Virus record (IMG/VR): IMGVR_UViG_3300013132_000026
Span: 32,001 to 96,000 of that record
Length of the DNA: 64,000 nucleotides
Strand: one strand, 5' to 3'
From: a virus
Every line of letters begins with the position of its first letter. Position 1 is the first letter of the stretch. The position numbers and the translations under genes are program-made. Shown here piece after piece: positions 1 to 64,000 of the stretch. A model generated the notes under the pieces. The model searched no databases. It saw nothing but the letters and a program-made list of their open reading frames with translations, and was not told the origin of the DNA.

Positions 1-1
1 T

Positions 2-1294
2 CAAGCGACCGCTGGTCACTTCGGCGGCGCCGATGGCGTCACAATCAACGCTTCTGGTTTGACAGTTTCAACGTCTGGAAGAATCAATGGAAACGTTAAC
101 TATAACGTTTCCTTTTCTCCTCCATTTGGAGGTGGCGACAGCAAGGGCTTTTTCTTAGGTTATGCTGGTGGCGCTTATCAATTTTTTATTGGACATGGTG
201 GCGCGTCGCCTGGTCAATACCTATATTGGAACGGAACTTCCTTATCTATTACTGGAGAAATTAGAGCGATATCTGGTTATATCGGAGGGACGACTAGTGG
301 CTGGGAAATTACTTCGGGAACGATATCAAATTATAACGCAGCAAGCGGAAGAACTACTACGCTAACCTCTGATGCTAAAATCGCAATATCAAATCCGCTG
401 AGTACTATGACGCTAGACAATTCTTCTAATCAGGGAAGCATTACTATCAGCGGAACATATCCAGCGGTTCTTACCGCTGGCGTAGCAAATAGCGTTTTAA
501 CGCTTGGATCTGGAACAGCTAGATCTATCTTAAATCAAACTTCTGGTTTGTTTTTGGATGACGATGGAGTAGGAACTAGAAAAGTAACAATTAATACTAC
601 CTCGCCAGTAGAGCTTAGACGAGATGGATTATTTTTAGGGGTAGGTACTGGTAAAAAGATTGTCGTCGGATCGAGTACATATTCTAGCATTCAAGATATC
701 ACAACTAGTGGATTTGCCATAAATGTAAAAGATGCTATAGTTGAAGTCGTCTCGACTATCCCAGACAATACTGGTCTTCTTAACCAAGGGCTAGAAACTT
801 ACAGAATGCGCGGGAACCCAACTACCGCAAACAATGAAATTTATTTGCGACAATATTTTAATCGTCATACGTTCGGTAGTACTTGGGATGGCGTTGGCAT
901 CAGATTCCAGCATCATGTTTATCAAAGCTTATATGGATTTATAGAGTTTAATTCGGCAATAGGAGTTGCTGGAAGAGACACAGATAAGTCTGTTGCTATT
1001 GGCAGCGGAGTCGATGAAAGACTAAGAATTAATCCTTTGTCCGTAAATATCAAAGATGTTAATCTGCGTATTTATAGCGGATCGACTCAATCGTGTAGAA
1101 TTGACTACACTAATGGAGACTACTATATTCTTGGCAATAAGATTATTAGCGCAAGAAGAACGGGCTGGACCGCCGCGACTGGGACCGCAACAAGAACGTC
1201 TTTCGACACATCAACTGTAACTACAGCGCAGCTGGCAGAGCGCGTCAAAGCTCTACTAGACGATCTAATCGCCCACGGATTAGTCGGAGCTTAA
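2..1294 (+). CDS. Tail fibre / receptor-binding protein, C-terminal part (5' truncated by window)
   Basis: Frame open from base 2; G/S/T-rich beta-type sequence; C-terminal RRTGWTAATGT...LAERVKALLDDLIAHGL resembles phage fibre/spike ends. Confidence 0.75.
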   Translation, partial: QATAGHFGGADGVTINASGLTVSTSGRINGNVNYNVSFSPPFGGGDSKGFFLGYAGGAYQFFIGHGGASPGQYLYWNGTSLSITGEIRAISGYIGGTTSGWEITSGTISNYNAASGRTTTLTSDAKIAISNPLSTMTLDNSSNQGSITISGTYPAVLTAGVANSVLTLGSGTARSILNQTSGLFLDDDGVGTRKVTINTTSPVELRRDGLFLGVGTGKKIVVGSSTYSSIQDITTSGFAINVKDAIVEVVSTIPDNTGLLNQGLETYRMRGNPTTANNEIYLRQYFNRHTFGSTWDGVGIRFQHHVYQSLYGFIEFNSAIGVAGRDTDKSVAIGSGVDERLRINPLSVNIKDVNLRIYSGSTQSCRIDYTNGDYYILGNKIISARRTGWTAATGTATRTSFDTSTVTTAQLAERVKALLDDLIAHGLVGA

Positions 1295-1671
1295 TAGTCT
1301 ACTTTGATATGCTTCGACTCGAACTTCTTCTTTTGTTCGGGATGCTTCGCGCCTTTTCTGCTATCCGAGTATTCTTTGAAGAACTTGTCTTTGACGGGAT
1401 CGCTGCCGCCGTTTTTGTCTGCGCGTTTTTCACTCAGTTCTTTGCTCTTGTCTAGCAAATCGCCCATCGATCCCTTCTTGTTGCGCGTTGCGTCTAAGAA
1501 TGCTTGTGGGTTATTCGGGTCTATTTGCGAGTCTGTTGACGCATTGGGGATAGAGAACACTCTGTTCCACTTTAGCCCGTTTTCGTCGGTATATGAGTGG
1601 TCCTCGTTCATTGTTTGAACGATATCGACTCGCTCGCCAGTCTCGGGATGCTCGTAAGTGTAAATAGGCAT
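1291..1671 (-). CDS. FmdB-like (zinc-ribbon-like, Cys-less) conserved phage protein
   Basis: MPIYTYEHPETGE start resembles the FmdB MPxYxY motif; 126 aa. Confidence 0.55.
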   Translation of the reverse strand: MPIYTYEHPETGERVDIVQTMNEDHSYTDENGLKWNRVFSIPNASTDSQIDPNNPQAFLDATRNKKGSMGDLLDKSKELSEKRADKNGGSDPVKDKFFKEYSDSRKGAKHPEQKKKFESKHIKVDY

Positions 1672-1684
1672 ATAAAATGATAAT

Positions 1685-1717
1685 AAAAAAGGCGCTTTTT
1701 CAAGCGCCTTTGTTTTT
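1685..1717 (-). terminator. Intrinsic terminator after hsp20 (possibly bidirectional)
   Basis: AAAGGCGCTT-TTTC-AAGCGCCTTT hairpin flanked by A and T tracts. Confidence 0.75.
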
Positions 1718-2159
1718 AGTCGATTCGAACTTTGCGGGGTTTGGCCGCTTCCTTGAATGGAATCCTAATAGTTAGGACCTCTTCGCGAAGCGTAGAATTG
1801 ATCTGATCAAGATCGTAGTCTTGAAGAAGAGTGAGCCTGAAGTGAATCGGCTTCGTCTTCTGGTTGTCCATATCTACAACAACGTCTCCACCGTTAGGCT
1901 CAACAGAAACGTCGATCTGAGAAGCTTTAAAGTCGGGAGCAAAAAGCTTCAGAACGAATTCTTTGTCGTCAGCAGTTTGCTGAAGAATCGTTGGTTGTGG
2001 GTCAATGTCGATCTTACTGAACTGAGACTCGCTCGTTAGCGTGCCTGCCGCCAATTCAAGCAAATCAGCGAATCTACCGCCATAAGAGCTATAAGTCGAA
2101 TACGAATAGACGTTAGGATTAAATGTAACTTTTGGATTTGATATTGTGAATAGTTGCAT
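1716..2159 (-). CDS. Small heat-shock protein (Hsp20/alpha-crystallin), divergent
   Basis: APDFKASQIDVSV...INSTLREEVLTIRIP...PRKVRID matches the Hsp20 core and C-terminal IxI-like motif. Confidence 0.75.
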   Translation of the reverse strand: MQLFTISNPKVTFNPNVYSYSTYSSYGGRFADLLELAAGTLTSESQFSKIDIDPQPTILQQTADDKEFVLKLFAPDFKASQIDVSVEPNGGDVVVDMDNQKTKPIHFRLTLLQDYDLDQINSTLREEVLTIRIPFKEAAKPRKVRID

Positions 2160-2187
2160 ATTGCGCCATAGTTGGCTTTTATTCTAT

Positions 2188-2203
2188 TGCACGCTGCGTG
2201 CCA
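2188..2203 (-). promoter_or_regulatory. Sigma54-type (-24/-12) promoter upstream of hsp20
   Basis: Minus strand TGGCACGCAGCGTGCA = GG-N10-GC, about 30 nt before the ATG; perfect palindrome TTTTCCCTAGGGAAAA at 2206-2221. Confidence 0.6.
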
Positions 2204-2224
2204 AATTTTCCCTAGGGAAAACGT

Positions 2225-3322
2225 CTAAACCTTTGCCAGAACGTCTCTTATATGAGTCAAAGTGTTCGCGTAAGTGAGTTTTTGACCCAACGCAACGCCA
2301 GCGTCGTTCTTCTTACCAGATAAGGTAAGCTCAACAGCCTTTTCGATAGCAGCTACGGCAGCATCGTCCGAGAAATCGTAAATGTTGCCTTGGTTAAAGT
2401 CGGAACCTTTCTTGAAGAAAGTCCCGTCATAAGCCTCGATTTTGCCCGTTGACTCAACGAGGATAGAGTTATCCTTGGTCGCCCAGTCTTTGTGGCTCGT
2501 AGCGTTCAGTACGATGCTCCACTTGCCAAGGCAAGTTGCGTTGAACGCAGGAAGACCCCAACCTTCTGCGCCGCTAAGACCAGAGAGGTCAATATCGGCA
2601 GAGTTAATGATGTCGTTGACTTCGGCGTTCGTCGCGACGAAAGGCAGGAAGTTGATATTTGAAGCGAGGCTCTTGTAGCCCATTACCATCTTCTTCATCA
2701 GTTCCTTGTCGAGAAACGGATTCATAACCGAGCAACTAAGTTGGAACTTTGGATTGTTGCCGTACTTCTTTGCCCAGAGCTTAATGATCTTGTCCGTATG
2801 CTTGCGCTTTTCGAACTTGCCCATCAGCAAGAAGTGAGTCTTTCCCTCAAGATACTTTTTATTCGTTTTAAAGAAACTCGGATCGAAACCAAGCGGAGCA
2901 GAGTACACGTTAGCGCACCCGTTGCTTACGAACGAGTCTCTAGCATACGAGCTAGAGAAGATCGTCGCGTCTTGAAGCGCAACTATTGCATTTTCTACAA
3001 CAGTTGGCTGATCGAGTTCATAAAACGAAAACAGTACTTGCTTTTTCGTGAGACGCTTCTCGGCTCCGTTAATGTGCCAAAGCTTCAAAGACACTGCATC
3101 CTTAGAAAGATCTCTGTACCGATTGTCGATTAGACTTTTGATCCAATCGACAAACTCGGCGTCTTTCTTATCGAACGCAGACAGGTCTACGTTCGAGATC
3201 GGAAAGTACGAAACCTTAAAGGACGAGTCGCTTTGCTGGAGCTTGTAAAGCTCTTTGAGAATGTTATACGCAACATTCCCAAACGACACTTGGTTTAACG
3301 GAGCTTCGAAGACAACGTGCAT
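2225..3322 (-). CDS. Glycosyltransferase (GT-B, GT4-like)
   Basis: GKFEKRKH and SGAEGWGLPAFNATCLGK motifs. Confidence 0.85.
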   Translation of the reverse strand: MHVVFEAPLNQVSFGNVAYNILKELYKLQQSDSSFKVSYFPISNVDLSAFDKKDAEFVDWIKSLIDNRYRDLSKDAVSLKLWHINGAEKRLTKKQVLFSFYELDQPTVVENAIVALQDATIFSSSYARDSFVSNGCANVYSAPLGFDPSFFKTNKKYLEGKTHFLLMGKFEKRKHTDKIIKLWAKKYGNNPKFQLSCSVMNPFLDKELMKKMVMGYKSLASNINFLPFVATNAEVNDIINSADIDLSGLSGAEGWGLPAFNATCLGKWSIVLNATSHKDWATKDNSILVESTGKIEAYDGTFFKKGSDFNQGNIYDFSDDAAVAAIEKAVELTLSGKKNDAGVALGQKLTYANTLTHIRDVLAKV

Positions 3323-3798
3323 TAGATTGGAATTTCTTCGTCGTTAGACTCTTCCTGCTGACGTGGAGCGGGCTTTGCCTTTTGATAAGTTGGCTTGGCT
3401 GGAGCCGAGGAAAACTTATTCGTGTTGGCAGCGGGTCGCGCCGCAGGGCGTGCAGCTTGAGCAACGTCTTCTTCGCCTTGAGCCTCGTCCTTACGCTTGC
3501 TTCCGATGAAGCTGACACGCTCGGCAACAACGAGAATCTTCGAACGCTTCTCGCCGTTCTTTTCCCAAGTGTCTTGCTTGAGACGACCAGTTACTGCAAC
3601 TGCACTACCCTTCTTGACATAGTTCGTGACGAAGTCCGCTTGCTTTTCCCAAGCATCGACATCGATATAAACCGTTTCCTTGTCGTTGATTGGATTGTTA
3701 ATGGCGAGGCGAATCGTCGCGATGGCCTTTCCTGTCAAAGTCGATCTCGCTTCTGGGTCCGAGACGACGTTTCCTGCTAGTACTACTACATTAATCAT
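3322..3798 (-). CDS. ssb: Single-stranded DNA-binding protein
   Basis: MINVVVLAGNVVSDPE...KKGSAVAVTGRLKQDTWE OB-fold; acidic tail DEEIPI. Confidence 0.95.
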   Translation of the reverse strand: MINVVVLAGNVVSDPEARSTLTGKAIATIRLAINNPINDKETVYIDVDAWEKQADFVTNYVKKGSAVAVTGRLKQDTWEKNGEKRSKILVVAERVSFIGSKRKDEAQGEEDVAQAARPAARPAANTNKFSSAPAKPTYQKAKPAPRQQEESNDEEIPI

Positions 3799-4372
3799 GA
3801 TGTTTTTGATAGTTTTTTTTCAGAGTTTTGAATGCTGAATTGTGGATATTGATACATCCTTGAATCGATAAGTCAAGTTCTTTTGCGATTTTTCTCCAAG
3901 GCGTGGGCTTTTTCTTGCCGTTTAAATAACGTAACCGAAAAATCTTTTCGATACGTTTGTCGTCAAAACACGCGAGTTCTTTAAAAATTTCTTTTAAAAC
4001 TTTTTGGTCAGATGTTTCCGTGTTCTCGGAAGTTTCAAACGCGCAGTCGAAACCGTCTTCCATTGGAAGGTGCCGCTTCTTGTTCGAAGAGTTCAAACAC
4101 AACCAACGAGTATGGTTTCCAAGGTAAGTTGAGAATTTGATGTTACGTTTCTCGTCGAACGATTTGACTGCGTCAAAAATATGAGACTCGCGCCCATTGA
4201 TAAGATCGTGAAAATTATCGATAGAAGTTTCTCTCGGGGCATAATTGTGGACCATCTGCAAGTAGATGCCCGAATGGCGATTTACAATCTCTTTAAAACA
4301 AAGACTGTCGCCGTTGTGACGGACCTCCTCGATCAAATCGAGGTCGTTCATTTGTTCGGGCATCAACTTCAT
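3791..4372 (-). CDS. Phage sigma70-family RNA polymerase sigma factor
   Basis: Region-2 AVKSFDEKRNIKFSTYL and region-4 HTH PWRKIAKELDLSIQGCINIHNSA. Confidence 0.8.
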   Translation of the reverse strand: MKLMPEQMNDLDLIEEVRHNGDSLCFKEIVNRHSGIYLQMVHNYAPRETSIDNFHDLINGRESHIFDAVKSFDEKRNIKFSTYLGNHTRWLCLNSSNKKRHLPMEDGFDCAFETSENTETSDQKVLKEIFKELACFDDKRIEKIFRLRYLNGKKKPTPWRKIAKELDLSIQGCINIHNSAFKTLKKNYQKHHD

Positions 4373-4884
4373 GCGCCTGTGCTACCGAAGCCCGCCTTTC
4401 CGCGAAGAGACTCATCGAGACTTTCGGCTACAAAAAGTTTGGGTTTTACCGCTGGCATAAACACAAGCTGACCAATCTTGTCGCCCATTTTGTAAATCTT
4501 ATCGAACTCTGGAACAGTCTTGCCGAAGTACCTAAAGCGCAGTTTAATCGAACCTCTGTAACCGCTGTCGATTACCCCCACAGAGTTCGTCAAGGCTAGC
4601 TGATAATTGCTGATGCTCGACCTCGGGAAAACAAGAGAGAAACAATTAGTTGGAGGTTGGATTACAACGCCCGTATCGTACTCGATGTACATGGGCTTTA
4701 AGCTCTTCGATTTTCTATCGTAAATCAGATGAGGAATCGTTGAGGCTACGAGATCCCAACCAACATCGCCTTCTGCTGGGGCGATCAGGTTGTTTTCAAA
4801 GCCATTTTTGAGAACTTTGAACGCTGGAGACGGGTAAGAATTTTGCTTTCCTGCTTGCTTCGAAACGTAGAGATTTTCTTCCAT
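4369..4884 (-). CDS. dut: dUTPase (trimeric)
   Basis: GDVGWDL, PRSS, GVIDSGYRG and RGKAGFGSTG motifs; start placed at ATG 4884 just after the promoter. Confidence 0.95.
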   Translation of the reverse strand: MEENLYVSKQAGKQNSYPSPAFKVLKNGFENNLIAPAEGDVGWDLVASTIPHLIYDRKSKSLKPMYIEYDTGVVIQPPTNCFSLVFPRSSISNYQLALTNSVGVIDSGYRGSIKLRFRYFGKTVPEFDKIYKMGDKIGQLVFMPAVKPKLFVAESLDESLRGKAGFGSTGA

Positions 4885-4890
4885 GACCGC

Positions 4891-4920
4891 AGAGTAGATC
4901 AACATAATCGAACTTGTCAA
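4891..4920 (-). promoter_or_regulatory. Sigma70-type promoter, leaderless or near-leaderless, for the dut-sigma-ssb unit
   Basis: TTGACA-N18-TACTCT, then 6 nt to the ATG. Confidence 0.6.
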
Positions 4921-4924
4921 TGGT

Positions 4925-5090
4925 TTTTCCACAAGGTCACGCGAAGCGTAATTTAAAACCGATAGGTTTTAAATTTAAGGATAGGGATAGGGTGAGCGGA
5001 GCGGTTGGGGGATAATAGGGGGGAGAGTCCGAGAGGGGGGAAAGAAGGGGGAAGGAGAGGAGAGAGGGAAAGGGAAAGGAAGGGGGTTTT
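4925..5090. other. Origin-like divergent intergenic region
   Basis: DnaA-box match TTTTCCACA (4925-4933); ACGC-GAA-GCGT mini-hairpin; 11-bp AT-rich inverted repeat (4950-4975); 56-nt pure purine G-rich tract (5031-5086). Confidence 0.45.
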
Positions 5091-5128
5091 TCTGCCGAAC
5101 AAAATTCTATTTGTTTTTTGCATTTTTC

Positions 5129-5142
5129 GTGTAAAAATTAGT
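5129..5142 (+). promoter_or_regulatory. Putative late promoter motif GTGTAA
   Basis: GTGTAA-AAATTAGT-ATG; the motif recurs before several late-type genes. Confidence 0.55.
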
Positions 5143-5463
5143 ATGTCTGATGACAAAGATCTTCTAAAACTTTTCCTCGAAAGCGGATGGATGGTATCGA
5201 TAATCGGAGCCGCAGGAATGATCGCCAGACTAGTTTCAAACCCGCTCAAAAAGGCCAATTGCATGGACTATTTCCGCAAGATCTTTGTTGCCTCGGTTAC
5301 TTCAACAATTGCTTGGTTTATCGTTGAGCAGATTGAGATTAGCTCGATCACGAAAGCCATAACTTATGGCGTGGTTGGCGTCGTAAGTCCAGAGATCATC
5401 GATGCCTTGATTAATCTTGCGAAGGGCGTTTCAAAAGATCCGATCAAAATCATCAAAAAGTAA
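5143..5463 (+). CDS. Holin-like membrane protein
   Basis: 106 aa, three hydrophobic segments, basic C-terminus; start at ATG 5143. Confidence 0.6.
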   Translation: MSDDKDLLKLFLESGWMVSIIGAAGMIARLVSNPLKKANCMDYFRKIFVASVTSTIAWFIVEQIEISSITKAITYGVVGVVSPEIIDALINLAKGVSKDPIKIIKK

Positions 5464-6101
5464 TGTCTCCAAAGATTAAAATACTATTACTTGGACTTAT
5501 AGGTTTGGTATTTTCAGCATACGGTTACGTTCTGTCGGAAAGAACCGTCGAAAACTTCCAAAAATCGGAGCAATGTTTCAAAAATGTAACATACCAACTC
5601 AGTCCGATGTTCGACGCACACACATTGCTGATCGTTGACTCTCACGTTAAAACTGCCCACGGACTAATGTCGTTCGAGGATTTTTGCAAAAACATGGAAG
5701 CGGCAGAAACTACGATCAAAAAAACTTTAAAGAGCTATGAGAAAAATCTCGACTCAGAGACTGAAAAAGAAATGTTTTTAAGTCTTGAGCAACGTTGCGA
5801 AGAGACATTCGATTATGTCAAAAATGTGAAGAAAATTTGCCAAGAAAAGAGCAAAGAAAAGATCGAGGAGCTTATTTCGAACGGCGAACTTTACAAAAAT
5901 ACGGACCCGACATTAGATCTTATTAATGAGGCACTAGAAAAGGAACTTTTACTATCATCCGATTACAATTCTCGCTCGATCAAATCGCTCAAAAACTTCG
6001 AGAAGTTTATAACGATGTTTATGGGTTTTTCAATCGTTTTGTCGGCAGCGGCATTCTTCCCTATAAAAGCCGAGAAAAAGATCAAAAGACGTGTAAAATA
6101 A
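5463..6101 (+). CDS. Two-TM protein with MCP-type four-helix-bundle periplasmic domain and no signalling domain
   Basis: TM1, then QLSPMFDAHTLLIVDSHVK...ELYKNTDPTLDLINEALE resembling a 4HB_MCP domain, then TM2 and a short basic tail. Confidence 0.6.
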   Translation: MSPKIKILLLGLIGLVFSAYGYVLSERTVENFQKSEQCFKNVTYQLSPMFDAHTLLIVDSHVKTAHGLMSFEDFCKNMEAAETTIKKTLKSYEKNLDSETEKEMFLSLEQRCEETFDYVKNVKKICQEKSKEKIEELISNGELYKNTDPTLDLINEALEKELLLSSDYNSRSIKSLKNFEKFITMFMGFSIVLSAAAFFPIKAEKKIKRRVK

Positions 6102-6106
6102 CTTAT
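6091..6106 (+). promoter_or_regulatory. Putative late promoter motif GTGTAA
   Basis: GTGTAA-AATAACTTAT-ATG. Confidence 0.55.
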
Positions 6107-7342
6107 ATGGAACTCGATTTTTCTGAACAAATCTTAGCGAAGAAGCGCCCAGGTCCCAAAAGCTCTGCTCAAACACCAGCCAAACCAGAAGACAGACTGA
6201 AGGGTTCGCCAAAGAACCAGCCTGGCTCCGCTGGCACAAAGCCAGATGCTAAAGAAAAAGCCCAGAAAGCCTTAGAGCGCAAAGACGAAAAGAAAGTCGT
6301 AAAGGCAGCTATCACGTTCAGCGATAAGGTAACAAAAGCTCTGAAGAATAAAGTTCAGCAGCATAACGAAAAACACTCTCGCAAAGTAACGCTTTCACAG
6401 CTTAAGAAAGTATATCGTCGCGGTGCAGGAGCCTTCTCTGCGTCAAGCAGGCCCGGTAAAAGCCGTGGACAGTGGGCAATGGCTCGCGTCAATACTTTTC
6501 TAAGGATGATGGCTGGCGGCAAAGTTAAGGATGCTTACCGTGCCGCTGATCAAGACATCGCAAAAGCCAGCGATAACAACGTCAAAACTCTATCGCAAAA
6601 GTCACTGACATCAATCGACTTTGATGAATATGAGTTGGTTATCGCTGCTTCCGATTTAGTAAAGTCGAACGTCTCGCTCGCAGAAATGGACGAGATGTAC
6701 GAATCAGAAGACGAAGAAGAGTATAACGAAATGTCAGAGGCCGAAAAGAAAACTCTGAACAAGCCGTTTCGCCTTCCTTCTGGTTCAAAGAAGAAGTTCG
6801 GCGTTTACGTTAAGAACGAGAACGGCAACGTCGTTAAGGTAACGTTTGGCGATCCAAACATGGATATCAAGCGCGACGATCCAGAACGCCGCAAGAACTT
6901 CCGTGCTCGCCATCAGTGTGACACGAACCCCGGTCCAAAGTGGAAAGCCCGTTACTGGTCATGCAGAATGTGGGAAGCTGGTAAGTCTGTTACTCAAGTA
7001 ACCAAAGGATCTTACGCAGAGTACATGATGCAGATGGACGAAGTCTACAGTCAAGAAGACTTGATGAAAGAAAATCCATCTTTGAAAGATGTTCCAGAAA
7101 TGGACGAGAATATGGAGGAGATCAAAGAGTACTCAGAAGAGTCTATCGAGATGTCTATTGGCTCACTTTCGTCTGTTAAGATGAAGGCCGAAGAACTCGT
7201 TATGGCGATCCAGTCCAATCAGAAAATTGCTATTGGCGCAACTGAGCCTTGGGTAGCTTCAAAGATCACACTGATCGACGACTACATCAACAGCATCTAC
7301 AATTACCTCATGTTCTCCGAAAAGGGAGAAAAAGAGGATTAA
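6107..7342 (+). CDS. Mosaic virion/head-type protein with basic DUF5824-like and DUF6321-like modules
   Basis: VYRRGAGAF..S.RPG..QWAMARVNTF and KFGVYVK..KVTFGDP..RKNFRARHQC..ARYWSCRMW modules separated by acidic linkers. Confidence 0.55.
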   Translation: MELDFSEQILAKKRPGPKSSAQTPAKPEDRLKGSPKNQPGSAGTKPDAKEKAQKALERKDEKKVVKAAITFSDKVTKALKNKVQQHNEKHSRKVTLSQLKKVYRRGAGAFSASSRPGKSRGQWAMARVNTFLRMMAGGKVKDAYRAADQDIAKASDNNVKTLSQKSLTSIDFDEYELVIAASDLVKSNVSLAEMDEMYESEDEEEYNEMSEAEKKTLNKPFRLPSGSKKKFGVYVKNENGNVVKVTFGDPNMDIKRDDPERRKNFRARHQCDTNPGPKWKARYWSCRMWEAGKSVTQVTKGSYAEYMMQMDEVYSQEDLMKENPSLKDVPEMDENMEEIKEYSEESIEMSIGSLSSVKMKAEELVMAIQSNQKIAIGATEPWVASKITLIDDYINSIYNYLMFSEKGEKED

Positions 7343-7381
7343 TTTTTAGAATATCGCGAGTCATACCCTAAAATCTCGGGT

Positions 7382-8383
7382 ATGACTTACGATCAAATTG
7401 CTCTAGTCCCTCGATATTTTGACGGGTATAGCAGGTCCGACTTGGATGTCGAGACCGAGTTTTTAGGCTATACGTTCAAGCTTCCGGTAGTTCCGGCGAA
7501 CATGAGTTCCGTAGTCGGCGTCGATACTTGCCGCTACTTGGCCAACAACGGGTATTTTTACATCATGCATAGGTTCTTGCATGAAGACGATGGATGGATC
7601 AAGTTCGTGCGGACGGCTAATAAAGAAAATTGGCCGATTATTAGCGTTAGCGTCGGAGTTTCAAACGATGAGCTTGCGCTAATCAAGCGAGTCATTGACG
7701 AACAGCTTCGAATCGATTTTGTTACTATCGATATCGCTCATGGTCACTGCGCATTGATGCAGCGAGCAATCGAGTTCATCAAGAAGACGATGCCCGATGT
7801 TAAGATCATTGCTGGCAACGTTTGCACTTCAGATGGCGCGTTCGATCTTTACAAGTGGGGCGCAGACTGTGTTAAAGTTGGCATCGCTCAAGGTGGCGCT
7901 TGCTCCACTTACGGAAAGACTGGATTCGGACTCGGTATGCCAGAGACGCTAGATACGATCTTTAGCCGAGGTGAGATTTTTCCGATCATCGCTGATGGTG
8001 GAGTCAGAACAAACGGAGATATCGCCAAGGCAATCGCTCTCGCTGGCGAGTCGATGAGATATGCCCATGAAGGCGTTGGCGCGAAAGATCTAACCTATTA
8101 TCCTCCAATTTTGGTTATGGCTGGATCTATTTTTGCAGCCTGCACAGATTCTCCAACCTTCGAAAATGAATCGGGCGAAAAGCTTTATTATGGTTCAGCT
8201 TCGAGAACGCAGAAAGGCCACTCGAAGAATGTCGAAGGCTTTGAAGTTTGGATTCCAAATAACGGAATGACGCTCGAAGAGAAGCTCGAAGAAATCAAAC
8301 AAGATCTTCAGAGTGCAGTTTCGTATTCTGGCGGGACAAGTCTGGAGTCATTAAAGACAACTCCAAATTCATTTTCTAGATAG
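7382..8383 (+). CDS. guaC: GMP reductase
   Basis: IMPDH/GMPR barrel without CBS domains: PANM, IDIAHGH, IAGNV, KVGIAQGGACST, IIADGG, DLQSAVSY. Confidence 0.9.
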   Translation: MTYDQIALVPRYFDGYSRSDLDVETEFLGYTFKLPVVPANMSSVVGVDTCRYLANNGYFYIMHRFLHEDDGWIKFVRTANKENWPIISVSVGVSNDELALIKRVIDEQLRIDFVTIDIAHGHCALMQRAIEFIKKTMPDVKIIAGNVCTSDGAFDLYKWGADCVKVGIAQGGACSTYGKTGFGLGMPETLDTIFSRGEIFPIIADGGVRTNGDIAKAIALAGESMRYAHEGVGAKDLTYYPPILVMAGSIFAACTDSPTFENESGEKLYYGSASRTQKGHSKNVEGFEVWIPNNGMTLEEKLEEIKQDLQSAVSYSGGTSLESLKTTPNSFSR

Positions 8384-8955
8384 TGAATATAATTCAAATA
8401 GGCTGCAATAATTGTGACGATCACGTCTTTGAGTTCGTCTCTCAAAACAAAGATAAAATTACCAACTTTTTGGTGATTGACGCTATGCCCAAGTGCGTAG
8501 AAATAGCAAAAGATAAATATTTTTTTTTGGGCGAAAAGCTAATTGCAATTAATTGCGCCGTTGGTATCGAAAACAGAATCTTACAATTCTTTTATCCAGA
8601 AAATGACGAAACATCGCCCCACGCTTCGATACTTAGTTTCCATGTAAAAAATCACAGACACCCAAATCTAAAGTCTTTTTACGTTCCGTGTTTAAACATA
8701 AACAACATCGTCGATATTTTTGACAATGGAGTCGATAGACTTTACGTCGATATGGAAGGTCTTGATGTAGTCACTCTGCTTTCTTTAGATTACAATAACT
8801 GTAAACCCAAGTACATAGAATACGAGTTCTATCATTCAGACGGGTCTTTTTCTAGCGGTAAAAATCATGCACAGCTAGTCGATCTTTTAAGGAATCACGG
8901 ATACAGCATAAGGAAATCTAGCGAATATAATGCGGTAGCAGAATATAATTCATGA
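8383..8955 (+). CDS. FkbM-family methyltransferase
   Basis: IIQIGCN, INCAVG and LYVDMEGLD motifs. Confidence 0.8.
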   Translation: MNIIQIGCNNCDDHVFEFVSQNKDKITNFLVIDAMPKCVEIAKDKYFFLGEKLIAINCAVGIENRILQFFYPENDETSPHASILSFHVKNHRHPNLKSFYVPCLNINNIVDIFDNGVDRLYVDMEGLDVVTLLSLDYNNCKPKYIEYEFYHSDGSFSSGKNHAQLVDLLRNHGYSIRKSSEYNAVAEYNS

Positions 8956-9653
8956 AATTTGGATCTAAAACTGGAGGACTCGGAGATATCCTTCTGCTTA
9001 CATCTGTTTGTAAATATTTCCCAAACAGGTTCACAATTCAACTGCCCAAAGAAAAGGAGCGGTTCAAGATCCTATTTACCGGACTAGCTCAAGTAGAAAT
9101 CTGTGACCAAAACGAAATTCAGCCACTTCTAGATATTGGAACTGGACATTACGCAACAAGAAAGCTTCGAAACTTTTTTGGCGAAGCTGCGGACGGAATG
9201 AACAATCGACCTCTCGTTCTTCACTCGAATCCAGAAGATGAAAAGTGGGCTTACGAGTTTTTAAAAAAGATTGGCCCAGCAGCGGTATTTGTCCCGACCT
9301 GTTCAAAAGAGTGGGCTGCGGTGCGGAATCTTCCAAAGAAGGCTATCGATTTTTCCATCGATCAAATCAAATCCACTGGATCTACGCCAATCGTTTGTCA
9401 ATCATCGAGCAATAGAATCGAGACATCTGAAATCGAACTAGTCGATTTAGACTTGTCTAAATACATTTCTCTGCTGCGCCAAACTGGTGGATACTGTGGA
9501 GCGAATACTGGCGATGAACATTTAGCCGCCGCAGTTGGCTGCATGACATACGTTTTTCAACCTAGGGACGGCAAAGGCTTCTTCGCGTCTGAGTGGAACT
9601 ACGACCACCCCTGTTCAGCTTACTATATTTGGGATGATAACATTACCAGTTGA
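8952..9653 (+). CDS. GT9 (heptosyltransferase-like) glycosyltransferase
   Basis: GGLGDILLLT and YCGANTGDEHLAAAVG motifs. Confidence 0.7.
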   Translation: MKFGSKTGGLGDILLLTSVCKYFPNRFTIQLPKEKERFKILFTGLAQVEICDQNEIQPLLDIGTGHYATRKLRNFFGEAADGMNNRPLVLHSNPEDEKWAYEFLKKIGPAAVFVPTCSKEWAAVRNLPKKAIDFSIDQIKSTGSTPIVCQSSSNRIETSEIELVDLDLSKYISLLRQTGGYCGANTGDEHLAAAVGCMTYVFQPRDGKGFFASEWNYDHPCSAYYIWDDNITS

Positions 9654-9978
9654 TGAGGGCTACGCCTACGATTACTTGGCTATATTGCAAATAAAGGTAA
9701 ACAAGAATGTTGCAAATAGCGGCAATGCTTTTACGCAATGTTACGATCACATCGTGAATGAAGTGGGGACCGATCTGCATTCTCGAATCTGCCGTTCATC
9801 AGAGTTCTTTGCTTTAATACAAGCAAACGAAAAGACTTTCGATTGCGTTGAACGCGCTAGATACGGCGAGATTTCAGCTAAGGAGGTCGATGAAGCAAAT
9901 ATGGGAAGATATCGGTGCAAAGTTAATCTACAAAAGAAATTCTTTCCATTATCTAACGTCACAGAGCAAAAAAGTTGA
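9634..9978 (+). CDS. Hypothetical protein (DUF6165-like) in glycan cluster
   Basis: MITLPVDEGYAYDYLAILQIK...N.GRYRCK...EQKS pattern. Confidence 0.5.
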   Translation: MITLPVDEGYAYDYLAILQIKVNKNVANSGNAFTQCYDHIVNEVGTDLHSRICRSSEFFALIQANEKTFDCVERARYGEISAKEVDEANMGRYRCKVNLQKKFFPLSNVTEQKS

Positions 9979-10008
9979 ATTAGTTTCTTAAATAAAATCT
10001 TCAAAAAA

Positions 10009-11043
10009 ATGAAAAACGTAATTATTACTGGCGTCACGGGTCAGGATGGCAGTTTAATGGTAGACTTTCTTCTCAAGAACACGACGTACAATATTTATGG
10101 TGCGGTTCGTAGACTCAGCGTTTCGAATCACACGAACATCAGCCATGTAACGAACGAACGTTTCAAGCTGATCGATCTCGATATCACAGATCCGCAAAGC
10201 GTCGAGATTGCAATCGAGAAATACAAACCAGACTATTTCGTCAATTTCGCCGCCAATTCTTTTGTTGGTTCTAGTTGGCAAATGCCAGCTAACCATATGC
10301 ACACGAATTGTCTCGCGGTAATGTATCAACTCGAAGCAATTCGAAAGTTCGCGCCCGCTTGCCGCTACTACAACGCTGGTTCTTCCGAAGAGTTTGGTGA
10401 TGTTCTTTCTGTTCCTCAGAATGAAACGCATCCACTTCGTCCACGCAGTCCATATGGCGCATCTAAAGCTGCTGCTCGCCATATCGTAAAAGTTTGGCGC
10501 GAGTCATATAATGTTTTCGCAGTTCAAGGCTGGCTATTTAACCACGAAGGAGTTCGCAGGGGCAAGGAGTTTGTTACTCGAAAAATCACTACTAATGTTG
10601 CTCGTCTCCGCAAAGAGCTTCGCGATGGGCAAAAGGTAAATCCGCTCAGTCTTGGAAACTTGAGCGCAAAGCGCGACTGGAGCGACGCAGAAGACTTTGT
10701 AGAGGGTGTTTGGCTTATGCTTAATAACTCGACACCCAAGGAGTACGTTCTTTCCTCAAATGAAACCCACACGGTTCGTGAGTTTGTAACGTTATCTTTC
10801 AAGGCTGCTAATATTGAAGGATACTGGGAAGGTGAGGCTGGATCGCTCGAAGAAAAGTTCATTCACCTTGGAACAAAGCAGGCACTCGTAGTTGTTGATC
10901 CAAAGTTCTTCCGCCCAGCAGAAGTCGAGATCTTGCTCGGTGATTCTACATTTGCCCGCAGAGATCTGAATTGGGTTCCGCGCATCTCATTCCAGCAGCT
11001 TGTCACGAAGATGACAGAGAGCGACTTGAAGAATAATCCATGA
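10009..11043 (+). CDS. gmd: GDP-mannose 4,6-dehydratase
   Basis: ITGVTGQDGS, PRSPYGASK, LFNHE, FVTRKIT, LGNLSAKRDW and FRPAEV motifs. Confidence 0.95.
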   Translation: MKNVIITGVTGQDGSLMVDFLLKNTTYNIYGAVRRLSVSNHTNISHVTNERFKLIDLDITDPQSVEIAIEKYKPDYFVNFAANSFVGSSWQMPANHMHTNCLAVMYQLEAIRKFAPACRYYNAGSSEEFGDVLSVPQNETHPLRPRSPYGASKAAARHIVKVWRESYNVFAVQGWLFNHEGVRRGKEFVTRKITTNVARLRKELRDGQKVNPLSLGNLSAKRDWSDAEDFVEGVWLMLNNSTPKEYVLSSNETHTVREFVTLSFKAANIEGYWEGEAGSLEEKFIHLGTKQALVVVDPKFFRPAEVEILLGDSTFARRDLNWVPRISFQQLVTKMTESDLKNNP

Positions 11044-11969
11044 ACAAGTTTCTTAAGTATTGCTTGTTCAATGAGTTAGATACTCGAAGAATCGATCCAC
11101 CGAGAGATCCATTCTCGGTAAAGCTTTACAAGAACGAAGCGCACTTTTCTCTGCGTGACTCGCAGCTAAAGGTCGAGCGTCGGCACGAAAACGTTGATCC
11201 GATGCGATTTAACTTCTTTGTAGACTTCACGCAGCAGACGATCAAACATCTTAACCTTCAAAATCTTAACTTTGGCTTTATAGTTAATTTTAATGACGGA
11301 CCAGAGAACGAGGCCACAGAGACCCGCTTTTGCTTTGCCAGACCTAGAAACAGCCCCCATATCTGCGTTCCTGACTCTCATATAAGCCGATTATCGTCGA
11401 TTTGTGAGGCTATCCCATCTTGGGATATACCCTTTGACGAAAAGCTCGATAAAATGCTCTTTATAGGGTCAGATACGGGTCGAAAGTACCCAGACGGTAC
11501 TGTTCAGCGGGTAAACTTCTGTAAACGCTACCAAAACAGCGAAGAGATCGTTGCTAAGATCAATAACTTCGTTGAACAGCCATTCGACGCCTGCATCTAT
11601 GGCGAAACCGAGTCGATTCGCGATCAACTCAAGTACAAATACTTGTTAAACATTAACGGCAACACAACGTCTTGGGAGCGGCTAATCTGGATCATGAAGT
11701 CAAATTCGTTCTGCGTCTTTTTAAAGCCGCCTGCCCACCAAAATGAGATTTCTTGGTACTACCACTGTTTCGAGCTTCTTCAGCCATTCATTTATATCGA
11801 TGAGCTTGGCGCGGATAACTTTATGGCAGTCGCAAAAGACTTGGAGCCGCAAATCTCTCTGCTGAAAGACTTTCAGAGAAGCTACGCAGAAATGCTCGGA
11901 AAGATCGACTTTCACGCTCATTACTACGCTCAAGTGTTAGTGAACTACAACGCCCTACTTAAAACATGA
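11040..11969 (+). CDS. Glycosyltransferase family 90 (CAP10/POGLUT-like)
   Basis: KMLFIGSDTG and KYKYLLNINGNTTSWERLIWIMKSNS...WYY motifs. Confidence 0.75.
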   Translation: MNKFLKYCLFNELDTRRIDPPRDPFSVKLYKNEAHFSLRDSQLKVERRHENVDPMRFNFFVDFTQQTIKHLNLQNLNFGFIVNFNDGPENEATETRFCFARPRNSPHICVPDSHISRLSSICEAIPSWDIPFDEKLDKMLFIGSDTGRKYPDGTVQRVNFCKRYQNSEEIVAKINNFVEQPFDACIYGETESIRDQLKYKYLLNINGNTTSWERLIWIMKSNSFCVFLKPPAHQNEISWYYHCFELLQPFIYIDELGADNFMAVAKDLEPQISLLKDFQRSYAEMLGKIDFHAHYYAQVLVNYNALLKT

Positions 11970-12193
11970 ACTCATTCATCGTAATTATACTCGTATCTTT
12001 CGGAGCACTGATGTTTCTCCTCGGCTACTTCTTTCCGTTTCGTATGCGAAAGTTTAAGCCAGAAAAGAAAACTACCAACTCGGATGCGGTTTACTACGTT
12101 GTAAATATTAACTCTACAGATTACGCTTTTACGTTCGAACAGCTTGACGTTGCCGAAAAACGTGCTAAGAAGCTCGACATAGACGTATTCTAA
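11966..12193 (+). CDS. Small membrane-anchored hypothetical protein
   Basis: N-terminal TM helix; overlaps both neighbours. Confidence 0.6.
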   Translation: MNSFIVIILVSFGALMFLLGYFFPFRMRKFKPEKKTTNSDAVYYVVNINSTDYAFTFEQLDVAEKRAKKLDIDVF

Positions 12194-12819
12194 TGAGCAA
12201 TCAAAACACAGTTGAACTTATCGGTTTCTATGGCGATGACCTAACGCACGCTTGCTCTGCTTGGACATCAACGAGCAGAGAAGTTACTCCAGAGAAGAAG
12301 AGCCGCATTGGTTCGCTTCTTAAAATGCTCGCGGAGAATGGACACCACACTCCATTCGAAAAGTCTTCACTTCACTTCCTAATTAAGACGGATATCGCTA
12401 GTCATGTGCATTTAATCAAGCACCGGGTTGGCGTATCGGTGAACGGCGAGTCTGCTCGCTACAAAGAGATCAAGGAAGACAACTTTTTGCTGCCCGAAGA
12501 TTGGCCCGTAGAGTGGCGCGACATCATGAAAGCGTACACTGAGCGTGGCCTCGATCTTTATCACAAGTGCGTCGAAGATCTTGTTAAGAATCACGGTTTT
12601 GATCGTAAGCGGGCCAAAGAGTCGGCTCGATTCTTCCGACCGTACAATACACAGATCACGTCCGACGTTATGTTCAACTGGCGTTCATTTTATCACTTTT
12701 TAAACCTGAGAAACAAGCCTGACGCTCAAAAAGAGATCCGAGACATCGCAAGTCAGATGCTAGAGCTAGTAAAACAAACAAATAAGTTTCCACTTACAAT
12801 CGAGGCATTTGGAGTGTAA
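12193..12819 (+). CDS. thyX: Flavin-dependent thymidylate synthase
   Basis: HHTPFEK, KHRVGVSVNGESARY and LRNKPDAQKEIR motifs. Confidence 0.95.
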   Translation: MSNQNTVELIGFYGDDLTHACSAWTSTSREVTPEKKSRIGSLLKMLAENGHHTPFEKSSLHFLIKTDIASHVHLIKHRVGVSVNGESARYKEIKEDNFLLPEDWPVEWRDIMKAYTERGLDLYHKCVEDLVKNHGFDRKRAKESARFFRPYNTQITSDVMFNWRSFYHFLNLRNKPDAQKEIRDIASQMLELVKQTNKFPLTIEAFGV

Positions 12820-12831
12820 ATATGAGTAACG

Positions 12832-13263
12832 ATGCCTACGGAACTTCTCAGCTTATTCGGTGGAGCCGCTACGGGCTTCATTTTCCGTATCATCGCAGTT
12901 AAGGCTCAAGAAAGCCGCGCTCGCTTCGACCGAATGATGCGAGCTATCGACAAGAGCGACGAGTCGGCAGACAGAGCCGCGAAAAGAGACTTAGACGGTG
13001 GGAAAATCGTAAGGCAGTTTATTGTAATTGCCGTAATATTTTCTATCGTCATTTCTCCGTTTGTGATGGCTTTGTTGGACATCCCAACCTATCTGGAAGT
13101 CGATTACCAAGAAGGCGGCGGTCTTTTTGGTCTTCTCGGGTCTAAAACGAACAAAGCTTTCGTTGAGATCGCTGGCAATTTGATCACTTCCGAGATCAGA
13201 CAGTGCTTGATCGCCATTACTGGCTTTTACTTCGGATCTGCATCCGCTTCGAACAAGTCATAA
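12832..13263 (+). CDS. Membrane protein, possibly holin-like
   Basis: Hydrophobic segments ending in AITGFYFGS; GTGTAA at 12814-12819. Confidence 0.5.
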   Translation: MPTELLSLFGGAATGFIFRIIAVKAQESRARFDRMMRAIDKSDESADRAAKRDLDGGKIVRQFIVIAVIFSIVISPFVMALLDIPTYLEVDYQEGGGLFGLLGSKTNKAFVEIAGNLITSEIRQCLIAITGFYFGSASASNKS

Positions 13264-13268
13264 AAGAC

Positions 13269-13297
13269 TTGACATTCTCAACGGTTCCTGTTCTGAT
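13269..13297 (+). promoter_or_regulatory. Sigma70-type promoter for the replication operon
   Basis: TTGACA-N17-TCTGAT, 8 nt before ATG 13306. Confidence 0.5.
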
Positions 13298-13305
13298 CTA
13301 TTCGC

Positions 13306-13635
13306 ATGAAAGCGAAGATCAATAGGAAATCTATCTTAGAGAATCTCTTAAAAGCCCCAGAAGGGGCCGACGCTAATTTCTGGAAGCGCGAGATGACTTT
13401 TCTCAAGCGTCTTGAGAAGAAGTATGGCCTCGCATTTTTGAAGCAATTCGTTCCAAATAAGAAGGTTCCGACGTTGGCATTCTTTTACGCCGATTGGCAG
13501 CAGAAGTTGCTTGAAACCGAGTCGAAGGAGTTTTACTATAAAAACCTTCACAAAGCTGACTTGTCTAAGGTGGACAAAGTTGGAGAGGATGCTGAAGTTA
13601 AACCCAAGAAAACTATTAAAGGATTTTTATCATGA
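13306..13635 (+). CDS. Hypothetical protein
   Basis: 109-aa ORF after the promoter, ATGA-coupled to recA. Confidence 0.65.
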   Translation: MKAKINRKSILENLLKAPEGADANFWKREMTFLKRLEKKYGLAFLKQFVPNKKVPTLAFFYADWQQKLLETESKEFYYKNLHKADLSKVDKVGEDAEVKPKKTIKGFLS

Positions 13636-14780
13636 GCCGCAAAGCAAAAGAAGAAGAAAAAGACGACACAATCTCATCAAAGAGCATTTTAGGTTCTTTC
13701 TTAAAGAACAACAAAGAGGACCATTACAATTTCGAGAACGTAGTAAACTATCGCGTATCGACTGGTTCGCTTAATCTAGATATGCAGACAGACGGAGGTC
13801 TTGGGCCGGGTCTGCACCGATTCGTTGGATTTACAGAAGGAGGCAAAACTTCTGCCGCTCTTCAAGTTATGCTTAACTTTTTGAAGACGGTCCCAAAAGG
13901 CAAAGGTTTTTACGTCAAAGCAGAAGGACGCCTTTCCGATGAGATGATGAAGCGTTCGGGCATAAAGTTTGTATTTGATGCCGACGAGTGGGAAGATGGA
14001 ACGTGCTTCGTATTCGAATCGAACATCTACGAAACTGTTGTAGACGCAATGCGCCAACTTGTTCAGTTTAACGAAGAGGAGAACAAGTATATGTTTATCC
14101 TAGATTCTGTTGACGGTCTAATCACGAAGGGCGATTTGGCTAAGACTTTCGAAGACTCTACAAAGGTAGCTGGCGGCGCAGTTATCGCGGCCAACTTCAT
14201 GAAGCGTATGTCCATCGGGCTGTCGAAGCGCGGCCACATGGCAATCTTTATTTCTCAGGTCCGTAGCGACATTAAGCTCGATCCGTACTCAGCGGCTCCG
14301 ATTCGCCAAACTTCAGCAACTGGCGGCAACGCTCTGCTTCACTTCTCGAACTTCATCTTTGAATTCGAACCACGATTCGAGGGCGACGTAATACTTAAAG
14401 ACCCCTCGATCAAGAAAGCCGATCCAGTTAAGAATCCGATCATCGGTCATATGTGCAAGATTTACATCAAGAAGAGTCCAAACGAAAAGAGCAAGACTCG
14501 TTTCTCGTACCCAATTAAGTATGGCAGAAGTGATGGTCGATCCATTTGGGTCGAGAAGGAAATCGTAGAGATGCTGCTCCTTTGGGAACTCGTCACAAAG
14601 GCTGGAGCTTGGTACAACATTACCGACGACTTAGCCGCGCTCTTGAAGGAAAACGGTCTTTCCATGCCCGAAAAGTTTCAGGGAGAGAATGCCCTGTTCT
14701 CACATATCGAGTCTGATCAAAAACTTGTAAGCTTCTTGCACAAATACTTCGTTGAAGAGATCGCGAGCAAACGGGAATGA
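13632..14780 (+). CDS. recA: RecA/UvsX-like recombinase
   Basis: STGSLNLD, Walker A GFTEGGKTS, ILDSVDGL, IFISQVR, TGGNALLH and KAGAWY motifs. Confidence 0.9.
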   Translation: MSRKAKEEEKDDTISSKSILGSFLKNNKEDHYNFENVVNYRVSTGSLNLDMQTDGGLGPGLHRFVGFTEGGKTSAALQVMLNFLKTVPKGKGFYVKAEGRLSDEMMKRSGIKFVFDADEWEDGTCFVFESNIYETVVDAMRQLVQFNEEENKYMFILDSVDGLITKGDLAKTFEDSTKVAGGAVIAANFMKRMSIGLSKRGHMAIFISQVRSDIKLDPYSAAPIRQTSATGGNALLHFSNFIFEFEPRFEGDVILKDPSIKKADPVKNPIIGHMCKIYIKKSPNEKSKTRFSYPIKYGRSDGRSIWVEKEIVEMLLLWELVTKAGAWYNITDDLAALLKENGLSMPEKFQGENALFSHIESDQKLVSFLHKYFVEEIASKRE

Positions 14781-15187
14781 AATTTAAAACCATCAATGGC
14801 AAAGAGCGTTTCTTAAAAAACGCAAAGAATTATGCTGTGAAATGGGACAAAGGCTGCAGAAGCAAAATCCAGTTTCGCGTAAAGCAGTTTCTTTATCCTT
14901 ATTGGAAGCACGACATTGTGTTCGAAGAGTTGCGCATCGTAGGCACGCGCCTATCTTTGGACCTTTACAACGCCAACAAGAAGGTCGCCATTGAGGTTCA
15001 GGGCAAGCAGCACCAGACTTATAATGAATTTTTTCACGGGAATGATCGCCAAAAATGGCTATCGCAACTCAGAAGAGACGATCTTAAGTTGAATTTCTGC
15101 TTGACAAACGGTATTAAGCTCATAGAGATCTACGAAGACGACGAACTGTCGCTAGACTTGTTCGCCAAATATGGACTCATCTTATGA
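14777..15187 (+). CDS. DUF559/Vsr-like PD-(D/E)xK endonuclease
   Basis: LDLYNANKKVAIEVQGKQH...RRDDLK...GIKLIEI motif. Confidence 0.75.
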   Translation: MKFKTINGKERFLKNAKNYAVKWDKGCRSKIQFRVKQFLYPYWKHDIVFEELRIVGTRLSLDLYNANKKVAIEVQGKQHQTYNEFFHGNDRQKWLSQLRRDDLKLNFCLTNGIKLIEIYEDDELSLDLFAKYGLIL

Positions 15188-15432
15188 ACGAACCAACTGA
15201 AGAAAAACCAAAGGACTTTGTTTTCCCAACAGAACTCATCGAGCAAATCTATGAGCTTTCTGGCGGGGCAGAAACTTACAAAGGTGTAGTAGTTTGCGTG
15301 TGCTCTTCGAAAGGAACGCCGCAAATCTATACGCGATTCGAATCGGTTCTCACTTCTCTTGGCATGAAAAAAGCCTTGGAGCAGTGGCTGGTCAACGAAG
15401 ATAACAAGCTCACAGAACAAGAATCCGAATAA
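15184..15432 (+). CDS. Hypothetical protein
   Basis: 82-aa ORF coupled to both neighbours. Confidence 0.65.
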   Translation: MNEPTEEKPKDFVFPTELIEQIYELSGGAETYKGVVVCVCSSKGTPQIYTRFESVLTSLGMKKALEQWLVNEDNKLTEQESE

Positions 15433-16952
15433 TGCTCTACTCTCTAGAAGTCGAAAAGCAATTTCTCGCTGGACTAATTCAGCATCCAGAAACTTACGCA
15501 GAGATTTGCGACTTTATCTCCGAGTCAGATTTTTATTCTGACGATACGGTAGTTCACAAGACGATCTACCATATCGTAAAAAAATGTATCGAAGCGAGCG
15601 ATAAAGTCGATGAGATCATTATCGCGCAGCGAATCAAAGAAATCGGAATCTCATTCAAGGATAACATCGACATCTTTGACTATCTTCGCTCGCTTGCTGT
15701 TCGCAAGACGAACAAGAACACGGCAGTAATGGCCGCGAAGGAAGTGAAGAAGTATTCGATTCGCCGCTCGATTCACTCGTCAGCTCTTGAGGTTGCCGAG
15801 AAGATGAAGAAGATGGCTCCCGACTCTTCGTATCAAACGATCATCGACGAAGCGGACACAACATTCAATAAGATCATCAATATTTATGAGAACAACGAAG
15901 AAAAGCCAATCAACATCTTTGAAGAGATGGAGAGCGTCATTGAAGAACGCGGTAATAACCCCGTTACTGAGTTTGGTCTCATGGGGCCGTTTCCCACTAT
16001 TAATAAGGTTTACGGCTCTCTTCTCCGCCCCGGTAATATTACAGTTATTGTCGCCCGATCTGGCGTAGGTAAGACGCTTCTTGCCCTTAACTACACGACG
16101 AAGGTATCGGCTCAGTACGATGTTCCCGTTCTTCACTTCGATAACGGCGAAATGAGCAAAGAGGAAGTGATCATGCGTCAATGCGCCGCATTGAGTCACG
16201 TTCCGATGCATCTTCTCGAAACTGGTCTCTGGCGTAAAGCTGGTGACGATGTTGTTCAGCGCGTGCGCTCAACGTGGGCGAAGATCAAGAATCTCAAGTT
16301 TTATTATTACAACGTTGGCGGCATGACAACCGATCAGATGATCAATAATCTGAAGCGGTTCTACTACTCGAAGATTGGTCGCGGGAACAAGCTCATCTTT
16401 AGCTTCGACTACATCAAGCCGTCTGCCGATGCGGACGGTAATCGTCCAGAGTGGCAAGTGATCGGTGATATGTTGAATAAGTTCAAGAAGACGATTCAGC
16501 GCGACACCGTTCAAGATCAAAAGCCGATGATCACGATGTTCTCATCTATTCAGTCGAATAGAGGCGGCATCACAACAAATAGAAACTCGGACTCGATTAA
16601 TGACGACGAGAGTATCGTGTCGATGTCTGACCGCATCACCCACTACTGTTCGCACATGGCGATTCTTCGCCCAAAGACAGCGGACGAGCAACAGGAAGAG
16701 GGCGCGGCATTCGGGTCTCACAAGCTTATCTTCGTTAAGAGCCGCTTCTTAGGCTCCGACGTTGCAGGCGCACTTCAGCTAGTTAGAATTCAAGACGGTT
16801 CACTTAAAAAGAATTTTATCAATCTTCAATTCCACAACTTCGATATTGAAGAGCGCGGTGACTTGCGAGACATTGTAAATTCAGTAGACACAGGTCAAAC
16901 AACGCTTAGAAGAAACCACGATGCGGACGATGTCCCAAACTTCAACAGTTGA
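15432..16952 (+). CDS. dnaB: Replicative DNA helicase
   Basis: DnaB N-domain (YSLEVEKQFLAGLI); Walker A ARSGVGKT; EM, FDYIK and QSNR motifs. Confidence 0.9.
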   Translation: MLYSLEVEKQFLAGLIQHPETYAEICDFISESDFYSDDTVVHKTIYHIVKKCIEASDKVDEIIIAQRIKEIGISFKDNIDIFDYLRSLAVRKTNKNTAVMAAKEVKKYSIRRSIHSSALEVAEKMKKMAPDSSYQTIIDEADTTFNKIINIYENNEEKPINIFEEMESVIEERGNNPVTEFGLMGPFPTINKVYGSLLRPGNITVIVARSGVGKTLLALNYTTKVSAQYDVPVLHFDNGEMSKEEVIMRQCAALSHVPMHLLETGLWRKAGDDVVQRVRSTWAKIKNLKFYYYNVGGMTTDQMINNLKRFYYSKIGRGNKLIFSFDYIKPSADADGNRPEWQVIGDMLNKFKKTIQRDTVQDQKPMITMFSSIQSNRGGITTNRNSDSINDDESIVSMSDRITHYCSHMAILRPKTADEQQEEGAAFGSHKLIFVKSRFLGSDVAGALQLVRIQDGSLKKNFINLQFHNFDIEERGDLRDIVNSVDTGQTTLRRNHDADDVPNFNS

Positions 16953-18006
16953 TCCGTTGATCCTCAAAGGGTCACTAGAGTCTATGGGCTACAAGCTCAA
17001 AGACTATGGCAGTTATTGGCGAGCTTGCGCGATTTATCGTGGAGGAGATAACACAACTGCGCTCAAGATCTACAAGAACAGCGGCGTCTGGACCGACTAC
17101 GCTCAAGGCAGCACAAAGAGCTATCCGTTTCAGCGTCTCGTTGAGCTTACGCTAGATACCAAGGAATCGCACATCATAAATAAGTATGTAAAGTTCGATC
17201 CTCAGAATATAATACACGCCGAAGTAAAAGAGAGAATCGAAATGGAAAAGATCTACCCAGAATCGCTTTTAGACAATCTTTTGCCGCATCTTGACTTTTA
17301 TCAGAAGAAAAAGATCTCAGACGCGACGCTTCAGTTTTATAAGTGTGGGTATGCGACTGGCGGTCAAATGTTCAAGCGCATCGTTTTTCCGATTTACAAT
17401 CAGTACGGTCAGATTCACGGTTTTTCTGGTCGCGCACCGCTTTGGCAGAAGAGCGACGAGTTTCCAAAATGGAAGCACCTTGGAAAGCGGGCAAACTGGG
17501 TCTATCCGCTATACATGAAACGCAACGGAATCGAAGAAGTCCGCGAATCCATAGAGAAGTCTAAGCGCGTATTTATCGTCGAAAGTATTGGCGACAGCAT
17601 GGCTCTTTTCGAAAACGGCTATAAAAATAACCTTGCCACGTTTGGCTTGGGAGTTTCTTCGAAATTCTGCTCCGCGCTGCTTTCTTTGGACGTTGATAAA
17701 ATTACTATTGCTTACAACAACGATTCGTCTTCCGAGATAAATCACGGTCTTGTCTCTGCCTGTAAAGCCTATTTGCAGCTTTTATCCGTTTTCGACCCGT
17801 CGAAACTCGAAATTAGACTCCCGCCAAGAAATGACTTTTCGGATCTTTTTCTAGAAGAGGGTTGCCACGAAGTTTTTCAAGAATGGCTCAAGAAAGAAAT
17901 TCGCCAAGCCGATCAGATAAATGCTATTTTAGAAATAGCTGTTGCAAATAAATTCCCCGACAATTTAGTCGAAAGGGCAAAAAAGTTAGTAGAAGACATT
18001 GGATAA
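16921..18006 (+). CDS. dnaG: DNA primase (Toprim)
   Basis: RIVFPIYNQYGQIHGFSGR, FIVESIGD and IAYNND motifs; follows dnaB. Confidence 0.85.
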   Translation: MRTMSQTSTVDPLILKGSLESMGYKLKDYGSYWRACAIYRGGDNTTALKIYKNSGVWTDYAQGSTKSYPFQRLVELTLDTKESHIINKYVKFDPQNIIHAEVKERIEMEKIYPESLLDNLLPHLDFYQKKKISDATLQFYKCGYATGGQMFKRIVFPIYNQYGQIHGFSGRAPLWQKSDEFPKWKHLGKRANWVYPLYMKRNGIEEVRESIEKSKRVFIVESIGDSMALFENGYKNNLATFGLGVSSKFCSALLSLDVDKITIAYNNDSSSEINHGLVSACKAYLQLLSVFDPSKLEIRLPPRNDFSDLFLEEGCHEVFQEWLKKEIRQADQINAILEIAVANKFPDNLVERAKKLVEDIG

Positions 18007-19027
18007 ACCTAAACACACGGCACTTTCCGCTAGCAGAATCAAAACATTAGAAAAATGCAGTTGGTCATATTGGTGCTCTTATGTTCTCAAGTTGCCCGAT
18101 AAGGCGAACGACGGCTCGTCTCGCGGAAACGTTGTCCACTTGGTCCTTGAAATGCTTGCTAAAAAAAATCGTAAGCAATACGTTAACGATATCTTATTCG
18201 CGAAGAATATTTTTTGCGTTCCGTCGATCAAGAAGCTCACTTTAAAGCACGCCAGAAAGCATAATGTTTCCGATCAAGAGAACATTGAGCTAATCAAGCA
18301 AATGACGCTGACCGCCCTAGAGCATGACTTCTGGGGTAAGGGTAACGGTAAAGTTCTGCAAGATTTGCAAGAAAGAACTTTCGATATTGACATTTCAGAA
18401 GAAAATAAAAGCTATCGTTTAAGGGGTTTTATTGACCGCCAGTTCATGTACGAAGACGGATCATCGGTTGTTCGCGATTACAAGACTAGCAAAGCGGTAT
18501 TTAGCGGCAAAGATGCCGATGACAATCTTCAGCATTTTATTTATACTCTTGCGTCTAAAAAGCTCGATCCAAAATACGAGGTTGCTATGGAATTTTTATT
18601 TCTAAAATTCGACCTGCAGAAGAAAAAGGGCGGCGGCTTGTTGAAGATGGAGCCTCTATCGGAAAAAGACCTTTCCGATTTTGAGCTTCACCTTACAGAA
18701 GTGCAAAAAGTAATTGACAACTTTTCCGAGAGGGACGCTTATTCAAATTTTGCTGCCGACAAACCAATGCCTTCTGATGGTTCATTTTCTGGGAAATTGT
18801 CTTGCGGCTTCGCGAAATACAAAGGTCAGCTAAAGAAAGACGGCAATCCAATGTGGCATTGCCCCTACAAGTTTGATTTTATTTACTACGCTCTTCGAGA
18901 CAAAGAAAATAAAATTGTAAAAACTGCATTTGGAGAAGACGCTGGAGATCTTTTTAAAGGTATGCCAGAGGGCTTTAAGGTCACAAAAGAGCAGTATGCT
19001 GGTTGTCCAGCGCATCAAAAGACTTGA
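17999..19027 (+). CDS. PD-(D/E)xK nuclease (RecB/Cas4-like exonuclease)
   Basis: LSASRIKTLEKC, GNVVH, LRGFIDR, VRDYKTS and Q..IY motifs; C-terminal Cys cluster. Confidence 0.85.
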   Translation: MDKPKHTALSASRIKTLEKCSWSYWCSYVLKLPDKANDGSSRGNVVHLVLEMLAKKNRKQYVNDILFAKNIFCVPSIKKLTLKHARKHNVSDQENIELIKQMTLTALEHDFWGKGNGKVLQDLQERTFDIDISEENKSYRLRGFIDRQFMYEDGSSVVRDYKTSKAVFSGKDADDNLQHFIYTLASKKLDPKYEVAMEFLFLKFDLQKKKGGGLLKMEPLSEKDLSDFELHLTEVQKVIDNFSERDAYSNFAADKPMPSDGSFSGKLSCGFAKYKGQLKKDGNPMWHCPYKFDFIYYALRDKENKIVKTAFGEDAGDLFKGMPEGFKVTKEQYAGCPAHQKT

Positions 19028-19057
19028 CAAGTCTCGTTCTCTTGTTATTTATGAGTA

Positions 19058-19795
19058 ATGGTCCCTTTATTCAAGTCTCACTTTTCCGTGGGGAAAAGCA
19101 TTTTAACTCTGGCTGAACCAGAAAAGCAAAAGCCAGACGGTCCAGACAGTATTATTTCCATCGCAATCGAGAACGGATTAAAAGAAATCTATCTCGTAGA
19201 AGACTCGCTGACTGGCTTTTTGACGGCTTTCAAATCGTGCAAAGCGCACGATATTCATCTCAAGTTCGGGTTAAGAATTTCTGTTTGCAACTCGTATGAT
19301 TCAGTAGAGACTTCTAGTCACAAAGTCGTTTTGTTTGCCTTGAACGACAACGGGTTCAAGGACTTGAATAAGATTTACACGCACGCCTTCGTTCATCACG
19401 AAGGCACGATTTCTAACGATGATATTGTAGCCAAATTAACGGAGAACGTGCTTGTTGCAATTCCGTTTTACGACTCGTACATCTGGAATAATATGTATAG
19501 CTTTTCAGACTGTATGCCGAGCTTTAATGCGCACGTTTATTTTGTGGAAGACAACAATCTTCCGTTCGATAAGCTTACCGCCGATTTTATCCGTTCGAAA
19601 CAAAACAAATCTTCCATTGTAGAAGCCAAGTCGATCTACTATTATAAGAGAGACGACTTTGACGCTTGGATAACGTACAAGATCGCTTGCAATCGACGCA
19701 TGGGCAAATCGCAGACCTTGTCTGCGCCAGAGATCAATGGGTGCGGAAGCCGCGAGTTCTGCTTCGAATCTTGGGCTCAGAGAAGCTATGAATAA
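19058..19795 (+). CDS. dnaE: DNA polymerase III alpha, stand-alone N-terminal PHP domain
   Basis: PLFKSHFSVGKSIL...LKFGLRI...VLFALNDNGFKDLNKI matches the DnaE PHP domain; TTGACA at 19024. Confidence 0.75.
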   Translation: MVPLFKSHFSVGKSILTLAEPEKQKPDGPDSIISIAIENGLKEIYLVEDSLTGFLTAFKSCKAHDIHLKFGLRISVCNSYDSVETSSHKVVLFALNDNGFKDLNKIYTHAFVHHEGTISNDDIVAKLTENVLVAIPFYDSYIWNNMYSFSDCMPSFNAHVYFVEDNNLPFDKLTADFIRSKQNKSSIVEAKSIYYYKRDDFDAWITYKIACNRRMGKSQTLSAPEINGCGSREFCFESWAQRSYE

Positions 19796-20414
19796 TCTTT
19801 TAAAACAGAAAATTAACCAAAAGTTTGTTGTCTTCGATACAGAAACCGAAGGACTGTCTTTGACCTCTTCGCGTCCTTGGCAACTTTCTTGGATCGTTTG
19901 TCAAGGCGATCAAATTTTAGAGAGACACGACGAGTTTGTGAAATACGATGATTTGAACGTTTCAGAGGATGCGGCTAAAGTTACAGGATTTAATTTTGCA
20001 AATTACTCTGCAAAAGCAAAAGACCCGATGGATGTTTGGAGAAAGTTTGCCAAGTATCTTTACGATGACCAGTACATTTTCGTCGGGCATAATATTCTCA
20101 ACTTCGATATTTACATCCTCAATACAATGATGCGCGGGCTTGGACTTAAAAATGATTGGCGTTTCGTGTCAAGAATGATCGATACCCGTTCTCTTGCCGT
20201 TGCAATGTTTAAGAAGATCAAGCGAAACGGCGATTTGATTCCTTGGCAAATTAAGCTTATTAACGTTCGCGAAAAAGGGCTAAAGGCTAGTCAAGGATTC
20301 CTTTTGAAGCATTTTGCCGTTGATCACGATCCGTCGAAACTGCACAACGCTCTGTACGACATTGAAATGAATTATATTTTATTCAGAAAACTTATCGCGG
20401 AGGTCGAAGTATGA
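19788..20414 (+). CDS. dnaQ: DEDDh 3'-5' proofreading exonuclease (epsilon-like)
   Basis: FDTETEGL, GHNILNFD, IDT and HNALYD motifs. Confidence 0.85.
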   Translation: MNNLLKQKINQKFVVFDTETEGLSLTSSRPWQLSWIVCQGDQILERHDEFVKYDDLNVSEDAAKVTGFNFANYSAKAKDPMDVWRKFAKYLYDDQYIFVGHNILNFDIYILNTMMRGLGLKNDWRFVSRMIDTRSLAVAMFKKIKRNGDLIPWQIKLINVREKGLKASQGFLLKHFAVDHDPSKLHNALYDIEMNYILFRKLIAEVEV

Positions 20415-22981
20415 GTCTTTTGCTCGAAACATTCAAAAGATACGAACATCCAGTACCGCCCGGCGTTCGACTCCCAGAAATTAAAATCGACGCCAAATAC
20501 TACGAAACACTTGGCATAGACAGTACTGTTTCTAATTTTGAGTTCTTGCGTCAACTTTGTTTGCGTGCAGTTGTCGCTAAAGGAATCGATAAACTTCCAA
20601 ATAAAAAAGAATACTACGAGCGAGCCAAGATGGAACTTGCCGTATTCAACGAACTCGGCTTCGTTGACTATATTTTGCTTAATTGGGACATTCTGAAATA
20701 CGCCCACGAAAACAATATCCCGACTGGGTACGGTCGCGGCTCTGCCGCTGGATCTCTGATTCTTTATTTACTTTCGGTCACTAACGTTGACCCAATCAAA
20801 AACGGCTTGTTCTTTGAGCGTTTCGTGTCCAAGAGTCGCGCAAAGAAGATCGTTGTTGATGGAATTACTTATCTCGATGGTTCGCTGATGCCAGATGTTG
20901 ATAACGATATCGAATTTTCTAAGCGTCACGAAGTTATCAATTATATCAAGACGAAGTACTCCGGTAAGACTTGCAAAATTCTTACCATGAACACGCTAAC
21001 TGGTAAACTATGCATCAAAGAGTGCGCGAAGATTATCGCCGAGATGAGCGAAGACGAAGTAAATGCGATTAGCGACGTTATTCCGAAACAGTTCGGCAAA
21101 GTATTCCCTCTCAAGGATGCCTATGACCAAAGCGAACAATTCAAAGCTTTTTGCGACAAGAATACCAAGGTATTCAAAATAGCAAAGAAAATCGAAGGGC
21201 TAAATAAAAATACGGGCGTTCACCCGTCTGGCATTTCGATTTCTTACTACGATAACGAAGAGATTATGCCTTTGCAAAAGACTGGCGACGGAGAAGTTGT
21301 GTCGGCTTACGACATGAACAATATTTCCGAGATCACCGTAAAGTTCGATATTCTTGGTCTCAGAACACTTACAGTCGTTTATGATACTTGCCAACGTCTC
21401 GGCTTAGACTTCAAGAATCTCGATTTCGATAAACCTGCTACTTACAAGTTCCTTCAAGACTTGCAGAATCCAAAGGGCTTGTTTCAAATTGAGGCGAATA
21501 CGAACTTCCATGTCTGCCGCAAAGTGAAGCCTCGCAATATGCTTGAACTTGCTTGTGTTCTTTCTCTTGCTCGACCGGGCGCTTTGGACTTCGTAGAACA
21601 GTATGCTCGTTACGTTGAGACTAATCAACTCCAATCAGTCCATCCATTTTTTGATGATATTTTGAGCGTAACTGGAGGTATCCCGATCTTTCAAGAACAG
21701 TTGATGAAAATGGTTGTTAAGGTTGGATTCACGCTCGATGAAGCAGAAACTGTTCGCCGTATCGTTGGCAAAAAGAAGGTTAGCGAAATGCCCGCTTGGC
21801 AAGAAAAAATTCGCAATAAAGTTGCCGAGAACGATCTAGAATCTCAAGTGGCGGACGTTCTTTGGAAGGTAGCTGAAGATAGCGCGAACTATTCGTTTTG
21901 CGCCGCCCATGCCTTTTCCTACGGAACCCTAAGCGCATTAACAACTTACCTAAAATTTAATCATCCAAAAGAATTTTTCTTAGCTCTCTTAAAGTCTTCA
22001 AAGCACGAACCAGATCCGCACGAAGAGATCGAGACGATCTCTCAGGAACTCAGTTTCTTCGGTATCCGACTGCTTCCTCCCGACTTAGCAAAGTCTCACG
22101 CAGATTTTGAGATCGAGGGAGATAATATCCGATTCGGATTGAACGCGATTAAGGGCGTATCAGATAAGGTTCTTGAAAACCTTCTTACGTTTCGAGAAGC
22201 CGAGTTTAAAAACAAAATTGATTGTTTCGACGGGGCGAAAGAAGCTGGCGTAAATATCGGAGTTTTATCTTCTTTGATTCAAGCAGGAACGTTATCGAGC
22301 TTTAGTGAAAAGCGCTGCCGTCTCGTTCTTGAGGCTCAGAGCTACAATATTCTTACCGATAGAGAAAAGCGGAATGTTAAGCTTGTCGCTGATAAATATC
22401 AACACGACGCTCTAACTGCGATTTCAGAAATGGCGAAAGCTAAGGCTGTCGGCGACGACAATAAGCCGTTCATGACTGAAAAACGCTTTAATACATTTAA
22501 AACCAAATACGAGTCTTACAAAAAGATTTATGACATGAACAAGCAATACGAGAAGTTCGCCAATTGGTTTTTCGAAAAGCGATTGCTTGGCTACAGCTAC
22601 ACTTACAAGCTTAAAGAAGTTTTTCATCAAGACGAGCACGAACGACTATTCACGACTTACGAAGTTTCTCAAGCCCAAGTTCGAGATGCTGTAAAAATGG
22701 TTGGAGTCGTAAAAGAGGCTCGTAAAAAAGTGAGCAGAGCAGGCAGACCTTACTTATTGGTTAAAATTGCTGACGAGTACGGTCAAACCGTATGCCGTCT
22801 AACCGATGGCGGTCGCGACGACAAGTTTACGATGTACTACGAAGGAGGAGGCAAAACTCCAAAAGAAGACGATATCGTTGTCGTCTACGGCTCTAAAGCC
22901 GAGGACTCTATTTTCTTAAATGGCTTGACAATACTTTCGGAAAGGATCTATACTAAGCTATCGCAGATCGAATCTGTGTAA
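20411..22981 (+). CDS. dnaE: DNA polymerase III alpha catalytic core (no PHP domain)
   Basis: GRGSAAGSL, FERF, PDVDND, HPSG, KFDILGL, RPG and FQEQ motifs; C-terminal OB-fold. Confidence 0.95.
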   Translation: MSLLLETFKRYEHPVPPGVRLPEIKIDAKYYETLGIDSTVSNFEFLRQLCLRAVVAKGIDKLPNKKEYYERAKMELAVFNELGFVDYILLNWDILKYAHENNIPTGYGRGSAAGSLILYLLSVTNVDPIKNGLFFERFVSKSRAKKIVVDGITYLDGSLMPDVDNDIEFSKRHEVINYIKTKYSGKTCKILTMNTLTGKLCIKECAKIIAEMSEDEVNAISDVIPKQFGKVFPLKDAYDQSEQFKAFCDKNTKVFKIAKKIEGLNKNTGVHPSGISISYYDNEEIMPLQKTGDGEVVSAYDMNNISEITVKFDILGLRTLTVVYDTCQRLGLDFKNLDFDKPATYKFLQDLQNPKGLFQIEANTNFHVCRKVKPRNMLELACVLSLARPGALDFVEQYARYVETNQLQSVHPFFDDILSVTGGIPIFQEQLMKMVVKVGFTLDEAETVRRIVGKKKVSEMPAWQEKIRNKVAENDLESQVADVLWKVAEDSANYSFCAAHAFSYGTLSALTTYLKFNHPKEFFLALLKSSKHEPDPHEEIETISQELSFFGIRLLPPDLAKSHADFEIEGDNIRFGLNAIKGVSDKVLENLLTFREAEFKNKIDCFDGAKEAGVNIGVLSSLIQAGTLSSFSEKRCRLVLEAQSYNILTDREKRNVKLVADKYQHDALTAISEMAKAKAVGDDNKPFMTEKRFNTFKTKYESYKKIYDMNKQYEKFANWFFEKRLLGYSYTYKLKEVFHQDEHERLFTTYEVSQAQVRDAVKMVGVVKEARKKVSRAGRPYLLVKIADEYGQTVCRLTDGGRDDKFTMYYEGGGKTPKEDDIVVVYGSKAEDSIFLNGLTILSERIYTKLSQIESV

Positions 22982-22992
22982 AAATGAATAAA
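22925..22992 (+). promoter_or_regulatory. Tandem sigma70-type promoter and GTGTAA motif before clp
   Basis: TTGACA-N18-TATACT (22925-22954); GTGTAA at 22976-22981, 11 nt before an in-frame GTG at 22993. Confidence 0.5.
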
Positions 22993-25398
22993 GTGCAACA
23001 AATCAACTTCACTCCTAGGGCAACGCGGGCGCTAGAAATCTCCAAGCAGCGCTGTTTGGAGAATAACTATCATGAGATTACCGAAGACTTTTTGCTCCAC
23101 GCAATTTTGTTTTCCGAATCAATGATTGTTAATACGGTGTTTAGCGCCTTAAATATTCATACTAAACAAGTTGTGATTGCGCTATCGAAGACACTTCCGT
23201 CAAATAAAAAGAAACTGCCAAGCTCAGATATTCCGTTTGGTTCCGTCTCTGCCGAGGTTATTAAAAACTCTCAAATTATTTCTGAAGCGTTTAAGCAAAA
23301 CTATACTGGCGTAGAGCATATCTTTTTATCGCTTTTGAGGCACTCTGAACTTGTAAAAAAGTTCTTAAAAAAGAACTCGATTGACGTTGGCTTCTTGACA
23401 GATAAAACGGAAAAAGAGTGCGAACTCATTTCGAATCCGATTAAAAAGCCCGCGCCGCCTCAGTCTGACAGAACTAGCAACGAAAGCTTAATTTCATCTC
23501 ACTGCGTAGACTACAATGAAAAAGCTTCCAAGGGAGAATTTGACCATATATCTTTTCGCGAAAAAGAAGTCGAGCAGATGTTTGAAATCCTTTGTCGCAA
23601 GCAAAAGCGGAATCCGATGCTTATCGGAGATGCTGGAGTAGGCAAGAGTGCCGTTGTAGGGCTAATCGCAAAAAACATCATTTCGTGCAATTGCACAGAG
23701 TTTCTTTTGAATAAGAAGGTTTTATCTCTTGATCTTGGGGCTCTTATCTCTGGCACAAGGCTTCGCGGCGAGTTTGAAGAGAAGCTTGTAAAAATTATGA
23801 CGGAAATCAAAGCTATGGGCAATGTAATTTTGTTCATTGACGAGATTCATAATATTATTGGACTCGGCAATGACGCGGGTCAAATGGACGGAGCGAATAT
23901 CCTAAAGTCCTATTTTACTGCCGAAGACCTTTCGTTTATCGGGGCGACAACGCAACAAGAATACGACAAGTACTTTGCGAAAGACTCGGCTATGTCTCGG
24001 CGCTTCGAGAACGTCTTTGTTCGTGAGCCAACTAAAGACGAGACTTTCGGCATTTTGAAGAACGTGAAATCATTCTATCAGACGTTCCATATGATCGAGT
24101 ATCCAAATTCGGTCCTGATGAACATCGTTAATGTTTGCGATAAGTATATGCCAAATAGACGCTTCCCAGATAAGGCTATTGATCTTCTCGATCAGATCGG
24201 AGCTAAAGTTAAAATTCGAGGTTTTGCGCGTCCAGACGAAATTAAAAACATTGAAAAACTAATCATTCAATTCGAAAAGTTTGCTCCCGATGACGTGAAG
24301 AAAAACCACTTGCCTAACTTAATAAGAGATTACGAATCAAAATACAATGTCTGGGTAGAAGCCGCTAAGGAAAAAAAGGTTCGAGCGAAGAAGAAAGACG
24401 TTTACAAGGCTTTGTCAGATAAGCTCGGCAAAGTCATTGACTCAAATTCTGACAACGACGGAATCAAGAATATTTACAGCAACCTGCAAAAGCACGTCTT
24501 TGGACAAGACAAGGCTTTAAAGAAGATTTCCGATTGTATCTTGCGTTCATCATTTGGCTTGTCAAAGAATAGTCGCCCGCTTGGGAATTTTATGTTTATT
24601 GGCCCAACTGGCTCAGGAAAGAGTCATTTGGCTCGAACGCTAGCGAAACAGGCTTTCGGGAGCGATTCTAATCTTTGCGTAATAGATATGTCAGAGTTTA
24701 TGGAAAGTCATTCGGTTTCGAAACTGATTGGCGCTCCCCCCGGTTACGTTGGGTGTAATCAAGTAAGTGTTTTAACCGCTCATTTAACTCGCCACCCATC
24801 GTCAGTATTTCTTTTTGACGAAATCGAGAAAGCTCACCCAGACATAGTTAATGTTTTGCTCCAGATCATGGATAGCGGACAACTCACAACTTCTGACGGG
24901 GAAAAGCTTTCGTTTAAAAATTCAATCATCATTATGACCGGAAACGTTGGCTATCAAATCAACGATAATAAACGAATGGGTTTTATGGCGACTGCTCAAT
25001 CAACGCCTACAAAAGATACTGTTCTAGAAAGCTTAAAGAAGTTCTTCCGCCCAGAATTCTTGGCCCGCTTAAATGATATTGTTATTTTCGACGAACTTAG
25101 CGAAGAATCGCTGATCAAAGTGGTCGAATCCGAGTTTTCCCAGATTCAAGCATCGCTGCTTGAGAGCGGAACGAAAGTTTCTTTCTCGCCGGAAGTTATC
25201 GACTTTATTTTGCAGAAAACAAAAGATTCTAGCACGGGAGCAAGAAAAATCGTTTTTTACGTCGAAAATGAGATCAAAACCAAAATTGTAGACATCTTGC
25301 GGGCAAATACATACAATAAAATCAAGATCTCCATTAAAGACGGAGAGTTGACCATCAATGGAAAAACGAAGAAACTTCTTGCGACACACAGTATCTAG
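22984..25398 (+). CDS. clpC: ClpA/ClpC-type AAA+ unfoldase
   Basis: Clp-N repeats; two AAA modules (GDAGVGKS, FIDEIH; GPTGSGKS, LIGAPPGYVG, FDEIEKAH); MGF ClpP-docking-like loop. Confidence 0.9.
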   Translation: MNKVQQINFTPRATRALEISKQRCLENNYHEITEDFLLHAILFSESMIVNTVFSALNIHTKQVVIALSKTLPSNKKKLPSSDIPFGSVSAEVIKNSQIISEAFKQNYTGVEHIFLSLLRHSELVKKFLKKNSIDVGFLTDKTEKECELISNPIKKPAPPQSDRTSNESLISSHCVDYNEKASKGEFDHISFREKEVEQMFEILCRKQKRNPMLIGDAGVGKSAVVGLIAKNIISCNCTEFLLNKKVLSLDLGALISGTRLRGEFEEKLVKIMTEIKAMGNVILFIDEIHNIIGLGNDAGQMDGANILKSYFTAEDLSFIGATTQQEYDKYFAKDSAMSRRFENVFVREPTKDETFGILKNVKSFYQTFHMIEYPNSVLMNIVNVCDKYMPNRRFPDKAIDLLDQIGAKVKIRGFARPDEIKNIEKLIIQFEKFAPDDVKKNHLPNLIRDYESKYNVWVEAAKEKKVRAKKKDVYKALSDKLGKVIDSNSDNDGIKNIYSNLQKHVFGQDKALKKISDCILRSSFGLSKNSRPLGNFMFIGPTGSGKSHLARTLAKQAFGSDSNLCVIDMSEFMESHSVSKLIGAPPGYVGCNQVSVLTAHLTRHPSSVFLFDEIEKAHPDIVNVLLQIMDSGQLTTSDGEKLSFKNSIIIMTGNVGYQINDNKRMGFMATAQSTPTKDTVLESLKKFFRPEFLARLNDIVIFDELSEESLIKVVESEFSQIQASLLESGTKVSFSPEVIDFILQKTKDSSTGARKIVFYVENEIKTKIVDILRANTYNKIKISIKDGELTINGKTKKLLATHSI

Positions 25399-26341
25399 CA
25401 CAACTCTCCTGCCAGTTGAGCAGGAGATGCTAGACTCTGTATGCGAGAAGATCGAAGCGGAGCTTGAGGCTCCGATCTCAAGGAAAACACGCACGGCTAG
25501 TGAGGTTTTGTACGATCGATACGATCTGACTTCTGGCAAAGATTCGTATGTTCTGAAGGTCAACCTGTCTCCAGATACTCCAAATTTCTGGAGAGAGCTT
25601 CGCGAAAATCATTTTTCGTTTCACCCAGAAATCGTGGCGTCATCATTTGATGACGATTTCACTTTTTACTGTTATAAGACGACAAAGACATTCTCGGCGT
25701 CTAGCTTGACCGAGTTTCTGCTATCTAAGCGGCTTGGACTACAACACAAGATCGCAGAAGTCTTGAACGAGACTCATGCGATTAAGCTTTCGGACGTTGA
25801 TCAAACAACGGAAGTATTTCGCTCAATGCTGCCGATAGAAGCTGGCGCGTCAGTATCTTCGTTCCCGTTAGCTCACTTGTTTCTGCAGTGCAAACAGATA
25901 TTTGCGAAGCTGTACAAGCCAACGACTGATCTTGGCCTTTGCCACTTTGATGTTTCACCGCGAAATCTCTTGTACAATAATAGTGATTTTAAATTAATAA
26001 ATTTTGAGTATGCGGCGAATGCGAACGTCTATATCAACACGCTCTTAGTCAAAGAGACGCTAAACGGATCGGACGAGAGCTTCAACGATCTTTTGTCCGA
26101 CATGACAATCGACAAAACGAAGCTCGTTAAGTATCTTGATGCCGCAGAGATTTTTACATTCTGTTATTTTAATTCTAAGATTCTCGCAGAGTACTTGACT
26201 TTCGGGACTAGAAACGAACAGCTTTTGAGGTACTGGGTTCAGAAATCCGAGGCGATTTATAAAAATATCAAACAGAAGTTTTTTCTTCAAAAACCTATTG
26301 ACAAATCCATAGACGCCTTTTATGATGCTTGGAGACAATAA
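25358..26341 (+). CDS. APH/choline-kinase-like phosphotransferase, divergent
   Basis: YVLKV, LCHFDVSPRNLL and FKLINFEYA motifs. Confidence 0.65.
   Translation: MEKRRNFLRHTVSSTTLLPVEQEMLDSVCEKIEAELEAPISRKTRTASEVLYDRYDLTSGKDSYVLKVNLSPDTPNFWRELRENHFSFHPEIVASSFDDDFTFYCYKTTKTFSASSLTEFLLSKRLGLQHKIAEVLNETHAIKLSDVDQTTEVFRSMLPIEAGASVSSFPLAHLFLQCKQIFAKLYKPTTDLGLCHFDVSPRNLLYNNSDFKLINFEYAANANVYINTLLVKETLNGSDESFNDLLSDMTIDKTKLVKYLDAAEIFTFCYFNSKILAEYLTFGTRNEQLLRYWVQKSEAIYKNIKQKFFLQKPIDKSIDAFYDAWRQ
26298..26326 (+). promoter_or_regulatory. Strong sigma70-type promoter
   Basis: TTGACA-N17-TATGAT. Confidence 0.8.
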
Positions 26342-26354
26342 GTCATATCAAAAC

Positions 26355-26570
26355 ATGAGTACCAATACAAATCGTGCTATCAACGCTATTCGCGGCACTT
26401 CAGGTCGTTACTTCGGCCTTCGCACCACAACGGAAACGGTCAATGCTCGCCTCCTGAGCGAAACTCCATCAACGATTCTCGTTGAAGATCGCAACGCTGG
26501 TCGCGTTCGTCGTTTCCGGAAGTCCAGCATCCGTAATGTTACCTTCGAGGGTTGCAGTTACAACCGTTAA
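26355..26570 (+). CDS. Small basic protein, possibly Sm/Hfq-like fold
   Basis: 71 aa, Arg-rich, with its own promoter and terminator. Confidence 0.65.
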   Translation: MSTNTNRAINAIRGTSGRYFGLRTTTETVNARLLSETPSTILVEDRNAGRVRRFRKSSIRNVTFEGCSYNR

Positions 26571-26590
26571 TTAGCGCAGTGGTCATCACT

Positions 26591-26619
26591 AAAGCCCACG
26601 GGAAACCGTGGGCTTTTTT
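26591..26619 (+). terminator. Rho-independent terminator
   Basis: AAAGCCCACGG-GAAA-CCGTGGGCTTTTTT. Confidence 0.9.
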
Positions 26620-26635
26620 GTGTAAATATACTTAT
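26620..26635 (+). promoter_or_regulatory. Putative late promoter motif GTGTAA
   Basis: GTGTAA-ATATACTTAT-ATG immediately after a terminator. Confidence 0.65.
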
Positions 26636-26848
26636 ATGCCAATCCCAACACCAAAGCCCGATCAAGAAGAGTCCGAGTTTATCGGCTCTTGTATGTCTTC
26701 TAAGTCAATGAACGAAGACTACCCAAATCAGAAGCAACGCTATGCGATTTGCATCTCCCAGTTTAACCGTAAAAAGAAGAAGAACGAAGGATCAATGGAC
26801 GCTGTAAAGTGGGATGAAAAAGACGTTTCTCGCGTTATCATAGAGTAA
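26636..26848 (+). CDS. Small conserved phage protein
   Basis: MPIPTPKPDQEESEFIGSCMS...QRYAICISQF; start at 26636 after the terminator. Confidence 0.65.
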   Translation: MPIPTPKPDQEESEFIGSCMSSKSMNEDYPNQKQRYAICISQFNRKKKKNEGSMDAVKWDEKDVSRVIIE

Positions 26849-26849
26849 C

Positions 26850-27185
26850 ATGACCGCATACAATTGGACGTTCCCCTCTTTTGATTGCTATCCAGTTCAA
26901 TCTGGTTTGGCAGACGTAGTTGCTATGGTTCACTGGCAAATTCGAGCCGTTGAATCTGGCTCTAATGGAACAATATATATCTCTGAGGCTGGCGCAGGAA
27001 CTTCGCTTCCAGCAGTTAATCCAGAAGACTTTATTCCGTTCGATCAGCTCACTACGGGAGAGGCTGCGTCTTGGGTAATTCAGCTTGAGAACATTACTGG
27101 CACGAACGGAGTATATGAGAGACTTGCCTTAGATATCGAAAATCAGAAGAATCCACCGATTATAAAAAAGACTCTCGTTAGCTAA
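26850..27185 (+). CDS. Tail-fibre-associated / chaperone-like protein
   Basis: YNW...P...GLADVV..VHW...FIPFDQLT...W...I..QKNPP pattern common in phages. Confidence 0.55.
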   Translation: MTAYNWTFPSFDCYPVQSGLADVVAMVHWQIRAVESGSNGTIYISEAGAGTSLPAVNPEDFIPFDQLTTGEAASWVIQLENITGTNGVYERLALDIENQKNPPIIKKTLVS

Positions 27186-27239
27186 TACTTTAGTTTAAAA
27201 AATATTAGGGCGCGTTATCATCTCTAAACCAGATGATAT

Positions 27240-27701
27240 ATGCGCCTTAAATTTTATAAGCCCAACAAGTCAAACACTGGAACAGCATTATCTTTTAATG
27301 TTGTTCAGCGTCAAAAAGAGGGAGACGATAAGGGTCTCGACCTCTATGTTAGTTTTGTAAAGCAAGCTTCTTGGAACGAACAGAGTCGTAAAGGCTCATT
27401 TGCCGAGAACGCAAAGAATCCAGAAAAGACAGCTTCGCTAAAGCTGAACGAGACAGAAGCGGCGACGATCATTCGCGCTATTCGTCTCGGCACGAAGTTC
27501 TCGACAGTTCATGCGTATCAAGGCGCGACAACGTCGATCATGTTTGGCCCGTATCAAAAGAAGAACGGCGACCATGCGTTTTCGTTCTCTATCAAGAAGG
27601 GTGAACAGTCTTTTTTGATCGGCTTCGAACTCGGAGAGGGCGAGCTTGTCGCTCAGTTCCTTGAGAATTATTTGGCTCAATCGTTCGCCGTATCAGAATG
27701 A
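27240..27701 (+). CDS. Hypothetical protein, possibly Whirly/PC4-like ssDNA-binding
   Basis: 153 aa with a repeated beta4-alpha pattern; hairpin TATCATCT-N7-AGATGATA next to the start. Confidence 0.55.
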   Translation: MRLKFYKPNKSNTGTALSFNVVQRQKEGDDKGLDLYVSFVKQASWNEQSRKGSFAENAKNPEKTASLKLNETEAATIIRAIRLGTKFSTVHAYQGATTSIMFGPYQKKNGDHAFSFSIKKGEQSFLIGFELGEGELVAQFLENYLAQSFAVSE

Positions 27702-29599
27702 AAAAAACTGTAGTTCTCCACAGCAACCATAGTCGCATCTTTACAGGATTCGGCAAGAACATGAAGAATGTTCTTTTGTATTTGCACAAGACTGGCAAGT
27801 ACAATTTAATCGAGTTCGCCAACACAAAGCACAAAGATGCTCCCGAGCTACAAACGCTGCCTTGGAAAGCCGTTGGGACACTACCAGATCAAGCTCAACT
27901 TGCTCAGATTCAGTCCGATCAAAACAAGCTCCGCACCGCTACATACGGTCACTACGAGATTGACAATCTAATCAAAGAGTACAAGCCAGACTTCTATATC
28001 GGCATCGAAGATATTTGGGCTCTGTCTCCGCTTGCCGAAAAGAAGTGGTGGAACAAGAACTGCATGATTTGGACGACGCTCGACTCGACTCCGCTATATC
28101 ATGAGGCGATCAAGATCATCCCAAAGGTTAATCATTACTACGCTTGGGCTTCTTTTGCTGGTAAAGAAGTAGAGCGTTTAGGTCATCCGAAGGGTTCGAT
28201 CAAGACGCTACGAGGAGCCACCGAAACTTCTTCATTCTTTGCTCTGTCAAACGAAGAGAAGAAAGCGTTGAGAAAAGAGTTTGGATTGAACGACGAGTTC
28301 ATTATCGGTTTCGTGTTCCGCAATCAGCTCCGAAAGAGCGTTCCGAATCTTCTTCAAGGGTTCAAGCAATTCAAAGAAAAGAATCCAGCGTCTAAGGCGA
28401 AGCTCTTGTTGCATACGCACTGGAGCGAAGGCTGGGATATCGTAAAGCTGATGAAAGATAATGGCGTCAGTCCGAGTGATGTTCTCACAACTTACTTTTG
28501 TAAGAAATGCAAGCAGTACGAGGTTAAGCCATTTAGAGGCCAAAAGATCGCGTGTCGTTTCTGCGACGGCAAAGATACTGTTGAGACCACCAATATCACG
28601 AACGGAGTAAGCGAGCAGCAGCTGAACGAGATCTACAATTTGATGGATGTTTACTGTCATCCATTCACTAGCGGCGGGCAAGAGATTCCCGTAACCGAAG
28701 CGAAGCTGACTGAACTCGTTACTCTAGTAACAAACTATTCTTGCGGCGAAGATTTTTGCACCGAAGAGAGCGGCGGTATGGCGTTGAGTTGGAAGCCGTA
28801 CTTTGAACCGGGCACTAACTTCACAAAGGCTACCACGCTTCCAGAATCAATCGCTGATAAGCTTGAGCGTGTCTATAAAATGTCCCTTTCGAAGCGGCAA
28901 GAGGTGGGCAAGCGGGCAAGACAATTCGTTCTAGACAACCTCTCTGCTGAAGTAATTGGTCGCAAGCTAGAAGAGATCATCGACAATTCGGGTAAAGTTG
29001 ACTGGAACTACGAGTCCGCTTTCGAAGCTCGTAATCCTAAATATGAACCAGCCGACAATCCAAATGATGTTGAGTGGCTGATTGATATTTATAAAAATGT
29101 GCTGCGCATGACCGTCGATGCTAATGATGACGGCTTAAAGGGATGGATGTCTCAGTTAAAGAACGGAATCAGTCGCGAACAAATTCTCGACTTTTTCAGA
29201 AATACGGCAGTCAAGGAAAACAACGAAAATGCCAAAGTAGATTTCAATGACTTGCTCGACAAAGACGACAAAGGTCGGCGCATCTTGTTTGTTCTGCCTC
29301 AAAGTGCTGGCGACGTGTTTATGGCAACGTCGCTATTGCCATCGATCAAACGTGTTTACCCAGACTACAACATCTACTTCGCGACGAAGCCAGAATTTTT
29401 TGAGATCTTAGACTGCAACCCCTACATTCATAAGCGGCTAGTGTTTAGTCCATTCATGGAAAACTTATTGAGCATGGAAGGTCATGCTGGAGGCGAAGGA
29501 TATTTCGACATCACGTTTATCCCGCACATTGGAACACAAAAGATGTTCGACTATCAGCATAACGGCAAAGACATCCTCGAATACCAAACGATCCTTTAA
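27698..29599 (+). CDS. Multidomain glycosyltransferase (GT4 with Zn-finger insert, DUF4214-like domain, GT9 N-half)
   Basis: TGFGK, RNQLRK, CKKC..CRFC, SGGQEIPVTEA; IYKNVL..DDGLKGW; QSAGDVFMATSLL...NPYIHK. Confidence 0.8.
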   Translation: MKKTVVLHSNHSRIFTGFGKNMKNVLLYLHKTGKYNLIEFANTKHKDAPELQTLPWKAVGTLPDQAQLAQIQSDQNKLRTATYGHYEIDNLIKEYKPDFYIGIEDIWALSPLAEKKWWNKNCMIWTTLDSTPLYHEAIKIIPKVNHYYAWASFAGKEVERLGHPKGSIKTLRGATETSSFFALSNEEKKALRKEFGLNDEFIIGFVFRNQLRKSVPNLLQGFKQFKEKNPASKAKLLLHTHWSEGWDIVKLMKDNGVSPSDVLTTYFCKKCKQYEVKPFRGQKIACRFCDGKDTVETTNITNGVSEQQLNEIYNLMDVYCHPFTSGGQEIPVTEAKLTELVTLVTNYSCGEDFCTEESGGMALSWKPYFEPGTNFTKATTLPESIADKLERVYKMSLSKRQEVGKRARQFVLDNLSAEVIGRKLEEIIDNSGKVDWNYESAFEARNPKYEPADNPNDVEWLIDIYKNVLRMTVDANDDGLKGWMSQLKNGISREQILDFFRNTAVKENNENAKVDFNDLLDKDDKGRRILFVLPQSAGDVFMATSLLPSIKRVYPDYNIYFATKPEFFEILDCNPYIHKRLVFSPFMENLLSMEGHAGGEGYFDITFIPHIGTQKMFDYQHNGKDILEYQTIL

Positions 29600-29600
29600 T

Positions 29601-30785
29601 ATGCATTTACTAGACAGATATGCCTTATCTTGCGGCGTCAAAGCTGAAAAGCCATTCATTGACGAAGCTTACTATCCACTATCGGAGGATAACTACATCG
29701 TTTTCCAAACGAGCGGCAAAGGAAACTCTCGCCAGTACGATTACTGGTCGAAGGTATTTAATCTGATTCGCGAGTACGCGACCGACTACAAGATCATTCA
29801 CGTTGGATTACCCTCGGACCAAACAGTTGGTGGCGTAGACATTGATCTTCGCGGCAGAACTTCGATCAAGCAGTTGGCTTACGTTATCAAGAACTGCAAG
29901 ATGTACCTCGGAGTTGACAGTTTATCGACGCACCTTGCTGGTTTTTATGATAAAAAAATCGTGTCTCTGTACTCGTATAGTTACGCTCAAAACTGTGGCC
30001 CAGTTTTTGGCTCGCCCGAGAACAAGACGCTAATCGAGGTAGACTGGAAGAAGCATGGCAAGCCCTCGTTCTCGTTCAACGAAAAGGAAAAGAAGATCAA
30101 TACGATCTATCCCGAAGTCATTGCTCGCGCTGCGCTCAAGCAACTTGGCGTAGACAACGATTTAGATAAGTTCAACACGATTCATATCGGAGAGCTTTAC
30201 CACTCTCCAACTATTGAAATCATTCCAAACAACCTTCAGATCCACTCAATCGTAAAGGATAAAGTTTGTAACGTTCGAATGGACCTTTTCTTTGGTGAGG
30301 ACGTTTTACTTTCTCTCGCGAGATACGCTTCTATCAATATCATTACTGATCGAGAGATCTCACTTGAAAAGATTTTGCAAATCAAGCAAAAGATTGTTGG
30401 CTTCACGATTGTTGCGAACGATTCAATTTCAATCGCTTACCTTTCCGAGTTGAAAACTCTCGGTATTAAAGTTTCTCTAATAGCTCCAGACGGGCCAGAC
30501 TGGTCTCGTTTGTGTGCGAAATTCTTCGACTTTTGTCTTGACAAGGAGGATATCATCACTAAAAACGATGTAGAAAATGCAGATCAGATCGACGACACTT
30601 GCGTGTTCTCTTCGGAAAAAATCATACTTTCCGATGGAAAAGTGTATTCCAGCAAAATAGCATGGAAAAGCAATTCTCCGAAAACATCGAGAACAACAAA
30701 GGTTGTAGATCACCCAGATTTCTGGGAGGAAAGCGAGCATTTTCATATCTTCAAAGATGAGCGACCAACAAACTCCAATTATTGA
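29601..30785 (+). CDS. GT9-like glycosyltransferase C-half plus unknown domain
   Basis: DLRGRTSIKQLAYVIKNCKMYLGVDSLSTHLAG; start at ATG 29601. Confidence 0.75.
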   Translation: MHLLDRYALSCGVKAEKPFIDEAYYPLSEDNYIVFQTSGKGNSRQYDYWSKVFNLIREYATDYKIIHVGLPSDQTVGGVDIDLRGRTSIKQLAYVIKNCKMYLGVDSLSTHLAGFYDKKIVSLYSYSYAQNCGPVFGSPENKTLIEVDWKKHGKPSFSFNEKEKKINTIYPEVIARAALKQLGVDNDLDKFNTIHIGELYHSPTIEIIPNNLQIHSIVKDKVCNVRMDLFFGEDVLLSLARYASINIITDREISLEKILQIKQKIVGFTIVANDSISIAYLSELKTLGIKVSLIAPDGPDWSRLCAKFFDFCLDKEDIITKNDVENADQIDDTCVFSSEKIILSDGKVYSSKIAWKSNSPKTSRTTKVVDHPDFWEESEHFHIFKDERPTNSNY

Positions 30786-31542
30786 CGTAAAGGCTGACAC
30801 GAAGCCACAAAATTCAAGCTTACGCGACGAGCGAGGGCTTTTAAAAGGAATAGATTACATCCTTAATAAGGACGGGACAGTAAACTGGCGAGCAATGATC
30901 AACCCCGCTCACCTCTATCCAAATAAGGATTGGTTTAATCGCCGCAATCTTCCGACCCCAGAGACGAGCGAAGGATTGCGAGACGAACAGCTTTTGATTA
31001 GGCTCGGAGGAATCAAGGAACTGGCAAAGCTTCGTGGATTCGAATGCGTTGACTTCGACTTGCTTAAGCTTGAGCGAGATTACGTTGTTTCGAAATGTAC
31101 GATTAGCTGGATTCGTAATTTTGAGTGCACGTCCGAAGAGTTCTTTTGCTTCATTAAGAATTCCGACGTTGCGAACGCCACGACCGAAAATACTGACGGT
31201 TTCGGGCAAAAGTTTCTAGAGACTATCGCGGCTAACCGCTCGTTTGTTCGAGCCGTTCGTAACTTTCTTGGCATTCATATCGTTGGGGAAGATGAGATTG
31301 CGAAGAGTGGCAGCGGAGGCAAGACTCAAACGGCTGACGGGTCTGCTGACGTTACTCCACAAGCCGTGCTGTCAAAGAAGTTCCAAGAAGTGATCGGCGG
31401 CGAGTTTCCCGATTTCCGTGAGTGGCTCCGCACGCTCTGGAAGGAAGAAACGTATCGCAACGAAGAAGCGAAGAACTGGAACTCTTGGTCCGACGTGCCA
31501 AGCAAGGAAGCTCGCACGTTACTCAAGCACCTCAAGTTATGA
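30757..31542 (+). CDS. Putative Rad52-like single-strand annealing protein
   Basis: GGIKELAKLRG...DVANAT...ETIAANRSFVRAVRNFLGI. Confidence 0.5.
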   Translation: MSDQQTPIIDVKADTKPQNSSLRDERGLLKGIDYILNKDGTVNWRAMINPAHLYPNKDWFNRRNLPTPETSEGLRDEQLLIRLGGIKELAKLRGFECVDFDLLKLERDYVVSKCTISWIRNFECTSEEFFCFIKNSDVANATTENTDGFGQKFLETIAANRSFVRAVRNFLGIHIVGEDEIAKSGSGGKTQTADGSADVTPQAVLSKKFQEVIGGEFPDFREWLRTLWKEETYRNEEAKNWNSWSDVPSKEARTLLKHLKL

Positions 31543-32009
31543 TCAAGAGGATTGAAAAAGTAACAGAGCTTCGCGAGGTTCTCGATCAGATGGAAAAGTC
31601 TGACCGTTTAGATCTCGTTCTGAAGACTCACAAGCACGTTGCGGGAGATTGGGACTTGCCTCACTTAAAGAGTGAGCTTTCGCATCTCCTGCTTTCTTTC
31701 CGAGACAACGCCGTTGTCTACGTTTACTTTCGCGACGGCAAGCCAAACTCGATCTTTGCGGGACTGATCTCGCAAGATTGGGCTTGCGGCAAAACGGGAC
31801 TCAATGAAATCATTTGGGTCACAACTGGTAAGTCTTTTCTCGATGGAGTTATTGTTTTACAAGAAATCGAGAAACTAGTGGCACAGAGAGGTTTAGATTA
31901 CTTGTCGTGCCACTGGATGTGTAACGGCGGCGATCCGCGAGTGCAGATGTTCTATATGAACAACGGCTTTCGTCTCGATACACTTACCTTTGTAAAGAAT
32001 TATAAATAA
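31539..32009 (+). CDS. GNAT-like acyltransferase-fold protein
   Basis: EIIWV...LQEIEKLVAQRGL...FYMNNGF pattern. Confidence 0.55.
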   Translation: MIKRIEKVTELREVLDQMEKSDRLDLVLKTHKHVAGDWDLPHLKSELSHLLLSFRDNAVVYVYFRDGKPNSIFAGLISQDWACGKTGLNEIIWVTTGKSFLDGVIVLQEIEKLVAQRGLDYLSCHWMCNGGDPRVQMFYMNNGFRLDTLTFVKNYK

Positions 32010-32083
32010 TCGCCAGTTGGCGGTTTTACATGGCAAATGATTGGGGCTTTATGTAAAGCCATTTACCTTATTTTACTTTTAAG

Positions 32084-34384
32084 ATGAAAAAATCAATGAC
32101 AGTTAAAAAGAGAAGCGGCGACATCGAGAAGTTCGACGCTGACAAGATTAATAAAGTTTTACAATGGGCTTGCGACGGCATTTCCGGAACCTCGTTCGAG
32201 GAGGTCGGGATGAACGCCAACGTAGCTTTCTTTGACGGTATCTCGTCCAAAGACATTCACAATACGCTAATCGAAGCTGCTGCGGGGCTAATTTCTGAGG
32301 AAAAACCTCAGTATCAATTTGTTGCGTCTCGCTTACTCAACTATCACCTCCGAAAAGAAGTTTGGGGAGGGAAGAATGCTCCGAAACTGATTGATTTTGT
32401 AAAAGAAAATATTAAATATGGCGTTTACGATCCAGACATTCTTAAGTGGTACGATGATCGCGAGTTCCATAAGTTAGACGAGTTTCTGAAACACGACCGT
32501 GACTTTGACTTCGCTTATGCTGGTATCAAGCAGCTTTGCGACAAGTACCTCGTTCAAAATCGGACAACAAAGAAGATTTACGAGACTCCACAGTTTGCGT
32601 ACATCTTGATCGCTATGACTCTGTTCAGGGGTTATAAGGAGAATCGCCTACAGTACATTAAGAAAGCTTATAGCTACTTTAGCCAGCACAAGATCAATCT
32701 GCCTACCCCAATCATGGCGGGCGTTCGCACGACGCTAAAGAGCTACGCCTCTTGCGCTTTGTTTACCGTAGATGACACGCTAAATTCGATTTTCTCGAAC
32801 AACTCGGCTGTAGGTATGGCTACGGCAAATCGATACGGAATTGGCCTTAATATGAGCCGAATCCGAGCCGTTAATGCGCCCGTTAAGGGCGGCATGGTTA
32901 GTCACACGGGTCCAATCCCATTTTTGAAGATGTTCGAGTCTACCGTAAAGAGTTGCCACCAGAACGGCATTCGCGGCGGCTCTGCTACCGTAAACGTTTC
33001 TTGGTTTCACCACGATATCGAAGATATCCTCGTTCTCAAGAACAATGCGGGTACTGACGATAATCGCGTTCGCAAGCTTGACTATTGCATCGGCTTTGAC
33101 CGCGTATTCTATGATCGCGTCCTAAACAACGAAAAGATCACTCTTTTCTCGTATCACGAAGTTCCCGAGCTTTGGAATCGATTCGGCTTCCCAGACTTTA
33201 AGGATCTTTACCTTGCCGCAGAAAAGAACGCGAAGCTGAAGTTTAAGAAGACGATGAATGCCCGCGATCTCTTTATGCTCTTCTCGAAGGAGCGTGTAGA
33301 GACGGGACGTATCTACGTCATGAACGTTGACCACGCAAACTCGCACGGTTCTTGGCTTGAGCAAGTGGACACTAGCAATCTCTGTACGGAAATAACTCAA
33401 CCATTAATTCCGATTTCAGATCTTAATGATAAAAATGGAGAGATCGGTGTTTGTATTCTCTCTGCCGTTAATCTCCTCAAGGTTGACAAAGACGAGATGG
33501 AACCCGTGTGCGACGTTATTGTTCGAATGCTCGAAGAGCTTATCGACCACCAGAACTATTTTGTTCCTGCCGCAGAGAATTTTGCGAAGCGTCGTCGTAG
33601 CCTCGGCGTTGGCGTCACGAATCTCGCCGCTTACTTGGCCGATCTTGGCGTAAAGTATTACGACAAGGCCGCGCCGAATAAGGCGGCGGCAATCATGGAG
33701 CTTGTCAGCTATAACTTGATCAAGGCGTCCGTTGAACTGGCAAAGGAAAAGGGTGCGTGCGAAAAGTTCGACAAAACAAAGTTCTCGCAAGGTATTCTCC
33801 CTATTGATACTTACTGCAAGAACATCGATGAGTTCGTAACCGAAAAACTTCATTGCGATTGGGAATCGCTGCGCAAAGACATCAAGCAGCACGGTATGCG
33901 CCACAGCACGCTCACTGCGATCATGCCCGTAGAGTCGAGTTCCGTTATTCAGTCATCGACAAACGGCATCGAGCCACCACGCTCGCTGATTTCGCAGAAG
34001 CGTTCAAAAGCTGGCATTATCCCAGTTGTCGTTCCTAATATCCGTTCGAAGAAGAACGACTACACGCTCGCATTTGAAATGCCAAATAACCACGGCTATC
34101 TTAAGGTTGTCGCGGCGCTTCAGAAGTTCACCGACATGAGCATCTCGACCAACTTGTACTATAACGTTAATCGTTATCCGAACAAGATTCCGAATCAAAC
34201 GGAACTGCTCGGAGACATTATGATCGCTTACAAGTACGGAATTAAGAACCTTTATTACACAAATACATTTGACGGCGACACACAAACCGTCTTAGATTCA
34301 ACTCCTAACCCAACCAAAGAACCCGCAAAGCAGCCAGAAACCGAAGAGGCCGATGGCTGCGCTGGTGGGGCTTGCACGCTGTAA
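32084..34384 (+). CDS. nrdA: Ribonucleotide reductase class Ia alpha subunit with ATP cone
   Basis: VKKRSG cone, ETPQ, PTP, SC, RGGSA, SNLCTEI, MPVESSS and TNGIEP motifs; C-terminal CAGGACTL. Confidence 0.97.
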   Translation: MKKSMTVKKRSGDIEKFDADKINKVLQWACDGISGTSFEEVGMNANVAFFDGISSKDIHNTLIEAAAGLISEEKPQYQFVASRLLNYHLRKEVWGGKNAPKLIDFVKENIKYGVYDPDILKWYDDREFHKLDEFLKHDRDFDFAYAGIKQLCDKYLVQNRTTKKIYETPQFAYILIAMTLFRGYKENRLQYIKKAYSYFSQHKINLPTPIMAGVRTTLKSYASCALFTVDDTLNSIFSNNSAVGMATANRYGIGLNMSRIRAVNAPVKGGMVSHTGPIPFLKMFESTVKSCHQNGIRGGSATVNVSWFHHDIEDILVLKNNAGTDDNRVRKLDYCIGFDRVFYDRVLNNEKITLFSYHEVPELWNRFGFPDFKDLYLAAEKNAKLKFKKTMNARDLFMLFSKERVETGRIYVMNVDHANSHGSWLEQVDTSNLCTEITQPLIPISDLNDKNGEIGVCILSAVNLLKVDKDEMEPVCDVIVRMLEELIDHQNYFVPAAENFAKRRRSLGVGVTNLAAYLADLGVKYYDKAAPNKAAAIMELVSYNLIKASVELAKEKGACEKFDKTKFSQGILPIDTYCKNIDEFVTEKLHCDWESLRKDIKQHGMRHSTLTAIMPVESSSVIQSSTNGIEPPRSLISQKRSKAGIIPVVVPNIRSKKNDYTLAFEMPNNHGYLKVVAALQKFTDMSISTNLYYNVNRYPNKIPNQTELLGDIMIAYKYGIKNLYYTNTFDGDTQTVLDSTPNPTKEPAKQPETEEADGCAGGACTL

Positions 34385-34388
34385 TAAA

Positions 34389-35444
34389 ATGAAAACTGTA
34401 CTCAACACAATTAATCTCGACTCGTTAAAGCAGCCGCTTTTCCTTGGAGAAGACTTGGCTATTCAACGGTACGACCGTTTGAAGTACCCGAAGTTTTACG
34501 AGCTTTACGACCAGCAGATCAACTTCTTTTGGCGACCCCAAGAGATCAATCTCACAAAAGATGCCGCCGATTACAAGACTCTCTCACCAGAAGAGCGTTT
34601 TGTTTTCGATAGCAATCTTCGCTTCCAGACGATGACCGACTCGATGCTTAGTCGCAGCATCAACTCGCTGTCCGATTATGTTTCGAACCCAGAGCTAGAA
34701 ATCTGCATGAACGTTTGGTCGTTCTTCGAGACTGTACATAGCAATAGCTATACATACATTCTCCAGAATGTTCACCCCGACGCGACCAAGTTCTTCGACT
34801 CGATTCTCGAAGACAAGGAGATCGTGAAGCGTGCTCAAGCCATCTCTAGCCGCTACGATGCTTTGCTTAACACGCGAAGCACCGATCCTAAGCAGCAGAT
34901 TCTCGATGCCCTTATCGCTACACAAATTACCGAAGGCTTAACGTTCTACGTTTCGTTCGCGTGCTCGTTCTACTTTGGCTATCGCGGAAAGATGGAAGGC
35001 AACGCAAAAATTATTAATTTAATTTCTCGCGACGAGAACCTTCACGTTGCTATCACGCAAAATATCATTAAGATCTTGCGCGATCACCCGAGCGAAGGCT
35101 TCCAAGAGCTTCTCAAGAAGAACGAAGATCGAATCTACGAGGCTTACAGAATGGCAGTGGACGCAGAAAAGGAATGGGCCGATTATCTGTTCTCTAAGGG
35201 AAGCTTGATCGGTTTGACTGCCGACTCGTTGAAGCAATACGTTGAGTGGCTCGCGGATAACCGCTTGACATCAATGGGTTACAATAAAATTTATAACGCT
35301 AAGTCCAACCCACTCTCTGGCTGGCTTAATAGCTTCTACGACTCCAAGAAGGTTCAGGTTGCCCCGCAAGAAACGGAAATCTCGTCCTACGTTAAAGGCG
35401 TAGATAACAAGATTGACGAATCCGTCTTCGATATTAAGTTTTAA
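34389..35444 (+). CDS. nrdB: Ribonucleotide reductase class Ia beta subunit
   Basis: FWRPQEI, ETVHSNSY, EGLTFYVSF, RDENLH and APQETEISSY motifs. Confidence 0.97.
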   Translation: MKTVLNTINLDSLKQPLFLGEDLAIQRYDRLKYPKFYELYDQQINFFWRPQEINLTKDAADYKTLSPEERFVFDSNLRFQTMTDSMLSRSINSLSDYVSNPELEICMNVWSFFETVHSNSYTYILQNVHPDATKFFDSILEDKEIVKRAQAISSRYDALLNTRSTDPKQQILDALIATQITEGLTFYVSFACSFYFGYRGKMEGNAKIINLISRDENLHVAITQNIIKILRDHPSEGFQELLKKNEDRIYEAYRMAVDAEKEWADYLFSKGSLIGLTADSLKQYVEWLADNRLTSMGYNKIYNAKSNPLSGWLNSFYDSKKVQVAPQETEISSYVKGVDNKIDESVFDIKF

Positions 35445-38400
35445 GTGTCGAGGTAGAGAGTATCGGCGTTCAGATCGACCCAACCTTTCGGCGTAAACTC
35501 AAGAACTACTTGTTCATTTGGTTTTACGACCGTTAAGGTTGGGGATTCTGCCGCTTCGCCACCGTCTCTATAAACAACGTAAACATCAGCAGCCTTACCG
35601 AACGCTGGCTTGTTTACGAACGTTACAGTATAACCAATTGGCGGATTCGATGGAATTTCAACCGTTGAATCGCTGATTGGCGTAACAATCTTAGTGTCAT
35701 TCAGATCGTCTGGAGATAGCGTCAAATCAATCGTGCTTTCTAGCACAACGTAGCCTCCGCTGCCAGTTATTGTTTGACCGTTGTAAACGAACACAACGCC
35801 AGCTAGTCCAGACTTTGCGCCGATAGTCGTCCAGTTAACGGTTCCTTGAACCGTGATCTTGTAGCTCCTATTAACCATCAAGTTCGAGCCTGTGGCTTCG
35901 ATTTGTGGTCTTTCTGCTGCATTTACTGGTGCAGGAGGACGCTTGCCATCAAGAATGTATTCGGTATAGGTAACTGCTGGTGGCTCGTCGGCTCTATCTT
36001 CCAGATAGCCGCTAACAACTGGGGACATTACGCCAGTGCCAAAGTCGTCTCTCGGCAGGAACTTGAAGTAGTACCATTGCTCGCGTTGAATCGTTGGCCC
36101 GCCAAGCTCAATAAGGTTCAAGTAAGAGCGGCTTGGGATAGGATAGATAGCGTGCAAGTTACTTCTCGTATCTGTGTCTGGAGTAAATGCTTCAGAACTA
36201 CCAGTATAAATGTCTACCGAAAGAACGTCTTTGTTCGAAGATGCTGAGTAACAATAGAATTTAATCGCATTATAAGACACGCGATCTTGAACGACGGAAA
36301 CTGCAACGCCCGAGAAGCCAGTTTGGTTTGCGTTAGTGATGTCGGCAAAATCGGCAGTACCCAAAATATTACCCTTTGTTCTTGGAAGAGTTCTCGCCTC
36401 TTCATAACCGTAAGTTTCCCAATGCTCTCTTCCCCAAGCGTCTTTTGTCTTTGTGCCGCCTTGCAATACTTCCGACTCATAAGCGTTCAGCAAATCGGGC
36501 CACTCGTTGACATAAGCTTCGTAGCTAGGATCGCCAAGACCAGAGTAGTTAATGTCGATACCATTTAGAGTAGCAACGCCAGCAGAGCTTAATCCTGTTG
36601 CAGACTTGAATGCTCCAGAGATATCTCTGAACGTGATTTCACGATCAGCATTCTCGCTTCTTAACAGATCTCCAGCACTTGCGCCAGCAGACCAATCTCT
36701 AATACCCGAGCCGCTAACGATATTGTTTTCCCCACTATTCCAAACTGCGACTCTTGTGAACGAAGAGTTCCCGTAGTAGCCCGAGAAAACATAATAGGGC
36801 GAGAACTGATAAGAGTCTACTACGTCAATTTGAGAGTATGCTGGAGCAACATTGTAAGCGTCGAAAGTTCCTGTAAATGGATTATTATTTACGTCTCTTA
36901 CGACGACTCTTAGTCTATAGTTTCTTTGCGCAGGAGAATCGGTAGTCTTGATGTCTGCCGTTGTGCCGCGCATCGAGTATTCTTGATTTTTCTCTTTTGT
37001 TAGCGTATACGAGAAGCCTTGATAGCCAGTATTGGATTCTAGTAAAGTTCCACCATCAGAGTATAGTTGAACAACGATATTCGGAGCGTCTGGGAAGAAC
37101 GGATTGTTTCTGAGAGAATCTGGTGAATTGATTCTGTCGCCAACGGGATCAACGTAAGACCAGCGGAACGTCAAATCTTTTGACGTGAAGTTCCCTTGCC
37201 CAACTCCCGAGAATGTTGCTCCGTAAGTAATGTTGTATCGCAAGCTTCCAGTATCCGCTGTATCAAGGTAGAAACCAGTGATCGCGACTCTATCTAACGA
37301 TGTGCCGCCAATTGTTGCGGTGGACAATGGAAGAGCGACTGCGCTTATTGATGCTGAGTCTTCGGACAAGAATCGATACGGCGTAGCTCCTTGAGCGTAG
37401 ATATCGATATCGTACTGTCCCCAGTTTGAGTTAACTGGAATCGTGTAGTCGAGAGAAGACGTTGATACGGCTTCAGTAATTGCTCCCGGTACTGAACTTG
37501 AGTAGTCTGGGCGGCTAATATAAAGCTTATAAAGTGGCGGCGAACTTGGAGAAGCTCCCCAGTTAACATAAATGCCAGTTGTGACGTTCGATTCATCTTT
37601 ACGCAAAGTAGTTGTAACGGGCGTAGTTGGAGCCTGTGGCTTTACTACAAGGTCGTAAGGAGATTGAACGTAAAGGTTTGGCGAAGTGTCCGAGATGTCA
37701 TTCTCGATAAAGTTTTCTTTATCTGGATAAAACTCGACGCCAGCTACCGAATAGTTATTCGCCTCTTCTTCTTTAACTGTTAGAGTCTTGTAAAGCTTTG
37801 GCTCAACACCAGAACCGCTCAACAGATAAATCGACCCATCTTCAATAAGATTAATCTTTGTTGGCAAGGTATCTACAGCTAGCGAATAGAAGCCTTTGCC
37901 ATAGCCAGTTCCATAAACCAATCCGCTATAGCCAACACCATCAGTTTCGCTGAGAGTTCTGATATCTGACTGTCCGAGGGTTCCGCCTCCAACATAAACA
38001 CTCAGCCCAAGCGCAGCAAACGCACCAGAAACGTGTGCGCTTGTTAAACTTGTCGTGATCGGAATCTTCGTGGAGCCATAGAAATCCTTGGGGAAACCAA
38101 TGGTTCTGTGGTCGTTAATTGTTCCGGCAATCCAGTACTTTGTCTCATCCGTAGCGAACGTTGCTGAAGACGTGTGGCCAGCCTTACAGCGGTAAATAAC
38201 GCCAGAAACATTTACGATCTTATCTATATCATAATAAACGCTCGCTCTCCAGTCGTCATACTTAGAATTCGAACTGTTTCCAACATCAACATTTAAGAAA
38301 GTATAGTACGGAGTCATCTTGCTTAAAGCTAGAAGATCTCTGTAATTGAATCTAATCTTGCCAAAGTCATTGAGCGATTTTGATGCTCGCTCGACAATTC

Positions 38401-41146
38401 TTCCCGCTCCAGATGAAACTTTAACAAGAGCCGCTAAATAACCGAAAGAAGTTGAAACTGCCGAGACATCTTTGCCGATCTTCTGAACTTCTGTTGGAGC
38501 ATAGGCCGCGAGTTCAGAAGGAGTTGCTGCATTATTTGCAACAGCTGCATTGTTAGACACAATGATAACAACGTTGCCCGCAGTGCTCGCGGTTATATGC
38601 GCAGCCGCAGTAGCTAACGAGGACGACGTTGACGTTTGATTCACAAATGCTCCAGCAGTAGTTAACTGGATCGCAGTGAAAAATCCATTAGCTGCCGCTG
38701 TCCCAACTTGTGACCCATTGACCGTCACGGTTCCGTTCGTGCCGTCAACAGCACAAGACCAATTTGTTTCGTCGCCGATTAATTGTCCCGTTCCCGCCGA
38801 GCCTTGAACGTCAATATCAATTTCATTTTCGAGCAACACACCAGAAACCGCTGCGAAGTTTAATGTTTCAAAACGAGGATTTCCCGTTACAGTCGTGTTG
38901 TCTGGGAAAACATAAACCTCTCCTGTCAAAATAGTATCGCCAGTTGTTACGCCACCACCAGAAATTCTTCCTTCGATTGGGTACGTTTCAAAGATGCCAG
39001 ATTTGAGCAAGAACTCGCCAGTGATTGTGATTCTCGATCCGTAAGTGTTACTACCGTCAACACCGTCAGCTACCGTATGAATGTTGTATCTCTGTAATTG
39101 ACGCTGGCGTCTCGCTCTAATATTGTTGAGCGTGCCAGTAAATTGACCAGCAGAACCAGTTAAGTTATTAAGATCCGATACCGAATAATTCCCAGAAGGG
39201 ACGTGGATATAAATACCCGAGTCAAGTCCGATAGTCGATGCAGTTCCTTGCTTAAACTCGCCATCGATAGTGACGACATTAGTCGCTTCGTTAACATCTA
39301 AGATGCGCCCAAATGTTCTTGCAGTGTTCTTAACTTCGTCGCTGACCGAGAAGATATCGCCCGGTTGCAGGAACGCAGCCTCAACGCCGCCAACGAACGA
39401 CACGATGTCAGACTCGAACATCGAAGAACACAAGACGTAGCGTCCAATTCTGCGAGCCTCTGAGCGTGAAGTGCAACCAGCAGCGTTGATTTTAAATGGA
39501 TTTAAGCCGAACTTACGAATGCCGTCAACATCTTCAATATACTCTACCTTGGTTTTGTAACCATCATACTTATCGTTATAAACGACTTCTACGGAAGTAT
39601 ATCTGACGTTTCGCGCCGTTTCGCTATACTCGAAAAGACCGTCTCGAACATTTGCATTCGAGAACTGCATAACAGGATCTTGTGGTCTATCGGCGTAAAA
39701 AGAGAAACCTTCCGTGTTCCAGTAAACGATGCCCTTAAATACGGCTGAGACATCGCGCAATACATTGTAAGCCTCGTCTTTATTGTAGAAGATGATGTTG
39801 TATGTGTAGCGTGGCTCTAAGCCACCTTTGCCGTCTGGAACGCCTCGAAAAATACCCTTATCATCTACAGCGTCACAATACCTACCGATATCGTAAAGCG
39901 TCCACTTGTCGAGTGACGAAAAGTCGATTTGGTTGCCCAAACCATAATTCGTATTCGTGATGATATCGTAAAGAACCCAAGCTGGATTATCGGTCCAGCC
40001 TAACTTGAACGTGCCATCCCAATCACCGTAGTAAACCTTGTTGCTATCGTAAAACTTATCGTCACAGAACTGCTGAAAATCGATATCAGAGTCGTGGAGC
40101 ATATTGAACGCACCACCATTTACTTTTGCCGAAAGTTCTCGGAATGTTCTAGTTCCAGAAGACGAAGCGTTGCTGTAGAAATAATAAAGCTGAACGCAGT
40201 TTTCAGTCGAGTATCTGAACAGAGCATCGTAAGTCGATTCGGTCATCGACTCTGGACTTGCTCCTCCGAAGAAAACAACTTTTCTTACCGTGTTCGACCA
40301 AAGAGAGTCAACAACAACCGATTCAAGCTCTTTGCCCATTTCGCGATTCGATGCGTAGAGATTCTTTCTGATTAAATATGAAACTGCTCCGACTTCACTA
40401 TAAGCGGCAGAGACGGTGCTTTCTTGCAGTAGCGTATCGAGCTTAGTAAAAAGATTTTGATTGTTTTCTCCAGCAGAATCTGGCGAGCGAACAGTTATGA
40501 ACGATTCCGAATCGTAATATGAGAAGTTCGTTAGCGTTGGGCCATTGATGACGCTATAGCTGACGCTGCTATCCACTTTCCAAATTGCTGCCCTTACCGC
40601 AGTATAACCAGCGGTCATCTTCGCAATCATTTCTTTTAAATTCCGACGAATCAAAGCCTTATTCGCAAATGTCATATTCTTGTCTACGACAAAAATAATA
40701 TCTAGATTATTTGGATTAGCCGGATAGTTTGCGCTTGGGTAAACATAACGACGGTCAAGACCGTTTCCGCCCAATGGATAGTAATTGGACGGGATCTTAA
40801 TCTTCTTCATTCGCACGTCGAATGCGCGTTCTGGAAAATTCGCAAAGGTTCGCGAATCAAACTTTACTCCAACGTGAGCTGTTAGCGGATAAGAGAAATT
40901 GCGATCAATAACTTCTGTGATACTATCTACATAAACTTCGCGCCTAACGAGCGGAGAAATAGTTTCTTCGCTGCGCTTTTCAATCTTGATGTAGCGATCT
41001 TTGCCATTTACTGATTCTGGTAAAACGATTTCATCAACTCCTTCAGATACATTCGTTGAATCAACTGACTTTTGAAAAGCCGTTTGGTTCGCGTCGATTG
41101 GATCTTCCGCTCCTCTTAAGAATCTAAATGGATTTAACATTTTCAT
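35441..41146 (-). CDS. Tail-tip protein gpJ, C-terminal part, with VWA, lectin-like and FN3 inserts
   Basis: ITEVID..SYPLTAHVGVKFDS, IPSNY, WDGTFK.GWTDNPAW, LYDIGRYCD, EPRY, F.NANV.DG.F.Y and GCTSRSEARR match lambda gpJ. Confidence 0.9.
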   Translation of the reverse strand: MKMLNPFRFLRGAEDPIDANQTAFQKSVDSTNVSEGVDEIVLPESVNGKDRYIKIEKRSEETISPLVRREVYVDSITEVIDRNFSYPLTAHVGVKFDSRTFANFPERAFDVRMKKIKIPSNYYPLGGNGLDRRYVYPSANYPANPNNLDIIFVVDKNMTFANKALIRRNLKEMIAKMTAGYTAVRAAIWKVDSSVSYSVINGPTLTNFSYYDSESFITVRSPDSAGENNQNLFTKLDTLLQESTVSAAYSEVGAVSYLIRKNLYASNREMGKELESVVVDSLWSNTVRKVVFFGGASPESMTESTYDALFRYSTENCVQLYYFYSNASSSGTRTFRELSAKVNGGAFNMLHDSDIDFQQFCDDKFYDSNKVYYGDWDGTFKLGWTDNPAWVLYDIITNTNYGLGNQIDFSSLDKWTLYDIGRYCDAVDDKGIFRGVPDGKGGLEPRYTYNIIFYNKDEAYNVLRDVSAVFKGIVYWNTEGFSFYADRPQDPVMQFSNANVRDGLFEYSETARNVRYTSVEVVYNDKYDGYKTKVEYIEDVDGIRKFGLNPFKINAAGCTSRSEARRIGRYVLCSSMFESDIVSFVGGVEAAFLQPGDIFSVSDEVKNTARTFGRILDVNEATNVVTIDGEFKQGTASTIGLDSGIYIHVPSGNYSVSDLNNLTGSAGQFTGTLNNIRARRQRQLQRYNIHTVADGVDGSNTYGSRITITGEFLLKSGIFETYPIEGRISGGGVTTGDTILTGEVYVFPDNTTVTGNPRFETLNFAAVSGVLLENEIDIDVQGSAGTGQLIGDETNWSCAVDGTNGTVTVNGSQVGTAAANGFFTAIQLTTAGAFVNQTSTSSSLATAAAHITASTAGNVVIIVSNNAAVANNAATPSELAAYAPTEVQKIGKDVSAVSTSFGYLAALVKVSSGAGRIVERASKSLNDFGKIRFNYRDLLALSKMTPYYTFLNVDVGNSSNSKYDDWRASVYYDIDKIVNVSGVIYRCKAGHTSSATFATDETKYWIAGTINDHRTIGFPKDFYGSTKIPITTSLTSAHVSGAFAALGLSVYVGGGTLGQSDIRTLSETDGVGYSGLVYGTGYGKGFYSLAVDTLPTKINLIEDGSIYLLSGSGVEPKLYKTLTVKEEEANNYSVAGVEFYPDKENFIENDISDTSPNLYVQSPYDLVVKPQAPTTPVTTTLRKDESNVTTGIYVNWGASPSSPPLYKLYISRPDYSSSVPGAITEAVSTSSLDYTIPVNSNWGQYDIDIYAQGATPYRFLSEDSASISAVALPLSTATIGGTSLDRVAITGFYLDTADTGSLRYNITYGATFSGVGQGNFTSKDLTFRWSYVDPVGDRINSPDSLRNNPFFPDAPNIVVQLYSDGGTLLESNTGYQGFSYTLTKEKNQEYSMRGTTADIKTTDSPAQRNYRLRVVVRDVNNNPFTGTFDAYNVAPAYSQIDVVDSYQFSPYYVFSGYYGNSSFTRVAVWNSGENNIVSGSGIRDWSAGASAGDLLRSENADREITFRDISGAFKSATGLSSAGVATLNGIDINYSGLGDPSYEAYVNEWPDLLNAYESEVLQGGTKTKDAWGREHWETYGYEEARTLPRTKGNILGTADFADITNANQTGFSGVAVSVVQDRVSYNAIKFYCYSASSNKDVLSVDIYTGSSEAFTPDTDTRSNLHAIYPIPSRSYLNLIELGGPTIQREQWYYFKFLPRDDFGTGVMSPVVSGYLEDRADEPPAVTYTEYILDGKRPPAPVNAAERPQIEATGSNLMVNRSYKITVQGTVNWTTIGAKSGLAGVVFVYNGQTITGSGGYVVLESTIDLTLSPDDLNDTKIVTPISDSTVEIPSNPPIGYTVTFVNKPAFGKAADVYVVYRDGGEAAESPTLTVVKPNEQVVLEFTPKGWVDLNADTLYLDT

Positions 41147-41162
41147 CTACTAGTAAATATTA

Positions 41163-41696
41163 TTATGTAATCGAGAATGTTCTAACCCCATCTGTGCCAC
41201 CAGTTAACTTTGTTAAGCCCTTTGGCGATTGGGCGTTGATATAAACAGTATGTGTTCCCGTAGCGAGCTTCGAAGTCACATCGGCTGGGATCGTAAATGA
41301 AAACACTCCCGTAGTGGTGTTAATGTCTGTGCCGTTTGCGTAAATGACTTGTGGCGTATTCCCATTACTAGCTGGACTATCTATATGAGCCGCCAAGGAT
41401 AATGTTGGAGTAAGAATTGTGGTAGCTCCAAGAGTCCTGTTGAACGTTGCCGTTCCGGTCAGTGTGATAGTGGCTCCCTTAGCGTAACTTGAACTAGAAA
41501 GAGCATCAAAAGTAGCGGCTGTTCCCGCACCCTCTCCAACCAAAGTATAAACATAGTTTTGTACCGTAGTGTATGGATTTGAAAATGGCGACGTTGAAAG
41601 CTTTTTTAAATAATAGATAACCCCCAAAACCGTCGAATAGTTCCGTTTATTGATTTTCGTCGCCGCTAACTGTTCTGGAGTATATTGAATAGACAT
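41163..41696 (-). CDS. Ig-like-domain protein between the two gpJ parts
   Basis: T/G-rich; GVFSFTIPA...LATGTHTVYINA Ig-like motif. Confidence 0.65.
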   Translation of the reverse strand: MSIQYTPEQLAATKINKRNYSTVLGVIYYLKKLSTSPFSNPYTTVQNYVYTLVGEGAGTAATFDALSSSSYAKGATITLTGTATFNRTLGATTILTPTLSLAAHIDSPASNGNTPQVIYANGTDINTTTGVFSFTIPADVTSKLATGTHTVYINAQSPKGLTKLTGGTDGVRTFSIT

Positions 41697-41708
41697 TTTT
41701 TATGGGAC

Positions 41709-42551
41709 TTAAAAGCCGGGAGGAAGCGTCTTTTTAAAGTCGTCGTTCAAGTCAATTGGTGGAATATTTACTCTTGTGCTGGCTCCACCAACCGACGAAG
41801 CGGGATTGAAATTGGTATTTGTTGCCGCGTAGTAAGCACCATCAGTGGTTTCGCCTTCTGAAATCGAGTCGTCGCCGATAGTATATGCATACGGGCTTTG
41901 AACCAATCCGTAGAAACTAACATCTCTAATTTGTAAATTAGACTCTCCATCCAATCCCCAGTATAAACGCAAGAGAAGCGTCGATTCTTTGGCTGTTCCA
42001 GCTTTTGTTCCCTCATCTACAGTATCCGCCAAAGCTTCAATTAAAAAGTTTACACGAAGCTTTTTGACATCGCGGTTTCTGATTTGATGAGTAAATATGA
42101 ATGGGTCTTGTGGTGTCGTCGGCCAACCATCGGTTGAACGCGCCCAGCTTGTAAAGTTTCTGCCATCTAACTTAACGTCGTCCTGCATCGTGATCGGGCC
42201 GAGCAGTTTAAAGCTTGCTGGTTTAGAGATGTAAACGTTTTTAAAGTTGACTAAAGCTTTTTGTTTCTCTGTACCAAAGTTTACTTCGAGGAGAATGTTT
42301 CTGTAATTGTATTCTCCACTAACGTTCATAACTGGAACGCCATTCAAATAAACTCCCTTTAGCATATCTAGGCCATAAACTTTTTTGCCAAACGGATCGA
42401 CAATACCTTCGATTGGACCCTCGCAAAGCAAGTCAACGATTTCTGCCACAGAAATAGACTTCTTGAGTTTCTTGCCCTCGTCTGGCGGCAGAAGTTTAGC
42501 CTCGGATGTTCCCATCCCTCTGAAAAATCTTAATGGATTTAGAATTTTCAT
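41709..42551 (-). CDS. Tail-tip protein gpJ, N-terminal part
   Basis: AEIVDLLCEGPIEGIV...VYLNGVPV...GTEKQ matches the gpJ N-terminus; start at ATG 42551. Confidence 0.85.
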   Translation of the reverse strand: MKILNPLRFFRGMGTSEAKLLPPDEGKKLKKSISVAEIVDLLCEGPIEGIVDPFGKKVYGLDMLKGVYLNGVPVMNVSGEYNYRNILLEVNFGTEKQKALVNFKNVYISKPASFKLLGPITMQDDVKLDGRNFTSWARSTDGWPTTPQDPFIFTHQIRNRDVKKLRVNFLIEALADTVDEGTKAGTAKESTLLLRLYWGLDGESNLQIRDVSFYGLVQSPYAYTIGDDSISEGETTDGAYYAATNTNFNPASSVGGASTRVNIPPIDLNDDFKKTLPPGF

Positions 42552-42552
42552 C

Positions 42553-45519
42553 TTAGAATATAGATGGGAGTGACTGAATCGGAGGAACGCTTCTCTCGAT
42601 GCTTTCGTTTTGCGTTGACAAGAAAGTAACGCCAACACGAATTGTCGGAGACAAATACTTATTCACTCCCTTTGTAATCTCACACTGCCAGAAAGAAACA
42701 TACTTAGCGTAGCCTGTGTCTTCACGTTCCGAAGTGAACGTCACTAGTCTTTGGCTGTCTGCTTGAACTGCCGCAAGATCGATAACTTCAGAAGCGAATG
42801 CTCCTGTGCCGGAAAATGCTGTAGAGTTCTTTAAGAACACTGTGCCAACTGTTGCCGACGTTGCGCCAACACTAGTCCAATTAGCTGCCGTGCCGACAAC
42901 ATTGATTCTGTACTTCTTGCCAGCGACCATTGAAGATGCGGCGATATCTCCGCGTTGTGTATAGATCGGAGAATTTGGAGCGATCAAATTAGAATCGGTC
43001 TTGCGGTTGAGAAGCTGATTTTCTCCAACCACAGTGAACGAAGCCGCGCCAGTCTTTCTGTAAGAAATCTTAATCTTGTTTCTGCCGACACCAGTTCTAA
43101 GTCTGGCGTAAATTCTATGATATCCGCTCGTTAGCGTAACGGGCGAAACTGTTGGAGACGAGTCTACGTCGTGACTCGACGCTAAGATTCCGTTAACGTA
43201 CAAATCGGCAAAAGCGTCGTTTGTTTCGAGACATTCGATCTTAAAGTCGTAAGAATTTACTGGCGCGACCTTTCCGTTTCCAGTTGCAGCAGTCGCGTTC
43301 TTTGTAAACGTCATGCCAACAACAGGAGGAACCGAGCCAACGCCAATCGTTGACCACTGAGCGGAAGTGCCAACTTTTGTAATCTCGTAAACAGTGCCGC
43401 TATTCGCTGAAATAACGCTAATTTCTCTCACAGCTAGCGGATCGGTCGAGATGATGTCGGTGTTCTTGTTTAATGGGATATAGAAGTAGCCCAAAAATTC
43501 GAGCGTGTAGTTGCCGACATCAGAAGCGTTACTGTTGATCTCTGAAATATTTACTGCCGAGAAGTCGCCAGTATAGAGGTTTTGATTGATTGGCAACTTG
43601 ACATAACTCAAATAAGTGTCGAAAGTGCCAGACGCTGTTGGAATAGTTTCCGCTGTCCAGAAAGAGCTGTCAGTAGGCAACTTGCCCTGAGCATTAGACG
43701 TTGCGCGGTAAATTTGCTCTCTGATCGGTGGGATAAATAGTGACCAGAAATTATTCACTCCGCTAGTAAACAATTTTACAACGGCGCTGATTTTTGTTTG
43801 ATCTAGGATATCGGCGCTTTCTGCAACTACCGTGTAAGTTTCGGAACCGCTAGGCGATCCGCTCAACGTATAAGTAAAGGTCGTGTCGCTCGTTGTTGTG
43901 ATCGTGTACGTTCCGTTAGGATCTACTGCGCCAGTCAAGTTTGCAATCTGCGCCGAAGTTCCCGTGATTTCCGAAAGAACAATCGGATTGAAAGGAGTGG
44001 CCGAGTTTCCAAGAGTGATCGTCACTACCGCATTGCTGCGAGTTGCGCTTGCAATATACGACTTAGCGAGTGGAGGGTGCGTGTTTAACACCGCTCTACC
44101 AGCGGTTACTGTATAAGTTTCCGTTCCCGTATCCAAAGTAGCTAATGTGTAAGTGAATTGATTTGCGGCAGTTACGGTAATATTGTAGTAGCCGTTTGCA
44201 TCAACATTGCCAGTGCTCAGTCCAGAGATCGTCGCTTTGAAGTTGCTTGCGAAATTATGATTCGAAGAAGTCGTAATGGTTACGGTTGCTCCAGATCGAC
44301 TCGCCGCCGAGATAGTTGCGTCGGCGGGAATACTCGTTGTGCATCTAAAGAAAATGCTACTTAACGTAACAATTTCTCCGCTAACGTATCGAGTGTTATT
44401 GTCCCAAGCCGATTTTGGCAACGCCTCGAATTGCGATGGCCCCCAAATAACCAAAGAGTTAGTCGGGTATAAAATCATGTAATTCGAATCGGTGCGGTTT
44501 TGCGCAGCGTTCGAAATTAATTGAAACTCTTGCGGGCGAGCGAAACGATAGAGCGCACCTTCAGAAAACGAGTAAGAATTTTCCTGCTGAATCGCGCTCT
44601 TTGTCGAATCTGAAGAAGACAATTGCTTCCATTTGTACGTCAAATCTTCATTGTACGTTGACAGATTTGGGTTCGAAATAATCTCACCGTCTTGCTTTAC
44701 TCGAAGCTCAACGATGTTAGACGAAACTTTTTTAGCGGACTTCGTAACGATATCAATGTACGACTGCGAGAGAGAAACATCGACAACTGAAACCGCATCT
44801 TCGAATACGGCAGTTTGATTCGAACGATACCCGTCGATTTCAAGTTCATCAATACCTTCGTAAGCTGGGATAGCGTCAATCGGCCTTGAAGTTGGCGTCA
44901 TCAAAGCCTTCACATCGTAATTTAAACGATAATTATTGATCGAGGCGCTGATTTGCGAGCTGCCGATGATTAGTCTGCCATAGCCAACTGGAACGGCTTG
45001 ACCTTGAGAAGTGTTGCTCGGCTTGCTTCCGAAAAGATAAGACTTGCCGCCCGCAGAAACTTCTTGATTAAAGTCAGGTTTGGGCGTTGGGAATAATAAT
45101 CCCATGACGCCCTGCGTCAATAATGCAGCACCAACAAGTATACCGGCTTTCGCAGCAGTTCCACTGAGAATTGCTAAACCACCAGCAGCACCGAATCCGC
45201 CCGAGATTGTGATAAGCGCAACAGCCGCGACAATCAAAAGAATATTCTTTACGCTATCTCCAGCGCCCCACACCACAGGAACCAAATGAATTTCTTGTGG
45301 CGTTTTAATGATGTCGAGTTCGAGAGGATCTTCGATAACTTGATCATCAACAACGATTCTGTAAAATACACCTTTCGCCGCCAGCTTCTTTAACGCGGCC
45401 AAAAAGCCGCGACGATTTGCATTGATCGCAGTAAACGCTTCTCTTGGTTTCGAAATGTTGTATCGAAACTCATGACCAAACAAGTTGCGTAGTTCGCCGT
45501 ATAGATAAATGTTAGTCAT
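42553..45519 (-). CDS. Tail assembly protein gpI-like (ubiquitin-like N-domain) with large C-terminal extension
   Basis: IYLYGELRNLFG...EIHLVPVVWGAG, hydrophobic stretch, SYLF...QGQAVPVGYGRLIIGS. Confidence 0.85.
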   Translation of the reverse strand: MTNIYLYGELRNLFGHEFRYNISKPREAFTAINANRRGFLAALKKLAAKGVFYRIVVDDQVIEDPLELDIIKTPQEIHLVPVVWGAGDSVKNILLIVAAVALITISGGFGAAGGLAILSGTAAKAGILVGAALLTQGVMGLLFPTPKPDFNQEVSAGGKSYLFGSKPSNTSQGQAVPVGYGRLIIGSSQISASINNYRLNYDVKALMTPTSRPIDAIPAYEGIDELEIDGYRSNQTAVFEDAVSVVDVSLSQSYIDIVTKSAKKVSSNIVELRVKQDGEIISNPNLSTYNEDLTYKWKQLSSSDSTKSAIQQENSYSFSEGALYRFARPQEFQLISNAAQNRTDSNYMILYPTNSLVIWGPSQFEALPKSAWDNNTRYVSGEIVTLSSIFFRCTTSIPADATISAASRSGATVTITTSSNHNFASNFKATISGLSTGNVDANGYYNITVTAANQFTYTLATLDTGTETYTVTAGRAVLNTHPPLAKSYIASATRSNAVVTITLGNSATPFNPIVLSEITGTSAQIANLTGAVDPNGTYTITTTSDTTFTYTLSGSPSGSETYTVVAESADILDQTKISAVVKLFTSGVNNFWSLFIPPIREQIYRATSNAQGKLPTDSSFWTAETIPTASGTFDTYLSYVKLPINQNLYTGDFSAVNISEINSNASDVGNYTLEFLGYFYIPLNKNTDIISTDPLAVREISVISANSGTVYEITKVGTSAQWSTIGVGSVPPVVGMTFTKNATAATGNGKVAPVNSYDFKIECLETNDAFADLYVNGILASSHDVDSSPTVSPVTLTSGYHRIYARLRTGVGRNKIKISYRKTGAASFTVVGENQLLNRKTDSNLIAPNSPIYTQRGDIAASSMVAGKKYRINVVGTAANWTSVGATSATVGTVFLKNSTAFSGTGAFASEVIDLAAVQADSQRLVTFTSEREDTGYAKYVSFWQCEITKGVNKYLSPTIRVGVTFLSTQNESIERSVPPIQSLPSIF

Positions 45520-45874
45520 AACGTTTCTTTAACATATCAACGTATTCTTTCTTAACGTGCGATACCTTGGGCATCACCAAGTTGAATTCTTGAGTCTGCT
45601 TGCTGTAAATAAGATAAGGAATGCAAGAATTGTCGCAATTGAACTGGTCGAACTTCGACTCGTCTTCGCCCGTCTTTGGGTGCGAGTGATAGATCGCAAC
45701 AAGATTACCCGAACGAATCTTCTTCAAGATTTCGAGCGGATGAATCTCAAATATATTATCGGCGTAAGTGGCAATGTTCTTCGCTGGCTCAGTTTTCAGT
45801 TCGCCGTTCTCAACGGTTACGAATCCGCAAACTTCCAAATCGGACGATAAAGCGTGTTCAACGATTGTAGTCAT
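45512..45874 (-). CDS. gpK-like JAB/MPN metalloprotease, stand-alone (no NlpC/P60 domain)
   Basis: EVCGFV...AIYHSHP...ESKFD JAMM motif; lies between L and I. Confidence 0.85.
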   Translation of the reverse strand: MTTIVEHALSSDLEVCGFVTVENGELKTEPAKNIATYADNIFEIHPLEILKKIRSGNLVAIYHSHPKTGEDESKFDQFNCDNSCIPYLIYSKQTQEFNLVMPKVSHVKKEYVDMLKKRYD

Positions 45875-46854
45875 TACTGATTAAAATTGATCGGGTACTC
45901 CTCGGTTCCCGGAAACCCACCGAACGGTAATTCTGCATTTTCACCAAAGCGCAGCTTGCAGCCGCCGATAGACTTTGAGCACTGATCTGCCATCCAGAAC
46001 TCTTTATTGATAGATGGATTTTTGCCTGCGGTAGCAGTATGAGCCTTAACGCAAATATAGAACTTTTGAAGCGGTTTCCAGTTTGGGTTCGCGTTGATAT
46101 TCTCTTCCGAGACTTTTACATTCGTGTTTTCAACGTAAACGTAGTCGGCTATCGAGTAGCTTGTGCCGGGCGTCCAGCGTCCTTTATTCACTTTGGTTGC
46201 TAAAGACGTTGACGTGCCAGCTTCAATATTGATAGCATTCTCGAACAATTGATTATTATCGTCAGCTACTGGAGGACCATTGAATCCGCATCCGTTGCCG
46301 CGATAATGAAACGAACAGTAACGCGACATTACGATACGCTTCGGGAACGTGACGCTATCGAGTTCAAGAGGCGAAGCGAGTTCAAGCTCAACGATTGCCC
46401 GATTTTCGGACGAACGGCGCAGAACGAAAAAGACTTGATCTTCTAGCCCAGCAGTTGCATCTGCGGCACCGTATGGATTCTTCGAGTCCGAAAAGTTAAC
46501 GTTGTCCAAGAACTTAAGGAACGTTCTCTTACGGACAACTTTTGCGCCAATAAGGTTGTTATAACGGCGAATAAGGTTCGAAACAAAGAAGTCTTGGTTC
46601 GAAATAGTTAGTTTCGGGCGCGGAAGCGAGCCGTCACCCTTGGTCTCGAAGCCTGAGCTTTGGATCGGAAATGGCAAATACTCCTGACCTTGCCAGTAGA
46701 TCGAACCGTTTATCCCATTTGTGCCGCCATGAATGTAAAGTTGTTGGTCAGGTTGATTAACGTAGTCGTAATAAATAACAAAAAACTCCAAAAGAGCCGT
46801 TGGCTCTAGTGAAAAAAGCTCCGCATTGACTTTCTGGTTAGACTCCCTTGACAT
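45874..46854 (-). CDS. Minor tail protein gpL
   Basis: WQGQEYLPFPI..GFE...PRPKLT, GAKVVRKRTF.KFLD, C...YRG.GC, DQCSK...C.LRF and FGGFPG motifs. Confidence 0.9.
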   Translation of the reverse strand: MSRESNQKVNAELFSLEPTALLEFFVIYYDYVNQPDQQLYIHGGTNGINGSIYWQGQEYLPFPIQSSGFETKGDGSLPRPKLTISNQDFFVSNLIRRYNNLIGAKVVRKRTFLKFLDNVNFSDSKNPYGAADATAGLEDQVFFVLRRSSENRAIVELELASPLELDSVTFPKRIVMSRYCSFHYRGNGCGFNGPPVADDNNQLFENAINIEAGTSTSLATKVNKGRWTPGTSYSIADYVYVENTNVKVSEENINANPNWKPLQKFYICVKAHTATAGKNPSINKEFWMADQCSKSIGGCKLRFGENAELPFGGFPGTEEYPINFNQ

Positions 46855-46882
46855 TTCCTTTTACCTTTAGATTATATTACAC
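46855..46882 (-). promoter_or_regulatory. Putative late promoter motif GTGTAA for the tail-tip operon
   Basis: Minus strand GTGTAA-TAATATCTAAAGGTAAAAGGAA-ATG. Confidence 0.55.
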
Positions 46883-46884
46883 CG

Positions 46885-47364
46885 ATGAGCGATAAAAACC
46901 AGATAAAAATCGAGGGTTCAGAAGCCGCTCAGATGCGACTCAACGATATTCCCGATGTTTTGAGGCTGGCGACCAAAGCTCAGGCTCAATTCAAACTTTT
47001 CCCGATAGACTCGCCATCAACGATTTTGAGGGAAATATCACTTGTTTTGCAGAAAAACTTTAGAAATTCCGTCATTTTCCACGCAGAAGACGAAGTTGTC
47101 GCTGCGTTCATTTTACGCGCCGAGACGAGCGTTTCGGCAGAACTCGTTTACAGTTTCACGTCGTCGGAAGAGCTTTTGACAGCAGAAATGGCCGAAAAGT
47201 TTAAAAAAACGCTGACAAAACTAGGATTTTTGGTAATAAATGCGAAAATTCAAACTAGCCGTAGAGACCTTGACTCGCTTTTAACGTTTTTAAAAGATGT
47301 TGGTTTCAATGAGATTTCGAGCGAAAACGATGCTTTCGTGTCAATTCGCATCAGAATAGCTTGA
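46885..47364 (+). CDS. Hypothetical protein (GNAT-like fold possible)
   Basis: 159-aa ORF; ...LTFLKDVGF C-terminal pattern. Confidence 0.55.
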   Translation: MSDKNQIKIEGSEAAQMRLNDIPDVLRLATKAQAQFKLFPIDSPSTILREISLVLQKNFRNSVIFHAEDEVVAAFILRAETSVSAELVYSFTSSEELLTAEMAEKFKKTLTKLGFLVINAKIQTSRRDLDSLLTFLKDVGFNEISSENDAFVSIRIRIA

Positions 47365-47394
47365 CTTTTCGTTAAAAACGATAAGATTTGCGGA

Positions 47395-47772
47395 ATGAAG
47401 TTCGACAGGCTCGTTCAGCTTGCCCGCAATCTTGTTATCTACGATAATATCGATTTGCGCTGCCGTCATTTCGCTTTTATCCTCGATAAGAAGCGGATCA
47501 TTGCTATCGGCAAGAACTCAAAAAAGTCTCACCCGATTAACCACAAGTACGGTTACTTCGACGGTTCTGGACTGCACGCCGAAGCGTGCGCAGTTATCAA
47601 GTCGGGTCACATTGACCACTCGAAACACACGCTCGTCACGTTTCGCATCGACCGAAACGATAAGGTCGCGATGGGTAAACCGTGCAAGCATTGCGAAAAA
47701 CTTCTAAAAGATGTTGAATTTAAGAATATTTTCTATTCTAATGAAGAGGGAGAGTTCGTTCGCGCCAAATGA
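47395..47772 (+). CDS. Cytidine/dCMP deaminase-family protein
   Basis: LHAE and KPCKHC zinc-deaminase motifs; TTGACT...TAAGAT upstream. Confidence 0.8.
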   Translation: MKFDRLVQLARNLVIYDNIDLRCRHFAFILDKKRIIAIGKNSKKSHPINHKYGYFDGSGLHAEACAVIKSGHIDHSKHTLVTFRIDRNDKVAMGKPCKHCEKLLKDVEFKNIFYSNEEGEFVRAK

Positions 47773-48758
47773 ATATTTTAATTATCGAAGCTACTAGCAA
47801 ACGCAAGCCGCTTGCAGAAGACTACAGCGACACGTCAATCGTTCACTGCCGCAACAGCATTATCTTAAAGAACGCTCTAGGAGCCGATCTTCTTGACGGG
47901 GAGTACGCACTACCCCAAGTGCTCGAAAAGCAGTATGACGTGATTATATGCGCCTACGCTTCGCCTTATATGCCGCACGTTCCGTACCGCGAGATCATCA
48001 AGAAGAACCCGAAGGCTCGGTACATTTGGCTCGTTAACGATCACGACATCGAAGACAATCAACTTTTGCGTTGGGGCGTCATTGAAATGGGCCTCAAGTA
48101 CGACATGATCTGCAACAATCCGCGAAACGGATATCGGCACTGGATCTTGAACAAGAACATCGCAAATAAGAAATTGAACGACTTTATTGGCGAGTGGCTC
48201 ACGGTAAATCTCAACTCGCTGATCATGGACGACTTTGCTCCCGTAGACTTGACTGCCAAGAGCGGGATCATTTACTACGGTACTTACAGAAAGTGGCGTC
48301 AGAATTCTTTCGAGCGTTTTTTGACAAAAGGAGTTACGCTCTCGGCTTCGAACAAAAATTGGAAAAAATTTCAAGCAATCAATTGCGATTGCAATTACAT
48401 CCCGAAGCTAGAGTGGACAAAGAACAACGAAGATTTACGCAAATATAAATATTCGATATACATGGAAGACGTGCATACTCGCGACAATTATGCCTATCTC
48501 GCAAATCGCTTCTACGAAGGATTAATGGCAGACACGGTCGTGTTGTTCGACTCGGAATGCAAAAACACAATCGAGAAGTGCGGGTACTCGTTGTCCGAGA
48601 ACGTTATCGTCACGCCAGAAAAATTATCGATTGGCTTGACGAACTACGTTGAAACGCTCAACTTTGAAACTGAATTAAACCATCAGCGGTCATTTCTCGT
48701 TAAAGCTTACGGCGAAAAGCGAGACACGATCAACCAAATAAAAGATTTTATTAAATGA
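47769..48758 (+). CDS. Glycosyltransferase resembling T4 DNA beta-glucosyltransferase
   Basis: IIYYGTYRK.R and SIYMED...NYAYLANRFYEGLMADTVVLFD resemble the BGT C-domain. Confidence 0.6.
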   Translation: MNILIIEATSKRKPLAEDYSDTSIVHCRNSIILKNALGADLLDGEYALPQVLEKQYDVIICAYASPYMPHVPYREIIKKNPKARYIWLVNDHDIEDNQLLRWGVIEMGLKYDMICNNPRNGYRHWILNKNIANKKLNDFIGEWLTVNLNSLIMDDFAPVDLTAKSGIIYYGTYRKWRQNSFERFLTKGVTLSASNKNWKKFQAINCDCNYIPKLEWTKNNEDLRKYKYSIYMEDVHTRDNYAYLANRFYEGLMADTVVLFDSECKNTIEKCGYSLSENVIVTPEKLSIGLTNYVETLNFETELNHQRSFLVKAYGEKRDTINQIKDFIK

Positions 48759-49054
48759 AAGCTACTGTTCGTTTCGTTATCTCAAGCGTCTCGGCGTCCG
48801 AAATCGGCATTGATTTTCGCGAACTCTACGTCGTCGAACTAAACGATTATCAATTCGAAGGAGCCGAAGGTGGACAATATGTGACTTGTAAAATCGTTAA
48901 TACCAATAAATTCGCGCCGTTTCTTCTTGAAATCGCAGAGATTTCTTTCTGCGCCCATTCTTTAGTGATTCGCGCATGGTTCGTTTACAACTTCGAGAAA
49001 GAGAAAGAGTCTCGTTTATTTCGCGGTTCACTAGAAATTCGAGGAATTCACTAA
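48755..49054 (+). CDS. Hypothetical protein
   Basis: Coupled 99-aa ORF. Confidence 0.6.
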   Translation: MKATVRFVISSVSASEIGIDFRELYVVELNDYQFEGAEGGQYVTCKIVNTNKFAPFLLEIAEISFCAHSLVIRAWFVYNFEKEKESRLFRGSLEIRGIH

Positions 49055-49055
49055 T

Positions 49056-49274
49056 ATGAATCGATACGCTATTCTCAAAGATATTATTGTTCAAGCCGAT
49101 TGCCCAATCGAAGACAGGTCTAGCGACCGAGTTGTTTTGCCGAGCGGTGAAGAAATTCCGGTTTACGGAGAAACATTCGACTTGTTCGACGCATCTCTTC
49201 GTTACTGGACAACTGGCAGCGGCTGGGTGTTAAAAATCACCGATAACGACTTACCTTACTTTAAAAAGATTTAA
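49056..49274 (+). CDS. Hypothetical protein
   Basis: 72-aa ORF within the operon. Confidence 0.6.
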   Translation: MNRYAILKDIIVQADCPIEDRSSDRVVLPSGEEIPVYGETFDLFDASLRYWTTGSGWVLKITDNDLPYFKKI

Positions 49275-49275
49275 T

Positions 49276-49932
49276 ATGATAACAAAAGAAGAAAGCGAGA
49301 AAAAAGTTTTTTCCGAATTTTTGCTTGTTAAAAACAGCGCTGAAAAAATTCTTGGCAAAACAATCAAAAACGAAGAGTTTAAACGGGCTATTGCCGACGT
49401 ATCCAAAAAGATTATTGTTTTGGCGCGAAATAAAGAAGATAAAGATAATACGCTAGTCGATGACATAAAAGCGTTTATCGAATTTTTTGACAATTGCAAG
49501 CATCTTCTCAGGAATACTGTTTGGAACGAGATACAAGAAAAGCATCTTAAAATCGAAATTTCTTACGAATCGAAAGCTATTTCGAGTTGGAAAATTCCAA
49601 TCGAAATGATGTTCTCTCATCCAGAGTCGTTCGAGGTCGGTATGCCGACACTAATCGAAAGCTTCGAAGACGTGTTTCTTTATTCGTGTCTCGACCCGTC
49701 TTACCGTCAACGAATCATGCAGGGCGACGATCAAGCGATCAAGATCTTGTACTCTGTATTCCAAAATAACGGGACAAGCAGTTGCTCCGCGATTCAGCTA
49801 ATGATCAAAGAAAATTTCCCCGAGTTTTACGATCACATCACGAAAAAACTCGATGTAATGAAGTTCGAGGAAATTCCCGAGGAATCGAAAGCTAAAAAAG
49901 GGAGAAAACGCAAGCAGGTGAAACACAAATAA
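49276..49932 (+). CDS. Hypothetical protein
   Basis: 218-aa ORF within the operon. Confidence 0.7.
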   Translation: MITKEESEKKVFSEFLLVKNSAEKILGKTIKNEEFKRAIADVSKKIIVLARNKEDKDNTLVDDIKAFIEFFDNCKHLLRNTVWNEIQEKHLKIEISYESKAISSWKIPIEMMFSHPESFEVGMPTLIESFEDVFLYSCLDPSYRQRIMQGDDQAIKILYSVFQNNGTSSCSAIQLMIKENFPEFYDHITKKLDVMKFEEIPEESKAKKGRKRKQVKHK

Positions 49933-49936
49933 TATT

Positions 49937-50587
49937 GTGCCATATCTAAACGCCAATATTCCCGTTTTCGCGGCCTACGTCAAAAGCGATTTTTTCTACA
50001 ACAACACCAACACAAAGACAGACTATGTTCTTTGCGAAGTGTTTGGAATCACTAGTTTAACGCGACGATGCCTCACGTTTCAAATAATGACCGAGTACGG
50101 ATCGCGACACGACCGAGTGCCGATTCACTATCTCGTTAACGAGCCTGAGCACAGCAATCTTCCGTTAGACTGGCTCCAGCTTTGGGACTGTTTCTCTTAC
50201 AACTTATCGGTTACTCGTTGGGAATATCACAAGAACGCTCAAGTTAAAATTCAATTAAAGAATCATGAATGGATCAAAGGTAAATACTTATTTACAATCG
50301 ATTGGCACGACAATCCCGATGCGGCGTATGGCTACAGCGAGATGGCGGGCGGTCACAAGTGCGGTCACGTCATTTGGGGCGTTTCTGACAAAGACGGGAA
50401 GCCAGTTAACCAACTTTTTTGCCAGCCCAACAACCGTGTCGTCTGGTCGGACGGCGGCGCGTTCATCTCGAAAAAGCTCGAAAAGCCGGATTGGAAAGTC
50501 TTCACGCAAGAGTTTTCGTGCGAAGGCGGCACGAAATGGGTAGCCGAAGATAACTGGGACCATTTTTACCAGTTCAAAGAAGAATGA
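49937..50587 (+). CDS. Conserved phage hypothetical protein
   Basis: MPYLNANIP...LQLWDCFSY...YLFTIDW...HKCGH...QPNNR pattern. Confidence 0.75.
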   Translation: MPYLNANIPVFAAYVKSDFFYNNTNTKTDYVLCEVFGITSLTRRCLTFQIMTEYGSRHDRVPIHYLVNEPEHSNLPLDWLQLWDCFSYNLSVTRWEYHKNAQVKIQLKNHEWIKGKYLFTIDWHDNPDAAYGYSEMAGGHKCGHVIWGVSDKDGKPVNQLFCQPNNRVVWSDGGAFISKKLEKPDWKVFTQEFSCEGGTKWVAEDNWDHFYQFKEE

Positions 50588-51069
50588 TCGAGGTCCAAAT
50601 AAGTAAAGATATGATCGAAGAGGCTCTGTTCCGAGCCTCGCGAGTTCCCGCTTTGCGCAACTCGGACACTCAGAATCACGGCACGAAAATTGCCGCTCTG
50701 AGCGACTTGATGGTGCAAAAAACTTGGGGCGGCAGGATCGTATCCGACATGAGTTTCGACTTCGACTGGATTTCTCCGAAGCTTTTTTTATTCGAAATTA
50801 AAGCGAAAGAGCGAAACGTTGTGCCGCAACCTTGGCACAACTGCGCCGTTAAAGAGTACAACACTCAGCAGAAGTGCGATTATTACTTGTTTACGAGCAT
50901 CTTTGGTGATTACAGCCGAGGCTGGATTCTAGGCTACGTTTCAAAAGAAGCGTTTTTCAAGCAAGCGAGGTTCTTTGAGAAGGGTCAAATTGACGACGAT
51001 CCTCGCGGAGACAAGTACGTCTTTCCATCTAATTGCTACAATTTAAAAATCGAAGAATTGATCTGTTGA
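50584..51069 (+). CDS. Putative restriction-endonuclease-fold protein
   Basis: FDFD...FEIKAK...QKCDYYLF...GWILG pattern. Confidence 0.55.
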   Translation: MIEVQISKDMIEEALFRASRVPALRNSDTQNHGTKIAALSDLMVQKTWGGRIVSDMSFDFDWISPKLFLFEIKAKERNVVPQPWHNCAVKEYNTQQKCDYYLFTSIFGDYSRGWILGYVSKEAFFKQARFFEKGQIDDDPRGDKYVFPSNCYNLKIEELIC

Positions 51070-51100
51070 CAAGCGACGAATTGTCCGATCTTCTCAAACC

Positions 51101-52006
51101 ATGAAACTCGCGCTTTGCTGCATCTCTAACATCCTTGCTGAACAAGGTCACAAGTTCCAAACTATGACCTACACACGTTTCGTTTCGCAGTCTCGAAACG
51201 AAGCTTTGCGCGTTTTATCTGAGCGCATTCTCAACAACTTCATCGTTACCGATTTAACGATCAAGCATTGCGCCGATCTCGGCATCGCTGGCTATCGCCT
51301 GTCATCGAGTTTGACTCCAGTCATCGATCACCCCAGCGTTGATCTTCAACTCGAACAGTTGCCCAACTGGTCCGACTTGTCTGCCGCTCTCGACAGCATC
51401 AAACGCACCATCGAGCAGACTGGCGTTCGCATCTCTGCTCACCCCTCCGAATATGTTTCGCTAACTAGCGACTCTCCGACTGTTATCGCGAACAGCACGC
51501 GAGATCTTATTTCGCACGCCAATCTTTTTGATCGCATCGGTTTGCCGAGCGATTATCGCTCACCGCTTAACATTCATTGTCGTCAAGACGGTGACGCGAC
51601 CGTGATCTCGCAGCAGTTCATTAAAAACTTCAACACGTTACCGAGCAACGTTCGCTCTCGCTTAACTCTCGAAGTTAACGACAATGTCGGCGGCACTTGG
51701 ACCGTCGCCAACTTGTTCAAGCACTTCTTCCAGACTAGCGGCATCCCAATTACTTACGATTCGCTTCACCGTTCGCTTTGCAACGACGGCAGTTCCGACG
51801 AGCAAGACTTTTTCTTGGCTCACAAGACTTGGCCTACTGTGCCGCTCTTTCACTACTCTGAAGGCATTGACGGCACGCGCAAGCACGCCGATATGCCTAC
51901 GTCCACGCCTCGTAGCTACGACACCGACGTTTACTTTGACGTAGAACTTAAAAACAAAGATTATGCCATCCTTAAAATCATCAACGATTCAAACAAAATT
52001 AAATAA
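51101..52006 (+). CDS. uvsE: UV-damage endonuclease
   Basis: YRLSS, RISAHP, NIH, RLTLEVND, ITYDSLH, HYSE, HAD and DVELKNKD motifs; TTGACA at 51066. Confidence 0.9.
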   Translation: MKLALCCISNILAEQGHKFQTMTYTRFVSQSRNEALRVLSERILNNFIVTDLTIKHCADLGIAGYRLSSSLTPVIDHPSVDLQLEQLPNWSDLSAALDSIKRTIEQTGVRISAHPSEYVSLTSDSPTVIANSTRDLISHANLFDRIGLPSDYRSPLNIHCRQDGDATVISQQFIKNFNTLPSNVRSRLTLEVNDNVGGTWTVANLFKHFFQTSGIPITYDSLHRSLCNDGSSDEQDFFLAHKTWPTVPLFHYSEGIDGTRKHADMPTSTPRSYDTDVYFDVELKNKDYAILKIINDSNKIK

Positions 52007-52307
52007 TGATAAAAATGCGGTTATCGCCGCCCTAAAAAGAAGAAAGATTCGTTTCGCTAGTGATCAGTTTGTCTGCGACAGCGAAGACGGAGAAAAGGGG
52101 TTTGGTTTTACTGTTGTTACCGAACTCGTTACCTCGGTTATCGTTCCCGACTACAGCAAGCGGAAAGTTGGATTTTTAATTTATAACCAGCGAATGGCAG
52201 ATCACCTAGAATCCGAAGGTCTTTCGTCAGAAGAGATCGAAAAGAAGGGTAAAGTCTGGTGCGTGGTGAAAAGTCGCGCAAATTTCCTTAAGATCTTGGG
52301 TTGTTAA
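51963..52307 (+). CDS. Hypothetical protein
   Basis: 114-aa ORF; start uncertain. Confidence 0.55.
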   Translation: MPSLKSSTIQTKLNNDKNAVIAALKRRKIRFASDQFVCDSEDGEKGFGFTVVTELVTSVIVPDYSKRKVGFLIYNQRMADHLESEGLSSEEIEKKGKVWCVVKSRANFLKILGC

Positions 52308-52310
52308 CTT

Positions 52311-52550
52311 ATGCGATCTGCCACCATTTTCTCCTCTCCGAACGTCAACGAAGTTTACGCTGCGTACAGCGAGCTTTCGGCGGTGTTTTTAAAGCAATTT
52401 AAATTCCACGCAGAGTTTGGCATTTCTCACAAGACTACCGAAAAAGACTTTTCCCTGAACGCTTACGACTTGAATGCCGTTGAGCAGAAGTTCCTCGAAG
52501 AGAAGGCTTTCGAAATTTCTCAAAAAAAGTTGAAGAAACCTGTTGACTGA
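52311..52550 (+). CDS. Hypothetical protein
   Basis: 79-aa ORF. Confidence 0.55.
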   Translation: MRSATIFSSPNVNEVYAAYSELSAVFLKQFKFHAEFGISHKTTEKDFSLNAYDLNAVEQKFLEEKAFEISQKKLKKPVD

Positions 52551-52591
52551 TCCGAAAACTGTGGTAAGCTTTGCGTGCAAATCCATTGCTT

Positions 52592-54730
52592 ATGATTATC
52601 AAAGAAGTCCAGCGCAAGGTTGCCCAATCAGACAATTTCAAGAGCGAAATTGCCTCTATCGATCCCGAGGAGATGCGTTACGTTTCCTCGCTGCTTCGCA
52701 ACAACTACTCGAACCCGATCCTCGCGACGGTTCGCGAACTGATCGCCAATGCTTCCGACGCGAACGTTGGCGAGCAAAAGATCGAAGTTCACTGCCCTTC
52801 GTTTTACGCTCCGACGTTCTCGGTTCGTGACTTTGGTGCAGGCTTGAGCGAAGACGATCTCTTTGGTCTCTACACGAAGTACGATCGCAGCACGAAGCGC
52901 AGCGACAATCTCGCAATTGGCGGTTTTGGCATCGGTCGCTTCGCGCCGCTCTCTTACGCCGATTCTTTCACGGTCACGTCGCGCCACAACGGTACGAAGA
53001 CTGTTGTCAATGTTTTCGTTGACGAGCACGGCGACACTCGCTTCACGAAGCTCGCCTCTTCACCGTCGAACGAAGAGAGCGGTTTGGAAGTTTCTGTTGC
53101 GATCAAGGGCGGCGACGAGACTAGCTTCAACGACGCAATCAACGTTTGTGTTGCGTTCTCCTCGAAGCAATTCAAGATCAGCAACGCGCAGTTGTCTCCA
53201 ATCAAGTGGTTGATCCGTTCCGAAAACTGGGGTTTTTACGAGCGCAATCCGCATCATACGGGTTCTTTCGTTGTTATGGGCGGCGTTCCTTATCGCATCG
53301 ACCCAAAGCAGATTTTACCGCTCGTCTCAACTGAGCGTTCTCCGCTGCTTTTCAAGAAGTTTAGCGGCAACGAGCTGACCTTTAATTACGCTCTTTGCGA
53401 GTCTAATTTTATTCTTTTTATGCCGATTGGCTCGGTTGCGATTCACCACTCGCGTGAGCAGTTAGAGTATAACGTTACCACGAAGCGAGTTATTCTCGCG
53501 GCACTCGAACGCGCCTTTGGCGAGATCGGAAACACTTTTCAAGAGAAGCTTGTCGAAAACAAAACGTTCGAAACGTTCGTTGCTAAACTCCACGAAGCGC
53601 AACAAAATTCTTCCCCGCTTCTCCGTCGAGCGGCACGGGCCTGCGTTTTCAAGTTCATCGACGCCAACAATGTTTCTCATGACGTTGAACTCCACAACGT
53701 TGGCAGCGTTGAGTGCGCTTACAAGCGGTCGAGCGTTAGCTCGAACATTCGCTCGGTCAAGCGCGCCGACTTCGACCCGTCAACGTTTATCTTGTCTCAA
53801 ATTACTAGCGTTGCGGTCATCATCGATGACCTACCTAAAAACAAGCGTTTATTCGCTCGTTCGCAGCGTCTCGCTCTTAATGACGGTTCGCTAAAGAATA
53901 TCATTGTCGTTTCCGAGAAAACTGCGCGAAAGATGCTTTACGTTCATCTCCTCGCTGACCGCAAGAGTCGCAATATCTTTTTCGCTTCCGAGATCGTTCC
54001 CTTTGTCGTCGGGAAGAACACTAACAAAGAATCGGCATTTCTTGTTTTCAATGGAAACTCCTACATGACGGTTGCGAATCGTTGCTCTATTCCAGAAGGC
54101 GAAAAGTTTTATTATGTAAAAATGCGCGACCGCAAGAAAATCGTTTCGAAGCTGTTCGCTGGCTCCGTTGATGACGTTCGCGAATTTTGCAGCGTGCTTA
54201 ATGCGCTTAATCGAAAGTTTTTCAATAACCGCTTCCAAAAGGTTTACGGTTTTCTGGAAACCGCAGAAGTGCCAGAAAATGCAGTTCTGATCGATGACGT
54301 TTTAATCCAAAAAATTAACGAACTGTACGGAAAGTTTTCCCCGTATATCTCTGCTGGAAAGTTCTCTATCAGACTGCGCAATATTTTCAACTCTGCACAC
54401 CGCATGAAGGACGTTGCAGAGAATCTTCCCGAGGGTCACAAGATTCGCGAATTTGTCTCTCTGTTCGAAATCGAAAAGAAACTTGAAAAGCTGAGCAAAG
54501 AAGATCAAAGTCTCCTCGATAGTTTCGAATCTGGCATTCACAATTACAGGCACTTGTTCCCGAGGTACGATATGCTGACCGACGAGCAGTCTGCGGCGAC
54601 ACGGCGTTGGCAGGAGTTCTTCTGCTCGAAGTATCCGATGGCAGTCTATGCCGTTGACTCGCACAATTTTACCGCTAGTCGCATCAAGGAAATAGCCGAT
54701 TACATCAATTTTGTGGACAAAAACTCTTGA
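52592..54730 (+). CDS. rIIA: rIIA-like protein (N-terminal GHKL ATPase)
   Basis: YSNPILATVRELIANASDA, VRDFGAGL, STKR..N..IGGFGIG and VVMGGVPY motifs; TTGACT-N16-TAAGCT promoter; precedes rIIB. Confidence 0.85.
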   Translation: MIIKEVQRKVAQSDNFKSEIASIDPEEMRYVSSLLRNNYSNPILATVRELIANASDANVGEQKIEVHCPSFYAPTFSVRDFGAGLSEDDLFGLYTKYDRSTKRSDNLAIGGFGIGRFAPLSYADSFTVTSRHNGTKTVVNVFVDEHGDTRFTKLASSPSNEESGLEVSVAIKGGDETSFNDAINVCVAFSSKQFKISNAQLSPIKWLIRSENWGFYERNPHHTGSFVVMGGVPYRIDPKQILPLVSTERSPLLFKKFSGNELTFNYALCESNFILFMPIGSVAIHHSREQLEYNVTTKRVILAALERAFGEIGNTFQEKLVENKTFETFVAKLHEAQQNSSPLLRRAARACVFKFIDANNVSHDVELHNVGSVECAYKRSSVSSNIRSVKRADFDPSTFILSQITSVAVIIDDLPKNKRLFARSQRLALNDGSLKNIIVVSEKTARKMLYVHLLADRKSRNIFFASEIVPFVVGKNTNKESAFLVFNGNSYMTVANRCSIPEGEKFYYVKMRDRKKIVSKLFAGSVDDVREFCSVLNALNRKFFNNRFQKVYGFLETAEVPENAVLIDDVLIQKINELYGKFSPYISAGKFSIRLRNIFNSAHRMKDVAENLPEGHKIREFVSLFEIEKKLEKLSKEDQSLLDSFESGIHNYRHLFPRYDMLTDEQSAATRRWQEFFCSKYPMAVYAVDSHNFTASRIKEIADYINFVDKNS

Positions 54731-54764
54731 CAAACAACCAACCATAACCCAACATGGTAAGACC

Positions 54765-55832
54765 ATGAATAAGATCCCGTACATTATGCGCGACGAGTCG
54801 ATCACCGTTTTCGTTGACGGCGCGCCGCACACCATCAATAACTCGCACGTTAATTTTCGTGCTTTGCGTCAGGCGATCCTTGACGCCAACTACGACGCTG
54901 TTCCCTCGCTTTTGTCTATCGAGAAGCGAGTTGAAAACATGACCTCCGGCAACATCACGATTGTCGATGGCAGACTCTTCTATCGCGGCAACGAGCTTCA
55001 CGGAGCCGTAAGCGCGAAGCTCCTCGCTCTCCTGAAGCAGGGCGGGAAGGACGCCTCGCCGCTGCTGAACTTCATCGAGCGCATCATGAACAACCCGAGC
55101 GCGAATTCGGTGAATGAACTCTACACGTTTCTCTCGTACAAGGACTTGCCGATCACTCCAGCAGGAAAGTTCCTCGCGTACAAGGGAGTTAAGAATGATT
55201 TTTATTCGAAGAGCGCAAACAAGCAAACTGTCGTAATCGAAGGCAAGGTCAACGACAAGGGCGAGATTTTCAACGGAGTTGGCGAATCGATTCGAGTCGC
55301 TCGCAACCAAGTGGACGACAACAAGGACAATCATTGTTCGTTTGGGCTTCACGCTGGCAGTTACGACTACGCTAACGATTGGGCCGGAAACAACGGACGG
55401 CTTCTCGTTGTCGAGATCGACCCTGTCGATGCCGTGAGCGTCCCGACCGACTGTAACTTCCAAAAGCTCCGCACTTGCGCTTACAAAGTTATCGCGGACA
55501 TCACCGCTTCGCGCCGCGAAATTCCCGAAGCCGTTTATTCGGGTAGCGACGACGTTGGAAACGACGACGCCGACTACGATTCGGAAACTGAAGACGATTC
55601 TCTTTCCGAGAATTCGATTGATTTTTCCGACGCGATTGACGAAGTCGAAAGTTATGTTTTTCGGCAACAGGAACAAGGTCTTCCCGCTTACGCCGAAACT
55701 GCCGAAGCGATTCTCCGCACCGTTGGACTCGCTCACATTAACTTGGGCGAAGTTCTTCTTCGTTTGGGTTTGACGAAGTTTTACGTTGTCGAAGCGAACC
55801 TCAACCTTATCGTTCACGACGATAATTATTAA
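54765..55832 (+). CDS. rIIB: rIIB-like protein
   Basis: NPS..SVNELYTFL, ITPAGKFLAYKGV, CSFGLHAG and DAVSVPTDCNFQKLRTC motifs; TTGACA at 54727. Confidence 0.9.
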   Translation: MNKIPYIMRDESITVFVDGAPHTINNSHVNFRALRQAILDANYDAVPSLLSIEKRVENMTSGNITIVDGRLFYRGNELHGAVSAKLLALLKQGGKDASPLLNFIERIMNNPSANSVNELYTFLSYKDLPITPAGKFLAYKGVKNDFYSKSANKQTVVIEGKVNDKGEIFNGVGESIRVARNQVDDNKDNHCSFGLHAGSYDYANDWAGNNGRLLVVEIDPVDAVSVPTDCNFQKLRTCAYKVIADITASRREIPEAVYSGSDDVGNDDADYDSETEDDSLSENSIDFSDAIDEVESYVFRQQEQGLPAYAETAEAILRTVGLAHINLGEVLLRLGLTKFYVVEANLNLIVHDDNY

Positions 55833-56110
55833 TGACTAAAAATACAGTCGCCAAAACACTCGAAGACGCTTTGTCGCACGCTTCCGAGACGGAACTCGAT
55901 GTCGCTTTTGCGCTTCTCAAGTACAAGGAAATCGGCATCTACCGCAAGATCAAGTGCCTTTGCCTTGCGCTCCAACTCGATTTCGATGAGGTAGTCAAAA
56001 ATCTACCGAACGAAAATGGTCGTCTTCTCGACCGCGAGACGCGCCACTACATTCACGATTATATGCTCGCCCGAGCAAAGCAGTTTCGCCCAGCAACAAA
56101 CAACGAATGA
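55832..56110 (+). CDS. Hypothetical protein
   Basis: Coupled 92-aa ORF. Confidence 0.65.
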   Translation: MTKNTVAKTLEDALSHASETELDVAFALLKYKEIGIYRKIKCLCLALQLDFDEVVKNLPNENGRLLDRETRHYIHDYMLARAKQFRPATNNE

Positions 56111-56412
56111 ATAACTCCCTGGATCCTAAGTTCACGACCAATCGCCATTGGTTCGAAGTTTGGACAACAGAAAATGATGGCAAGCTCTTGAGTTGCGTCA
56201 ATTTCTACGACATGGCATGGAAGGACGCCGCAATATTGGCAGTTCAATGCTATTCGCACGAATCGTCACGAAACTCGGACGCTTACTACACAATCGTTCA
56301 CGCGAAGCTCGACAGCAACAGCGGAATGGTGCGCGAAGTGATTGCGCTCCCATACGATGAGTCTTCGAAGGTGCTAAATAAACTGATTAAATATCGGGAG
56401 ACACTCCAATGA
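56107..56412 (+). CDS. Hypothetical protein
   Basis: Coupled 101-aa ORF. Confidence 0.6.
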   Translation: MNNSLDPKFTTNRHWFEVWTTENDGKLLSCVNFYDMAWKDAAILAVQCYSHESSRNSDAYYTIVHAKLDSNSGMVREVIALPYDESSKVLNKLIKYRETLQ

Positions 56413-56750
56413 TGGACCGCACCGCGCTGTTCGCTCATCACCGCGCCTTGACCGAGGCTGCGTTCAAGATCATGCAGGCGAAGAACAATGACTATGCTGG
56501 CAGCAAGGGAGACAATCCTTTCGCCAATTTCCAACGCTGCGAGGCAATGGGAATCTGCTCGGCAGAACAAGGTTTTCTCGTTCGCATCGTAGACAAGGTT
56601 TCGCGCCTTTCTACGTTCGCTCAGGACGGCAAGCTTGCCGTAACGAACGAAAGTTACGAGGACGCTATCTTGGACATTATTAACTATTGTGTTTTAATGT
56701 CGGCGTATGTTGCAGGGAAGAATGAACCTCCCTCAACAACGAACGATTAA
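56409..56750 (+). CDS. Nucleotide-modification-associated (DUF1599/Nmad-like) protein
   Basis: KNNDYAG...PFANF...VRIVDKVSRL...ESYEDAILDIINY motif. Confidence 0.7.
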   Translation: MMDRTALFAHHRALTEAAFKIMQAKNNDYAGSKGDNPFANFQRCEAMGICSAEQGFLVRIVDKVSRLSTFAQDGKLAVTNESYEDAILDIINYCVLMSAYVAGKNEPPSTTND

Positions 56751-57010
56751 AAGATCGCGATTCCAGTTATTCTGTACCCAGCATCGAAAGGCTGGATAAA
56801 TAAGCCAGTTGGCATATTCAGCCTTTCGATTTTTCTGTTATATTCTCTGATAAGGTGGTCGGAAAAGTCGCCGAAAACAGCGTTGCCGGAAGCCGCAAAG
56901 CCCGTAGCCGAGTACAGGCCCGTGATCTGCCCTCGGTAAGCGACCCAATCGCCAGAAACTAAACTATAATTGCTATGGATATCTCCTTGTAACAATCGCG
57001 GATTACTCAT
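56747..57010 (-). CDS. Isolated minus-strand late-type hypothetical protein
   Basis: 87 aa with SG/TG-rich composition like the tail proteins; GTGTAA 10 nt upstream (57021-57026). Confidence 0.65.
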   Translation of the reverse strand: MSNPRLLQGDIHSNYSLVSGDWVAYRGQITGLYSATGFAASGNAVFGDFSDHLIREYNRKIERLNMPTGLFIQPFDAGYRITGIAIF

Positions 57011-57125
57011 ATTTTATTAATTACACTTTATTTTATGTTATTTTCCCTGCTGTTGTTTATCGCAGTGTGCATTCACCTCTTTACCAAGAGCAACTATTTT
57101 ACTAAGAACGCGAGTCTCGACAAAA

Positions 57126-57431
57126 ATGACCGACGCAACAAAGACGATTAACTATAAAAAACTCCCATTGGAGATTAAAAATCACGGTTACAAAATGAAG
57201 CAAGTGAAGCGAACCGAAAACACCGCAATGTACTCGAAAGCGGGCGGATACGAAGTTCTAGTCGTGCAGCGTCACGACGGGTACGAAATCAAAGGCAACT
57301 GGATCGAGCCTGCCGAATATCTGCCGAAAGATGAAGACTTTGGGACGAAAGGCTGGTATTTTAATGGTCCCGATGGCCTGCAAAAAGCAGAAAAAAAGTT
57401 CGAAGAAATCGAACAAAAAGCTGGCGAGTAA
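57126..57431 (+). CDS. Hypothetical protein
   Basis: 101-aa ORF; EYLPKDEDFGTKGW. Confidence 0.65.
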   Translation: MTDATKTINYKKLPLEIKNHGYKMKQVKRTENTAMYSKAGGYEVLVVQRHDGYEIKGNWIEPAEYLPKDEDFGTKGWYFNGPDGLQKAEKKFEEIEQKAGE

Positions 57432-57486
57432 CTAGTTTTTTAATCATAGTTCAAACGTAGCTTCAACTAAACACTAAAATCTAATC

Positions 57487-57804
57487 ATGTCCATCAACGA
57501 ATTGATCGAAGAGAGTTATCCGCAGCAGAAGGTTATCCATTTGTATGTTCGCGACCGTCAAAACCGCCGAGTTGGGGTGTTGGCAGCGGTAACGAATCCC
57601 GAGCAACCCGAGACCGTTTTTATCGGATGGTCGCGCTGCAATCGAAGTCTGGGCGACCGATTCGATCCGGTGCGCGGCACAAAGATTGCACTCGACCGCT
57701 CTTATCGGCACAAGGGAGCGGGCATTCCGTTCACAATGCTCGAACAGTATAACGAGTTTCGCGCTCGATGCGAAAAGTATTTCCGAGGCAAGAATGTCGC
57801 CTAA
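57487..57804 (+). CDS. Hypothetical phage protein
   Basis: IGWSRCN...DRFD...G..IAL.R motif. Confidence 0.65.
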   Translation: MSINELIEESYPQQKVIHLYVRDRQNRRVGVLAAVTNPEQPETVFIGWSRCNRSLGDRFDPVRGTKIALDRSYRHKGAGIPFTMLEQYNEFRARCEKYFRGKNVA

Positions 57805-57962
57805 TGAGAAACCTCTGGAGACTCTGGGCCAAATCAATCGGAGAAAAAGCGAGCAACGAGAACCGCGAAGCTGATAAAATCGCCGCTATTCGAACTCTCA
57901 TTGTTTTAATCTATATCGTAACAAACGTTTTCATCTGCGCCAACGTGATTCGTCATTGGTAA
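57804..57962 (+). CDS. Small conserved phage membrane protein
   Basis: WRLWAKSIGEKA...EADKIA.IRT...TN..I.A.VIRHW. Confidence 0.65.
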   Translation: MRNLWRLWAKSIGEKASNENREADKIAAIRTLIVLIYIVTNVFICANVIRHW

Positions 57963-57979
57963 CAATTATAAAAAATAAA

Positions 57980-58162
57980 ATGTCTTCTAGCCTCGAAGGT
58001 TCTGCGATAAACACTTTTAATTATCTGTACGAGAAATATCGAGACGAGTTCGAAAGGGCGAGAAACTACGACGAAAAGAACGACAAAGCTTACCAAAAGG
58101 AACTGCGTAGGCTGAAGCGCGAAGCTGCCAAACAAAAAGAAACCAACTCCACGGAACTCTAA
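57980..58162 (+). CDS. Hypothetical protein
   Basis: 60-aa charged ORF. Confidence 0.5.
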   Translation: MSSSLEGSAINTFNYLYEKYRDEFERARNYDEKNDKAYQKELRRLKREAAKQKETNSTEL

Positions 58163-58170
58163 AGGTTTTA

Positions 58171-58246
58171 GGGTCTATGGTGAAATTGCATATCACATCG
58201 CTCTTCTAAAGCGAAATTTCGGGATGGTATCCCGATAGACCCACCA
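58171..58246 (+). tRNA. tRNA-Arg(UCU) with atypical D and T loops
   Basis: Acceptor GGGTCTA/TAGACCC-A-CCA; anticodon arm TCGCT-CTTCTAA-AGCGA; T arm TCGGG-ATGGTAT-CCCGA. Confidence 0.8.
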
Positions 58247-58253
58247 ATTTTAT

Positions 58254-58343
58254 TGTCCCGTAGCTCACGGTAGAGCAAGATGTTTTATAAACATTTCGGT
58301 AGATAACCGCTAGGTCTGGGTTCGATCCCCAGCGGGACAACCA
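58254..58343 (+). tRNA. tRNA-Ile(UAU) with an extra hairpin in the variable region
   Basis: Acceptor TGTCCCG/CGGGACA-A-CCA; anticodon arm GATGT-TTTATAA-ACATT; extra CGGT-AGATA-ACCG; T arm CTGGG-TTCGATC-CCCAG. Confidence 0.8.
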
Positions 58344-58359
58344 ATTTATCAATTAATTT

Positions 58360-58560
58360 ATGAAAAAACTCAAAATCTCCATTAGCGAGCGTCGAAAAAT
58401 CCGGCAAATTAAAGCTAAAATTAACGCGCATCGAGAGCGCGAAGAACGCGAAATTCAGCAGTTGGCCGAGTCTATGGGTTTGACGGAACAAGAAGCCGAA
58501 ATCTTGTGGGATTACGTCTATAACGACTCGTCTTGGACAGTTGAAATCGAAAAACGATGA
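58360..58560 (+). CDS. Hypothetical protein
   Basis: 66-aa ORF. Confidence 0.55.
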   Translation: MKKLKISISERRKIRQIKAKINAHREREEREIQQLAESMGLTEQEAEILWDYVYNDSSWTVEIEKR

Positions 58561-58692
58561 GGCGCACGATCAAAGGCATCAAATTGTCGCCGCAGACGGG
58601 AAAGAGTATGTAATCATCGAACACACAGACGGTTTTGAGGATATCTACAAAGTTTCTAAAAAAAATTAAAAAACAAATGAACTCATACGAAA

Positions 58693-59331
58693 ATGATTAA
58701 AATTCTCGCCATCTCAGACACGCACGGTAGGCACCCGCAAATAACTGCGAGCCTGCCGAACGCCGATATTGTTGTCCACGCAGGAGATTTCTGCGGAATG
58801 GGCAACATGGTCGAGTGCATTCGCTTTTTTAATTGGTTCAGTTCATTGCCGCACAAACATAAAGTTTGCATTGCTGGCAATCATGACGTTTGGCTTGAGA
58901 AGGCTAATCCGTCCGAAGTTGCTGCGATTGTTCCGCCGAACGTCCGCTACTTGAACGACAGCGGGTGCGAGATCATGGGCTTGCGATTCTGGGGTTCTCC
59001 CGTCCAGCCAACGTTCTTTAATTGGGCGTTTAACCGAGATCGCGGCGACCCGATTCAGCAGCATTGGGACCTTATTCCCGAAAAAACCGACGTGTTAATC
59101 ACGCACGGTCCACCGCAGGGCATTCTCGACAAAACGATAGACGGCGAGAATGCGGGATGCAAGAACTTGCGCGATGTAATCGCAAAAATTCGCCCGAAGC
59201 TGCACGTTTTCGGGCACATCCACTTTGGTCGCGGTTTTTTGTGTACCGCAAACACAACGTTCGTTAATGCAGCGATTTGCGACGAGAATTACGCCCCAGC
59301 GAACGCGCCGCAATTAATCGAATTAAATTAG
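58693..59331 (+). CDS. Metallophosphoesterase (calcineurin-like, MPPED/239FB-type)
   Basis: SDTH, HAGD, AGNHD, LITHGPP and FGHIH motifs. Confidence 0.92.
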   Translation: MIKILAISDTHGRHPQITASLPNADIVVHAGDFCGMGNMVECIRFFNWFSSLPHKHKVCIAGNHDVWLEKANPSEVAAIVPPNVRYLNDSGCEIMGLRFWGSPVQPTFFNWAFNRDRGDPIQQHWDLIPEKTDVLITHGPPQGILDKTIDGENAGCKNLRDVIAKIRPKLHVFGHIHFGRGFLCTANTTFVNAAICDENYAPANAPQLIELN

Positions 59332-59362
59332 AAAACTGCTCCGAGAACGTTAACATTCGTGG

Positions 59363-59704
59363 ATGAAGGTTTGCCGTCGCTGCGGCGAAAAAAAAGAAAT
59401 CGAAGAGTTCCCGCTGTTCTCTGGCCCAACAAACGGGCGCAAAAACACTTGCTCAACGTGTTGCAAAAGTCTTTCGGTTCTGAGAAGAACGTTAAAAGAA
59501 GCGAATCCGCCGCCAGTTGCGGGAAACTGTCCGATCTGCGACAATCACACAACCGAATGGATTTTGGATCATTGCCACTTCACCGAAAAGTTTCGCGGCT
59601 ACATTTGCAATAACTGCAATCTTGCACTCGGACGATTTAATGACGACGAGAAATTATTGAGAAAAGCTATTGACTATTTGAGCGGGAAAGATAACGTAGA
59701 GTAA
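59363..59704 (+). CDS. Endonuclease VII-like (HNH-type) free-standing endonuclease
   Basis: CRRC..CSTC; CPIC...LDHCHFTEKFRGYICNNCNLALG. Confidence 0.85.
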   Translation: MKVCRRCGEKKEIEEFPLFSGPTNGRKNTCSTCCKSLSVLRRTLKEANPPPVAGNCPICDNHTTEWILDHCHFTEKFRGYICNNCNLALGRFNDDEKLLRKAIDYLSGKDNVE

Positions 59705-59707
59705 TCT

Positions 59708-59795
59708 GGTCGCGTGCATGGAACGGCAGACAGGGAGCATTCAAAATGCTCTGCTCTTCGCGAGCGTGAGGGTTCGACTCCCTCCGCGACCACCA
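59708..59795 (+). tRNA. tRNA-Leu(CAA)
   Basis: GGTCGCG/CGCGACC-A-CCA; GAGCA-TTCAAAA-TGCTC; long variable arm; GGTTCGACTCC. Confidence 0.92.
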
Positions 59796-59799
59796 TTTT

Positions 59800-60213
59800 A
59801 TGAAGTTCACTCCAGACAACATTGTAGAATTAAAGAAAAACCAAGTCTTTGTCTTCGGTTCGAACGAGGCGGGAATACATGGGGCAGGAGCCGCGAAACT
59901 CGCCGAAAAAAAGTTTGGCGCAATCATGGGCGTCGGCTACGGACCACAAGGAAAGTCTTTCGCCGTTCCGACGAAAGACAAGTCGATTCGCACGCTTCCT
60001 CTCGAAGCAATCGAACTCTACATCAAAAATTTTCTTCTCGACGCTACGCTTTTCCCCGACAAAGAATTTTTAGTGACTAAGATCGGTTGCGGTCTAGCCG
60101 GATATTCTGAAGCGGAAATCGCGAACTTATTCAAAGGCAAAACGATCCCAAAGAACATAACGTTACCCGAATCATTTTATCGTATTATTTATGAAAACAA
60201 CGCTAGAATTTAA
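59800..60213 (+). CDS. Conserved phage protein (A1S_2505 / macro-like)
   Basis: VFVFGSNEAGIHGAGAA...QGKSFAVPT...FLVTKIGCGLAG. Confidence 0.75.
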   Translation: MKFTPDNIVELKKNQVFVFGSNEAGIHGAGAAKLAEKKFGAIMGVGYGPQGKSFAVPTKDKSIRTLPLEAIELYIKNFLLDATLFPDKEFLVTKIGCGLAGYSEAEIANLFKGKTIPKNITLPESFYRIIYENNARI

Positions 60214-60412
60214 TCTGCCCGAAGAACAGACCGAAATGTTGCACGCAGTTCATGCCTCAGATGCATGGTGCGCTTTGAGCGAAATCGACCAAAATTTACG
60301 AAGCTTGGTGAAATACGGAACATACGATGGCTACGAGGTAACAACAACAGAGCAACTCGCGTCAGAGATTCGCAAAAGAATCGGAGACGTATTAGCGAAA
60401 ATCGACTCATGA
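60191..60412 (+). CDS. Hypothetical protein
   Basis: MKTTLEFNLPEE-type small phage ORF. Confidence 0.65.
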   Translation: MKTTLEFNLPEEQTEMLHAVHASDAWCALSEIDQNLRSLVKYGTYDGYEVTTTEQLASEIRKRIGDVLAKIDS

Positions 60413-60738
60413 AAATCACGAAAAAAGATCGCGCTCTTCTCGCTGGAATCGGAGAAACGCCATCGACGCTAGTCTTTTGGGCTTTTCGTTACTTTGTCGG
60501 AAGAATGTCGATTCACACGGTCGTATTCGCTCAAAATCTCGCGTTGAATTGGGAACATCTAGACGAGCGGACGCAACTCGCAATTTGCACGCAATTAGAG
60601 TCGCTTTTCGAAGCGGACGATAAAGTTCGCGAGGCGAAGCATTACAGCGTGCCGATTTTACCGCTCGGAAACAGCGAGAACCGTCAAGCTTGGGAAAAGG
60701 TTCGCGCCGCATACAAACATTCGAATGAAAAAAATTAG
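60409..60738 (+). CDS. Hypothetical protein
   Basis: WAFRYFVGRMS motif; start at ATG 60409. Confidence 0.65.
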   Translation: MKITKKDRALLAGIGETPSTLVFWAFRYFVGRMSIHTVVFAQNLALNWEHLDERTQLAICTQLESLFEADDKVREAKHYSVPILPLGNSENRQAWEKVRAAYKHSNEKN

Positions 60739-60982
60739 TTTAAATTCGATTTTCCAAAACGTTGAAGCGCAAATCGCAAAATCTTCGATCCAAGAAGTTA
60801 GCAGAGCTTTTATACCTTTCCGAACGAATTGGTTTAGAGAAAGCTTTCTCGGCTATTGCGACCAAAACCGGACGCATTTCACTTCGGTCGTGAACAAAAA
60901 ACGAATCACGATACACGTTTCGGGCGCAATTAGAGATTCTTTTTATCAAGACGAAAGCAAGTTCATCGTCCCGTTTATTTGA
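60725..60982 (+). CDS. Hypothetical protein
   Basis: 85-aa ORF. Confidence 0.5.
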   Translation: MKKISLNSIFQNVEAQIAKSSIQEVSRAFIPFRTNWFRESFLGYCDQNRTHFTSVVNKKRITIHVSGAIRDSFYQDESKFIVPFI

Positions 60983-60995
60983 ACTCGCAACTATT

Positions 60996-61184
60996 ATGAC
61001 CGATTCTAAATTGCGCGCCGCAACGATGGAAGATGTTAATGCTGCAACACTTGCCGCATTTCGCTGCCTAGAAGACTTAAAAGTGCTTGACGGGAACGAC
61101 CCGAAACACGATGTTCTTTTCGAAGAAATAGCCGAAACGATTTCGCGACACTTTAATTACCCAGACTACAGCAATTATAATTAA
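60996..61184 (+). CDS. Hypothetical protein
   Basis: 62-aa ORF ending FNYPDYSNYN. Confidence 0.6.
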   Translation: MTDSKLRAATMEDVNAATLAAFRCLEDLKVLDGNDPKHDVLFEEIAETISRHFNYPDYSNYN

Positions 61185-61417
61185 TGACCTCGATTTCTGA
61201 AAAAAATCTTGTTGCTGTCCGTCAAAAGATTGACAAACAAGTGAATCGCCGCTTGTTCAAAGAAATACGCGACCGTCCTTGGATCGACTCGGAAAGATTG
61301 AGAGGTTCCGATGTTTACGACGAGTGGAACCTTTCGAGTCTCGTAATTTTCGGCAAGCTTGACAGAAGCTTAAACGTCGTTGCATTTCAAATTAAAAATC
61401 AATTTTATTCTTGGTAG
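61184..61417 (+). CDS. Hypothetical protein
   Basis: 77-aa coupled ORF. Confidence 0.55.
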   Translation: MTSISEKNLVAVRQKIDKQVNRRLFKEIRDRPWIDSERLRGSDVYDEWNLSSLVIFGKLDRSLNVVAFQIKNQFYSW

Positions 61418-61421
61418 ACCG

Positions 61422-61595
61422 ATGAAAACCGAAGAATTTTACAAAAACATATTTTACAAAAATCGCGAAGAGATGCGTGATGCAGCGTGCAGAGTTTGCT
61501 ATTCAATCGAAAACGGCCCTCTCGATTCGTCAACTAACACGCGCATTTACAACGGCACTCAAAGAATTGTTAGTTTGGAAGTTCTTAAAGTGTGA
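61422..61595 (+). CDS. Hypothetical protein
   Basis: 57-aa ORF. Confidence 0.45.
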   Translation: MKTEEFYKNIFYKNREEMRDAACRVCYSIENGPLDSSTNTRIYNGTQRIVSLEVLKV

Positions 61596-61628
61596 ACCGA
61601 TATTCGCAGAGAATTTCTCAAAAATCGC

Positions 61629-61657
61629 TTGACACTTTTAAATCGCTGAACTAACTT
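61629..61657 (+). promoter_or_regulatory. Sigma70-type promoter
   Basis: TTGACA-N17-TAACTT, 20 nt before ATG 61678. Confidence 0.65.
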
Positions 61658-61677
61658 ATCCTCACTTTCCGAAAACC

Positions 61678-62694
61678 ATGAGTAAGATTACGAAACTGAC
61701 CGAAGAACAGGTTGCAAAGCTAGACGTTTACGTCAACGAGTGGGTCGCCAAGGGACTCACGACCGAGCGTAAGACTCAACAGGACGCAGAGCGCGATTTC
61801 ACTGAATTTCAGCGTCACGTTCTCAAGCGCGAACCCTCCCCCGTTATTCTTCTTGACTCGCCTGCCGATTGCTGGCGCGTCGTTTTGCAGCACACGCTGC
61901 GCGAGAACGACGAAGTCAAACAGCTTCTCAACGAGAAGATCGAGAAGAAGCTGGCGTTGAAGAAGAACAAGAATGCTGCTCGCGAGAGCATCGAAGCTTC
62001 GATCTTCGAAGAAATCTTGAACGATGCGGAGAAGACGATCCCCATCGTTTACCCGTACTTCGACTGTCAGTTCTGGGCCGGATGGTTCAGCTTCTACGAG
62101 TTTTGCAGAAACGAACTGAAGATCTCGTTCGACAACATCACCGAATACACGGCGATGCTCAACTGTCAGCCTTACGGCATGGTGTGGCCCCTCGACACGA
62201 TTTGCGTCGTGTGCCAACCCCCGACCGTGATCGAGCGCAACGAGCGCAGCTTGCATTGCGAAACTGGTCCTGCGGTCTCGTACAACGGTAAAAACGAGAT
62301 TTATTCTCTGAACGGCATCGTTGTGCCAAAGGAACTCGTAACGACGCCTGCCGAAGACCTTTCGCTCGATTTTTTCACGAAGGAAAAGAACGCTGACGTA
62401 AAGGCAGAATTCGTTCGTAAATACGGGATAGAACGGATGCTTGACCTCGGCAAGCGAGTCGATTCTTACGAGAACTATGACGCCAACACGCACGAATGGT
62501 GGCACAAGAGCGAGTACGAGCTTTGGGACATGGCTGCGCTGTTTGGTATCGACTATCAGCCGTACCTAAAGATGAGGAACCAAACGACCGACATATGGCA
62601 CGTCGAAGCCGTTTCTCCCGCTTGTCGCACGCTTCGAGACGCGATCAAAGAGCGTTTCGGTGGTCGCGAGATGAAGATCGTCGCAATCTCCTAG
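61678..62694 (+). CDS. DUF6745-like protein
   Basis: KLTEEQ...EW...GLTT; CQFWAGWFSFYEF; LHCETGPAVSY...GIVVP...EKNADVK. Confidence 0.7.
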   Translation: MSKITKLTEEQVAKLDVYVNEWVAKGLTTERKTQQDAERDFTEFQRHVLKREPSPVILLDSPADCWRVVLQHTLRENDEVKQLLNEKIEKKLALKKNKNAARESIEASIFEEILNDAEKTIPIVYPYFDCQFWAGWFSFYEFCRNELKISFDNITEYTAMLNCQPYGMVWPLDTICVVCQPPTVIERNERSLHCETGPAVSYNGKNEIYSLNGIVVPKELVTTPAEDLSLDFFTKEKNADVKAEFVRKYGIERMLDLGKRVDSYENYDANTHEWWHKSEYELWDMAALFGIDYQPYLKMRNQTTDIWHVEAVSPACRTLRDAIKERFGGREMKIVAIS

Positions 62695-62747
62695 TTTTTT
62701 ATGTAAATTAATTAGACAAACAGTAACATTCAATCCAATATAAGCAA

Positions 62748-63083
62748 ATGAACAGCAATGAAGTGATCCTCCACGGCGAGTGCATGGTGTTTCGTTCCAC
62801 GATCCCAGCAAACGCCAAGCCGAAGCAGAAGAGCAAGACTGGCTTCGTTATCGTCGCAGATTCGGAAACTTCTGGCAATCATCACGTTGTCGATGAAACG
62901 GTTGGCGTAGACTTTTACGAAGCGGACGGCAAGCTGTACATGAACAGCTCTGTCGATACGACGATTCGTTGTTTGCACGCCGAGCGTCACGACACGATCA
63001 AGCTGACTGCCGGAACTTACGAGTTTGGCTCGCAGCAAGAGTACGATCCGTTCACGGCTCGCCTCCAAGCGGTGCGCGACTAA
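62748..63083 (+). CDS. His-rich partner of the DUF6745-like protein
   Basis: HGEC...SETSGNHH...LH..RHDTI.L..GTY....QQEYDP. Confidence 0.7.
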   Translation: MNSNEVILHGECMVFRSTIPANAKPKQKSKTGFVIVADSETSGNHHVVDETVGVDFYEADGKLYMNSSVDTTIRCLHAERHDTIKLTAGTYEFGSQQEYDPFTARLQAVRD

Positions 63084-63511
63084 TGGACGAGTCCGATCTC
63101 ATCAAACGCGAAAAAGTAGTCGTTGCGACCAGCGGCTACTTTAATCCGTTGCACGTTGGACACATCGAGCACCTTGAAAAAGCGAAACAACTAGGTGATG
63201 AGCTAGTTGTTATCGTCAATTCGGATCGTCAAGTTGAGCAGAAAGGCTCGAAAAAGTTTCAAACAGAAGCTGACCGACTACGGATCGTAGCGGCACTAAA
63301 GTGCGTTGATCGTGTTGTTTTGTCCGTAGACGAAGACACGACTCAATGCAAAACGCTTGCTCTATTAAAACCAAACATTTTCGCGAAAGGCGGCGACCGC
63401 TTCGCGTCAGAAATCCCAGAAACTCCCGTTTGCAAAGAACTTGGAATAGAGATTGTTGACGGTCTCGGCGCAAAGATTCGCGCCAGTTCTGAAATTTTAA
63501 AGCATATTTAA
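63083..63511 (+). CDS. Cytidylyl/adenylyltransferase (TagD / RfaE domain II-like)
   Basis: SGYFNPLHVGH, LVVIVNSD and FAKGGDR motifs; start at ATG 63083. Confidence 0.9.
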   Translation: MDESDLIKREKVVVATSGYFNPLHVGHIEHLEKAKQLGDELVVIVNSDRQVEQKGSKKFQTEADRLRIVAALKCVDRVVLSVDEDTTQCKTLALLKPNIFAKGGDRFASEIPETPVCKELGIEIVDGLGAKIRASSEILKHI

Positions 63512-63594
63512 ATGCTATTAGTTTTTGCGGCAACAGTTATTCTGCTGTTGATTCTCGTCACGGCAGAGGACACGATGTAATTACGAACACCAAA

Positions 63595-63720
63595 TTGCGG
63601 AAAGAAATTGAGAGTCACTTGGCGAACCAAGTGGCGGGCCAAGTGAAGAGCTAATTGGGGAGTCAAGTGGAAGAACAAGTGTGGAACCAAGTGCGGGGTC
63701 AACTGGAGAGGCAACTTTAA
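63595..63720 (+). pseudogene. QVxx-repeat mini-gene interrupted by an in-frame TAA
   Basis: CAA codons every 12 nt (63628-63712) except TAA at 63652; terminal TAA overlaps the next ATG. Confidence 0.5.
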
Positions 63721-63996
63721 TGAATTTTTCTAAAGCGATCAAAGGTCGAGTACGGGACCATGTGAGACTGCAAGCGTTGGATCGGATTCGAATGCCGCCC
63801 CAAGTTAATCACTTGGATAATCAACTGCGGCTCCAAGTGCATGGTCAAGTACGGTCCCAAGTGTGGGAGCAAATGGGGTTCCGAACGTGGAACCAAGTGC
63901 TAAACCAAGTGCGGGGTCAAGTGTGGAGTCAAGTGGATAGCCAAGTGGATAGCCAAGTGTATCGCCAAGTGCTAAACCAAGTGCGGAACCAAGTGG
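63616..63996 (+). repeat. Degenerate 12-bp tandem repeat (NNNNNNCAAGTG)
   Basis: e.g. TGGAACCAAGTG, CTAAACCAAGTG, GATAGCCAAGTG x2, CGGAACCAAGTG. Confidence 0.85.
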
Positions 63997-64000
63997 AGAA
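63720..64000 (+). CDS. QVxx tetrapeptide-repeat protein (3' truncated by window)
   Basis: MNFSKAIKGRVRDHV...WNQVLNQVRGQVWSQVDSQVDSQVYRQVLNQVRNQVE; open to the window end. Confidence 0.7.
   Translation, partial: MNFSKAIKGRVRDHVRLQALDRIRMPPQVNHLDNQLRLQVHGQVRSQVWEQMGFRTWNQVLNQVRGQVWSQVDSQVDSQVYRQVLNQVRNQVE

Follow-up and report, generated by a model that had tools for sequence, protein, structure and literature searches.

In the genome of a lake-water phage, the central tail-tip protein J is spread over two genes that open with a shared 12-residue leader, which raises the question of what this short peptide does and how it came to stand on both parts of a divided protein. We analyzed a 64-kb stretch of the 127-kb virus record (the window), whose minus strand carries, in order, gpL, a JAB-only gpK (120 aa), gpI (988 aa), an N-terminal J fragment (J-N), a 177-aa ORF, and a C-terminal J fragment (J-C):

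45874..46854, minus strand: gpL homologue, 326 aa (PF05100 Phage_tail_L, 2e-54; phrog_18)
45512..45874, minus strand: gpK, a JAB/MPN+ domain only, 120 aa, without NlpC/P60 (PF14464 Prok-JAB)
42553..45519, minus strand: long gpI, 988 aa (phrog_32, 1.1e-35, residues 1-195; BLASTP to lambda I, 4e-11, residues 1-196)
45265..45519, minus strand: predicted ubiquitin-like domain (TAPI-type) at the N-terminus of gpI, with VPVVWG85 at its end and AG next (lambda I alignment)
41709..42551, minus strand: J-N, 280 aa (phrog_1727, phrog_31; PDB 8iyk, 9e7m)
42516..42551, minus strand: leader 1, MKILNPLRFFRG, at the J-N start
41163..41696, minus strand: conserved 177-aa gene between the J fragments, an ORF that recurs in most related loci
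35441..41146, minus strand: J-C, 1901 aa (PF13550 Phage-tail_3, 4.6e-18; phrog_31, 4e-112)
41111..41146, minus strand: leader 2, MKMLNPFRFLRG, at the J-C start, followed by an acidic, variable linker

A central tip protein divided between two genes

An earlier, sequence-only reading of the window placed J-N at 42551-41709 and J-C at 41146-35441 on the minus strand, and these ORFs and coordinates are confirmed here. As a separate matter, gene callers miscall the J-N start codon in the subclade to which this J-N belongs. Homology to J begins at J-N residue 13/14, which aligns to lambda J residue 1/2, and J-N matches lambda J residues 2-77 in PDB entries 8iyk and 9e7m. In profile maps, J-N corresponds to lambda J residues 10-82 and, weakly (iE 0.011), to 112-197, and J-C corresponds to residues 179-251 and 254-513, with ~250 extra residues in between. 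Because the two maps meet there, we place the break near lambda J residues 180-200. With the Ig-like insertion of the HDII-insertion domain described as lambda J residues 72-215 (PMC10721106), the break falls near the end of this insertion; its initial placement inside the first FN3-like domain was roughly right, the more precise site being the Ig-like insertion end. Most related loci have an ORF of 176-203 aa between the fragments; in locus L022 it is 350 aa long. The 177-aa ORF of this phage, labeled Ig-like in the sequence-only reading, has no Pfam or PHROG match, its PDB profile search returned nothing below E 0.57, and family profiles detect no similarity to J.

The split J with its middle gene is common to every locus examined, and 59 related viral contigs at 46-93% identity, drawn from many samples, have the identical gene order. 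Junction support, which the sequence-only reading had named as a check, is also in place: the J-C start is bridged by contigs of runs X4, X5, and X8 and the J-N start by those of X5 and X8, the runs coming from three other lake/freshwater studies, with no joints reported. Both lines of evidence speak against the split or the repeat being an assembly artefact, an explanation for which we found no points in favor and to which we give next to no credence. The contigs of X4, X5, and X8 have G instead of C at position 41138, which makes codon 3 of leader 2 Ile, as in locus L007.

Conservation and distribution of the leader

In this phage, the two leaders are identical at 9/12 residues and 30/35 nt (five single-base differences, counted by hand), and the similarity between J-N and J-C stops after the Gly, beyond which they continue as MGTSEAK... 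and AEDPIDA..., respectively, just as first described. A degenerate leader pattern matches only these two gene starts in the 127-kb record, where the reversed control pattern has zero matches, and looser peptide patterns, run on both strands of the 64-kb window, return only these two sites.

Throughout the clade, J-N is headed by the leader MKILNxxRFx[KR]G, which is present in 111/120 of the homologues listed and at the J-N start in 58/59 related loci. Eight of its 12 positions (M1, K2, I3, L4, N5, R8, F9, and G12) are invariant across 23 aligned J-N sequences whose columns are on average ~50% identical, and a linker of variable length comes after it. Synonymous codons are used at I3, N5, F9, and G12, including all four Gly codons. 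The retention of residues under codon variation, with a variable linker behind, bears out the earlier description of the leader as a discrete portable unit, and sequence comparison supports selection on it at the peptide level. Since 88 of the 111 leader-bearing homologues have no Met within 30 residues after the leader, and in-frame stop codons lie few codons upstream in many loci, we infer that the leader is translated; leader 2, which has in-frame stop codons directly upstream, is probably translated as well.

The leader could alternatively be conserved mainly as mRNA, with an A/U-rich, unstructured start that aids initiation or coupling without a Shine-Dalgarno sequence and is reused at J-C. 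Codons 2-5 are A/T-rich and narrowly chosen (AAA in 28/31, TTA in 27/31, and AAT in 26/31), an obvious Shine-Dalgarno sequence is absent by eye upstream of both starts, and the J-N start is coupled to the gpI stop. However, the residues R8, F9, and G12 stay the same across different codons (TTT/TTC; GGA/GGT/GGG/GGC), and the two leaders of L022 are the same in protein while differing by 5 synonymous bases. Unsplit relatives, moreover, keep the Gly12 length and residue pattern with other nucleotides, and the unit stops exactly at the Gly ahead of a disordered linker. We consider conservation mainly as mRNA improbable.

Comparable peptides are found where J is unsplit. An MKH-type peptide (MKH[LF]xKKxxhxG) opens 69 of 112 unsplit J homologues, all at least 800 aa long and with the DLxxEGPI core close to their N-terminus. 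Position 12 is taken by the Gly of the first Gly-[AGSKLF] in 41 of these 69, and the residue after the leader Gly is A, G, or S in 67; in the unsplit J of viral contigs, the Gly of the first Gly-[AGSKHM] stands at this position in 32/57. Because most unsplit J proteins of the wider family bear such analogous 12-residue leaders, the leader is, on this comparison, older than the J split and not its product.

The second leader has a different history. J-C bears it in only 10 of the 50 loci with a readable J-C start, and by the J-N tree as well as the J-C tree these belong to three separate lineages, with at least 3 changes in leader state required by each tree. The sequence-only reading had proposed that the leader was copied onto the C-part at the split and had asked whether every gpJ fragment keeps it. 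Given that the split is universal in the loci examined, whereas the second leader is confined to these 10 loci in three lineages, it was not copied at that time; and since split-J relatives without it, which the sequence-only reading had itself named as counting against its proposal, are the majority (40/50), it is dispensable. Its absence from most relatives, and the 35-nt direct repeat made by the two leaders around J-N and the middle gene, would be compatible with a copy that arose neutrally when the two gene starts recombined or underwent gene conversion and that does nothing itself. Yet the copy is kept in three diverged lineages with the invariant positions of J-N, beside a hypervariable segment (between-lineage identity of 0.77 for the J-C leader and 0.15 for the following 30 residues). 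It always stands exactly at the start codon and is then followed by A-E, and L022 combines old synonymous divergence with zero residue change. A functionless second leader is, in our judgment, very improbable.

The gpK protease and its candidate substrates

The neighboring protease is well preserved. gpK scores 28.7 bits against Prok-JAB (cut-off 25) and has an intact JAMM site (E14 and H63-S-H65-x7-S73-x2-D76), whose residues E14, H63, H65, S73, and D76 are invariant in 19 homologues. At 120 aa, with a Prok-JAB match only and too short for NlpC/P60, it is indeed reduced to JAB as had been noted, although this is the common form among relatives rather than a special feature: 45/50 JAB ORFs in the wider family are < 200 aa. 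In gpI, residues 1-195 are lambda-I-like and are followed by ~790 further residues. Its putative ubiquitin-like part, identified by homology, aligns to lambda I 14-96 and has the claimed end, VPVVWG85|AG. This end (H[IV][IV]P.xWGAG) is the same in 28 unique relatives; by eye, 60 of the 65 unique gpI sequences among those listed have h-x-G-[AGSQH]-[GA] here, and the J leaders have h-x-G-[AGS]-G. Of 53 loci in which 1500 nt or more of upstream sequence is available, 50 have JAB and gpI ahead of J, the three exceptions being two J-I-J tandems and a locus whose upstream DNA ends inside a long gpI. As JAB is present in every informative locus, and no JAB-less locus can serve as a control, its co-occurrence with the leader does not discriminate between explanations.

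In lambda, gpK is required for tail assembly and is not found in virions (PMC10721106, PMC12617516), and its JAB domain was predicted to release the gpI ubiquitin-like domain at the C-terminal Gly (Iyer et al. 2006, PMC1779556). The gpI N-terminal domain is not resolved in the structures described, where the models begin at residue 101 or 134/135, past Gly96 (PMC11101478, PMC10721106). In the account of PMC12617516, the role of the gpK JAB domain is unstated, its location is unknown, and so is the mode of gpH cleavage.

We tentatively favor the reading that the leader is a native N-terminal module of J that serves as a pro-peptide in tail-tip assembly, where it would be bound by the stand-alone JAB metalloprotease gpK and cut after the invariant Gly12. 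The module would belong to a large family of uncultured lambda-like siphophages, as MKILNxxRFx[KR]G in this clade and in its MKH form in most unsplit relatives. Because it sits on a flexible linker, either Gly/Pro/Lys-rich or acidic, it would act as a recognition peptide on a tether rather than as a component of the fold. The same enzyme would cut gpI after the terminal Gly of the ubiquitin-like domain, and the mature N-terminus of J would be the Gly-rich segment that opens lambda J (MGKGSSKG...) and some relatives (MGAGKK...). J would have been split into J-N, the middle gene, and J-C once, in the clade ancestor, near the end of the Ig-like insertion. The second leader would be a secondary feature of three lineages, including that of this phage, kept by selection and presumably giving the separate J-C polypeptide access to the partner of J-N.

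Leader removal by JAB is plausible, and the extension of JAB cleavage from gpI to the J leaders is a new proposal drawn from comparative anatomy. Several points weigh against it, among them the dispensability of the second leader in the 40 relatives noted above. Apart from the Gly and the small next residue, RFx[KR]G appears unlike the P.xWG of gpI, and an invariant Gly with a flexible linker would suit a permanent docking peptide just as well. To our knowledge, the substrates of known JAMM enzymes have ubiquitin-like folds, which a 12-residue peptide lacks. Furthermore, lambda J is modeled from residue 1 and is leaderless, even though lambda gpK has a JAB domain (PMC12617516).

The leader may instead remain uncleaved in the virion as a tethered linear motif that docks permanently, with the J-C copy as a second anchor. 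The motif would bind either in a groove of the finished tip or to an accessory part, for which gpL, the long extension of gpI, the 177-aa protein, and a side fibre are candidates. Such a role agrees equally with the conservation and tether anatomy described above. The N-termini of J-N and J-C both map to the HDII-insertion/Ig-like region, so that one site could serve both, and beta-strand augmentation is described as common among lambda tip proteins, as between gpI and gpJ (PMC10721106). This clade also has extra parts to attach, with gpI being 834-1029 aa in split-J relatives versus about 190-250 aa where J is unsplit. However, unsplit MKH-type phages without these clade-specific extras still have the leader, and some J proteins without a leader begin right at the Gly-rich segment (lambda; P0158, MGAGKK), so the peptide is unneeded for the conserved fold. 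A folded, Gly-ended module of ~50 aa can also replace the leader, which is easier to picture for a removable module than for a docking strand. We regard permanent docking as quite possible, though on balance doubtful.

The replacement is seen in nine J proteins of another clade (1911-2017 aa; P0133-type), in which an N-terminal module of ~50 aa ends VP..[SA]G and is followed by GGGKG. Its start aligns to the start of the gpI ubiquitin-like domain (hhalign E 8.3e-5, probability 61%, 18 columns), and AF2 predicts residues 1-50 of a P0133-type J as ββαββ (pLDDT 82-89), with the remainder disordered. MoaD/Urm1 proteins make up five of the ten best structural matches at weak Z scores of 3.6-4.2 (all Z < 5), a ubiquitin-like profile HMM gives E about 1, and Foldseek returns zero matches at E <= 0.001; a ubiquitin-like identity is weakly suggested by the model. 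In phages with this module, JAB and gpI, the latter as one or two separate genes, come immediately before J. A still broader proposal, in which lambda-like phages would build their tail tips through a pro-protein system of ubiquitin type, with the gpK JAB stripping interchangeable Gly-ended N-terminal modules (the gpI domain, this mini-module on some J proteins, and the leader on most, with a second copy on J-C where J is split) from several tip subunits, strikes us as rather unlikely.

If this broader proposal is true, gpK, which has lacked an assigned role ever since the mapping of the lambda assembly pathway, would gain defined substrates, and a JAMM enzyme would recognize a bare 12-residue tail. 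The occurrence of a Gly-ended J leader and a ββαββ module in the same slot, with JAB adjoining, provides concrete candidate substrates and cut sites. If the leader is a docking peptide, it would amount to a modest annotation point. The clade is in addition a natural within-domain fission of a hub/central-fibre protein that informs tip assembly from fragments, and its anatomy is useful for J gene annotation in metagenomes.

Comparison with known systems

Prepilin and double-glycine bacteriocin leaders are short basic/hydrophobic N-terminal peptides with a Gly end and a small next residue, and the J leader resembles them in being a short, Gly-ended N-terminal peptide followed by a small residue. 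Prepilin leaders have Gly at -1 and then a hydrophobic helix with Glu at +5. We reject this type for J, where a Gly/Ser/Pro/Lys-rich (J-N) or acidic (J-C) stretch follows and there is no hydrophobic Glu+5 segment, and likewise the double-glycine type, whose hydrophobic-residue spacing is missing. Neither a prepilin peptidase nor a C39 peptidase is seen in the operon, the neighboring protease being a JAMM enzyme.

Division of the hub among polypeptides has precedents: T5 pb3 corresponds to lambda gpL, gpI, and the N-part of gpJ, gp13/gp15 of RcGTA are a further case, and the lambda HDII-insertion domain is formed by gpL and gpJ together (PMC10721106). Our phage shares with these systems a hub domain rebuilt from separate polypeptides. 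It differs in that J is divided once more, within the Ig-like insertion or where this ends, leaving a disordered tail on each side and a gene in between.

The locus follows the L-K-I-J region of lambda (8IYK and further structures; PMC10721106, PMC11101478, PMC12617516) in its gene order and in having a gpL family protein and a K protein with a JAB domain. Its gpI is, again as in lambda, of the TAPI type: the N-terminal domain closes with Gly, and the middle part is hydrophobic and rich in Gly. Both phages also have the DLxxEGPIEG strand at the N-terminus of J and a Phage-tail_3 core, although here these lie in two genes around the 177-aa gene, with J-C reaching from lambda J residue 179 past 513. 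Unlike in lambda, K is without its NlpC/P60 half, gpI is ~790 residues longer, and J has a 12-residue leader.

Finally, as in the predicted TAPK/TAPI pair of Iyer, Burroughs and Aravind (2006, PMC1779556), JAB adjoins a gpI whose putative ubiquitin-like domain closes with a conserved Gly. The available text of that study mentions neither a split of J nor a short leader on it. The candidate substrates also differ, since they would include here a 12-residue peptide that has no ubiquitin fold and, in another clade, a predicted ~50-aa ββαββ module at the N-terminus of J.

The split J gene and its operon

The minus strand of the window carries a lambda-like tail-tip operon in which J is divided into an N-terminal and a C-terminal fragment (J-N and J-C), with a 177-aa ORF between them. 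The window is part of a 127-kb virus record with an estimated completeness of 88%, and the runs containing the J stretch are labelled as lake-water or freshwater metagenomes. When 12 kb of the operon was compared with cultured phages by megablast, zero matches were obtained.

Genes of the tail-tip operon, in window coordinates
46854-45874, minus strand: gpL (PF05100, 2e-54)
45874-45512, minus strand: gpK, JAB domain only, 120 aa (PF14464, 28.7 bits, cut-off 25)
45519-42553, minus strand: gpI, 988 aa (phrog_32 on residues 1-195)
42551-41709, minus strand: J-N, 280 aa
41696-41163, minus strand: 177-aa ORF of no known family
41146-35441, minus strand: J-C, 1901 aa (PF13550; phrog_31, 4e-112)

The break was placed by searching profiles of J-N, the middle ORF and J-C each against lambda J. 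The J-N profile corresponds to lambda J 10-82, plus a weak match to 112-197 (iE 0.011), and the J-C profile to 179-251 and 254-513, with ~250 extra residues in between; the 177-aa ORF has no J similarity in this comparison, and zero leads were obtained for it in Pfam, PHROG, PDB profiles and the Atlas, so that the Ig-like label given to it by the sequence-only reading finds no backing there. [quoted passage not shown] By these names, the break as placed by the profiles is the end of the Ig-like insertion, the last strand of which would probably be supplied by J-C. Both sides of the break are highly variable: the C-terminal ~60 residues in J-N and, in J-C, the ~30 residues that come after its N-terminal leader, a 12-residue peptide ending in Gly12.

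The split is not an assembly artefact: the same architecture is found across 59 related viral contigs (46-93% identity in the related-locus search), and both gene starts are bridged by independent sequencing runs. Contigs from three other studies (runs X4, X5 and X8) span the J-C start and those of X5 and X8 the J-N start, with no joints reported across the J starts. A protein search with J-N returned 146 homologues of 154-490 aa, and the common order in the loci examined is JAB, gpI (834-1029 aa), J-N, a 176-203-aa gene and J-C (~1870-2030 aa); in locus L022, the middle gene encodes 350 aa and is accompanied by an additional 129-aa ORF.

Several features of these genes are recorded here in their own right. 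The ~250-residue insert of J-C (residues ~100-400; window 39950-40850, minus strand), which separates the counterparts of lambda J 251 and 254, has no Pfam matches, and its stretch DIIFVVDKN... looks vWA-like by eye. Four J-N homologues of 512-518 aa (P0121-P0124) are extended at the C-terminus by PF13385 (LamG-like); J-N can thus bear an extra domain at its free C-terminal end. In P0263, a 2029-aa J homologue, CFHENTPVYTL... follows ...LIGAGGG and J homology resumes from ~residue 321; this insert in the Gly-rich linker is intein-like by eye. Past its lambda-I-like part, gpI has ~790 further residues (window 42553-44930, minus strand), with a CBM_5_12 match below threshold (19.3 bits, cut-off 26.2). 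Among the loci seen, long gpI (834-1029 aa) accompanies split J, and gpI of relatives with unsplit J is ~190-250 aa; the C-terminus of lambda gpI lies inside the tip. Eight loci (L105, L106, L108, L109, L111, L120, L152 and L154) have a tandem pair of gpI genes upstream of J. On the plus strand, two large ORFs that are ribonucleotide reductase subunit-like by eye (window 32084-35444) converge with the end of J-C. The forward frames downstream of J-C in the relatives examined are only spurious opposite-strand ORFs, so genes there are probably on the other strand.

The leader on J-N and on unsplit J proteins

J-N starts MKILNPLRFFRG and J-C starts MKMLNPFRFLRG. As the sequence-only reading had noticed, these leaders are identical at 9/12 residues and 30/35 nt, with the similarity ending at the Gly, directly past which lambda J homology begins. 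Across the whole 127-kb record, a degenerate leader pattern matches the two J-fragment starts only (0 matches in the reversed control). At window position 41138, contigs of X4, X5 and X8 have G instead of C, making codon 3 of the J-C leader Ile (MKI...), as in relatives; the MKM of the window is thus a local variant.

Among the matches listed, 111/120 J-N homologues begin with the leader, and the nine that lack it are two truncated sequences and seven closest relatives called from a Met past the Gly. An alignment of 23 J-N sequences, in which column identity averages 50%, has M1, K2, I3, L4, N5, R8, F9 and G12 invariant, and the leader is followed by a linker of variable length, rich in Gly, Ser, Pro and Lys, and then by a conserved hub strand. 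The AF2 model from this alignment has a mean pLDDT of 39.5, too low to place the leader. The leader is often preceded by stop codons at a distance of a few codons, and 88 of the 111 leader-bearing homologues have no Met within 30 residues past the leader, so it must be translated. Synonymous variation among its codons (ATA/ATT, AAT/AAC, TTT/TTC, and each of the four for Gly) indicates selection at the peptide level and makes it quite improbable that the leader is mainly a start element acting in the mRNA. In the closest relatives (P0001-P0004 and P0006-P0008), gene callers begin J-N at a Met just after the leader Gly, omitting the leader; this Met at +1 is conserved across their subclade, where leaderless J-N may also arise by internal initiation. 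Two other candidates were rejected. A gpI-to-J fusion by frameshift or read-through was dropped, the J-N frame upstream of the ATG being closed within 0-41 codons and the stretch unconserved, and prepilin-like and double-glycine leaders were set aside on their motifs: the Gly is not followed by a hydrophobic helix with Glu at +5, and the hydrophobic spacing of double-glycine leaders is missing.

Related peptides occur on unsplit J. Of 515 proteins found with the J-N profile among 1.84 billion representatives, we examined 146 newly listed ones; 119 are 800 aa or longer, 112 of them with a DLxxEGPI strand near the N-terminus. In 69 of the 112, the start is MKH-type (consensus M-K-H-[LFI]-x-K-K-x-x-[LIF]-x-G), with A, G or S past the Gly in 67/69 and the Gly of the first Gly-[AGSKLF] at position 12 in 41/69. 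A further 77 viral contigs gave 57 unsplit J starts, 36 of them MKH-type, and the Gly of the first Gly-[AGSKHM] is at position 12 in 32 starts. Other J proteins have shorter forms, such as MSQLIIGAGGGG..., and a few begin at a Gly-rich segment (MGAGKK...), like lambda J (MGKGSSKG...). With MKH-type peptides on most unsplit J, the leader, as judged from these starts, predates the split and is the clade's version of a widespread J N-terminal peptide. By tblastn of J-N or of P0147, an unsplit leader-bearing J, no cultured phage with the leader was found, the matches in lambdoid and other phages being confined to the conserved parts of J. His3 is invariant in the 12-residue MKH-type leaders of unsplit J (41/41), and the split-J clade has Ile there; a free N-terminus that reads X-X-His has the ATCUN pattern, which binds copper or nickel.

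The second leader on J-C

The sequence-only reading held that the leader was copied onto J-C when the gene split, and named split-J relatives without a second leader as evidence against this. Such relatives exist and the copying is not supported: counting the window, only 10 of the 50 loci in which the J-C start can be read carry the second leader. The other 40 enter an acidic segment at once (MSDDPN..., MEPNSTDP..., MDDGYSD...). On trees of J-N (without the leader columns) and of J-C (residues 1-750), which are concordant, the carriers form three separate groups, and the branches involved require at least three changes of leader state; as both trees are unrooted, gains and losses are indistinguishable, and three gains fit them as well as one origin followed by losses or exchange.

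The unique leader-bearing J-C sequences continue with Ala in 6/6; Glu comes next in 5/6 and Gly in L007, a pattern that hints at shared origin or shared constraint. Between lineages, the J-C leader is 77% identical and the following 30 residues 15%, and the two leaders of L022, on J-N and on J-C, have the same protein sequence with five synonymous base differences. This conservation relative to the flank, together with the absence from 40/50 J-C, indicates that the second leader is functional in the lineages that have it, yet dispensable for building a split J. A neutral duplication or an artefact is, on balance, unlikely. The observation of the sequence-only reading thus holds, and its interpretation stands in part: a portable leader, without the copying at the split.

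JAB, Gly-ended modules and the role of the leader

All 19 gpK homologues compared share the JAMM residues, and of the 53 loci with enough upstream DNA, 50 have JAB and gpI upstream of J. The three exceptions are two J-I-J tandems and one locus whose upstream DNA ends inside long gpI; in one tandem (L066:3-9430), two full-length J genes flank a gpI gene and both have an MKH-type leader. The JAB ORF is shorter than 200 aa in 45/50, so that the reduction of gpK to its JAB domain noted by the sequence-only reading, which the PF14464 match bears out, is normal in the wider leader family. In 28 unique clade members, the ubiquitin-like N-terminal domain of gpI ends in H[IV][IV]P.xWG followed by AG. 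In the wider set, read by eye, 60/65 unique sequences among those listed end in h-x-G-[AGSQH]-[GA]; the lambda domain ends in VAG96 followed by AK. Release of this domain by JAB at the Gly is a prediction in a passage of Iyer et al. 2006 (PMC1779556). In the portions seen of the lambda structure papers, the domain is never resolved, models beginning at residue 101 (PMC11101478) or 134/135 (PMC10721106, PMC12617516), and a passage of PMC10721106 states that gpK is not present in virions.

Nine J proteins of 1911-2017 aa have a ~50-residue module in the leader position, with a gpI-like start (MINVKFYGILxKTLGKR) and an end VP..[SA]G, then GGGKG. In viral contigs, such J proteins were found with an alignment query, P0133 as a single query giving 0 matches; immediately upstream, their phages encode JAB and either one gpI gene or two. 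By hhalign, the module matches the gpI N-domain profile at E 8.3e-5 over 18 columns; a plain Ubl profile HMM gives E ~1 against the module-bearing P0133 and P0161, and PHROGs on their first 200 aa return J families only. AF2 models residues 1-50 as ββαββ (pLDDT 82-89), with MoaD, Urm1 and SAMP among its best structural matches, at Z of only 3.4-4.2, and Foldseek against the PDB gives nothing at E <= 0.001. If the module is indeed a ubiquitin-like, gpI-type N-domain, then three kinds of Gly-ended N-terminal modules would sit at corresponding positions, ahead of a flexible linker, in tip proteins next to a JAB protease. This is the best argument, a circumstantial one from sequence comparison, that the leader may be a pro-peptide removed by gpK, a reading that we hold tentatively, as somewhat short of probable. 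Against it, known JAMM enzymes recognise a fold that a 12-residue peptide is without, the final residues of the leader are unlike those of gpI save for the Gly and a small residue after, and JAB is present in every informative locus, so that its co-occurrence with the leader does not discriminate. A complex prediction of JAB with J-N residues 1-45, run without controls, scored 0.01 and 0.00, which speaks neither for nor against cleavage. An uncleaved, permanently attached docking peptide would explain both the conservation and the tether just as well, and we consider it only a little less likely than removal by gpK.

The titles, abstract openings and passages covered by our literature search describe neither an N-terminal leader on J nor a J split in two, nor any gpK substrate that has been tested. 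Removal of the leader by gpK would bear on the role of the gpK JAB domain, which the lambda papers, in the parts consulted, do not establish. According to a passage of PMC10721106, lambda distributes the T5 pb3 hub across gpL, gpI and gpJ; compared with this partition, the split-J clade has one additional fission, and our finding is a variation on the known lambda-type tip module.
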